Program-made: the position numbers and the translations under genes | The notes under the pieces: generated by a model | The model's input: the letters and a program-made list of their open reading frames with translations, nothing else | Told to the model about the DNA's origin: nothing | The model's database searches: none | UHGV virus genome: UHGV-0240563 | Source: a virus | Length of the DNA: 41,753 bases | Direction: 5' to 3' (one strand) | In this document: one piece after another, positions 1-41,753 of the stretch | How the letters are laid out: each line of letters opens with the position of its first letter | Position numbering within the stretch: the stretch's first letter is position 1

Positions 1-1297
1 AGAATTTGTAATCAATGCCGGCGGGGTAATAAGTGCGATACAAGGCATGATTGCTCCAATTACATTGGCGACAAGTGCCCTTTTAACCAATGCAAAAGCA
101 TTTGCTACAAATACAGCAGCAAAAATAGCTGACAAAGCTGAAACAGTAGCTATCGTGGCAATGTATGCAAAAGACTTTGTTGTAGCAACAGCGGCGTCAG
201 TTGCGGCTTTGGCAAAACAGGCCGCTCAATTTGCGATTACTACAGCGGCAAAAGCGGCAGATGCAATAGCTCAGGCAGCTATGACCGCCGCTACTGTTGC
301 GTGGAATGCAGTGTGTGCAGTTGCGACAACGCTGACAACAGCATTAGGAGCAGCTATTGGATTTATCACAAGCCCTATAGGTTTGGCTATAGCGGCCATT
401 ACGGCATTGATAGCAGCAGGCGTATACCTGTATCAGCATTGGGATGAAATAAAAGCCAAGGCATTAGAAGTATGGGAACAGATTAAACAGATAATTTCTA
501 ATGCGTGGACTGCAATCCAACAAAAAACAACTCAAATCTGGAACGGCATAAAATCCCTGCTCAACACCATTTGGAACTGGCTGAAATCCCTTGCAACTAC
601 CCTGTTTACTGCAATCAAAAATGCGATCAGCACAATCTGGGAAAGCATTAAATCCACAACTTCCGAGATCTGGGAAGGAATCAAGAGTACCTTGTCTACC
701 CTCTGGGATACCATCAAAACGGCTGTAGATGAGAAATTCACAGCCATGCGGGATGCGATCACGGGCGTATGGGATACTGTGAGAAGCAAAACCAAGGAAA
801 TATGGGATGGAATCTGGGCAGATATAAAGGGCATCATCAACATGATTATCAGCGGCGTTGAGAGCATGGCAAACCGCGTTATTGATGCTATTAACGCCAT
901 GATTGATGCTGTGAATGAGGTAGCGGATAAAGTGCCTGGAATCGGTGCAGATCTCATTCCTAATATTCCAAATATCAACCTTCCGCGTTTGGCACAAGGC
1001 GGCTTTGTCCGCGCCAACACGCCACAGCTTGCCATGATCGGTGACAACCGGCACTATGGCGAGATTGTGGCACCTGAGGATAAGATGCAGGAGATGGTAG
1101 ACCGTGCGGTTGCAATGGCATCACGCAACAGCAGCGGCATGAGCGACCAGTACCTTGCTATTATGGTAGGCCTTCTGCAAAAGATTATAGAGTTAATCGA
1201 GCAGATGGATCTGACCGTCTATGTGGATATCAGGGAAATCAAGAAGCAGCTGGCTGATCTGGAGAAGCGCAGCGGCTACAAGCTCAGACCAACATAA
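1..1297 (+). CDS. Tail tape measure protein, C-terminal part. It is in frame with 39859..41753 across the window junction.
   Basis: The frame is open from position 2. The protein is Ala/Thr-rich with repeated helical 'xIWxxIK' heptads typical of tape measure proteins. It lies upstream of tail-tip genes, and the window end joins it in frame. Confidence 0.8.
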   Translation, partial: EFVINAGGVISAIQGMIAPITLATSALLTNAKAFATNTAAKIADKAETVAIVAMYAKDFVVATAASVAALAKQAAQFAITTAAKAADAIAQAAMTAATVAWNAVCAVATTLTTALGAAIGFITSPIGLAIAAITALIAAGVYLYQHWDEIKAKALEVWEQIKQIISNAWTAIQQKTTQIWNGIKSLLNTIWNWLKSLATTLFTAIKNAISTIWESIKSTTSEIWEGIKSTLSTLWDTIKTAVDEKFTAMRDAITGVWDTVRSKTKEIWDGIWADIKGIINMIISGVESMANRVIDAINAMIDAVNEVADKVPGIGADLIPNIPNINLPRLAQGGFVRANTPQLAMIGDNRHYGEIVAPEDKMQEMVDRAVAMASRNSSGMSDQYLAIMVGLLQKIIELIEQMDLTVYVDIREIKKQLADLEKRSGYKLRPT

Positions 1298-1309
1298 GGA
1301 GGAAACAGC

Positions 1310-1684
1310 ATGGCAATCTATATCAACGGGCACAAATACCCCTCTTATGACCAGGGGCCGGGTCTCACCATTGCCACCAACGTCAACCAGGGCAAAAACG
1401 CCCTGGGAGAGTTTGTAGGGCAGAGAGTGGGACGGGATCAGGACAAGATAGACGGCCTGCAGTGGTCTTATCTGGATGCTGCCACTTGGGGAAGTATCCT
1501 GCGGGAATTTGACGAATTCGTAGTAACTGTCAAGTTTCCGGATATGAAGACAGGAGGCTGGAAAACAGAGCGGATGTATCCCGGAAATAGAACGGCCAAG
1601 GTCTGGGAAGAAGATGAAGACGGGCTTCCGACTATGTACAAGGACTGCAAGGTTAATCTGGTAGACTGCGGGGTGATTGAATAA
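1310..1684 (+). CDS. Hypothetical tail-module protein (124 aa)
   Basis: AGGAGG RBS 7 nt upstream. It sits immediately after the tape measure gene. No motif recognised. Confidence 0.45.
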   Translation: MAIYINGHKYPSYDQGPGLTIATNVNQGKNALGEFVGQRVGRDQDKIDGLQWSYLDAATWGSILREFDEFVVTVKFPDMKTGGWKTERMYPGNRTAKVWEEDEDGLPTMYKDCKVNLVDCGVIE

Positions 1685-3951
1685 TGCAGGCAGCAAGCAG
1701 CAAATACAAAGAGGTTATGCGCCGCAAATGGCGCAATCCTCTATCCCATCTGCGTGTTACGATTGGTCTTATCAATCAGGAGGCACAGGCATCCGCATAT
1801 ATTCCAGATCCGGATCAGTATACTTATTTTTCCGACCTTAAGAAACCCATGGACAATTACAAGGTACAGGAGTTGTATGGTACCTGTGATGAGGATTATA
1901 CGCAGGTGGATGGCTCCATGTACTTCCTGCCCCATGAGGCAGATGCAGTGGTTCTCAATCAGGGACTTGTGACGGAGAAGCTTCTGGGAGATATCGAGAT
2001 CCGTTTTCCGGTTCAGTATGATATTAAGGGACTGACGGTAGAATTTGGGAAAGCATATCCGGTTGATTTTTCCATTGTGTCCGATCATCATACAGTAGAG
2101 ATAACAGACAATACAGACGGCCATTATGTGACCGAGGAGATCTTCGAGGGGGCTACCTTCCTGCGGTTCTCTCCGTCCCGGATGGTTAACGGGCAGAGCC
2201 GGTTCCGGATCAACCAGATCACTATGGGGATTGGCATTTACTTTGACAGCCGCAAAATTCTGTCAGCCACGAAAAAAGAGCATATCAGTCCTATATCGGA
2301 GGAATTACCCACAATTGATTTTAGTTTGACGGTCAGTAATAAGGATCGGGCTTTTGATGTGGAGAACGATGAGAGCAGCGTTAACTTTTTTGAGTTGGGA
2401 CAAGATATAGAGGCGCTGTACGGGCAAGAATTGGACGACGGGACTATAGAATGGATTCCAGGTATTAACCTGGCACTGAAAGAGTGGTCTGCGGATGATG
2501 AGAAATTGAACCTGAGCGCATCCGACCGGTTTGACAGCATGGACGGTACCTATTACCGGGGACAGTATCATCCGGAAGGGATTAGTCTGTATAATCTGGC
2601 GGTTGATGTATTCACGGACGCCGGAGTGGATCCAAGGGAATATGGAGTGGATACCTATCTTAAAACAGTGATTGTAAGGAATCCCATCCCGGTTGTAGCC
2701 CACAAGGAAGCGCTCCAGCTGATCGCCAATGCGGGCCGATGTATCCTGTATCAGGATCGGACAGGAAAAATATATCTGAAATCCAGCTTTGTGCCGGAGA
2801 TGTCCGCATCATCAGAGGATGAGGCGTATTTTTCCCATGTCAGTACGATATTAAGCAAGGATGCAGGCCCCCGTGATGAGTATGCACTGACAGGGCGGGA
2901 TTATTCTACGGCGGGCGGCGCAGTGTATTTCCTCCCACGGCAGTCTGATGGAGGAACGTACCTTAATACCGGATATGTCTCTGATCGGGCAGCGGATGAA
3001 AAAGGAACCTTTCAGAATAACCCAACCGTTACCCTTACGATGGAAGCGGCATATAAGTGTTTTGGCGTTACGCTGATGTTTGGACGCAACTGGCCGGAGA
3101 CTGCTATATTCCATTCATACAACAGCGGAGAACTTCAGGAAGATTACGAAGTCAGAGATTTGGAACAGACAGCAGTAATCAGCCATGAGTTCCCGGAGTT
3201 CGACCAGCTGGTGATTGAGTTCACGAAGGGGGCACCTAATAACCGTGTGATCCTGGATCAGATCGCTTTCGGGGACAGCACAGATTATGTATTGGAGTAT
3301 GGTGTAGAGCTGACGAAAACGCCGGAAGGCACCAAGCTGCCCCGTGTGAAAGAGTTGCAGGTATTGCGTACTCTGTACAGCCAAGGTGATGGCGAGGTAC
3401 AGGAGCTGATCCGGGAAACGATCAGCCTGACAGCGCAGGATAACCAGTATACTTTCTATTTTTCTAACTCGTCCTATGGATTATCAGCATCCCTCACAGA
3501 GCCGCAAGAAGGGCAAGAAGTAACGATTATAGAAAGCAGTGCTTACTATGCAACTGTGGCTCTTACAGGAGTTACAGGAGCGGCAGAGGTTGTAATAAGT
3601 GGCAAGGAATATGTGGTAACACAAGCCAAGGTCAGCCGCCAGATTAATCCCACAGGAAGCACGGAAACATGGGAGAATCCGTTGGTATCGGATGTAGTCC
3701 ATGCTGCCGATCTGGCTGATTGGATTGGTGATTATTTTAAGGCTGACCGGGAATATAACCTGCAATATCGGGGAGAACCGAGGATAGACGCCAATGACAT
3801 TGCATTTTTGGAAAATAAGTATGTGCCGGACCTTCTGATCCGCGTGACAGACCACACGTTGAAATATAATGGGGCACTATCCGGAACGATCAAGGCAAGG
3901 AGGGACATGAGTTATGTGGCAACAGCCAAAAACAGACTGGCAGGCAAGTGA
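1684..3951 (+). CDS. Large tail-tip structural protein (Dit/Tal-like, 755 aa)
   Basis: Its start overlaps the upstream stop (ATAATG). Size and position after the tape measure gene fit a siphovirus distal-tail or tail-endopeptidase protein. Confidence 0.5.
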   Translation: MQAASSKYKEVMRRKWRNPLSHLRVTIGLINQEAQASAYIPDPDQYTYFSDLKKPMDNYKVQELYGTCDEDYTQVDGSMYFLPHEADAVVLNQGLVTEKLLGDIEIRFPVQYDIKGLTVEFGKAYPVDFSIVSDHHTVEITDNTDGHYVTEEIFEGATFLRFSPSRMVNGQSRFRINQITMGIGIYFDSRKILSATKKEHISPISEELPTIDFSLTVSNKDRAFDVENDESSVNFFELGQDIEALYGQELDDGTIEWIPGINLALKEWSADDEKLNLSASDRFDSMDGTYYRGQYHPEGISLYNLAVDVFTDAGVDPREYGVDTYLKTVIVRNPIPVVAHKEALQLIANAGRCILYQDRTGKIYLKSSFVPEMSASSEDEAYFSHVSTILSKDAGPRDEYALTGRDYSTAGGAVYFLPRQSDGGTYLNTGYVSDRAADEKGTFQNNPTVTLTMEAAYKCFGVTLMFGRNWPETAIFHSYNSGELQEDYEVRDLEQTAVISHEFPEFDQLVIEFTKGAPNNRVILDQIAFGDSTDYVLEYGVELTKTPEGTKLPRVKELQVLRTLYSQGDGEVQELIRETISLTAQDNQYTFYFSNSSYGLSASLTEPQEGQEVTIIESSAYYATVALTGVTGAAEVVISGKEYVVTQAKVSRQINPTGSTETWENPLVSDVVHAADLADWIGDYFKADREYNLQYRGEPRIDANDIAFLENKYVPDLLIRVTDHTLKYNGALSGTIKARRDMSYVATAKNRLAGK

Positions 3952-4321
3952 TTTTTTTAATATCCAGGATTACAACCGGATTAAAGGCAATCTTAACGAG
4001 ATCCGGAGTATGGCCTTGGAACTCTGGCCGGAGTTTGATTTTGAAGATATGGGGCAGGATAAGACCTATCAGGACTATGGATTCTATTCAGACGAGATTA
4101 ACCGATTTGAAGATAATCTGGATCACATTTGCACTGGTACATATCCTTTTGAGATCGGAGAAAAGCGGACATACAGTGAGAATCAGCCCTTTATTGGCTG
4201 GGAGGAGCTGAACCGGATTGAAAGCGCCTGCCTGAAAATGTACCTGAATATCCAGTCGGGCATGGACAGCAGGCCAACCTTGGAAATGACATTGGGAGGA
4301 GATGTAAATACATGGCTTTAA
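3914..4321 (+). CDS. Hypothetical tail-associated protein (135 aa)
   Basis: AAGGAGGG RBS at 3896-3903 and ATG at 3914, overlapping the end of the upstream gene. Confidence 0.4.
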   Translation: MWQQPKTDWQASDFFNIQDYNRIKGNLNEIRSMALELWPEFDFEDMGQDKTYQDYGFYSDEINRFEDNLDHICTGTYPFEIGEKRTYSENQPFIGWEELNRIESACLKMYLNIQSGMDSRPTLEMTLGGDVNTWL

Positions 4322-5313
4322 AAACAGATTTTGTGGATGCTCTTTTTGAACAGAAAAAGATCCGTCTGAATGAAAATGGGGATGGAACGGTGACTCCGGT
4401 AGATGAAACCGAGTATACCCGTCAGGGAGATAAGTTTGGGGCGAAAGAAATTAACGCCACCAACGAGGCAGTAAACGGTCTGTCCGAGGATATGGTAGAC
4501 CTAAAAAAATCTGTCAGTGATGGAAAAACACAGGTTGCCGCAGCCATCACTGCGAAACGGGTACCTACAGCGGCAACCGCAACATTTGGGGAGATGGCAG
4601 CCAATATCGGGAAGATTGTCCTGGGAAGCGGTAATGCGGTGCCGTCGGATGTTTTGGCAGGCAAGACTTTCACGAACGATGACGGGGTAGAATATACCGG
4701 CACCATGCCAAACCGTGGAGGATACTGGGGCTGGGGCAACAGCAAGGGCAATGATGGAGGCAATCAGAGAATGTGGGTTCGGCTTCCGGGCGGTTATTAC
4801 AACGAGAACGCAGAAGTATATCTGTCATGGGCGGATATCCGGGCTATGGCAGGGATCACGCCGGAGAAGGTTAAAAAGAATGAGTGGATACTGGGGGTAC
4901 AGGGAAATTTTGAGGGGTGGGTTCCGAACCCTCAGGATCTGTATTACAACGGGGTCAATAGTGCTGGTCTTATCCTTCTGTACGGCTGGACTTTTGAGAA
5001 CACAAGAATAGCATTTTATTATGATAGTCGCGCTGGCTCGGTTCCGTCCTTCAGGTTTCCTAACGCTATCGATGTCAGAAGTTATTCGAGATTGATTTTT
5101 GAGGGATATTTTCATTGGTCTGCGGATTCGACTATGTATTGTATTCTTAATAATCCTACTCAGGTTAGTCGCGCCAATTTTAATAAAGGAGCCACTTATG
5201 TTGCACTTGATATTTCACAAGTAGTTACAATCAACGCAAATGCAACCATTTATATGTCATTGGATAAAGCCTCAGGCGGTGTTTGTTATATCACCAGAAT
5301 AAGGTTAGAGTAA
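4312..5313 (+). CDS. Putative tail fibre / receptor-binding protein
   Basis: N-terminal shoulder-like region; Gly/Trp-rich middle (GGYWGWGNSKGNDGG); AT-rich divergent C-terminal domain. Confidence 0.45.
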   Translation: MALKTDFVDALFEQKKIRLNENGDGTVTPVDETEYTRQGDKFGAKEINATNEAVNGLSEDMVDLKKSVSDGKTQVAAAITAKRVPTAATATFGEMAANIGKIVLGSGNAVPSDVLAGKTFTNDDGVEYTGTMPNRGGYWGWGNSKGNDGGNQRMWVRLPGGYYNENAEVYLSWADIRAMAGITPEKVKKNEWILGVQGNFEGWVPNPQDLYYNGVNSAGLILLYGWTFENTRIAFYYDSRAGSVPSFRFPNAIDVRSYSRLIFEGYFHWSADSTMYCILNNPTQVSRANFNKGATYVALDISQVVTINANATIYMSLDKASGGVCYITRIRLE

Positions 5314-5337
5314 ATCAAGTTATTAAAAAGGAGCCTG

Positions 5338-5676
5338 ATGATGGATGAATTAACAAAAGCAGAGCTAGCCCGTATCCGTGACGAGGATCAGCGCCAGAAC
5401 CGGCGCATTGAGCTGCTGGAGGATATGAGTAAGGTGATCCAGGATCTGGTGCTGTCCATCCATGGCCTTGCAAAAGACATGGAGCAGATGCTTCAGGAAC
5501 AGAAGGAGCAGGGGAAACGTCTGGATAACCAGAGTAAGCGTCTGGATGCCTTGGAGAAAGAGCCGGGCAACACTTATAAGGATATCAAAAAAACAGCAGT
5601 CACAGCGATAGTAAGCGCGCTTGCCGGATCACTGGCAACCGGGCTTATTTTAATTTTGTCGCAGACTATCCATTGA
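5338..5676 (+). CDS. XhlA-like lysis-associated membrane protein
   Basis: 112 aa with an N-terminal coiled coil (ELLEDMSKVIQDL…KRLDALEKE) and a single C-terminal TM helix, the PBSX XhlA architecture. It directly precedes a holin-like gene. Confidence 0.5.
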   Translation: MMDELTKAELARIRDEDQRQNRRIELLEDMSKVIQDLVLSIHGLAKDMEQMLQEQKEQGKRLDNQSKRLDALEKEPGNTYKDIKKTAVTAIVSALAGSLATGLILILSQTIH

Positions 5677-5692
5677 GAGGAGGTGAGGAACT

Positions 5693-5923
5693 ATGCTTAA
5701 GAACTGTGTATTTAGGGCTGATGTGGATACCCGCCAGTGGATCCATGCGGCAGGCAGGAGAGCGGTCAAGACCATGGCGCAGACATTTGTCGCCACCATC
5801 GGCTCGGCAGCGGTCATGGGTGAGGTCAACTGGCCTATGGTAGCCAGCGCATCCGGGCTGGCAGGTATCCTGTCAGTGGCAACATCCGTTGCAGGCCTTC
5901 CGGAACTGCCAGCCAAGACCTGA
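5693..5923 (+). CDS. Holin (two TM helices, phiLC3/class II-like)
   Basis: 76 aa: short charged N-terminus, two hydrophobic helices, charged C-terminus. GGAGGTGAGG RBS. Confidence 0.5.
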   Translation: MLKNCVFRADVDTRQWIHAAGRRAVKTMAQTFVATIGSAAVMGEVNWPMVASASGLAGILSVATSVAGLPELPAKT

Positions 5924-6012
5924 GAGGAGGTGATCCAACATCTCCCGTCCGGCAGGGTCAGAGCCGGAGCAACTATTACATATTTTCAACAATGAAAGAG
6001 AGGACAAAGATT

Positions 6013-6180
6013 ATGGCAAACGCAACAGGAAAGAATCAGGACAAGAGAACAGCAGAGCAGAGAAAGAACGACGCAGCACAGAAGGCAAGACCCAAGGGTG
6101 CACAGGATACCACTTTTGTAACCACCGGCCCTGCAACCGGCAAGGAGGACGAGAGAGCGGTAGGCACGGAAGATAAGTAA
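6013..6180 (+). CDS. Small basic hydrophilic protein (55 aa)
   Basis: ATG preceded by AGAGAGGA. Lys/Arg/Gln-rich, low complexity. Confidence 0.3.
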   Translation: MANATGKNQDKRTAEQRKNDAAQKARPKGAQDTTFVTTGPATGKEDERAVGTEDK

Positions 6181-6206
6181 GCTGTGCGACGTCGCAACAC
6201 AGGCAG

Positions 6207-6236
6207 GCCCCGGGATTTCCTGGGGCCGTTTTTGGT
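6207..6236 (+). terminator. Rho-independent terminator
   Basis: GGCCCCGGgatttcCTGGGGCC stem followed by GTTTTTGG. Confidence 0.4.
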
Positions 6237-6246
6237 TGGAGGGAAT

Positions 6247-8595
6247 ATGATTACAGCAGTATTTACAGATAACGATGATTACGCCCATGCCTACGGCCTA
6301 TGGCAGTGGGATTACGGCCAGCAGCTCAGGATTGAGGGATTACATCTTCCGACGGCGGTAGAAATCCACTTTGCGCTACAGGAGACCGGCGGTGAGGCCA
6401 TAACCCGTGTGGGTACCACTAAGGACGGCGTAACAACCGTCACAATCCCGGACAGCATGCTGGAGGGCAACAGTACAGTATGGACGGCAGATAAGGCATA
6501 TAACATCTATGCGTGGGTATACCTGTCGGATAAGTCATCCGGCGAGACAATCAAGCGGATTACCATGCAGGTTAAATCACGCCCCAAGCCAGAAGCCTTT
6601 GAGGCACCGGGAGATGGGGAGATTTTTCACGAGGCGATTGAAGCTGTTAATGATGCCGCCAAACGTGCGGAGGAGGCCGGAGATAAGGCTATAGCTGCTG
6701 CGGATGAGGCCGAAAAAGCAGCCACCCAGACAGCGGAGCATCTGCAAGCTACAGAGGGTCTTGCAGAACAGGTAGAGACCAATGCCGACACCGTGGCGCA
6801 GGATAAACAGACTGTAGCAGGGATGCTCTCCCAGACACAGCAGGTGGCCTCAGAAGCGGTGTTATCGGCACAGGCGGCTAAGTTATCAGAGACAGCCGCA
6901 GTACAGGCACAGACGGGCGCTGAGGCGGCTGAGGATGGGGCAAGACAGTACGCTGAGGAGACAAGGGCAGACCGTCAGGCAGTGACCGAAGATAAACAGG
7001 CAGTTAGCCAGATGAGGGAAAACGTGGCGGCAGACCGTCAGGCGGTAGAGCAGACCGCTTTGCAGTTTGGACAGACCTCTCAGGATGCGCTTACAGCCAT
7101 AGGGCAGGCTCAGAGCACAGCTGTGGGAGCTGTTAAGGCCGAGGGCAATAAACAGACCACAGCGGTACAGGAGGCAGGCACACAGGCGGTCAGTGAGGTT
7201 ACTGAGGCCAAGACTACAGCAGTGGAGGCAGTCACCGCGGAGGGCGATAAGCAGACTAAAAGGGTTGAGGATGCGGCTGCCGGGATTGTGGCAGACAGAG
7301 AGCAGATCAACCAGAATAAGACTGATATAGCCGGTCTGGTGGAAGGGATGACAGATCTGGCACCGGCAATCCATAGCACGGCTTCTGGCTCCGTCATTAC
7401 CGCCAATGATGCCGCAGAAGGCCGTCCGTTCCGGGGGCTGAGGGTGTTTGGGCGGACGGAGCAGGTACAGACTACAGGGGCGCAGTTGATAAATACTCAA
7501 GGCGCAGGAAATAGTAGGGGCGTCGATTGGGTTTTTGACAAGGGAGTCGTTACATTTTCTGGCGTTACAGTGGATACTTCAACCAATAGAGTGAATTGTG
7601 CAGTTAATGTGAAGGATGTGATGGAAATTGGGAAAACATACTTCGCGAAAAGTTTCACTGTGGGGATTGCAAGCGATGTTGCTGTAGAAAAACCATCTGG
7701 GGTAATCTACACTAGAGAATATACGCCCGATGGAACCGAAACAGGTATTTGTATCAGAGTATTAGTTGACAAATCTAATGATGCTGGGATAGAAATTGAC
7801 TTAACTGCTTATGTCGCTATTACCGAAAACGAAAGACTGTCGTCATGGGAGCCCTACACCGGCGGCAAACCATCCCCCAGTCCAGAGTATCCGCAGGAGA
7901 TAGTGAGTGCTGGTGAGAGCGGCACAATCAACGTCTCTATTTCCGACAGCGGAAGTCAGAGCCAATCCCTCACCCTCGCCACTCCTAACGGTCTCCCCGG
8001 TGTGCCAGTCAGCAAGGACGGCAACTACACAGATTCCAACGGTCAGCAGTGGGTTTGTGACGAGATTGACTTGGAGAGGGGTAAGTATGTGCAGAGGGTT
8101 GCAATTGAAAAAAATAATGGTGGTTGGGAATTGAAACCTTCATCAGATACACCAGGAAGGTTTTTTCAGCATAATAAACTCACTAATATTTTTTCAATCG
8201 CATTAAAAAAGTCATTATGTAACATTGCGAGTTTTACCAGTTGGGGGGCACCTGTGAATGATAAGTATGCATTTGCATTAAATGGTCATGGCATTTATTT
8301 TTCGCCCCCGAAAGGTGCGGAAATAACAGCAGAAGAACTCAATGCAAAGCTTAATTCACTCTCATTTCCTGTGGTGTTTGTAGGCGAGTTAGCCACCCCC
8401 ATCGAGCGGGATCTCACACCAGAAGAGATTGCCACCTACAAGGCCCTGCGGACATATGGCCCGACTACTGTGATTACAAATGATGCAGGAGCCGGGATGG
8501 AAGTAACGTATGTAGCAGATACCAAGGCGTACATCGACAAGAAATTTAAGGAATTAAATCAAGCTATCGTGAACACTCAAATTGCATTGTTATAG
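6247..8595 (+). CDS. BppU-like baseplate/tail fibre protein with a central Ala/Gln-rich coiled-coil stalk
   Basis: GGAGGG RBS. N-terminus (MITAVFTDNDDY…) resembles the BppU_N fold. About 250 aa of A/E/Q/T-rich heptad repeats follow, then a mosaic AT-rich C-terminal region. Confidence 0.45.
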   Translation: MITAVFTDNDDYAHAYGLWQWDYGQQLRIEGLHLPTAVEIHFALQETGGEAITRVGTTKDGVTTVTIPDSMLEGNSTVWTADKAYNIYAWVYLSDKSSGETIKRITMQVKSRPKPEAFEAPGDGEIFHEAIEAVNDAAKRAEEAGDKAIAAADEAEKAATQTAEHLQATEGLAEQVETNADTVAQDKQTVAGMLSQTQQVASEAVLSAQAAKLSETAAVQAQTGAEAAEDGARQYAEETRADRQAVTEDKQAVSQMRENVAADRQAVEQTALQFGQTSQDALTAIGQAQSTAVGAVKAEGNKQTTAVQEAGTQAVSEVTEAKTTAVEAVTAEGDKQTKRVEDAAAGIVADREQINQNKTDIAGLVEGMTDLAPAIHSTASGSVITANDAAEGRPFRGLRVFGRTEQVQTTGAQLINTQGAGNSRGVDWVFDKGVVTFSGVTVDTSTNRVNCAVNVKDVMEIGKTYFAKSFTVGIASDVAVEKPSGVIYTREYTPDGTETGICIRVLVDKSNDAGIEIDLTAYVAITENERLSSWEPYTGGKPSPSPEYPQEIVSAGESGTINVSISDSGSQSQSLTLATPNGLPGVPVSKDGNYTDSNGQQWVCDEIDLERGKYVQRVAIEKNNGGWELKPSSDTPGRFFQHNKLTNIFSIALKKSLCNIASFTSWGAPVNDKYAFALNGHGIYFSPPKGAEITAEELNAKLNSLSFPVVFVGELATPIERDLTPEEIATYKALRTYGPTTVITNDAGAGMEVTYVADTKAYIDKKFKELNQAIVNTQIALL

Positions 8596-8605
8596 GAGGT
8601 ACATA

Positions 8606-9103
8606 ATGTACGATATTGTAAAAAATGTTATTATATCAGGTGATTTTAGATTATCTGATATGCAGACTAAAATTGATACTCTCTGGGTACAGGGAGATTT
8701 GACTGAAGATGAAAGAAATGAGTTAATCGCTATCATGAAACAGTATGTTAAACCAGAATCAGAAGCTCCAGAACAGATAGAATTGTACAAGCAGCTACTT
8801 GCAAAATATGAATCTCTGGATGAGCGTGTGACCAAGTTGGAAAATGGCGGTGTGACACCGGAACCACCTACAGGCGTAGAAATCCCTGTCTGGGAGCCTT
8901 GGGACGGCATCAGTAATCAGTACCAATATGGAGCTGTAGTTACAGTCGATCAGAAATATTACATTAGTGCACATCAGGGACAGAATACCTGGATGCCGGG
9001 TAGCATGGGAACGGAAGGACTATGGAAGGAGATCAGTAAAGAAGATGCGGAGGCTGTAATATCCGGCACGAAAACACCGGATCAGGTGGTTAAGGGAGAA
9101 TAA
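8606..9103 (+). CDS. XkdX-like N-terminus fused to a CBM5/12-like carbohydrate-binding C-terminus
   Basis: TAGGAGGT RBS. C-terminus 'WEPWDG…YQYGAVVTVDQKYYISAHQGQNTWMPG' matches the Trp/Tyr pattern of chitin-binding-type modules. Confidence 0.4.
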   Translation: MYDIVKNVIISGDFRLSDMQTKIDTLWVQGDLTEDERNELIAIMKQYVKPESEAPEQIELYKQLLAKYESLDERVTKLENGGVTPEPPTGVEIPVWEPWDGISNQYQYGAVVTVDQKYYISAHQGQNTWMPGSMGTEGLWKEISKEDAEAVISGTKTPDQVVKGE

Positions 9104-9106
9104 GGT

Positions 9107-9910
9107 ATGGAGATAAGACGAGAGATTAAGCAGATAAACTGTTACGCAGGTCAAAACCGTCCTGAGTGGATTGTAATCCATGAGACAGACAATTATAAAA
9201 AAGGTGCCGGCGCACTTAAACACGCTCAGGCCCATAAAAACGGCAACCTGTCCACGTCTGTGCATTGGTATGTGGACGATACGGTAGCAGTACAGACGTT
9301 GTATTACAGCGACGGTGCATACGCAGTCGGTAGACAATATGGTACGCCTCTGGTGGCAGGCGTTACCAACACCAACAGCATTAACATCGAGATCTGCGTC
9401 AACCCGGACTCTAATTATGATACCGCCCGTGCTAACTGCGTGGAACTTGTACGCCAGATCATGGCAGAGACAGGTATCAGTGCCGATCATGTAATCCGGC
9501 ACTATGATGCAAAGCGCAAGCACTGCCCCCGTAAGATGCTGGATCAGCCGCAGTTATGGACAGACTTCAAGGCAGCGCTCGTGGAGCCACAGAGAAAATC
9601 CGGCTGGCAGCAGGAGGATGGCGGTTGGCGCTACTACCTCGGCAACGGTCAGCCAGTCCGAAACGATTGGTACTGGTACGAGGACAAGTGGTACTGGTTC
9701 GACGGCTCCGGCATAATGGTGCATGATACATGGTACAAGTATAAAGACCACTGGTACTACCTGGGTGCTGATGGTGCTATGGTAACAGGACAGCAGACGA
9801 TAGACGGTAAGTGGTACATCATGGATACTGAGGGCCGCATGATTGTGGAGCCGGTGACGCTTACACCGGATCAGGATGGGGCGCTGAGATGGCCGGGGCT
9901 GGCGGAATAA
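9107..9910 (+). CDS. Endolysin: N-acetylmuramoyl-L-alanine amidase (Amidase_2/PGRP) with C-terminal CW_binding_1 repeats
   Basis: 'IVIHETDN…SVHWYVDD…ADHVIRHYDAKRKHCP' matches the Amidase_2 zinc-site pattern. C-terminal repeats GWxxEDGGWRYY / DKWYWFDGSG / DHWYYLGADG / GKWYIMDTEG are choline-binding-type cell-wall repeats. Confidence 0.85.
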   Translation: MEIRREIKQINCYAGQNRPEWIVIHETDNYKKGAGALKHAQAHKNGNLSTSVHWYVDDTVAVQTLYYSDGAYAVGRQYGTPLVAGVTNTNSINIEICVNPDSNYDTARANCVELVRQIMAETGISADHVIRHYDAKRKHCPRKMLDQPQLWTDFKAALVEPQRKSGWQQEDGGWRYYLGNGQPVRNDWYWYEDKWYWFDGSGIMVHDTWYKYKDHWYYLGADGAMVTGQQTIDGKWYIMDTEGRMIVEPVTLTPDQDGALRWPGLAE

Positions 9911-9929
9911 AAAGGTAGAAAAAGAAGTA

Positions 9930-9956
9930 GCAGGGACAATATGGATGTGATATAAT
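9930..9956 (+). promoter_or_regulatory. Candidate promoter with extended -10 (TGaTATAAT) for the small peptide gene
   Basis: GGACAA about 17 nt upstream of TGATATAAT at 9947-9955. Confidence 0.3.
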
Positions 9957-10003
9957 GCTGATGTTACCGCCTCCTATACTGGTAAGGAAGGGAGGTGCTT
10001 ACT

Positions 10004-10090
10004 ATGGAATTTATTATATCCTTTATCGTCGCTGTCGCGGCTGGTGTGGTTTGCCACTACATCATCAAATGGTTGGACGGCGATAAATAA
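10004..10090 (+). CDS. 28-aa hydrophobic peptide, candidate Fst/Ldr-like type I toxin
   Basis: GGAGG at 9991-9995 is 8 nt from the ATG. Peptide MEFIISFIVAVAAGVVCHYIIKWLDGDK is one TM helix plus a charged tail. It has its own promoter and a bidirectional terminator. It was not in the ORF track because it is under 60 aa. Confidence 0.4.
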   Translation: MEFIISFIVAVAAGVVCHYIIKWLDGDK

Positions 10091-10140
10091 CCGGTAACCA
10101 GCCTGTGGGGTTAAGCCTTCCCACTCCAAAAATAGGAATA

Positions 10141-10217
10141 GAAAAACCCGAAGGTCTCGCACACCTCCGGGTTTTTTGTTGTCGCTCACTATGGAACAAC
10201 TATATCCTTTATTGCCT
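10141..10217 (-). ncRNA. Candidate antisense sRNA convergent to the small-peptide mRNA
   Basis: Minus-strand promoter TTGCAT (10252-10247), 17 nt spacer, TGcTATAAT (10232-10224). The transcript would end at the shared terminator and contains GTTCCATAGTGAG, complementary to the mRNA start-codon region CUUACUAUGGAAU. Confidence 0.25.
10145..10180. terminator. Bidirectional rho-independent terminator
   Basis: CCCGAAGGtctcgcacaCCTCCGGG hairpin flanked by AAAAA on the left and TTTTTTG on the right. Confidence 0.6.
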
Positions 10218-10324
10218 ACTGGCATTATAGCATATGCAATTCTGAAATGCAATATCCCTGAAAATCTTTTGATTCTATGTTTTTGGCAGTCACCCCTTAT
10301 ATAGGAAGAAATATCATAATATTC

Positions 10325-11470
10325 TTAGCTTTTTACCAATCGCAATATTGGTTTGCGCCGCTGATTGAAATCGTCAAAAAATTCATCTGGCAATCCACAG
10401 ATACATTTTAAATCATCAATAGATAATCCAGATGCATTGATAAATGCAGTTTTAGTAATTATCCTATTATCGATCAAAAGATAGACTGCGTCACGTATCA
10501 TTTCGGGTTCGGCAATTGTTAAAATATCATCTAACGGCTCTTTATGCCAATACTTTTTTGTGGTCATTTGTCGCTTTAAATAATTTATTTGATTTTCCGT
10601 TAGCAATTCAAGTGTCTCACAACGCTTAATAATGGTGGACATAGCACATCCCCATTTTTTTTTAACAGCCTCTAATGAAATTAGAGAGGTGCTTCGTATA
10701 TCTTTTGGGAATGATGTTGCCGGAAGTAAAAATGCTGCTGCAAATCGATCTGCCTGCATATCTGCTAGATCAACGATTTCTTTTTTAACAGAATCATCTT
10801 CTGCGATAGAACTATGCATTATAAGATGTCCTAATTCATGTAAGATGCTAAATCTAGTACGTACAGCACTCTTAGGAATCGAATGGTACAAAATATATGG
10901 TGTCCCATCTTTCCAACAAGAAAAAGCATCTATACCTTTGAAAGCACAGAAACTATTTGTGGCAAATTGTGTTACGATAACACCTTTATTTTCCAATAAT
11001 CCTATTAAATCATTGATCGGATCATCGTCTATATCCCAATCTTTGCGAATAGTTAGTGCTATTTCCTCAATATCTTCAAAGGATAAATCTTCGTAGTTCT
11101 TGTCGATTGTCGGAAGATCCCGTTCAATAAAATCAACATATTTCTCGAGTTGTTTTTTTATTTCGTCAGTCCACTTTATCTGATATTTGCATGCTGTTTT
11201 AACTTTTTTAGCAATATTAGATTTAGAGCGAAAAAATAATGGACTACTACCAGCATTGATTTTTGCTTCTGATTTATAAAAAAACTCTGTAGGAAACCCA
11301 AGACTATATGAAATGGCCTGTAGCATTTCCGGCGAAGGACGCACTATACCTCGTTCATATTTTGAAATAGATTGCCTTGTAACGCCAATGTCACTAGCTA
11401 AATCTTCCATAGATTTAGCACGAGCTTCCCGAGCTTCTGTTATGCGGGAAGATATAATTGTGCTAGTCAT
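10325..11470 (-). CDS. Fused HTH_XRE DNA-binding domain plus ImmA/IrrE (COG2856) zinc metallopeptidase
   Basis: N-terminus 'LASDIGVTRQSISKYERG' is an XRE helix-turn-helix. 'ILHELGHLIMH…ADRFAAAFLLP' is the ImmA/IrrE HExxH plus downstream Glu-Ala motif. Its start overlaps the stop of the upstream gene (ATGA). Confidence 0.75.
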   Translation of the reverse strand: MTSTIISSRITEAREARAKSMEDLASDIGVTRQSISKYERGIVRPSPEMLQAISYSLGFPTEFFYKSEAKINAGSSPLFFRSKSNIAKKVKTACKYQIKWTDEIKKQLEKYVDFIERDLPTIDKNYEDLSFEDIEEIALTIRKDWDIDDDPINDLIGLLENKGVIVTQFATNSFCAFKGIDAFSCWKDGTPYILYHSIPKSAVRTRFSILHELGHLIMHSSIAEDDSVKKEIVDLADMQADRFAAAFLLPATSFPKDIRSTSLISLEAVKKKWGCAMSTIIKRCETLELLTENQINYLKRQMTTKKYWHKEPLDDILTIAEPEMIRDAVYLLIDNRIITKTAFINASGLSIDDLKCICGLPDEFFDDFNQRRKPILRLVKS

Positions 11471-12096
11471 GAAATATTCTCCTCAATTCCATGCGCTAAG
11501 AACTCTTTCTTTAATACAGCTTTTTTTCGTTCAAATACTTTCATGTTTTCATTTTCAGTGGTTAGACTAATTTGAGGAAGGGGTAAACATTCTGCAATAC
11601 CAGTATATCCAGGTTCTGGAAACTGAACAACAGAAAACGTCTGATTGCGTCCTCCAAATGCTAAAATAGCATAATAAGGTTCATTGCTATAAGGAGGTGT
11701 TTCATCAAAGTCAATAACCATCTGTCTCTGTAATGCATGATTATTGTTTGATAGTCTGATCTTGTACTTTGAAGCATAAGGTAATAAATCAGGTGCTGAA
11801 CTACGTGCAACATGAAGGATTACATTTTTATTTCTGAGTTCTGGTATCAGTTGCTTGCATCGAAACTCACGTTGAATAAATTCAAACGGAAATTTCGGGT
11901 CATGGCTCTCAATCTCACATTGCATTTGCACTAGTTTTGTCCGTAACCGTCCTCTTGTGTCAGCAAAATAGGGGTGTCCCAACATTGGGCGTTGCGTTTC
12001 CATAAGCTCACGATAGGTTACATCGCCGACCTGCACGATTGATGCCAGTGTTTTAAGTTCACGAGAAGTAAAAATATCTTTAAACTGAGTAAGCAT
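11467..12096 (-). CDS. Hypothetical 209-aa protein, first gene of the operon with the HTH-ImmA fusion; candidate toxin/effector
   Basis: AGGAGG sits 4 nt before the second in-frame ATG at 12096 (the track ORF starts at 12120). No recognisable motif. AT-rich. Confidence 0.55.
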   Translation of the reverse strand: MLTQFKDIFTSRELKTLASIVQVGDVTYRELMETQRPMLGHPYFADTRGRLRTKLVQMQCEIESHDPKFPFEFIQREFRCKQLIPELRNKNVILHVARSSAPDLLPYASKYKIRLSNNNHALQRQMVIDFDETPPYSNEPYYAILAFGGRNQTFSVVQFPEPGYTGIAECLPLPQISLTTENENMKVFERKKAVLKKEFLAHGIEENIS

Positions 12097-12125
12097 ATGT
12101 CCTCCTATATTTTTAATCATGAGCC

Positions 12126-12154
12126 TATTTTACATTATTTATATATTTTTGTCA
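12126..12154 (-). promoter_or_regulatory. Candidate sigma-70 promoter for the 209-aa / HTH-ImmA operon
   Basis: Minus-strand TTGACA (12154-12149), 17 nt spacer, TAAAAT (12131-12126). Confidence 0.35.
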
Positions 12155-12208
12155 ACCGGAGTAAAATACACTATTAAATCAATATTTACGGAAATAAAGA
12201 AAGAAAAA

Positions 12209-12247
12209 AGCGGCTACCAAATAAAAGGCAGTCGCTTTTTTGGAAAA
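12209..12247. terminator. Terminator downstream of the integrase gene (bidirectional)
   Basis: AAGCGGCTaccaaataaaaggcAGTCGCTT hairpin flanked by an A-run and a T-run. Confidence 0.4.
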
Positions 12248-12435
12248 AATCCGCATATGAGTCGAAACTCAACATAACAAAAAATATAATAAAGCTTAAA
12301 TCCACGATGCATTTGCATCGACAATGTACTTAAAGTATAATACCTATCCTCGCAGACGTCAATGGTAAAATGATACTATATAATAGGAAGAAACCTCATA
12401 AGTTATAACATTCTGGCCCGCCGTATTGTAATAAC

Positions 12436-13914
12436 TTATGATGTGTAGTAAAAGAACGTAAAACTCCGGGTTTCCCGGTCAAATACTATCTTTTCGCAGA
12501 GAGACCGCAGAGCGTTGCCCTTAGTTTCGTTGTCTGCGGTCGGATCGGAAAGTACTTGATACACACAGGACACCTTTGCCATCATTTCAGCCTGATCCGG
12601 TGGAGCCGCCTCTGTTTGCTGGGCCTTTTGCCGGAGCTGATCCAGGGCGTTCTCCAGTTCCTTGCGTTCTGCGTTCAGGCGTAGTTTGTTCTGCTTATAT
12701 TCTTCCAGGGTATCTATTTCATTTTCATATGCCTCCCGGATGCGTCGCTCTTTCACCGTGATGCGTTCGAGGGCTTCTTTTATTGCAATTTCTTCCTCGC
12801 TTATGTCATTTTCGGTTTTTGGGATGTGTTCATATTCAAGGTGGTTATTTCTAAGGGCTTTCTCCAAAGACCGGAGCACGGTACGTTCTGCGATTCGGGC
12901 GGATACACAGCAGGAGCCAGGGTGGAAGCCTTTGGCGTATTTCCAGCACTGGAAGAAGTCCGGGCGCTTCTTCTGATCGTTGGAGCGGTTGAAGCCCAGG
13001 CTGCTACCGCAGACTCCGCAGAACAGCATCCCTGACAGCCAATGAGCGTTGGCGGAAGCTTCCCGGCGTTTTTTAGGGCGGTATTCAGAGGTTATACGCT
13101 TCTGAACATCGTCAAATACAGAGGTGACAGCTGGCCGGGTTTCGTGGGTTCCTTGAAAGGTGATTCCGTTCCATGAGACCTCTCCGGTGTAAAAATGATT
13201 GGTAAGGATTCTGTAGATGGCCCTGCGGTCGAAGAGATTCCCTCTTTGAGTGCGGTACCCTATGGTGTTTACAGATCTGGCAATACCGGTCATATCCCTG
13301 CCGCTGTGGTAGGCCTGAAATATATATTCCACGATGGAATAGGCATCCTCATCAATGAGGAAGGGTTTCCCATCGCCCACAGCCTTATATCCTAAGCATG
13401 GGGCGGTCTGGTAACCTTCACGCAGCGCCTTCTCCGTCATGCCCCTCTTGACCTCCCCGGAGAGGTTGAAGGAGTAGTATTCGTCAAACCACTCTATGAT
13501 GGTTTCAATCAGCCGCCCGAACATACCTTCCATGATGGGCTCTGATATGCTTTTGATCTCAATGCCGCATTTCTTTCGCAGGATGCCTTTGTAAAAGGTA
13601 CTTTCTTCCTGATTCCGGGCGAACCGGGAGAATTTCCAGAGGTACAGACGTTTGAATGGTGCAGGCTTCTGGGATTTGGCAATGGCAATCATGCGCTGGA
13701 ACTCCGGGCGGTTGTCTGCCTTGCGGCCGGAAATACCCTTTTTCTCCTCGAAAATGTATTCCTTGGGGATTACGAAGCCGTCTGCTTTGGCGGCATCCAG
13801 AATCATACGCAGCTGGGCATCCGGGGAGAGTTCTGTCTGGTCGTCGGTACTGACACGGATGTAGGCGGCCCCGATTTCCAAGGGTTGTGCATTGCTGGTG
13901 GATAATTGTGACAT
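12436..13914 (-). CDS. int: Large serine recombinase (phage integrase)
   Basis: N-terminal resolvase catalytic domain ('AAYIRVSTDDQ', 'FSRFARN'), recombinase domain, zinc ribbon (CGVCGSS…CWKY) and C-terminal coiled coil. AAGGAG RBS. Confidence 0.9.
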   Translation of the reverse strand: MSQLSTSNAQPLEIGAAYIRVSTDDQTELSPDAQLRMILDAAKADGFVIPKEYIFEEKKGISGRKADNRPEFQRMIAIAKSQKPAPFKRLYLWKFSRFARNQEESTFYKGILRKKCGIEIKSISEPIMEGMFGRLIETIIEWFDEYYSFNLSGEVKRGMTEKALREGYQTAPCLGYKAVGDGKPFLIDEDAYSIVEYIFQAYHSGRDMTGIARSVNTIGYRTQRGNLFDRRAIYRILTNHFYTGEVSWNGITFQGTHETRPAVTSVFDDVQKRITSEYRPKKRREASANAHWLSGMLFCGVCGSSLGFNRSNDQKKRPDFFQCWKYAKGFHPGSCCVSARIAERTVLRSLEKALRNNHLEYEHIPKTENDISEEEIAIKEALERITVKERRIREAYENEIDTLEEYKQNKLRLNAERKELENALDQLRQKAQQTEAAPPDQAEMMAKVSCVYQVLSDPTADNETKGNALRSLCEKIVFDRETRSFTFFYYTS

Positions 13915-14093
13915 TATATCATCTCCTTGTGGATTATACGATAAATGGGTATAAAAAATACACCCCTTGCCAGGATGTACCAGAAATGATATAATTCAGG
14001 TGTCTAAGCTGATATATCTTTCCGGAGTATCCGGCAAGAGAATCTATGTGAAAGCCGTTCCTGTTGGCGCAGGGGCGGTTTTTATTTTCTAAG

Positions 14094-14843
14094 TTATTCG
14101 TCTAATTCTGTATCTTCTTTGGTTATGCCTAATTTTTCCATATAGTCTTGTTCTCTTGCGTATTTTTCGCACATGGCAGCATACTGCAAAGCAGCTTCAT
14201 CTGAAATTTTAGATTCGGCTATATTTATTTTTTTTGAGTTGATATTTTCTGATGTTGTGGCATTTGCCATCTTCAAAAGTATATTTTTATCCCACAGAAT
14301 CACGTTAAGCTTGGAAGCATCGCTGATAGCCTGTTTAGTGAAATGACTGTTAGTCATAACAACGGCGATATCGGCATTGTATATTTTACATCCAGAGTAT
14401 GCCTCTTGTATAGCAGAGTTCCCAACAGAATTTATATAGCGTTTGCATTGAATGGCGTATTTCTTACCATTTTTATTAGCCAATATATCAATGCCATGAT
14501 CGCCACTGGCTTTTGTGATTTGTACATTTCTGAAGCCATTATTCCTTAAAATTATTGCACAGAAGTTTTCAAATTCTATACCAGTCATACTATCAAAATT
14601 AACGTTGGATAAACATTTACTTGAAAAATATTTTATTACAAAACCTATAACGGACGCAATAATTAAAAATAATGCTATAAATGCATAAGCACCTACCAGT
14701 AAAGTTCCAAGTATTAAGAACAAAGAACAGTATAGTATAGTTTTGAAAATTATACCAGCTCCACACCACTTGGATAAGATATGATATATTGGCTCAAACC
14801 ACCATCCTATAAGTAACCAATAAAAACAACCTTTCTTTTTCAT
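14094..14843 (-). CDS. Membrane-anchored Mrr_cat (PD-(D/E)xK restriction-endonuclease fold) protein
   Basis: Two to three N-terminal TM helices, then 'FENFCAIILRNNGF…GDHGIDILANKNGKKYAIQCKRY', the Mrr N-terminal catalytic-domain signature. Co-directional with and downstream of cI/immA. Confidence 0.7.
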   Translation of the reverse strand: MKKKGCFYWLLIGWWFEPIYHILSKWCGAGIIFKTILYCSLFLILGTLLVGAYAFIALFLIIASVIGFVIKYFSSKCLSNVNFDSMTGIEFENFCAIILRNNGFRNVQITKASGDHGIDILANKNGKKYAIQCKRYINSVGNSAIQEAYSGCKIYNADIAVVMTNSHFTKQAISDASKLNVILWDKNILLKMANATTSENINSKKINIAESKISDEAALQYAAMCEKYAREQDYMEKLGITKEDTELDE

Positions 14844-14856
14844 TATCCCTCCCCGC

Positions 14857-15306
14857 TTATTTCAATCTCAAATCAATTAACTCTTTTTGATAACCTAGAA
14901 CTCGCGCAACTTGCTCGATAGTATATTGTTGAAATTGAAAATATTCTATTAGAATATCATCGGGAATTAGGAAATCAATAGCAAATTTGTTGGCTTCCTG
15001 CTCTTTACGCGAATTAAGAAAGAGAGTTTTATGCTTTATGAAATAGCAGTTTTCACGAGGGTGAAGAATTGCATGACCTAATTCATGCGCCATGACAAAT
15101 AAGCGCTCATTTCCTTCAAGATTTTCATTTATCCAGATACATTTATTACGCTTTAGATACATATAGCATCCTGATCGCGTGCCGATATCACCAATCGCAA
15201 CTTCAATTCCGAGTGCCTCAGCTAAAGTAAAAGGATCGTTTGTCTGATATTTTTTTATGTAATAAGCAACTTTCTTTTTTATTGTGTTATTCAAGGCTGG
15301 ACTCAC
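14857..15306 (-). CDS. immA: ImmA/IrrE-family metallopeptidase (anti-repressor protease of the ImmR/ImmA type)
   Basis: 'FVMAHELGHAILH' HExxH motif. It is directly downstream of and abuts the XRE repressor gene. Confidence 0.8.
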   Translation of the reverse strand: MSPALNNTIKKKVAYYIKKYQTNDPFTLAEALGIEVAIGDIGTRSGCYMYLKRNKCIWINENLEGNERLFVMAHELGHAILHPRENCYFIKHKTLFLNSRKEQEANKFAIDFLIPDDILIEYFQFQQYTIEQVARVLGYQKELIDLRLK

Positions 15307-15762
15307 CTACTTTTTATTTTTGTTGCCATATTTTGCTTTGTTCTTTGCTTTTAATCTGTGCAACATAAGATCCACTTGGCCTAAAAAGAGTTCGATATCA
15401 TCATCAGGTATATCTTCTCCATCATATGCAGCAGGTCCTAAATCTTTATTGAGTAATTTTTCTCTTAGCGAATCAAGATCCTTTTTTATATCTCTTTCAT
15501 CTCGCACTGTTAATTCTGGCATCAATTTGTTGGATTCGTTTTCTCCCATAAGATAACTCACAGAAACATTAAAGTAATTTGCCAATTTTTGGACTTTTTC
15601 CATACTGGGTTTATTTGTATCGACTTTACATAAAGAACCTCTAGCAAAACCGAGAGCTTTTTCAGTTCCTGTAACAGTTACTCCTTTTTCTTTGCACAAC
15701 ATTTTAATTCTATTATACGTAAGCATAGTACACCTCTCAAAAAAGTTGAAAAAATTACGCAA
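15307..15762 (-). CDS. XRE-family HTH repressor (CI/ImmR-like) with C-terminal coiled region
   Basis: 'IKMLCKEKGVTVTGTEKALGFARGSLCKV' helix-turn-helix. Divergent from a cro-like gene. Confidence 0.8.
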   Translation of the reverse strand: MRNFFNFFERCTMLTYNRIKMLCKEKGVTVTGTEKALGFARGSLCKVDTNKPSMEKVQKLANYFNVSVSYLMGENESNKLMPELTVRDERDIKKDLDSLREKLLNKDLGPAAYDGEDIPDDDIELFLGQVDLMLHRLKAKNKAKYGNKNKK

Positions 15763-15920
15763 ATACTATTGACATATTGAAAATTTTACGTATAATAAAA
15801 GCATGAGTTGAAAAAAATACGTAAAAAAGCAAAATGCTTAAGTATTCTAATTGGTTTGTGGTAATTCTGATTATAGAATATTTTACGCAAAATGTCAATA
15901 TTATTACGTGATATTTTCAA
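15751..15920. promoter_or_regulatory. Genetic-switch region: divergent promoters and repeated operator half-sites
   Basis: Plus strand: TTGACA 15769-15774, 16 nt, TATAAT 15791-15796. Minus strand: TTGACA 15898-15893, 18 nt, TATAAT 15874-15869. Five related sites around the palindromic core TTTTACGTAAAA: 15752-15764, 15783-15796, 15816-15828, 15880-15893, 15904-15920. Confidence 0.5.
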
Positions 15921-16173
15921 ACTCGTATATGTGCCGTGTTGGAGTATGGTTGATAGTAGCAAAAGCGTATTACAGCTTCTTTTCTAAGTGGTAAGCCATT
16001 GGCATTTCACCAAAGCACCCGAAATAAGACATTGCGACTGTCTTACATCCGAGTTTACGCCACTGATCCGCTAAGTGGGCGGAATAGACGATTCTCTTTA
16101 TACTATCACCTCCTTTCGAGAGGCGATTCACGGCACATATCATTATTGTAACACAAAAGCAGGAGGTGAAGGA

Positions 16174-16374
16174 GTGATATTCGATAATGTAAGACATCTT
16201 TGTAGAGAGAAAGGGATTTCGATTACAAAGTTAGAAGATGATCTGGGGTTTGCGAGAAGTTCCGTGTGTAAATGGAACAAAAATGAACCTGGAATCCGCA
16301 AAGTACAAAAAGTGGCAAATTATCTGGGGGTTTCGATCGAGGAACTGCTGAAGGAGACTGAGGACGGGAGGTGA
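16174..16374 (+). CDS. Cro-like XRE HTH regulator (66 aa)
   Basis: AGGAGG at 16161-16166, GTG at 16174. 'VRHLCREKGISITKLEDDLGFARSSVCKW' helix-turn-helix. Confidence 0.65.
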   Translation: MIFDNVRHLCREKGISITKLEDDLGFARSSVCKWNKNEPGIRKVQKVANYLGVSIEELLKETEDGR

Positions 16375-16592
16375 GAGAGGTGGAAGAAAAAAATAAACCG
16401 CATATCACTATGGTTTGGATAGCAATAGCGGTTATATCAATTAATCAGGCTGTTGGGGCGTATCAAGATTTTCAGATTCACCAGCAGTTGCGGAATCAGA
16501 TTCAGATGCTACAGGAACAGCATTTGAATTTGTTGCAACACTTGAACATGAATCTGGAGACAACTTTGACTGAGATACTAAATAATCGTTGA
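16371..16592 (+). CDS. Small membrane protein (73 aa)
   Basis: GTG overlaps the cro stop. One TM helix (WIAIAVISI), then a Gln-rich tail. Confidence 0.35.
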   Translation: MREVEEKNKPHITMVWIAIAVISINQAVGAYQDFQIHQQLRNQIQMLQEQHLNLLQHLNMNLETTLTEILNNR

Positions 16593-16685
16593 GCGCAGAG
16601 CCTGTGAGTACAGTATAGGACAGAAGAAAAGACAATGCAAGATGTACAGCCCATACCGCATAAAATCAAAAAGGAGGTGGTTATA

Positions 16686-16847
16686 GTGAGGGAATACGGC
16701 TTCACGAATTACGTTGACATAGGCAGAACCGGGCAGAAGGTCCCCATGGATTCCCTCAGCCCGGAGGAACTTAAGAAGGTCGCATACGCCATGCAGGAAC
16801 AGGCAATGGCAGTGCTGCAAATGAGAAGGAAAGACAAGACCGCCTGA
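16686..16847 (+). CDS. Hypothetical early protein
   Basis: AGGAGGTGG RBS, GTG start. Confidence 0.3.
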   Translation: MREYGFTNYVDIGRTGQKVPMDSLSPEELKKVAYAMQEQAMAVLQMRRKDKTA

Positions 16848-16869
16848 GAGCGGTCGGAAAGGACAAGCA

Positions 16870-17091
16870 ATGCAATCAGAAGCAATTAAGTATCAGCCCC
16901 CAGTAGAGGGCGTTGTAGTGACTCAGGAGGAAGAGGAGCAGATCCTCAAGCTAGGCCGGATTGCCGGGGAGCAGATCAGGCAGAGCCATAAGGATGTGCG
17001 CCTGTTTGGCAGACTGTCTACGGTGATGGCGTTCCTTCTGGGGATGGAAACGGTGCTGCTGTTGGTGGCTTCCGGGATGATAACACTGTGA
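16870..17091 (+). CDS. Hypothetical early protein with C-terminal TM helix
   Basis: ORF with a weak RBS. Confidence 0.3.
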   Translation: MQSEAIKYQPPVEGVVVTQEEEEQILKLGRIAGEQIRQSHKDVRLFGRLSTVMAFLLGMETVLLLVASGMITL

Positions 17092-17106
17092 GAGGAGGTG
17101 AGGACG

Positions 17107-17238
17107 ATGGACAAGGATGCTTGCGGCACTTGCCATAATAAGAACCGGTGCATAGAACGGAGCAGGTTGTATCCGTGCCTGAGCTACAAGAAGAAAAAGG
17201 ACCTACACAGCGGCAACTGTGGTAGGCCCAGAAACTAA
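17107..17238 (+). CDS. 43-aa Cys-rich peptide (CGTCHNKNRC…C…C)
   Basis: GGAGGTGAGG RBS. Not in the ORF track (under 60 aa). Confidence 0.3.
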   Translation: MDKDACGTCHNKNRCIERSRLYPCLSYKKKKDLHSGNCGRPRN

Positions 17239-17282
17239 AACAACACACCCTTATTATAAGGGGAAATTTGGAGGAATGCAAG

Positions 17283-18554
17283 ATGTCAATGAAGATCAAT
17301 AAGTTGGAGATCGAGAATGTAAAACGTGTGAAGGCGGTGAAGATCGAGCCGACCGCCAACGGCCTTACGATCATCGGAGGGAAGAACAACCAGGGGAAGA
17401 CCTCTGTCCTAGATGCGATCGCCTGGGCCCTGGGAGGGGACCGGTACCGTCCGTCCCAGACACAGAGGGAAGGCTCCGTAATCCCGCCCAACTTACATAT
17501 TGTTATGAATAACGGCCTGATCGTGGAACGCCGGGGAAAGAACAGCGACCTGAAGGTGACGGATCCGAACGGGAAGAAAGCCGGCCAGCAGCTCCTGAAT
17601 GAGTTTGTGGAACAGCTGGCCCTGGACCTTCCTAAGTTCATGGAAGCGACCAGCCGGGAAAAGGCCCAGACCCTTTTGCAGATCATCGGTGTGGGCCCAA
17701 GGCTGGCAGACCTTGAACGGCAGGAAAAGGAGCTGTATAACGAACGGACCTATATAGGGCGCACGGCAGACCAGAAAGAGAAGTACGCAAAGGAGCAGCC
17801 CTATTATCCGGAAGTCCCGTCCGTCCCTGTATCCGCTTCCGAACTGATCCGCCAGCAGCAGGAGATCCTGGCACAGAACGGGGAGAACCAGAGGAAGAGG
17901 GAGCGGCGCCACCAGCTGGAGCAGGAATACCAGTCCGTCACGGAACAGATCCAGGCGCTCCTTGCAAAGCAGGGGCAGCTGGAGGCAGACCTTAAGATTG
18001 CAAGGGAGACCTCAGAAGGGCTTACGGATCGGTCTACCGCAGAGCTGGAGGAGAATATCTCCAATATCGAGGAGATCAACCGTAAGGTGCGTGCAAACCT
18101 GGACAAGGATAAGGCGGAAGAGGATGCCAAAGGATACCGGGAGCAGTATAAACGGCTGACTGCCCAGATCGAGGAGATCCGGAGCCAGAAGACAGACCTG
18201 TTAAAAGAGGCGGACCTGCCCCTTCCAGGCCTGGGCGTGGAAGACGGGGAACTGGTCTACCACGGACAGAAATGGGACAATATGTCCGGCTCCGAACAGC
18301 TGAAGGTATCCACTGCCATTGTGCGCAGGCTGAACCCGGAATGTGGGTTTGTGCTGCTGGATAAGCTGGAGCAGATGGATCTGGATACCCTGCATGAGTT
18401 CGGGCAGTGGCTGGAGCAGGAAGGGCTGCAGGCCATTGCAACCCGCGTATCGACGGGAGGGGAGTGCAGCTTGATCATTGAGGACGGATATGTAGCCGGA
18501 CAGGAACATCCGGCAGCAGAAGAAAAGAAGGAATGGAAGGCAGGTGTATTTTAA
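17283..18554 (+). CDS. SbcC/RecF-like AAA ATPase (AAA_23-type) of the phage recombination/replication module
   Basis: 'LTIIGGKNNQGKTSVLDAIAWALGG' Walker A, a long central coiled coil, and a C-terminal 'VLLDKLEQMDLD' Walker B/D-loop. Confidence 0.7.
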   Translation: MSMKINKLEIENVKRVKAVKIEPTANGLTIIGGKNNQGKTSVLDAIAWALGGDRYRPSQTQREGSVIPPNLHIVMNNGLIVERRGKNSDLKVTDPNGKKAGQQLLNEFVEQLALDLPKFMEATSREKAQTLLQIIGVGPRLADLERQEKELYNERTYIGRTADQKEKYAKEQPYYPEVPSVPVSASELIRQQQEILAQNGENQRKRERRHQLEQEYQSVTEQIQALLAKQGQLEADLKIARETSEGLTDRSTAELEENISNIEEINRKVRANLDKDKAEEDAKGYREQYKRLTAQIEEIRSQKTDLLKEADLPLPGLGVEDGELVYHGQKWDNMSGSEQLKVSTAIVRRLNPECGFVLLDKLEQMDLDTLHEFGQWLEQEGLQAIATRVSTGGECSLIIEDGYVAGQEHPAAEEKKEWKAGVF

Positions 18555-19682
18555 ATGGAGATCATCAGAGGAAAACTGCCGGGGGCAAAAAAGGTAGTGG
18601 TTTACGGGCCGGAGGGCATCGGGAAGAGTACCTTTGCTTCCCGGTTCCCGGATCCGCTGTTTATTGATACAGAGGGAAGCACCAAGGACATGGATGTAGC
18701 CCGGACGGAAGCACCTAGCAGCTGGATGATGCTGATGGAGCAGGTGATGTATGTAAGGAAGCACCCGGAGCTCTGCCGCACATTGGTCATTGACACGGCG
18801 GACTGGGCGGAGATGCTCTGCGTTACCCAGCTGTGTGACAAGAACCAGAAGAACAGCATTGAGGAGTTTGGTTACGGAAAGGGGTATGTATATCTCCAGG
18901 AAGAGTTCGGGCGGTTCCTGAACCTGTTGGAAGAGGTGGTAAAGGCAGGCGTCCATGTGGTTTTGAACGCCCATGCTAAAATGCGCAAATTCGAGCAGCC
19001 GGATGAGCTGGGCTCTTATGACCGCTGGGAGATGAAGCTGAGCAAAAACGTAGCCCCCATGGTGAAGGAATGGGCGGATATGGTTCTGTTTGCCAACTAT
19101 AAAACCTTTGTGGTGAACGTGGACGGCCAGGGAGCCCAAAAAGGGAAGAACAAGGCCCAGGGCGGAAAACGGGTTATGTATACGGCCCACCACTGCTGCT
19201 GGGATGCAAAGAACCGGTACGGGCTGCCGGAAGAACTGCCCTTTGAGTATGCAGGGATCCGGCATATCATAGAACCCTCCGGGGCACCGGAAAAGGTAGA
19301 AACACCTCCTGTTAAAGAGGCAGCTCCGCCAATCCTGCCAGTACAGGCACCGCCTAAAACAGCAGACCCTCCGGTCAGTAACAAGAGCCATGAGGAGCCT
19401 GAAAAGGAAGAGAAAGCAGCGCCACCAGTTAGGAATGAGGGCGTGAATCTGGACCCGAGGATACCCAAGAAGCTGAGGGATCTGATGGCAGCAAATGACG
19501 TGTGTGAGTGGGATATGGAAAACGTAGTATTTGCAAAGGGTTATGTCACCGAAGGGACGCCCATCTGGGAATTTGAAACCCAGAACCCGGGAATCATTGA
19601 TGGGCTTTTAGTTGCATCCTGGGATCAGGTATATGCAGCGATTAAGGAAATGAAGGAAAAAGACGCATTGGTATTTAATTAA
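18555..19682 (+). CDS. AAA_24 (Sak4-like) recombination ATPase with a Pro-rich linker and an extra C-terminal domain
   Basis: 'VVVYGPEGIGKSTFA…LFIDTEGS' is the AAA_24 signature. Residues from about 240 onward form a PEKVETPPVKEAAPP… linker plus a roughly 75-aa C-terminal domain. Confidence 0.7.
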   Translation: MEIIRGKLPGAKKVVVYGPEGIGKSTFASRFPDPLFIDTEGSTKDMDVARTEAPSSWMMLMEQVMYVRKHPELCRTLVIDTADWAEMLCVTQLCDKNQKNSIEEFGYGKGYVYLQEEFGRFLNLLEEVVKAGVHVVLNAHAKMRKFEQPDELGSYDRWEMKLSKNVAPMVKEWADMVLFANYKTFVVNVDGQGAQKGKNKAQGGKRVMYTAHHCCWDAKNRYGLPEELPFEYAGIRHIIEPSGAPEKVETPPVKEAAPPILPVQAPPKTADPPVSNKSHEEPEKEEKAAPPVRNEGVNLDPRIPKKLRDLMAANDVCEWDMENVVFAKGYVTEGTPIWEFETQNPGIIDGLLVASWDQVYAAIKEMKEKDALVFN

Positions 19683-19696
19683 ACAGGAGGATCAAG

Positions 19697-20149
19697 ATGA
19701 TGGCAGATTTAGGACAGGAAATTGGATGGGATGACGAGATTGAAAACGAGGGTGCCGATTTTGAGCCGTTACCGGAAGGCACCTATGAATTTGAGGTACG
19801 CACGATGCAGAGAGGGAGATTCCCTGGAAGCGACAAGATGTGCGCCTGCAATACTGCGGAACTGACATTAGTGATTGTAGATAATGATGGCAAGGAGCAC
19901 CAGATTTTTGAGAGCTTAAAGCTCAACAGCAAGATGGAGTGGCTGTTAAGCCAGTTCTTCTTATGCATCGGCCAGAAAAAGAAGGGGGAAGCGCTGCGTC
20001 CAAACTGGAACGCCGTCCCTGGATCCCGTGGAATGGCAGAGATCACGGTCAATGAATATAAGGATAAAAACGGAAACCTAAAGAAGAATAACCGGGTAAG
20101 CAAGTATCTTGCCCCGGAACCGAAGCAGTTTAAGGCAGGTGTATTCTGA
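19697..20149 (+). CDS. DUF669-family phage protein (putative ssDNA-binding partner of AAA_24)
   Basis: 'FEPLPEGTYEFEV' motif typical of DUF669. Confidence 0.55.
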   Translation: MMADLGQEIGWDDEIENEGADFEPLPEGTYEFEVRTMQRGRFPGSDKMCACNTAELTLVIVDNDGKEHQIFESLKLNSKMEWLLSQFFLCIGQKKKGEALRPNWNAVPGSRGMAEITVNEYKDKNGNLKKNNRVSKYLAPEPKQFKAGVF

Positions 20150-21738
20150 TGGAATTAAGACCTTACCAGGAAGAAGCAAGGGAATCCATTTTTGAGGAGT
20201 GGGATAAGGGCGTCCAAAAGACGCTCCTGGTCCTCCCTACTGGCTGCGGAAAGACTGTGGTGTTTGCGAAAGTGGCGGAGGACTGTGTGCGCCGCGGGGA
20301 TCGGGTGCTGATCCTGGCCCACCGGGGGGAGCTGTTGGAACAGGCAGCGGATAAGATCGGGAAAGCGACCGGTTTGGGATGTGCCACAGAAAAAGCGGAG
20401 CAGTCCTGTCTGGGGAGCTGGTTCCGGATCACCGTCGGGTCTGTCCAGACCCTTATGAGGGAGAAACGGCTGGGACAGTTCCCGGCCGGTTATTTTAACA
20501 CGATCATCATTGACGAGGCCCACCACTGCATTTCAGACAGCTACCAGAAGATCCTGCAGCATTTTGATTCGGCCCATGTGCTGGGCGTGACAGCCACACC
20601 GGACCGCGGGGACATGCAGAACCTTGGACAGGTATTTGACAGCCTGGCTTACGAATATACCCTGCCAAAGGCAATCCGGGAAGGATATTTATCCCCGATT
20701 AAGGCCCTGACAATCCCGCTGCAGCTGGATTTGTCCGGCGTATCCATGCAGTCCGGGGACTTTAAGGCAGGCGATATTGCAACCGCCTTGGACCCGTACC
20801 TGTACCAGATCGCGGATGAGATGGAGAAATACTGTAAAGACCGTAAAACAGTGGTGTTCCTCCCGCTTGTAAAGACCAGCCAGAAGTTTAAGGAGGTCCT
20901 GAACGAAAAGGGCTTCCGTGCAGCGGAGGTAAACGGGGAAAGTAAGGACCGGGCGGAAGTGCTGGAAGCCTTTGACCGGGGGGACTATAACGTCTTGTGC
21001 AACTCCATGCTACTGACGGAAGGATGGGACTGCCCCTCTGTTGACTGTGTGATCGTACTGCGCCCTACGAAGGTACGGAGCCTGTACAGCCAGATGGTAG
21101 GACGCGGGACCCGACTCTGCGAAGGGAAGGACCATCTCCTTCTGCTGGATTTCCTGTGGCATACGGAGCGCCATGAGCTGTGCCACCCGGCAGACTTGAT
21201 CTGCGAGAAGAAGGAAGTGGCCCGGAAGATGACCGAAAACCTGGAGGAATCCGCCGGCTGTCCGGTGGACCTGGAGGAGGCGGAGAAACGGGCTTCCGAG
21301 GATGTGATCGCAGAGCGTGAGGAATCCCTTGCCAAGCAGCTGGCGAAGATGAAGAACCGTAAAAAGAAGCTGGTGGATCCATTGCAGTTTGAAATGAGCA
21401 TCCAGGCGGAAGACCTGGCCGGGTATGTACCTGCCTTCGGGTGGGAGATGGCCCCGCCGTCGGACAGCCAGAAACGGGAGCTGGAAAAACGGGGGATCCT
21501 TCCCGATGAGATCGACAACGCAGGGAAGGCAGGCAAGATCCTGGACCGTCTCCATAAGAGGCAGGAAGAAGGGCTCACAACCCCGAAACAGATCCGGTGC
21601 CTGGAAAAATACGGGTTCCGCCATGTGGGTACCTGGAGCTTTGAAGCAGGCAAGCATATGATCGACCGGATTGCAGCAATGGGATGGAGAGGGGCGCCTC
21701 CGGGTGTGGACCCCGGGACGTATATACCAGAGAAATAA
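20149..21738 (+). CDS. DEAD/DEAH-box (SF2) DNA helicase
   Basis: 'VLPTGCGKT' Walker A, 'IIIDEAHHC' DEAH box, 'VTATPDR', 'LLLTEGWDCP', 'QMVGRGTR' motif VI. Confidence 0.85.
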   Translation: MELRPYQEEARESIFEEWDKGVQKTLLVLPTGCGKTVVFAKVAEDCVRRGDRVLILAHRGELLEQAADKIGKATGLGCATEKAEQSCLGSWFRITVGSVQTLMREKRLGQFPAGYFNTIIIDEAHHCISDSYQKILQHFDSAHVLGVTATPDRGDMQNLGQVFDSLAYEYTLPKAIREGYLSPIKALTIPLQLDLSGVSMQSGDFKAGDIATALDPYLYQIADEMEKYCKDRKTVVFLPLVKTSQKFKEVLNEKGFRAAEVNGESKDRAEVLEAFDRGDYNVLCNSMLLTEGWDCPSVDCVIVLRPTKVRSLYSQMVGRGTRLCEGKDHLLLLDFLWHTERHELCHPADLICEKKEVARKMTENLEESAGCPVDLEEAEKRASEDVIAEREESLAKQLAKMKNRKKKLVDPLQFEMSIQAEDLAGYVPAFGWEMAPPSDSQKRELEKRGILPDEIDNAGKAGKILDRLHKRQEEGLTTPKQIRCLEKYGFRHVGTWSFEAGKHMIDRIAAMGWRGAPPGVDPGTYIPEK

Positions 21739-21751
21739 GGAGCAGTAAGAC

Positions 21752-23983
21752 ATGGAACATAACCAGTATGACCTGTTGGAGGTCTTGGATCATATAGAAC
21801 CGGCAGAACTGGATTACCAGCAGTGGGTGAACGTGGGGATGGCCCTGGAGATCGAGGGGTACGGCGTGGACGTCTGGGATGCCTGGAGCCGCAGGGACCC
21901 CGGCAGGTACCATCCTGGGGAATGCCGGAAGAAATGGGCGGGGTTCCATGGGGCAGGATCCCCGGTGACTGGAGGGACCCTTGTACAGTATGCAAGGGAA
22001 CAGGGATGGACGCCTCCCTGCGACCCGGGCGTGGCCCTTGGATGGGATGATACCATATCAGCCGAAGGCGTGGTGGTGGACAGCAACTGGGTAGAAGACA
22101 AGGACGTACAGGAGCCATTAAGATGGAACCCGGCGGACGAGCTGATCCGTTACCTGGAGGCCCTGTTTGAGGCAGGGGAAAACGTAGGGTATGTGGTAAA
22201 GAGCTGGCAGAAGGATGAGAAATGGCTGCCGGCTGATAAAGGTGCATATGACCGTACGGCAGGGGAGCTGATCGAGGCGCTTTCTGCCTGCGGCGGGGAC
22301 ATAGGGAAAGTCCTGGGGGACTATAACAGCGAGGCGGGCGCATGGATCCGCTTCAACCCCCTGGACGGGAAAGGCGTCCGGAATGAAAACGTGACGGAAT
22401 ACCGCTATGCCCTGGTGGAATCGGACAGCATGGAGATCGGCAAGCAGCACGCCCTGATCCGAGAGCTGGAACTTCCGGTGGCCTGTCTGGTCCATTCCGG
22501 CAGGAAGAGCCTCCATGCCATTGTACGGATCGATGCGGCGGATTACGGGGAGTACCGCAGGCGGGTGGATTACCTGTATGACATCTGCCGCAGGAACGGC
22601 CTGGAGATCGACCAGCAGAACCGTAACCCGTCCCGTCTGTCCCGGATGCCTGGTGTCATGCGCGGGAGCCAGAAACAGTTTTTGGTAGATACCAACATAG
22701 GAAAAGGGAGCTGGGAAGAGTGGAAGGAATGGATCGAAAGCGTCAATGACGACCTGCCGGATCCGGAAGGCCTTGGAGATGTGTGGGAGCAGATGCCGGA
22801 GCTGGCTCCGTGCCTGATCGAAGGGGTGCTCCGCCAGGGCCATAAGATGCTGATCGCAGGCCCTTCCAAAGCCGGTAAATCCTTCCTGCTGATCGAACTG
22901 TGCATTGCCATTGCAGAAGGCCGCAAATGGCTCTCCTGGCAGTGTGCACAGGGGCGCGTACTGTATGTAAACCTGGAGCTGGATCGTGCCAGCTGCCTGC
23001 ACCGTTTCAAGGACGTATACCAGGCCATGGGGTTGCCGCCGGAGCATCTGGAAAACATTGACATATGGAACCTGAGGGGCAAATCAAGGCCCATGGATAA
23101 GCTGGCCCCGATGCTGATCCGGAGGGCGGCAAAGAAGAATTACATTGCAGTTATCATTGACCCGATCTATAAGGTCATCACCGGGGACGAGAACAGTGCG
23201 GACCAGATGGCGAACTTCTGCAACCAGTTTGACAAAGTATGTACCGAACTTAAAGTAGCCACGATTTACTGCCACCACCACAGCAAGGGCAGTCAGGGCG
23301 GGAAGAAGTCCATGGACCGTGCATCCGGTTCCGGCGTGTTCGCCCGTGACCCGGACGCCATGCTTGACATGATCGAGCTGGAGCTGTCTGAGGATGTCTT
23401 AAAGGCGGAAGAAAACAAGGTGGTCTGTGCAGCCTGCAAACAGTATCTGGACGCCCATTTTAAGTGGGAGGATGACCTTTCAGAGGATGATCTGTGCAGC
23501 GCCTACCAGATGATGAATTACTGTGAGAACCTGCTGGACAAGTGGCAGTGGCTGAACCTGCAGCGCATCGTGGAAGAGGCAAAGAAGCGGGCCAGGGGGC
23601 TGACGGCGTGGCGGATCGAGGGGACATTGAGGGAGTTTCCAAAGTTCCCGGCAGTCAATGCCTGGTTCAGCTATCCGGTCCATCAGATGGACACTGTGGG
23701 AGTGCTGGGAGATATCCAGCCAGAGGCAGAGATGCCGCCGTGGAAAAAGGGTGCTGCAAAGAATAAACAGAGTGCTGCGGAGCGGAAAAAGGAGCGGAAA
23801 AAATCACTGGAAGATGCCATTGAAAACGGAAATTTCGGAGAGGATCCGGCGGTAAAAGATGTGGCATCCTACCTGGGGATTGCGGAGCGTTCGGTCCGTG
23901 ACCGGGTGAAGGAGCATGGCGGATATGTGATTGAGGATGGAGTTATCCACAAAAAAGCCGGCACGGGAAAGACTGAAAGCTAA
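21752..23983 (+). CDS. Bifunctional primase-polymerase with AAA_25/RepA-like helicase and C-terminal HTH
   Basis: PriCT_2-like N-terminus (W..VGMAL…W..WS), prim-pol 'LVHSGRKSLHAI', Walker A 'IAGPSKAGKSFL'. Confidence 0.75.
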   Translation: MEHNQYDLLEVLDHIEPAELDYQQWVNVGMALEIEGYGVDVWDAWSRRDPGRYHPGECRKKWAGFHGAGSPVTGGTLVQYAREQGWTPPCDPGVALGWDDTISAEGVVVDSNWVEDKDVQEPLRWNPADELIRYLEALFEAGENVGYVVKSWQKDEKWLPADKGAYDRTAGELIEALSACGGDIGKVLGDYNSEAGAWIRFNPLDGKGVRNENVTEYRYALVESDSMEIGKQHALIRELELPVACLVHSGRKSLHAIVRIDAADYGEYRRRVDYLYDICRRNGLEIDQQNRNPSRLSRMPGVMRGSQKQFLVDTNIGKGSWEEWKEWIESVNDDLPDPEGLGDVWEQMPELAPCLIEGVLRQGHKMLIAGPSKAGKSFLLIELCIAIAEGRKWLSWQCAQGRVLYVNLELDRASCLHRFKDVYQAMGLPPEHLENIDIWNLRGKSRPMDKLAPMLIRRAAKKNYIAVIIDPIYKVITGDENSADQMANFCNQFDKVCTELKVATIYCHHHSKGSQGGKKSMDRASGSGVFARDPDAMLDMIELELSEDVLKAEENKVVCAACKQYLDAHFKWEDDLSEDDLCSAYQMMNYCENLLDKWQWLNLQRIVEEAKKRARGLTAWRIEGTLREFPKFPAVNAWFSYPVHQMDTVGVLGDIQPEAEMPPWKKGAAKNKQSAAERKKERKKSLEDAIENGNFGEDPAVKDVASYLGIAERSVRDRVKEHGGYVIEDGVIHKKAGTGKTES

Positions 23984-24250
23984 GACTTCCCCATCAAGCG
24001 AGACTTTACGGGAAAGACTGAAAAACAGTCCTCCCCGTTGAGAATGTGCAGTGCGGGAAAGGCTTGTTTTTATGTCTTTCCCGTGTGGCGGGGAAGACTC
24101 ATATATAAATATATATTTTTCCCCCGCTTACGCGTGGTCACGGGGGTAGGAATGGACGGGCTGAAAGCAGAGCCCGCCCGTTCCCTTCCCCTTCCCCGAT
24201 GACAAGGCCGGTGGAAGAATAAAACGACAATTTCAAACTTTAAAGGAGCA
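23960..24250. other. Candidate replication origin: iterons, inverted repeat, AT-rich element and GC hairpins
   Basis: ACGGGAAAGACTGAAA at 23963-23978 and 24008-24023. CGGGAAAG-type copies at 24053 and, inverted, at 24074-24098 (GTCTTTCCCGtgtggCGGGGAAGAC). ATATATAAATATATATTTTT at 24101-24120. CCCCCG…CGGGGG and GGGCTgaaagcagAGCCC hairpins. Confidence 0.4.
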
Positions 24251-24256
24251 AAGTGA

Positions 24257-24778
24257 ATGGAGATAAAAAAATACTGCTGCACCTGTAAGTGGTATTCCCA
24301 GTTTGAAGGGGTGTGCTGCAATGGGGAAAGCGAACACAGGGCAGACTTCCGGTTCATGGATGATACCTGTGAACAATGGGAAACCAACACGATAGAATTT
24401 TTTATGGCAATGATCCCCCCAACCGTCACGCATCAGGAAAAGCAGGTGCATGTGGTAAAGGGAAGGCCGGTATTTTATGAGCCGCCGGAATTAAAAGCGG
24501 CACGGCAGAAGCTGATGGGGCATCTGGCAAAGCACCGGCCGGCGCAGCCGTACCAGGAAGGGATCCGTCTGGTGGTAAGATGGTGCTTTCCAAGAGGGAA
24601 GCAGGCAGACGGTACATACCGCACCACGAAGCCGGATACAGACAACCTGCAGAAGCTTTTAAAGGACTGCATGACAGCCTGCGGATACTGGAAGGATGAT
24701 GCCCTGGTAGCGTCGGAACTTGCGGAAAAGTTCTGGGCGGAGGTACCTGGGATCTATGTGAGGATCGAAAGCCTATGA
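24257..24778 (+). CDS. rusA: RusA-family Holliday-junction resolvase with an N-terminal Cys-rich extension
   Basis: 'KPDTDNLQKLLKDCMT…KDDALV' RusA catalytic motif. The first 48 aa are 'CCTCKWY…CCNGESEH…C'. Confidence 0.7.
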   Translation: MEIKKYCCTCKWYSQFEGVCCNGESEHRADFRFMDDTCEQWETNTIEFFMAMIPPTVTHQEKQVHVVKGRPVFYEPPELKAARQKLMGHLAKHRPAQPYQEGIRLVVRWCFPRGKQADGTYRTTKPDTDNLQKLLKDCMTACGYWKDDALVASELAEKFWAEVPGIYVRIESL

Positions 24779-25023
24779 CATACGATGATGTGGAGATTCT
24801 GACCGATCAGGAAGTGAAAGGGATCTACAACGATGTGTATAACAGTTTTTGGCTGAGGTATTACCATCGGGTACCGATTCCCCAGTCAGAGGAATGGGAG
24901 CAGATCGTGGAACAAGAGAAAGGGCTGCGGAAAAAGTACAGGAACTGTCCACTGGTTGTACACCAGATCCAGAACTTGATGGACCAGCTGGAAGCCAGAA
25001 GTAGGAAGGGAGCAGGAAAATGA
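24775..25023 (+). CDS. Hypothetical protein (82 aa)
   Basis: ATGA overlap with rusA. Confidence 0.35.
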   Translation: MTYDDVEILTDQEVKGIYNDVYNSFWLRYYHRVPIPQSEEWEQIVEQEKGLRKKYRNCPLVVHQIQNLMDQLEARSRKGAGK

Positions 25024-25172
25024 AACAGCCAAAGAGTGAACCGGTCTATGTATGTAGCGTATGCGGGAAGGATATAGCCGGGGATCATGTGTATATCAAA
25101 ACAAGGAGAGGAACAGAGCAGCATATCCATTATGGGTGTATGCCGGGAAGAAGGAGGGATAGCCATGAATAG
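25020..25172 (+). CDS. 50-aa zinc-ribbon-like peptide (CSVCGK…HYGC)
   Basis: ATGA overlap with the upstream gene. Not in the ORF track. Confidence 0.3.
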   Translation: MKQPKSEPVYVCSVCGKDIAGDHVYIKTRRGTEQHIHYGCMPGRRRDSHE

Positions 25173-25596
25173 ATTAACACAGAAAGATGGGCAGGGAAAT
25201 TGGAGCCTTAGGGGAGTGCCGTGGGAGCATCTGTATGAAGGGAAGATCATCACAAAGGAGTTATGGAAACGCCTGTATGGAGCACTCTGGAAGCTGATGG
25301 AGTATGAGGATACCGGTCTGACACCGGAAGAAGCAGAGGCGTTGGATAGCTTTGAAAGAAGCCAGGTAGGAAAAATGCTGAAAGAACTGAATGAGGAGCA
25401 GCGCAAGCACCGCTGGATCCCAGTGGAGGAGAGGCTGCCGGAAGAATCTCTTAATAGTGTAATCGGCTGGGACAAATATAGAGAAAGATGCTGTTTTGTG
25501 CAGTATTATGCTGGCTCCTGGCATCTGGGTGATGAGTCGGTGAGGATTATTGCCTGGATGCCGCTGCCGGAGCCGTATCAGGGCAAGGAAGGATAA
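25165..25596 (+). CDS. DUF551-like phage protein
   Basis: AGGAGGG RBS. C-terminal 'WHLGDESVRIIAWMPLPEPY' resembles DUF551. Confidence 0.45.
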   Translation: MNRLTQKDGQGNWSLRGVPWEHLYEGKIITKELWKRLYGALWKLMEYEDTGLTPEEAEALDSFERSQVGKMLKELNEEQRKHRWIPVEERLPEESLNSVIGWDKYRERCCFVQYYAGSWHLGDESVRIIAWMPLPEPYQGKEG

Positions 25597-25691
25597 GTTG
25601 TAGTAAACAGTTGTGGTATTAAACAAGTAGTTGTTGTATCGAGTTAAAACGAATTAAAGTCGAGTTAAATTAAGGTTTTGGAGATAGAAGT

Positions 25692-25769
25692 ATGAAGCCA
25701 GAAGATTTAGAACTTTTTTTGATTATGTTGGGAATGCTCTTTTTGGCAATTATGATTATGCCTATGTAA
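25692..25769 (+). CDS. 25-aa hydrophobic micro-peptide (MKPEDLELFLIMLGMLFLAIMIMPM)
   Basis: GGAGA RBS. Sits in an AT-rich island. Speculative. Confidence 0.2.
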   Translation: MKPEDLELFLIMLGMLFLAIMIMPM

Positions 25770-25791
25770 AATTAAGATTTAGAGGAGAACT

Positions 25792-26193
25792 ATGGAAGTT
25801 AAAGAATTAAAAGTGGATTTAAAAGAAGGTCATGCAGTTGCATTTGATTTTGATGGTGTAATTCATAGATATTCAAAGGGATGGCAGGATGGAAGTATTT
25901 ATGATGAGCCTAACTATAGAGTTTTAGATTTAATACTTTTATTACAGTTACAAGGTATACCGTGCGTTATTATCTCTACCAGAGATCCAGAGCAAATTAA
26001 GGGCTGGTGGGATCAGCAAGGCTTTACGCTTAAAGCAAAGGTGCTGGGGTTTAATACATTTTTTTACAATGACTGTTCCTGTGTCGGTATAACAAATCGT
26101 AAGATCCCGGCCCAGGTGTATGTTGATGATAGGGCATACAAATACAAAGGGCAAACACCTCAGCAATTTTTTATGGATTTTGCGTTAAACTGA
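25792..26193 (+). CDS. HAD-superfamily phosphatase-like protein (nucleotidase-like)
   Basis: 'AVAFDFDGVIHRY' is HAD motif I (DxDG). AGGAGAA RBS. Strongly AT-rich relative to its neighbours. Confidence 0.55.
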   Translation: MEVKELKVDLKEGHAVAFDFDGVIHRYSKGWQDGSIYDEPNYRVLDLILLLQLQGIPCVIISTRDPEQIKGWWDQQGFTLKAKVLGFNTFFYNDCSCVGITNRKIPAQVYVDDRAYKYKGQTPQQFFMDFALN

Positions 26194-26213
26194 CATTTAG
26201 GAAAGGAAGCACA

Positions 26214-41753: not shown

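Follow-up and report, generated by a model that had tools for sequence, protein, structure and literature searches.

A probable par/Fst-like type I toxin–antitoxin cassette at the lysis end of a Lachnospiraceae phage

Introduction

Among described systems, the par locus of the enterococcal plasmid pAD1, whose mechanism has been reviewed (PMC7472228), comes closest to the element reported here. A conserved proline is essential for toxicity in its toxin Fst as well as in Lpt, and the functions of chromosomal Fst homologues are still obscure (PMC7472228). In Streptococcus pneumoniae, the Fst-B locus specifies a 65–75-nt antisense RNA and a peptide that is toxic when overproduced in E. coli (PMC2887945); among the Fst-like sequences listed by Fozo et al. 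(2010) is one from the Lachnospiraceae species Clostridium bolteae. [quoted passage not shown] In hok/sok and AapA1/IsoA1, long-range closure between the 5’ and 3’ ends keeps the full-length toxin mRNA translationally inert, a feature described as general for these systems (PMC7472228; in part PMC6733600).

Here, we analyzed a 41,753-nt stretch of the virus genome UHGV-0240563 (“the window”). Its positions 9948–10252 very probably constitute a par/Fst-like type I TA cassette, which a temperate phage of Lachnospiraceae carries as a moron at its lysis end. Our verdict, drawn from comparative sequence analysis, is that the cassette represents a divergent and largely unannotated member of the known par/Fst family.

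Results

Two convergent RNAs are predicted to end at a common terminator

The putative toxin open reading frame (10004–10090, plus strand; ATG at 10004, TAA ending at 10090) encodes the 28-residue peptide MEFIISFIVAVAAGVVCHYIIKWLDGDK and starts 94 nt past the stop codon of the endolysin gene, on the same strand and without a terminator in between. In this phage, the cassette also adjoins a Rosmer-like defence pair. All elements listed in the original prediction were found in the sequence, with the extended −10 of the toxin promoter, TGATATAAT, lying at 9948–9956 on the plus strand, one base off the 9947–9955 given there. The best −35 candidate of this promoter, TAGCAG (9928–9933), agrees with the consensus at only three of six positions. 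From the predicted start site, transcription would yield an mRNA of ~215 nt (9963–10177, plus strand), the RNA I analogue. Its first six nucleotides, GUUACC (9963–9968), form the 5’ arm of a closing helix, with the partner GGUAAC (10093–10098) situated directly 3’ of the stop codon. The adjacent anti-Shine-Dalgarno (anti-SD) segment GCCUCCU (9969–9975; read from the sequence as CCGCCTCC at 9967–9974) pairs with the region 9990–9996 of the Shine-Dalgarno (SD) sequence GGGAGGUG (9990–9997, with GGAGGTG at 9991–9997), which is followed by the ATG 6 nt downstream. Both the mRNA fold and the family alignment place a long hairpin inside the coding region (10028–10084).

On the minus strand, the proposed promoter—TTGCAT (10252–10247), a 17-nt spacer and TGcTATAAT (10232–10224)—is present exactly as claimed. 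[quoted passage not shown] A bidirectional intrinsic terminator (10142–10176), with a layout of A5, stem, loop, stem and T6, is common to both RNAs; in an inverted-repeat search its arms (10142–10155 and 10163–10176) proved 93% complementary, flanked by A5 upstream and T6 downstream. A simple promoter and terminator scan detected neither the two cassette promoters nor this terminator. The toxin promoter presumably escaped the scan owing to its dependence on the extended −10, and the terminator most likely owing to an internal A·C mismatch in its stem, which a near-identical relative restores to a pair (CCTCCGGG to CCTTCGGG). We also considered a conserved YUNR U-turn in the terminator loop, the motif that starts the RNA–RNA interaction in par, and rejected it: the window loop CUCGCAC contains CUCG, but such a motif occurs in only 11 of 65 unique family loops, about the estimated chance level.

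The repeat described around the start codon is a 13-nt element comprising the SD end, the spacer and the start codon (DRa, 9997–10009), which recurs downstream with 12 of 13 positions identical (DRa’, 10184–10196). A second direct repeat, overlooked in the original prediction, spans codons 4–8 (DRb, 10015–10026) and is copied exactly over 12 nt (DRb’, 10201–10212), giving a DRa/DRb pair as in par. Read in the antisense RNA (10184–10212, minus strand), the two copies are complementary to the toxin SD, start codon and first codons.

The antisense RNA is predicted to pair with the toxin initiation region

Duplex prediction, proposed originally as a check on the locus, returned a stable interaction between the 5’ 38 nt of the antisense RNA and mRNA positions 9994–10031 (−42.4 kcal/mol), covering the translation-initiation region as had been claimed; 1000 dinucleotide shuffles averaged −22.1 ± 3.0 kcal/mol, with none as good. 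Considered individually, the predicted toxin mRNA has a minimum free energy of −72.7 kcal/mol (z = −3.15) and sequesters its SD in this fold. The predicted antisense RNA folds at −28.2 kcal/mol (z = −4.4) and leaves its first 17 nt, including the DRb complement, unpaired.

An alignment of 47 family sequences supported the predicted mRNA fold. The closing helix (9963–9968:10093–10098) is 100% paired and co-varies family-wide, GUUACC occurring with GGUAAC, and GUUGCC with either GGCAAC (six modules) or GGCAAU (two). Within the anti-SD:SD helix, 96.8% of cells are paired, and pair 10:34 is CG in 31 sequences and UA in 13; this compensatory change backs the proposal that a 5’ UTR stem-loop could sequester the SD. 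In helices 4 and 5 of the coding-region hairpin, ten pairs have changed on both sides and 95.5% of cells are paired. Over the whole mRNA structure the paired fraction reaches 96.3%, as compared to 40–50% with the partners slid, and double-sided changes in the helices number 119 versus 34 in shuffles, raw co-variation counts such as these being inflated by sequence relatedness. Family terminator hairpins have a median energy of −21.7 kcal/mol with A-rich and T-rich flanks, and the predicted lengths of the toxin mRNA and the antisense RNA have medians of 211 nt and 72 nt, respectively.

Each predicted antisense RNA matches its own toxin

Comparing initiation regions with downstream repeats across the family revealed a marked preference for the cognate partner. 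The alignment score averages 33.0 against the cassette’s own repeat versus 14.3 against those of other cassettes (0 of 5000 permutations), 116 of 149 cassettes align best with their own partner and 139 have it among their top three, and median duplex energies are −35.6 for cognate and −16.2 for non-cognate combinations. When cassettes were sampled solely through the peptide motif, 75 of 77 carried the repeat, as opposed to none of the 77 in the reverse-complement control. At the level of sequence, every cassette thus has an antisense complementarity of its own, which co-evolves with the initiation region of its toxin, extending the claim made for the window to the entire family. Direct repeats that differ between loci but agree within each locus are likewise characteristic of par-like systems.

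The cassette recurs on diverse mobile elements, mostly of Lachnospiraceae

Using degenerate DNA patterns and tblastn, we gathered at least 191 complete cassettes, at least about 165 of them unique, with at least 137 unique peptides. Conservation as a unit, on which the original prediction had staked itself beforehand, is borne out by the carriers, which include other tailed phages, at least three inoviruses, small plasmids (2–7 kb, among them plasmids of Waltera and C. perfringens) and more than 80 genomes, mostly of Lachnospiraceae; further plasmid peptide matches came, for example, from M. gnavus. The neighbours of the cassette vary among related loci.

The antitoxin promoter has the family consensus TTGCAA-17-TGCTATAAT. 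Part of the family was collected via this promoter motif, and motif conservation in that part is not counted as evidence. The TTG of the −35, at least 90% conserved, lies outside the collection patterns, and the motif is also found in relatives retrieved by peptide similarity alone. On the toxin side, TGnTAnAAT precedes the GTT of the 5’ end at a fixed distance of 6 nt in 102 of 124 unique relatives, and the −35 is weak family-wide (TAGAAT/TGGAAA-like). Codon-position entropies in the family alignment (0.82/0.39/0.97) argue for the toxin reading frame being coding, and 63 of 149 cassettes employ a non-ATG start.

The peptide is linked to Fst by profile comparison

[quoted passage not shown] W23, L24 and D25 are invariant among 51 aligned members, following a 20-residue hydrophobic stretch and preceding a tail rich in D, K, N and E. 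True Fst toxins terminate in HWLDEKDDN or a similar sequence, as most Fst relatives do in WLD(E/K)xDD. Where the Fst/Ldr superfamily (Fozo 2010; Weaver 2020) has a P/D/S/T-xxx-G(C) motif within the TM helix, the window peptide reads A10-VAA-G14, with the same G-to-W spacing of nine as in Fst, PepA1 and the SpF66 peptide. Among 28-residue members, position 10 is A in 39, T in 13 and S in 10, and G14 is present in 51 of 62. The conserved Fst proline corresponds to an alanine in the window peptide, and hhalign puts a one-residue gap at the proline position.

The original prediction had likened the peptide to Fst, Ldr and TxpA. It stays below the threshold of every curated Fst/Ldr model, but profile–profile comparison does connect it to Fst. 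NCBIfam NF033608 (cut-off 26 bits) matched none of the members tested, with positive controls scoring 34.7 bits (Fst of pAD1), 58.3 bits (PepA1) and 41–50 bits (two other Fst toxins); weak matches were obtained to PF13955 (cut-off 36 bits; 3 of 51 members, best E 0.011) and PF13940 (5 of 51, best E 0.074). An hhalign comparison of the family with PepA1 and seven Fst toxins annotated by PGAP reached a probability of 95.7% and a score of 34.9 over 31 columns. Short hydrophobic peptides may inflate such profile scores; column shuffles gave 8.7 ± 2.1 (maximum 16.0; 0 of 250 reached the real score) and TM-only shuffles 22 ± 3.5 (maximum 34.3; 0 of 150). The peptide specified by the SpF66 consensus in Rfam bridges the two groups, with an hhalign probability of 98% to the window family and 18.9 bits to NF033608. 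It is this profile–profile comparison, together with the common W-L-D charged tail, that suggests kinship with Fst.

Other resources had little to say about the family. One relative bears the name ‘toxin’ in NCBI nr. A PDB sequence search with the family profile reached neither Fst (2KV5) nor PepA1, PADLOC returned no match for the peptide, a full-text literature search on its motifs yielded no matching paper, and eight of ten peptides tested were absent from a collection of 15 billion proteins. Of the Rfam par models, which do match pAD1-type control loci, RefB11 (RF02848, RNA I) scored 13.5 bits on the window versus a gathering score of 54, and RefA9 (RF02844, RNA II) gave no match; SpF66 (RF02442) scored 9.6 bits versus 42, and at gathering thresholds Rfam found tRNA only. 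The weak RefB11 match starts exactly at 9963, and the SpF66 consensus begins with GUUACC, as does the 5’ end of the predicted toxin mRNA.

Discussion

How the cassette may work

From the extended −10 promoter with its weak −35, a ~215-nt mRNA would arise that has its 5’ end tied to the 3’ UTR and its SD paired with the anti-SD; it would encode a 28-residue relative of Fst that spans the membrane once. Transcription from the convergent promoter, which is close to consensus, would yield a ~77-nt antisense RNA ending at the common terminator, its presumably single-stranded 5’ end being complementary, via the two direct repeats, to the toxin SD, start codon and first nine codons. Going by the par(pAD1), SprA1 and S. 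pneumoniae Fst loci, one would expect the antisense RNA to be in excess and less stable than the mRNA, and the duplex of the two to block ribosome loading. Should the element be lost or transcription stop, the antisense RNA would decay and the peptide be made, leading—if par(pAD1)-type loci are a guide—to membrane damage or growth arrest. The cassette could thereby stabilize its carrier prophage, plasmid or inovirus. We infer peptide toxicity, transcription of both RNAs and a role in element maintenance by analogy with these loci.

Other readings of the locus

Since the regulatory architecture is apparent from the alignments whereas toxicity is deduced, the peptide could instead be a small membrane protein other than a toxin, such as one that acts in superinfection exclusion or modulates a membrane protein of the host, controlled by a par-like RNA layout without addiction. 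The obscure functions of chromosomal Fst homologues (PMC7472228) would be in keeping with such a role, as would the absence from the peptide of the proline essential for Fst and Lpt toxicity. However, in profile comparison it resembles toxic Fst peptides, those of the Streptococcus (SpF66) clade among them, from end to end, and overproduced S. pneumoniae Fst-B is toxic in E. coli (PMC2887945). Restraint of translation at several levels—SD sequestration, 5’–3’ closure and antisense RNA—combined with frequent non-ATG starts is typical of harmful products, and the cassette is over-represented on phages and small plasmids. We therefore consider a non-toxic role improbable.

The proximity to the endolysin raises a further reading, namely that the peptide is a small membrane protein of the lysis module (a holin, antiholin or lysis accessory factor) expressed together with the endolysin, with the repeats and the promoter being incidental. 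The same-strand arrangement without an intervening terminator would fit, an endolysin homologue lies within 2.5 kb at about 27 of 187 related loci among the matches listed, and there are sub-threshold holin matches (PF09682, E 0.16; PF16083 in 9 of 51 members, best E 0.0058; the holin family phrog_6918, E 0.05). Yet this phage already possesses a canonical r1t-type holin at 5693–5923 (52.7 bits versus a cut-off of 26.9), the cassette also resides on non-lytic inoviruses and on plasmids of 2–7 kb, and it brings its own promoter and terminator into variable neighbourhoods. A holin would also leave the cassette-specific, co-varying antisense complementarity unexplained, and we know of no holin as short as 28 residues. 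We thus rejected a holin role, rating a lysis function as very improbable.

Finally, we give next to no credence to the idea that the real gene is the 92-codon minus-strand frame at 9974–10252 or that the features reflect chance or remnants of prophage-end recombination: such a frame does span the cassette region, and depositors annotated minus-strand coding sequences over the homologous region in two bajarodino viruses, but the frame covering the toxin coding sequence is open in only 54 of 130 relatives and would cross a strong terminator, the variability at the three codon positions agrees with the plus-strand frame, chance is excluded by the shuffle controls and by co-variation throughout the family, and both repeat copies co-vary in ~150 lineages, which rules out attachment-site or recombination remnants as their origin.

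Implications of a par/Fst-like cassette family

Read as a par/Fst-like TA cassette, the locus leaves the known working of type I TA systems unchanged; what it adds is at least several hundred related loci from phages, inoviruses, plasmids and genomes of Lachnospiraceae, a dominant family of the human and animal gut. These cassettes are largely invisible to annotation, scoring below the thresholds of curated protein and RNA models, and our alignments provide a ready seed for new Pfam, NCBIfam and Rfam models. Some 150 orthogonal antisense/target pairs with strong co-variation constitute a natural library for studies of RNA–RNA specificity, and the cassettes may lend themselves to counter-selection or stabilization tools for genetically difficult gut Clostridia.

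One could go further and regard the cassette as a horizontally mobile, specificity-diversifying weapon in the competition among mobile elements of gut Lachnospiraceae, beyond its presumed role as a stabilizer. Several observations point that way: tailed phages, inoviruses and plasmids have the cassettes in common, contrary to the view, reached in 2010, that type I TAs have little propensity to spread horizontally; the DRa/DRb elements that determine specificity are hypervariable, permitting orthogonal tandem copies; and a Rosmer-like defence pair sits next to the cassette in this phage. Under this extended interpretation, which we think unlikely, shut-off of host transcription by an infecting phage would entail decay of the antisense RNA, and the toxin would abort the infection.

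Comparison with known systems

The window mRNA resembles those of hok/sok and AapA1/IsoA1 in that long-range 5’–3’ pairing closes the full-length toxin transcript. The toxin is unrelated to theirs, however, the window cassette has no leader ORF, its antisense RNA lies at the 3’ side, and it shows no sign of 3’ processing. With the C. difficile prophage TAs (CD0977.1-RCd11 etc.), which lie inside prophages of a gut Clostridia species, the cassette shares the combination of a small (here putative) TM toxin with an antisense antitoxin, but those toxins, at 34–47 residues, belong to another family, and the weak matches of some family members to NF047374 (16–21 bits) fall far below its cut-off of 60.

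The pneumococcal loci are nearer. SpF66, an ‘orphan’ sRNA family of Rfam for which a literature search returned malaria-vaccine papers only, has a consensus encoding ...DVIAGIILYFVCKWLDGKE that aligns without gaps to the window family (hhalign 98%). Against a gathering score of 42, its model gives 67.8 bits on the toxin mRNA of the E. faecium plasmid relative and 38.6 bits on that of a Waltera plasmid member, as opposed to only 9.6 bits on the window mRNA itself. Judging from the model consensus, SpF66 would be the Fst-A/B toxin mRNA, and recognizing it as such would explain this orphan. The streptococcal peptides differ from ours by four additional N-terminal residues and DxxxG, and their loci are chromosomal tandem copies, whereas the window cassette is phage-borne.

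SprA1/SprA1AS of Staphylococcus aureus is a par homologue that likewise has its interaction site outside the overlap of the two RNAs. Despite low sequence identity to the window peptide, its product PepA1 shows, in our own alignment, an identical register (residue 10, xxx, G14, nine residues, W23-L24), and it differs by PxxxGC, an Arg-rich tail and its location on a pathogenicity island.

par of pAD1 itself departs from the window family in several respects: A/T/S-xxx-G takes the place of PxxxG, threshold matches to NF033608, PF13955, RefB11 and RefA9 are lacking in the window, the window mRNA has its 5’ end tied into a long-range helix with the 3’ UTR, the family lacks a conserved YUNR loop, and the carriers are tailed phages, inoviruses and small plasmids of Clostridia as opposed to enterococcal pheromone plasmids. 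[quoted passage not shown] In both systems, moreover, the antisense RNA stays clear of the reading frame, a 5’ stem-loop sequesters the ribosome-binding site, the RNAs measure about 210 and 65–75 nt (predicted lengths in our case), and the toxin promoter carries the motif TGATATAAT, the antitoxin motifs being TGCTATAAT in the window and TGCTATACT in par (PMC7472228). Either toxin is a TM helix of ~30 residues with a charged tail.

A predicted convergent toxin-antisense cassette downstream of the endolysin gene

Reading of the sequence between 9700 and 10500, combined with the ORF list and a repeat finder, resolved a candidate type I toxin-antitoxin cassette. On the plus strand, an extended -10 element (TGATATAAT) occupies 9948-9956—one base off the 9947-9955 of the original prediction—and is followed by CCGCCTCC (9967-9974), a Shine-Dalgarno (SD) sequence (GGAGGTG, 9991-9997) and an ORF running from an ATG at 10004 to a TAA at 10090, whose product is MEFIISFIVAVAAGVVCHYIIKWLDGDK. 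The proposed minus-strand promoter, comprising TTGCAT (10252-10247), a 17-nt spacer and TGcTATAAT (10232-10224), was found in place, as was the bidirectional terminator: an inverted repeat (10142-10155 and 10163-10176) with 14-nt, 93% complementary arms, a 7-nt loop, and A5 and T6 flanks. The repeat over the start codon is real (9997-10009 and 10184-10196, 12/13 identical), but there are two direct repeats rather than one, the second being identical at 12/12 positions (10015-10026 and 10201-10212). A generic promoter and terminator scan of the window called none of these promoter and terminator signals, probably because the terminator stem is mismatched internally and the toxin promoter relies on its extended -10.

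With respect to genomic context, the cassette is flanked on one side by an amidase/choline-binding endolysin (9107-9910). Directly downstream of it, two minus-strand genes, encoding an HTH-M78 peptidase protein (10325-11470; full-length PADLOC match to RmrA, 348.9 bits) and a weak PADLOC match to RmrT (11467-12120; 33 bits), look like a Rosmer-like anti-phage defence pair, as judged from these matches. Taken together with the cassette, this pair makes up a small accessory or defence island bounded by the endolysin and a large serine recombinase (12436-13914). A requirement for the 28-aa peptide as the phage's holin was ruled out, as a canonical r1t-type holin (PF16945, 52.7 bits) is encoded on the plus strand at 5693-5923. 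The endolysin lies 3 kb further downstream, beyond an 803-aa Ala/Gln-rich ORF and a 173-aa ORF that split the lysis genes. A 112-aa plus-strand ORF (5338-5676) precedes the holin; its C-terminus includes a hydrophobic stretch, and Pfam gave no significant match for it. The phage genome also contains a tRNA gene (27372-27444, plus strand; RF00005, 67.6 bits).

The cassette is conserved across diverse mobile elements

Searches with tblastn in phage records showed that the peptide is encoded by three inoviruses from rodent faeces, namely bajarodino viruses 29, 15 and 68, whose complete genomes measure 7-8.5 kb and carry the cassette at ~1440-1740 of each extracted locus. Its layout is the same, GCATTATAGCATATGC around the antisense -10 is nearly unchanged, and each downstream repeat matches its own start-codon region, not that of the window. 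The unrelated minus-strand CDSs that depositors placed over these cassettes (‘hypothetical protein’, ‘DNA binding protein’) are probably mis-calls. When used as a DNA pattern, the antisense -10 motif returned at least 120 matches each in IMG/VR and in GTDB species genomes; the GTDB matches listed were overwhelmingly from Lachnospiraceae (Blautia, Dorea, Roseburia, Acetatifactor, Enterocloster, Hungatella and others), with a few from Holdemanella or Oscillospiraceae. In plasmid sequences, tblastn and reading of the individual loci placed the cassette on small plasmids from Waltera intestinalis and Clostridium perfringens, and tblastn gave further peptide matches, e.g., in Mediterraneibacter gnavus. 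Longer tails (...AHYICKWLD...KKDSKPTR) mark a sister branch that keeps the par-like layout and resides on an Enterococcus faecium plasmid (pA, Inc18) and a Lactococcus raffinolactis plasmid; this branch has no entry in the PLSDB gene table and no match to the Fst model NF033608.

All searches together yielded at least 191 complete cassettes, 165 of them unique, with 137 unique peptides. The unit is thus conserved in phages, inoviruses, plasmids and bacterial genomes, as the original prediction would require. Most peptides span 28-33 aa, with the consensus M-E-x-x-x-S-F-x-V-x-V-x-A-G-V-x-C-H-Y-I-x-K-W-L-D-G-D. Eight of ten tested, the window's included, were absent from a collection of 15 billion proteins, a full-text literature search for the peptide motifs returned nothing, and one relative is named ‘toxin’ in a Caudoviricetes MAG record. 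Neighbours vary (an endolysin homologue within 2.5 kb in ~27/187 loci, a serine recombinase in ~14/187), so the cassette behaves as a mobile unit.

Mean column entropies of 0.82, 0.39 and 0.97 at codon positions 1, 2 and 3 of 58 unique 28-codon genes show that the ORF is under coding selection, with the pattern typical of a hydrophobic peptide. Start codons across 149 cassettes were ATG (86), TTG (35) and GTG (28), and the minus-strand frame over the toxin DNA was open in only 54/130 relatives.

Co-variation supports SD sequestration and a closing helix

The predicted toxin mRNA (9963-10177) folds at -72.7 kcal/mol (z = -3.15). In this fold, GCCUCCU (9969-9975) pairs with the SD (9990-9996), in line with the proposed sequestration; the first six bases, GUUACC, pair with GGUAAC directly after the stop codon (10093-10098); and a long hairpin (10028-10084) takes up most of the coding region. 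RNAalifold returned the same helices from an alignment of 47 toxin mRNAs that belong to the window's subtype and share <90% identity pairwise. Paired cells amounted to 96.3%, as compared to 40-50% with partners slid by 1-3 columns; 15 pairs changed on both sides, and 119 cells carried double-sided changes, against 34 ± 5.5 in shuffles (0/500). One pair of the helix predicted to sequester the SD reads C-G (31 sequences) or U-A (13 sequences).

While nearly invariant within the window's subtype, the closing helix varies in the wider family, where GUUACC goes with GGUAAC, and GUUGCC with GGCAAC (six modules) or GGCAAU (two). GUUGUC subtypes pair locally with GGCAAC instead and lack a distal partner. 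In the window's subtype, GUUACC could pair either with a local GGUAA(G) (9982-9987) or with the distal GGUAAC; family-wide, these sites lie ~20 nt downstream of the first 6 nt of the mRNA and just past the stop codon. Both sites vary together with the mRNA 5’ end in at least one relative (L326). The dual partners hint at alternative co-transcriptional and mature folds.

The toxin promoter, TGnTAnAAT, sits at a fixed distance in 102/124 relatives and has a poor -35. The antisense promoter has the consensus TTGCAA-17-TGCTATAAT, with the TTG of its -35 ≥90% conserved despite lying outside the search patterns. Both are presumably active, and the poor -35 of the toxin promoter would fit an excess of antitoxin. 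Predicted RNAs have family medians of 211 nt (mRNA) and 72 nt (antisense), the antisense RNA presumably being the less stable of the two. The median energy of the terminator hairpins is -21.7 kcal/mol, and their flanks are rich in A on the upstream side and in T on the downstream side.

Predicted antisense RNAs are mostly matched to their own toxin mRNAs

For the predicted antisense RNA, which would run from 10217 to 10141 on the minus strand, the fold has an energy of -28.2 kcal/mol (z = -4.4) and leaves the first 17 nt unpaired. Its 5’ 38 nt form a predicted duplex of -42.4 kcal/mol with mRNA positions 9994-10031, a stretch reaching from the last bases of the SD to the ninth codon, whereas 1000 dinucleotide shuffles averaged -22.1 ± 3.0 kcal/mol and none was as good. 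The claimed complementarity to the translation-initiation region—and with it a stable duplex—is hence borne out in silico.

Following a pilot on 26 cassettes, we aligned the initiation regions (-12 to +36) of 149 non-redundant cassettes all-against-all with the 44 nt upstream of the antisense start. Cognate pairs scored 33.0 on average and non-cognate pairs 14.3; the own partner was the best match in 116/149 cases and within the top three in 139/149, and 0/5000 permutations reached the observed cognate sum. Median duplex energies were -35.6 and -16.2 kcal/mol, respectively, with 89% of cognate but 1.6% of non-cognate pairs at -30 kcal/mol or better. As this set was partly ascertained via the antisense promoter motif, we repeated the test on a complete scan for the peptide motif HYIIKWLD alone. 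A strong downstream copy of the own initiation region was present in 75 of these 77 unique cassettes (reverse-complement control, 0/77); 55 carried the exact antisense promoter motif, and the rest examined mostly had variant -10 boxes.

Exceptions include two decayed cassettes (L037 and L344). A natural chimera (L001, 12560-12840) is identical to the window in promoter, UTR and first 24 codons, with a foreign C-terminus, terminator and antisense segment; its predicted duplex reaches only -14.2 kcal/mol, and it may therefore be unregulated or dead. Tandem cassettes with differing repeats occur at five loci (L042, with copies ~520 bp apart, L195, L247, L092 and L346). In L042 and L195, predicted cognate pairing (-31 to -34 kcal/mol) exceeds cross-pairing (-19 to -27 kcal/mol) by 7-13 kcal/mol, which suggests that co-resident cassettes are partly orthogonal.

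A divergent branch of Fst-like systems

By definition, par-like loci possess convergent promoters, DRa/DRb repeats read in opposite directions, a bidirectional terminator, a 5’ stem-loop that conceals the ribosome-binding site, a 5’ upstream helix and a YUNR loop, and Fst/Ldr toxins a conserved Trp between TM helix and charged tail plus a P/D/S/T-xxx-G(C) motif (Weaver review, PMC7472228). In T1TAdb, the family's antisense RNA overlaps the mRNA 3’ end rather than the ORF, with pairing outside the overlap. By sequence and predicted structure, window-type cassettes appear to share the par architecture except the YUNR loop, found in 11/65 unique family loops where chance was estimated at roughly one in five. 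Their layout is close to that of a real pAD1-type locus (L324), with TGATATAAT for RNA I, TGCTATACT for RNA II, and repeats directly after the terminator.

Kinship of the peptide with Fst was evident from profiles and escaped curated models. NF033608 matched none of the family peptides tested (controls including Fst pAD1, PepA1 and other Fst toxins scored 35-58 bits), and PF13955 and PF13940 gave only a few sub-threshold matches. An Fst profile built from PepA1 and seven PGAP-annotated plasmid toxins, which mostly end in ...HWLDEKDDN or similar, aligned end-to-end with the new family (hhalign probability 95.7%, score 34.9; column shuffles 8.7 ± 2.1, maximum 16, 0/250; TM-only shuffles 22 ± 3.5, 0/150), the sole gap falling at the Fst proline. 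This shows remote homology to Fst.

In Rfam, RF02848 (RefB11) and RF02844 (RefA9) correspond to par RNA I and RNA II; the window reaches just 13.5 bits with RefB11 and 9.6 bits with SpF66. The latter model (RF02442, ‘Streptococcus sRNA SpF66’) gives 67.8 bits (gathering score 42) for the toxin mRNA of the E. faecium relative and 38.6 bits for that of a Waltera plasmid member; the regions concerned are L314 361-581 (the E. faecium plasmid) and L316 360-577. Its consensus starts with GUUACC and encodes MSLILELVLTIIADVIAGIILYFVCKWLDGKE, a 32-aa peptide ending in CKWLDGKE that aligns gaplessly to the cassette family (98%), scores 18.9 bits on the Fst model and belongs to the DxxxG pneumococcal clade of Weaver (PMC7472228). 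SpF66 looks like a toxin mRNA from a KWLD-type Fst-like type I system rather than a noncoding sRNA, and from the model consensus we infer it to be the Fst-A/B mRNA. The S. pneumoniae Fst-B locus produces a 65-75-nt antisense RNA and a peptide toxic in E. coli, and a Clostridium bolteae Fst-like sequence has been listed (Fozo et al., PMC2887945). The window's peptide is presumably toxic as well, and the cassette would exert a post-segregational stabilising role; in C. difficile, prophages are known to be stabilised by the type I systems that they carry (PMC7699646).

Mechanistically, the cassette follows known systems; moderate interest stems from the scale, the carriers (inoviruses included) and the invisibility to current models. 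Collectively, the sequence data support the original interpretation of a par/Fst-type type I toxin-antitoxin cassette. Its clade is divergent, proline-less and for the most part without annotation, occurs widely on the mobile elements of gut Lachnospiraceae and is, by sequence, related to the pneumococcal Fst-like loci.

What the first reader, a model, noticed from the sequence alone, without database searches (positions are those of the whole stretch)
10325..12160. AT-rich two-gene operon: unknown 209-aa protein plus fused HTH_XRE-ImmA/IrrE metallopeptidase (RosmerTA-like toxin/defence candidate)
This AT-rich accessory insert is markedly lower in GC than the phage backbone. A minus-strand promoter (TTGACA, 17 nt, TAAAAT at 12154-12126) precedes an unknown 209-aa protein (AGGAGG 4 nt before the ATG at 12096). 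Its stop overlaps the start (ATGA) of a 381-aa protein. That protein joins an XRE helix-turn-helix to a COG2856 zinc peptidase (HELGHLIMH…ADRFAAAFLLP). Fused Xre-COG2856 proteins are known as antitoxin/regulator components of diverse type II TA and defence modules, for example the RmrA antitoxin of RosmerTA. As a separate HTH plus protease pair they are known as CapH/CapP regulators of anti-phage operons. The upstream partner has no recognisable motif and could be a new toxin or abortive-infection effector. The insert is a separate transcription unit between the terminator at 10145-10180 and the int terminator, between the lysis and integrase genes, a classic moron/defence hotspot.
Basis: partly seen in the sequence, partly recalled or inferred. 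Interest (0 to 1): 0.7.

Follow-up and report, generated by a model that had tools for sequence, protein, structure and literature searches.

The report
Phage-borne RosmerTA toxin–antitoxin cassette
A temperate gut-Clostridia phage carries a self-contained two-gene RosmerTA toxin–antitoxin (likely anti-phage) cassette of an already catalogued kind, and its toxin shows hints, not proof, of blocking DNA replication by binding the sliding clamp.

Summary
A low-GC, roughly 2.06-kb cassette (window ~10320-12382, minus strand) holds a promoter, a 209-aa gene, a 381-aa HTH + M78 Zn-peptidase gene overlapping it by 4 nt, and a terminator on each side.

The 381-aa protein is a full-length RmrA (PADLOC E = 7e-105). 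The "unknown" 209-aa protein is not unrecognisable: it and all 27 sampled relatives hit the PADLOC RmrT profile PDLC03933, and deeper superfamily members hit it at 5e-30.

The two genes are adjacent in all 30 loci that carry the upstream gene, in prophages and in a relaxase-bearing conjugative-type element. In 13 distinct contexts, homology starts exactly at the −35 box. A sister phage with the identical integrase lacks the cassette, which here is flanked by a 19-bp direct repeat. In integrated prophages it is the outermost gene pair.

So this is a RosmerTA system, a new member of a known kind.

The toxin mechanism is unresolved. The fold is weakly restriction-endonuclease-like but has no conserved catalytic acids. 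There is weak, consistent similarity to pneumococcal RipA, a Rosmer toxin that targets the β-clamp. The superfamily's most conserved site is a clamp-binding-like Q-φ-x-φ-x-φ motif (QMVIDF here).

Toxicity, neutralisation and defence are all untested.

The parts
10320..12382 (-). Whole cassette of about 2.06 kb: low-GC accessory insert that is absent from sister phage L043
   Evidence: L043 aligns to window 9106-10319 and then to 12383-14083. GC is 0.352 against 0.477 for the window.
10301..10319 (.). Flanking direct repeat, copy 1 (ATAGGAAGAAATATCATAA)
   Evidence: 17/19 identical to copy 2. There is a single copy, ATAGGAGAAAACCTCATAA, at the empty site in L043.
12383..12401 (.). Flanking direct repeat, copy 2 (ATAGGAAGAAACCTCATAA)
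10142..10176 (.). Bidirectional intrinsic terminator that ends both the cassette (minus strand) and the lysin gene (plus strand)
   Evidence: 14-bp stem flanked by A and U tracts. dG -20.9 kcal/mol (z -3.4) on the minus strand and -18.3 on the plus strand.
10325..11470 (-). rmrA: 381-aa antitoxin/regulator made of an XRE HTH, a linker, an M78 Zn-peptidase and a C-terminal region
   Evidence: PADLOC RmrA PDLC03947 E = 7e-105 over the full length. Pfam HTH_3 and Peptidase_M78. NCBIfam spr1629 antitoxin family E = 5e-58, below its cut-off. 26% identity over the full length to RipB, E = 1e-31.
11288..11437 (-). HTH_3 DNA-binding domain of RmrA (aa 12-61)
   Evidence: Pfam PF01381, E = 7.4e-13
10622..10927 (-). 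Peptidase_M78 core of RmrA (aa 182-283). It includes HELGH at 10826-10840 and the downstream D..QAD.FAAAFLLP segment.
   Evidence: Pfam PF06114, E = 9.4e-13. The motifs are invariant in 14 homologues and this is the most conserved segment of the protein.
11467..12096 (-). rmrT: 209-aa soluble alpha/beta protein, the putative toxin
   Evidence: PADLOC RmrT PDLC03933 E = 1.2e-8. 28/28 relatives and 42/50 superfamily members hit it. AF2 model pLDDT 86. No TM segment, pI 8.4.
11707..11724 (-). Q125-M-V-I-D-F130: the most conserved site of the RmrT superfamily, resembling a clamp-binding motif
   Evidence: Q in 123/132 aligned sequences. 69/132 fit Q-phi-x-[LIMF]-F or Q-phi-x-[LIMF]-x-[LFIM], against 0.5% of the other Q residues in the same proteins.
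11479..11484 (-). GAGGAG ribosome-binding site for rmrA, inside the 3' end of rmrT; the ATGA overlap is at 11467-11470
   Evidence: Read directly from the sequence. The 4-nt overlap is conserved in L001-L012.
12101..12106 (-). AGGAGG ribosome-binding site for rmrT
   Evidence: Sequence. GGAGG is conserved in 13 contexts.
12120..12157 (-). Conserved promoter block: GGTTGACA (-35), 17-nt spacer, TAAAAT (-10), then AGGCTCA
   Evidence: 11/12 match to consensus. Homology among 13 unrelated contexts begins exactly at GGTTGACA.
12204..12241 (-). Upstream terminator hairpin that insulates the cassette from integrase read-through
   Evidence: dG -20.2 kcal/mol, z -4.6. It lies inside the inserted segment relative to L043.

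Best explanation
This is a RosmerTA-family type II toxin-antitoxin cassette carried as accessory cargo (a moron) by a temperate phage of gut Clostridia. It sits at the outermost end of the prophage.

Shown by the evidence:
- A self-contained unit: its own sigma-70-type promoter, rmrT (209 aa), a translationally coupled rmrA (381 aa) and flanking terminators.
- It moves as a block between prophages and a relaxase-bearing conjugative-type element.
- RmrA is a full-length HTH + M78 Zn-peptidase with an intact HExxH motif.
- RmrT is a soluble member of a catalogued RmrT superfamily.

Inferred:
- RmrT is toxic, and RmrA neutralises it by direct binding.
- RmrA represses the promoter through its HTH domain.
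- A trigger inactivates RmrA, possibly with the help of its own peptidase. The trigger could be a superinfecting phage, loss of the element, or failure of proteostasis.
- Freed RmrT then arrests the cell, which aborts infection and/or stabilises the element.

Most likely toxic mechanism (about one chance in three): RmrT blocks replication by docking a conserved Q-phi-x-phi-x-phi segment (QMVIDF) into the peptide-binding cleft of the beta sliding clamp. This is how the Rosmer toxin RipA of S. pneumoniae appears to act.
For: Identity of the pair:
- RmrA PDLC03947 E = 7e-105 over the full length, plus 13 other RmrA profiles. HTH_3 and Peptidase_M78.
- RmrT PDLC03933 E = 1.2e-8. 28/28 family members hit it. 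42/50 superfamily members hit it, best 5e-30, and some also hit five other RmrT profiles.

Linkage:
- An RmrA homologue lies directly downstream in 24/24 loci, and identities in the two genes co-vary. Six further loci show the same. The 4-nt overlap is conserved.

Own transcription unit:
- Promoter conserved from GGTTGACA onward in 13 unrelated contexts. Two strong terminators.

Accessory and mobile:
- Empty-site phage L043 has a 100% identical integrase and a 19-bp flanking repeat. Only 1 of 11 close relatives carries the cassette.
- Foreign composition.
- Found in a relaxase-bearing element, in prophages with tyrosine or serine integrases, and as the outermost gene pair of integrated prophages.

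Which gene is the toxin:
- L024 keeps an intact RmrA while RmrT is reduced to a 59-aa in-frame remnant.
- 5 of 15 ripAB loci have a truncated ripA, and 4 of those still have a ripB of at least 281 aa.
- In the literature, delta-rmrA could not be transformed (bioRxiv 10.1101/2022.05.11.491447), and ripB can be deleted only when ripA is absent.

Peptidase likely active:
- HELGH and the downstream segment are invariant.

Defence precedent:
- RosmerTA systems protect against phages, including the one from Gordonia phage Kita.

Clamp hypothesis:
- RipA suppressor mutations map to the DnaN hydrophobic pocket, and RipA binds DnaN in yeast two-hybrid.
- RmrA and RipB are homologous over their full length (E = 1e-31; NF052239 E = 5e-58).
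- The clamp-binding-motif definitions come from PMC12309361 and bioRxiv 10.64898/2026.05.27.728225.
Against: - No experiment here shows toxicity, neutralisation, autoregulation or defence.
- The window protein's own RmrT hit is partial: 83 of 212 profile positions.
- No conserved palindromic operator was found.
- RmrA scores below the spr1629 equivalog cut-off (197 against 335 bits), and RmrT itself does not hit the spr1630 model.
- The close family alone shows no similarity to RipA. The hhalign probability is only 11%. The RipA structure model is too poor to compare folds (pLDDT 47.7).
- The motif lies in a predicted short beta-strand, and a phi-x-phi-x-phi pattern is also what an amphipathic strand looks like. 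Position 4 is Ile here, not the canonical Leu. Surface exposure could not be checked.
- Weak fold hits point to PD-(D/E)xK nucleases instead.
- Another validated phage RmrT acts on the membrane, so Rosmer toxins do not share one mechanism.
Confidence: 0.78

Rival explanations
1. The same TA pair serves mainly as an addiction or stabilisation module for the mobile element (post-segregational killing, or retention of the prophage or conjugative element) rather than as anti-phage defence.
For: It occurs on a relaxase-bearing conjugative-type element as well as on prophages. It sits at the prophage edge, where deletions begin. The chromosomal RipAB has a role other than defence, in competence signalling.
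Against: RosmerTA systems, including a phage-encoded one, protected against phages when tested. The post-lysin site is a typical variable cargo slot. The two roles are not mutually exclusive.
Confidence: 0.25
2. RmrT is a nuclease-type effector with a divergent restriction-endonuclease-like (PD-(D/E)xK) fold that degrades DNA or RNA once released. It is not a clamp binder.
Confidence: 0.2
3. The pair is a regulatory switch of the ImmR/ImmA or CapH/CapP type that controls phage lysogeny or another effector, with the 209-aa protein as a sensor or co-regulator rather than a toxin.
For: The M78 + HTH domains are those of ImmA/ImmR, IrrE/DdrO and CapP/CapH. PADLOC capP E = 7e-15 and capH E = 6.5e-9.
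Against: The phage already has a separate split HTH/M78 pair in the lysogeny-module position at 14857-15762, unrelated to RmrA outside the catalytic motif. The cassette is dispensable: it is absent in L043, which has the same integrase. It travels between unrelated elements with only its partner gene. The RmrA match is 90 orders of magnitude better than the capP match.
Confidence: 0.04

Closest known systems
RosmerTA (RmrT/RmrA) anti-phage toxin-antitoxin systems (Millman et al. 2022, bioRxiv 10.1101/2022.05.11.491447; PADLOC profiles PDLC03933-03956)
   Same: A two-gene operon. The antitoxin is a fusion of an XRE HTH and an M78 Zn-peptidase, matching RmrA profiles over the full length (E = 7e-105). 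The partner matches RmrT profiles. Toxin-first order is the commoner order for this antitoxin hub (58%, PMC10440598).
   Different: The window's RmrT is a divergent branch: E = 1.2e-8 covering about 40% of the profile. Its host range is gut Clostridia and their phages. Toxicity and defence are untested here.
RipAB (Spr1630/Spr1629) of Streptococcus pneumoniae (Maziero et al. 2025, PLoS Genet, PMC12795458)
   Same: A Rosmer-family pair with the toxin gene first. The antitoxins are homologous over their full length (26% identity, E = 1e-31). Toxin-loss variants with retained antitoxin occur in both. Weak co-linear similarity between the toxins includes the S-x-Y-x7-N spacing and a conserved Q-phi-x-L-phi segment.
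   Different: RipA is 243 aa and restricted to Streptococcus (6 clusters). Toxin homology is not established (hhalign probability 11%). RmrA is below the NCBIfam equivalog cut-off. ripA and ripB are 14 nt apart rather than overlapping. RipAB is chromosomal, linked to ClpX and competence, and is not known to be phage cargo.
RosmerTA of Gordonia phage Kita (Ernits et al. 2023, PMC10440598)
   Same: A phage-encoded RosmerTA with an RmrA protease antitoxin, shown to defend against specific coliphages.
   Different: Its toxin RmrT-D5 has transmembrane segments and depolarises the membrane. The toxin here is soluble, with no TM segment, and is unrelated in architecture.
ImmR/ImmA, IrrE/DdrO and CapH/CapP protease-repressor pairs
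   Same: The same two domains (XRE HTH and M78/COG2856 peptidase). They offer a plausible model in which the peptidase responds to a signal and removes HTH-mediated control.
   Different: In those systems the two domains are separate proteins that regulate other genes. Here they are fused and paired with a single toxin gene. A true split pair of that type lies elsewhere in the window (14857-15762).
SocAB of Caulobacter crescentus (a clamp-targeting toxin; cited in PMC12795458)
   Same: If the clamp hypothesis holds, the target would be the same hydrophobic pocket of DnaN.
   Different: There is no sequence or structural relation, and the antitoxin logic differs (SocA is a ClpXP adaptor). This is an analogy only.

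Membership tests
RosmerTA (PADLOC / Millman 2022) | The antitoxin is a fusion of an HTH and a Zn-peptidase (M78) and matches RmrA profiles | tested here: met
   Pfam HTH_3 aa 12-61 and Peptidase_M78 aa 182-283. PDLC03947 E = 7e-105, aa 3-366 against profile positions 9-369 of 383. HELGH is invariant.
RosmerTA (PADLOC / Millman 2022) | An adjacent co-oriented partner gene matches an RmrT profile | tested here: met
   PDLC03933 E = 1.2e-8, partial match (aa 86-173). 28/28 relatives hit it. 42/50 superfamily members hit it, best 5e-30. The pair is linked in 30/30 loci.
RosmerTA (PADLOC / Millman 2022) | The antitoxin cannot be deleted while the toxin is present | not testable with these tools
   Indirect evidence only: natural variants lose the toxin and keep the antitoxin (L024; 5/15 ripA truncations).
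RosmerTA (PADLOC / Millman 2022) | The system confers resistance to phage infection | not testable with these tools
   Precedent comes only from other members.
Type II toxin-antitoxin module | A compact bicistronic operon with translational coupling, located on mobile DNA | tested here: met
   ATGA overlap, conserved in other loci. Own promoter and terminators. The cassette shows presence/absence polymorphism.
Type II toxin-antitoxin module | Autoregulation by antitoxin binding to an operator in its own promoter | tested here: inconclusive
   The promoter block, including AGGCTCA, is conserved, but no conserved inverted repeat was found.
RipAB / spr1629-spr1630 families (NCBIfam NF052239, NF052238) | The antitoxin reaches the NF052239 equivalog cut-off (335 bits) | tested here: not met
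   196.9 bits, E = 5e-58, over the full length. It is a homologue, not an equivalog.
RipAB / spr1629-spr1630 families (NCBIfam NF052239, NF052238) | The toxin matches NF052238 (spr1630 family) or the RipA sequences | tested here: not met
   The window protein has no hit, and A1 against the RipA family gives nothing. Only the wider superfamily shows weak signals.
RipAB / spr1629-spr1630 families (NCBIfam NF052239, NF052238) | The toxin binds DnaN, and toxicity is suppressed by mutations in the DnaN pocket | not testable with these tools
   Motif-level lead only.
Bacterial beta-clamp-binding motif (Q-phi-x-L-F or Q-phi-x-L-x-L) | The motif is present and conserved | tested here: inconclusive
   The window reads QMVIDF, with Ile at position 4. 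At the aligned site Q is in 123/132 sequences, 69/132 fit relaxed patterns, and exact QLSLF, QLSFF and QLSIF occur in some members. The site is predicted as a short strand, with a 10-residue block pLDDT of 80. Exposure could not be checked.
PD-(D/E)xK nuclease superfamily | A restriction-endonuclease-like alpha-beta-beta-beta-alpha-beta core | tested here: inconclusive
   The order of secondary-structure elements fits, and the weak hit lists are enriched in PD-(D/E)xK proteins, but none is significant.
PD-(D/E)xK nuclease superfamily | Conserved catalytic acidic residues and lysine: D...(D/E)xK | tested here: not met
   No invariant acidic residue across 50 superfamily members. The third strand reads L-x-I-A-K with no acid at i-2.
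CapH/CapP or ImmR/ImmA regulatory pairs | Separate repressor and protease genes that control a neighbouring operon or excision of the element | tested here: not met
   The domains are fused in one 381-aa protein. The capP match is E = 7e-15 against 7e-105 for RmrA. The cassette is dispensable for the phage.

The most novel reading that the evidence does not exclude
The main soluble RmrT superfamily comprises PADLOC PDLC03933/34/38/40, this phage protein and, distantly, pneumococcal RipA. Under this reading its members are degenerate restriction-endonuclease-fold proteins that have lost catalysis. They kill by inserting an internal clamp-binding-like segment (Q-phi-x-phi-x-phi; QLSLF in some members) into the peptide-binding cleft of the DnaN sliding clamp. 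Many RosmerTA defence systems, including prophage-borne ones, would then abort infection by blocking the replication clamp.
Probability: 0.3. Interest if true: 0.6.

Novelty: new member of a known kind. Interest (0 to 1): 0.33.

Why it matters
As it stands, this is one more RosmerTA system, though an unusually well delimited one. It has its own promoter and insulating terminators, a matching empty site in a sister phage, and copies in phages with different integrases and in a conjugative-type element. That makes it a convenient, minimal 2.06-kb cassette for cloning and for studying how defence cargo moves among gut Clostridia phages.

The added value is a testable mechanistic lead for a toxin class listed as "unknown function". 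The best-conserved site of the superfamily looks like a β-clamp-binding motif, and the only relative with a known target, RipA, acts on the clamp's peptide-binding pocket. If confirmed, this would assign a mechanism to a large share of RosmerTA toxins. It would also explain the RipA suppressor mutations, for which the RipA paper describes no motif.

Tried and rejected
- Megablast of the cassette against 50,697 phage records: no match.
- Pfam and NCBIfam on the 209-aa protein: nothing. Pfam on 50 superfamily members: only scattered noise.
- PDB sequence search with the family profile: nothing.
- The AlphaFold-DB fold library was unavailable.
- A canonical PD-(D/E)xK active site is rejected on conservation.
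- Operator search by inverted repeats, in the window and across 13 promoters: nothing conserved.
- Rfam on the cassette: only sub-threshold noise.
- Cross-talk with the phage's own ImmR/ImmA-like pair: no similarity beyond the catalytic motif.
- I first read the −10 region as an extended −10. The scan reports no TG in the required position, so this is not claimed.
- Fetching spr1630-family sequences with a subfamily profile failed. The ripA primer pattern is absent from viral contigs. It was recovered from metagenome contigs instead.
- The close family (A1) against RipA: no signal by hmmsearch or hhalign.
- The AF2 model of RipA is too poor to use (pLDDT 47.7).
- My first motif extraction was offset by 3 residues because of trimming. 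It was corrected.
Full report
**Observation**

The following were all read directly from the sequence:
- the ATGA overlap;
- AGGAGG 4 nt before the ATG at 12096;
- a GAGGAG ribosome-binding site for the second gene;
- HELGH and ADRFAAAFLLP.

The region is AT-rich. The cassette has GC 0.352 against 0.477 for the window, and GC3 of 0.25-0.28 against 0.50-0.70 in the phage genes sampled. Only 2.5% of equal-sized windows are as low.

The promoter TTGACA-17-TAAAAT lies at 12155..12127 and matches 11/12 positions. The count of promoter-like sites in the region is not above shuffles, so the promoter's reality rests on conservation (see "A discrete, mobile cassette").

Hairpins at 10142-10176 (dG -20.9, z -3.4; also stable on the plus strand) and at 12204-12241 (dG -20.2, z -4.6) bound the unit.

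**Identity of the two proteins**

The 381-aa protein has HTH_3 (aa 12-61) and Peptidase_M78 (aa 182-283) domains.
- It matches 14 PADLOC RmrA profiles, the best at E = 7e-105 over its whole length. capP and capH reach only 7e-15 and 6.5e-9.
- It belongs to phrog_2439.
- It hits the NCBIfam 'spr1629 family repressor/antitoxin' model at 5e-58, which is 197 bits and below the 335-bit equivalog cut-off.
- HELGH and the downstream D..QAD.FAAAFLLP segment are invariant in 14 homologues, and the M78 core is the most conserved part. The peptidase is therefore probably active.

The 209-aa protein has no Pfam or NCBIfam hit, but it hits PADLOC RmrT PDLC03933 (E = 1.2e-8, aa 86-173).
- It has 154 close homologues of about 209 aa in gut Clostridia.
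- All 28 aligned members hit PDLC03933.
- A profile search of 1.84 billion representatives found 143 clusters. Nearly all are single-domain proteins of 205-230 aa.
- Of 50 sampled superfamily members, 42 hit PDLC03933 (best 5e-30), and subsets hit five other RmrT profiles.

The partner is therefore a divergent member of a catalogued RmrT superfamily, not a new toxin type.

**Linkage and polarity**

In all 24 loci fetched through the 209-aa protein, an RmrA homologue follows directly, and identities co-vary (RmrT 45-100%, RmrA 66-100%) (gene calls). Six further loci fetched through RmrA show the same.

The contexts differ:
- a relaxase-bearing conjugative-type element;
- prophages, next to tyrosine integrases or CHAP lysins;
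- this phage.

Two natural variants are informative:
- L024 keeps an intact 385-aa RmrA and the 4-nt overlap, but RmrT is an in-frame 59-aa remnant that lacks the whole β-core.
- L004 has RmrA split into separate HTH and M78 ORFs.

Losing the upstream gene while keeping the HTH-peptidase is what is expected if the upstream gene is the toxin. The same pattern occurs at pneumococcal-type ripAB loci: 5 of 15 have a truncated ripA, and 4 of those still have a ripB of at least 281 aa.

**A discrete, mobile cassette**

In 13 unrelated contexts, upstream homology begins exactly at GGTTGACA. It continues through TAAAAT, a conserved AGGCTCA and GGAGG. Everything further upstream is unrelated. The module therefore carries its own promoter.

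Sister phage L043 has the same lysin (93% aa identity) and a 100% identical serine integrase, with only about 430 nt between them. It aligns to window 9106-10319 and then to 12383-14083. The 2.06-kb insert is flanked by a 19-bp imperfect direct repeat, which is present once at the empty site.

Of 11 closely related phages with enough sequence after the lysin, only one has the cassette. The others carry different low-GC ORFs there.

The block 9106-12366 recurs at 96.9% identity in a phage with a tyrosine integrase (L030). It also recurs in integrated prophages (L025-L029), where the pair is the outermost prophage cargo next to host nusB/xseAB/dxs.

Joining the window's end to its start gives a 1,068-codon ORF. 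The window is therefore a complete, circularly permuted 41.75-kb phage genome.

**What is known about the family**

- RosmerTA was defined as a Zn-peptidase antitoxin plus a toxin of unknown function. Delta-rmrA could not be transformed, and the system defends against phages.
- RmrA is a hub antitoxin paired with varied toxins, 58% of them toxin-first. Gordonia phage Kita encodes a defensive RosmerTA whose toxin depolarises the membrane.
- S. pneumoniae RipAB (Spr1630/Spr1629) is a Rosmer pair. Its toxin is suppressed by mutations in the DnaN hydrophobic pocket and binds DnaN in yeast two-hybrid.

**Toxin mechanism**

The AF2 model is confident (pLDDT 86.3, pTM 0.84). It consists of two N-terminal helices, three strands, a helix at 110-119, further strands and a C-terminal helix. 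The protein is soluble, with pI 8.4.

I recovered RipA by searching metagenome contigs for a primer sequence taken from the paper's supplement. The comparisons gave:
- RmrA and RipB are homologous end to end (E = 1e-31).
- For the toxins, 3 of 50 superfamily members hit NF052238 'spr1630 family toxin' at 3e-4 to 1.4e-2. This is the only family hit by more than one member.
- The superfamily HMM scores RipA at 12 bits (E = 5e-6 for one comparison).
- hhalign gives 123 co-linear columns with P = 0.0027 but a probability of only 11%.
- The close family alone gives nothing.
- The RipA model is unusable.

Homology with RipA is therefore plausible but unproven.

Separately, the most conserved site of the superfamily reads Q-φ-x-φ-[D/N]-φ.
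- Q is present in 123 of 132 sequences.
- 69 of 132 fit relaxed penta- or hexapeptide clamp-binding patterns, against 0.5% of the other glutamines in the same proteins.
- Some members read exactly QLSLF, QLSFF or QLSIF.
- The window reads QMVIDF.
- The published motif definitions are Q-φ-x-L-F and Q-φ-x-L-x-L.
- The RipA family has an invariant Q-[M/L]-E-L-[V/I]-S-D.

Two caveats apply. The segment is predicted as a short strand, and its exposure could not be checked. The pattern also fits an ordinary amphipathic strand.

**Verdict**

This is a RosmerTA-family toxin–antitoxin cassette carried as prophage cargo, a new member of a known kind. The clamp-binding idea is the most interesting reading that the evidence leaves open. 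It is a hypothesis at roughly 30%.

Noticed in passing
window 14094-15762 (minus strand): A second, split HTH/M78 pair lies upstream of the serine integrase (12436-13914): a 151-aa HTH (capH-like, E = 2e-7) and a 149-aa stand-alone Peptidase_M78 (E = 6.6e-23). A 249-aa protein with a hydrophobic N-terminus (read by eye) and an Mrr_cat nuclease domain (E = 9.8e-29) follows. The segment is also AT-rich (GC 0.334). It looks like an ImmR/ImmA-type lysogeny switch with a nuclease moron, so the phage carries two M78 peptidases.
   Followed up: partly
L030 5876-7147; L043 about 5560-6860: The slot between the ImmA-like gene and the integrase is variable. It holds Mrr_cat in the window, a 423-aa SNIPE/T5orf172 nuclease in L030, and two unannotated genes of 215 and 201 aa in L043. 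This looks like a second cargo hotspot.
   Followed up: no
L025 7639-8755 (the same in L026-L029): Between the host asp23 gene and the prophage end lies a segment of about 1 kb flanked by 45-bp direct repeats (7639-7683 and 8711-8755). It holds a ToxN_toxin gene (7777-8355, minus strand) with a 40-nt x 2.1 tandem repeat directly upstream (8403-8490). This is probably a type III ToxIN-like system sitting at the attachment site.
   Followed up: partly
window 1 and 41753 (the two ends): Joining the end of the window to its start gives a 1,068-codon open frame (a tape-measure-like gene). The window is a complete, circularly permuted phage genome without terminal overlap.
   Followed up: yes
L024 3759-3938; L004 5627-6782: Decay variants of the module. 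In L024, RmrT is reduced to a 59-aa in-frame fusion of its N-terminal helix and C-terminal ERKKAVLRKEFL helix, with RmrA intact. In L004, RmrA is split into an 84-aa HTH ORF and a 313-aa M78 ORF, with RmrT intact.
   Followed up: partly
L111-L125 (ripAB loci from metagenomes): 5 of 15 loci carrying the pneumococcal ripA start have ripA truncated to 27-71 aa. ripB is 281-383 aa in four of them and was not found in the fifth (L119). Natural loss of the toxin therefore seems common.
   Followed up: no
window 12120-12126 (minus strand): AGGCTCA, directly after the -10 box, is conserved in 13 unrelated contexts. It may be the transcription start region or an operator half-site. It remains unexplained.
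   Followed up: partly
window 27371-27445: A tRNA-Asn (GTT) gene lies in the phage's early/replication region.
   Followed up: no
window 25501-26000: Another sharp AT-rich dip (GC 0.358), overlapping a 133-aa ORF at 25792-26193. It may be a further moron.
   Followed up: no
L031, L032 and L036, downstream of the lysin gene: Three related phages carry the same alternative cargo after the lysin gene: ORFs of 138 aa, 95 aa and 279-324 aa, at GC about 0.40. In L032 the largest ORF is distantly similar to a serine recombinase and runs to the end of the locus.
   Followed up: no
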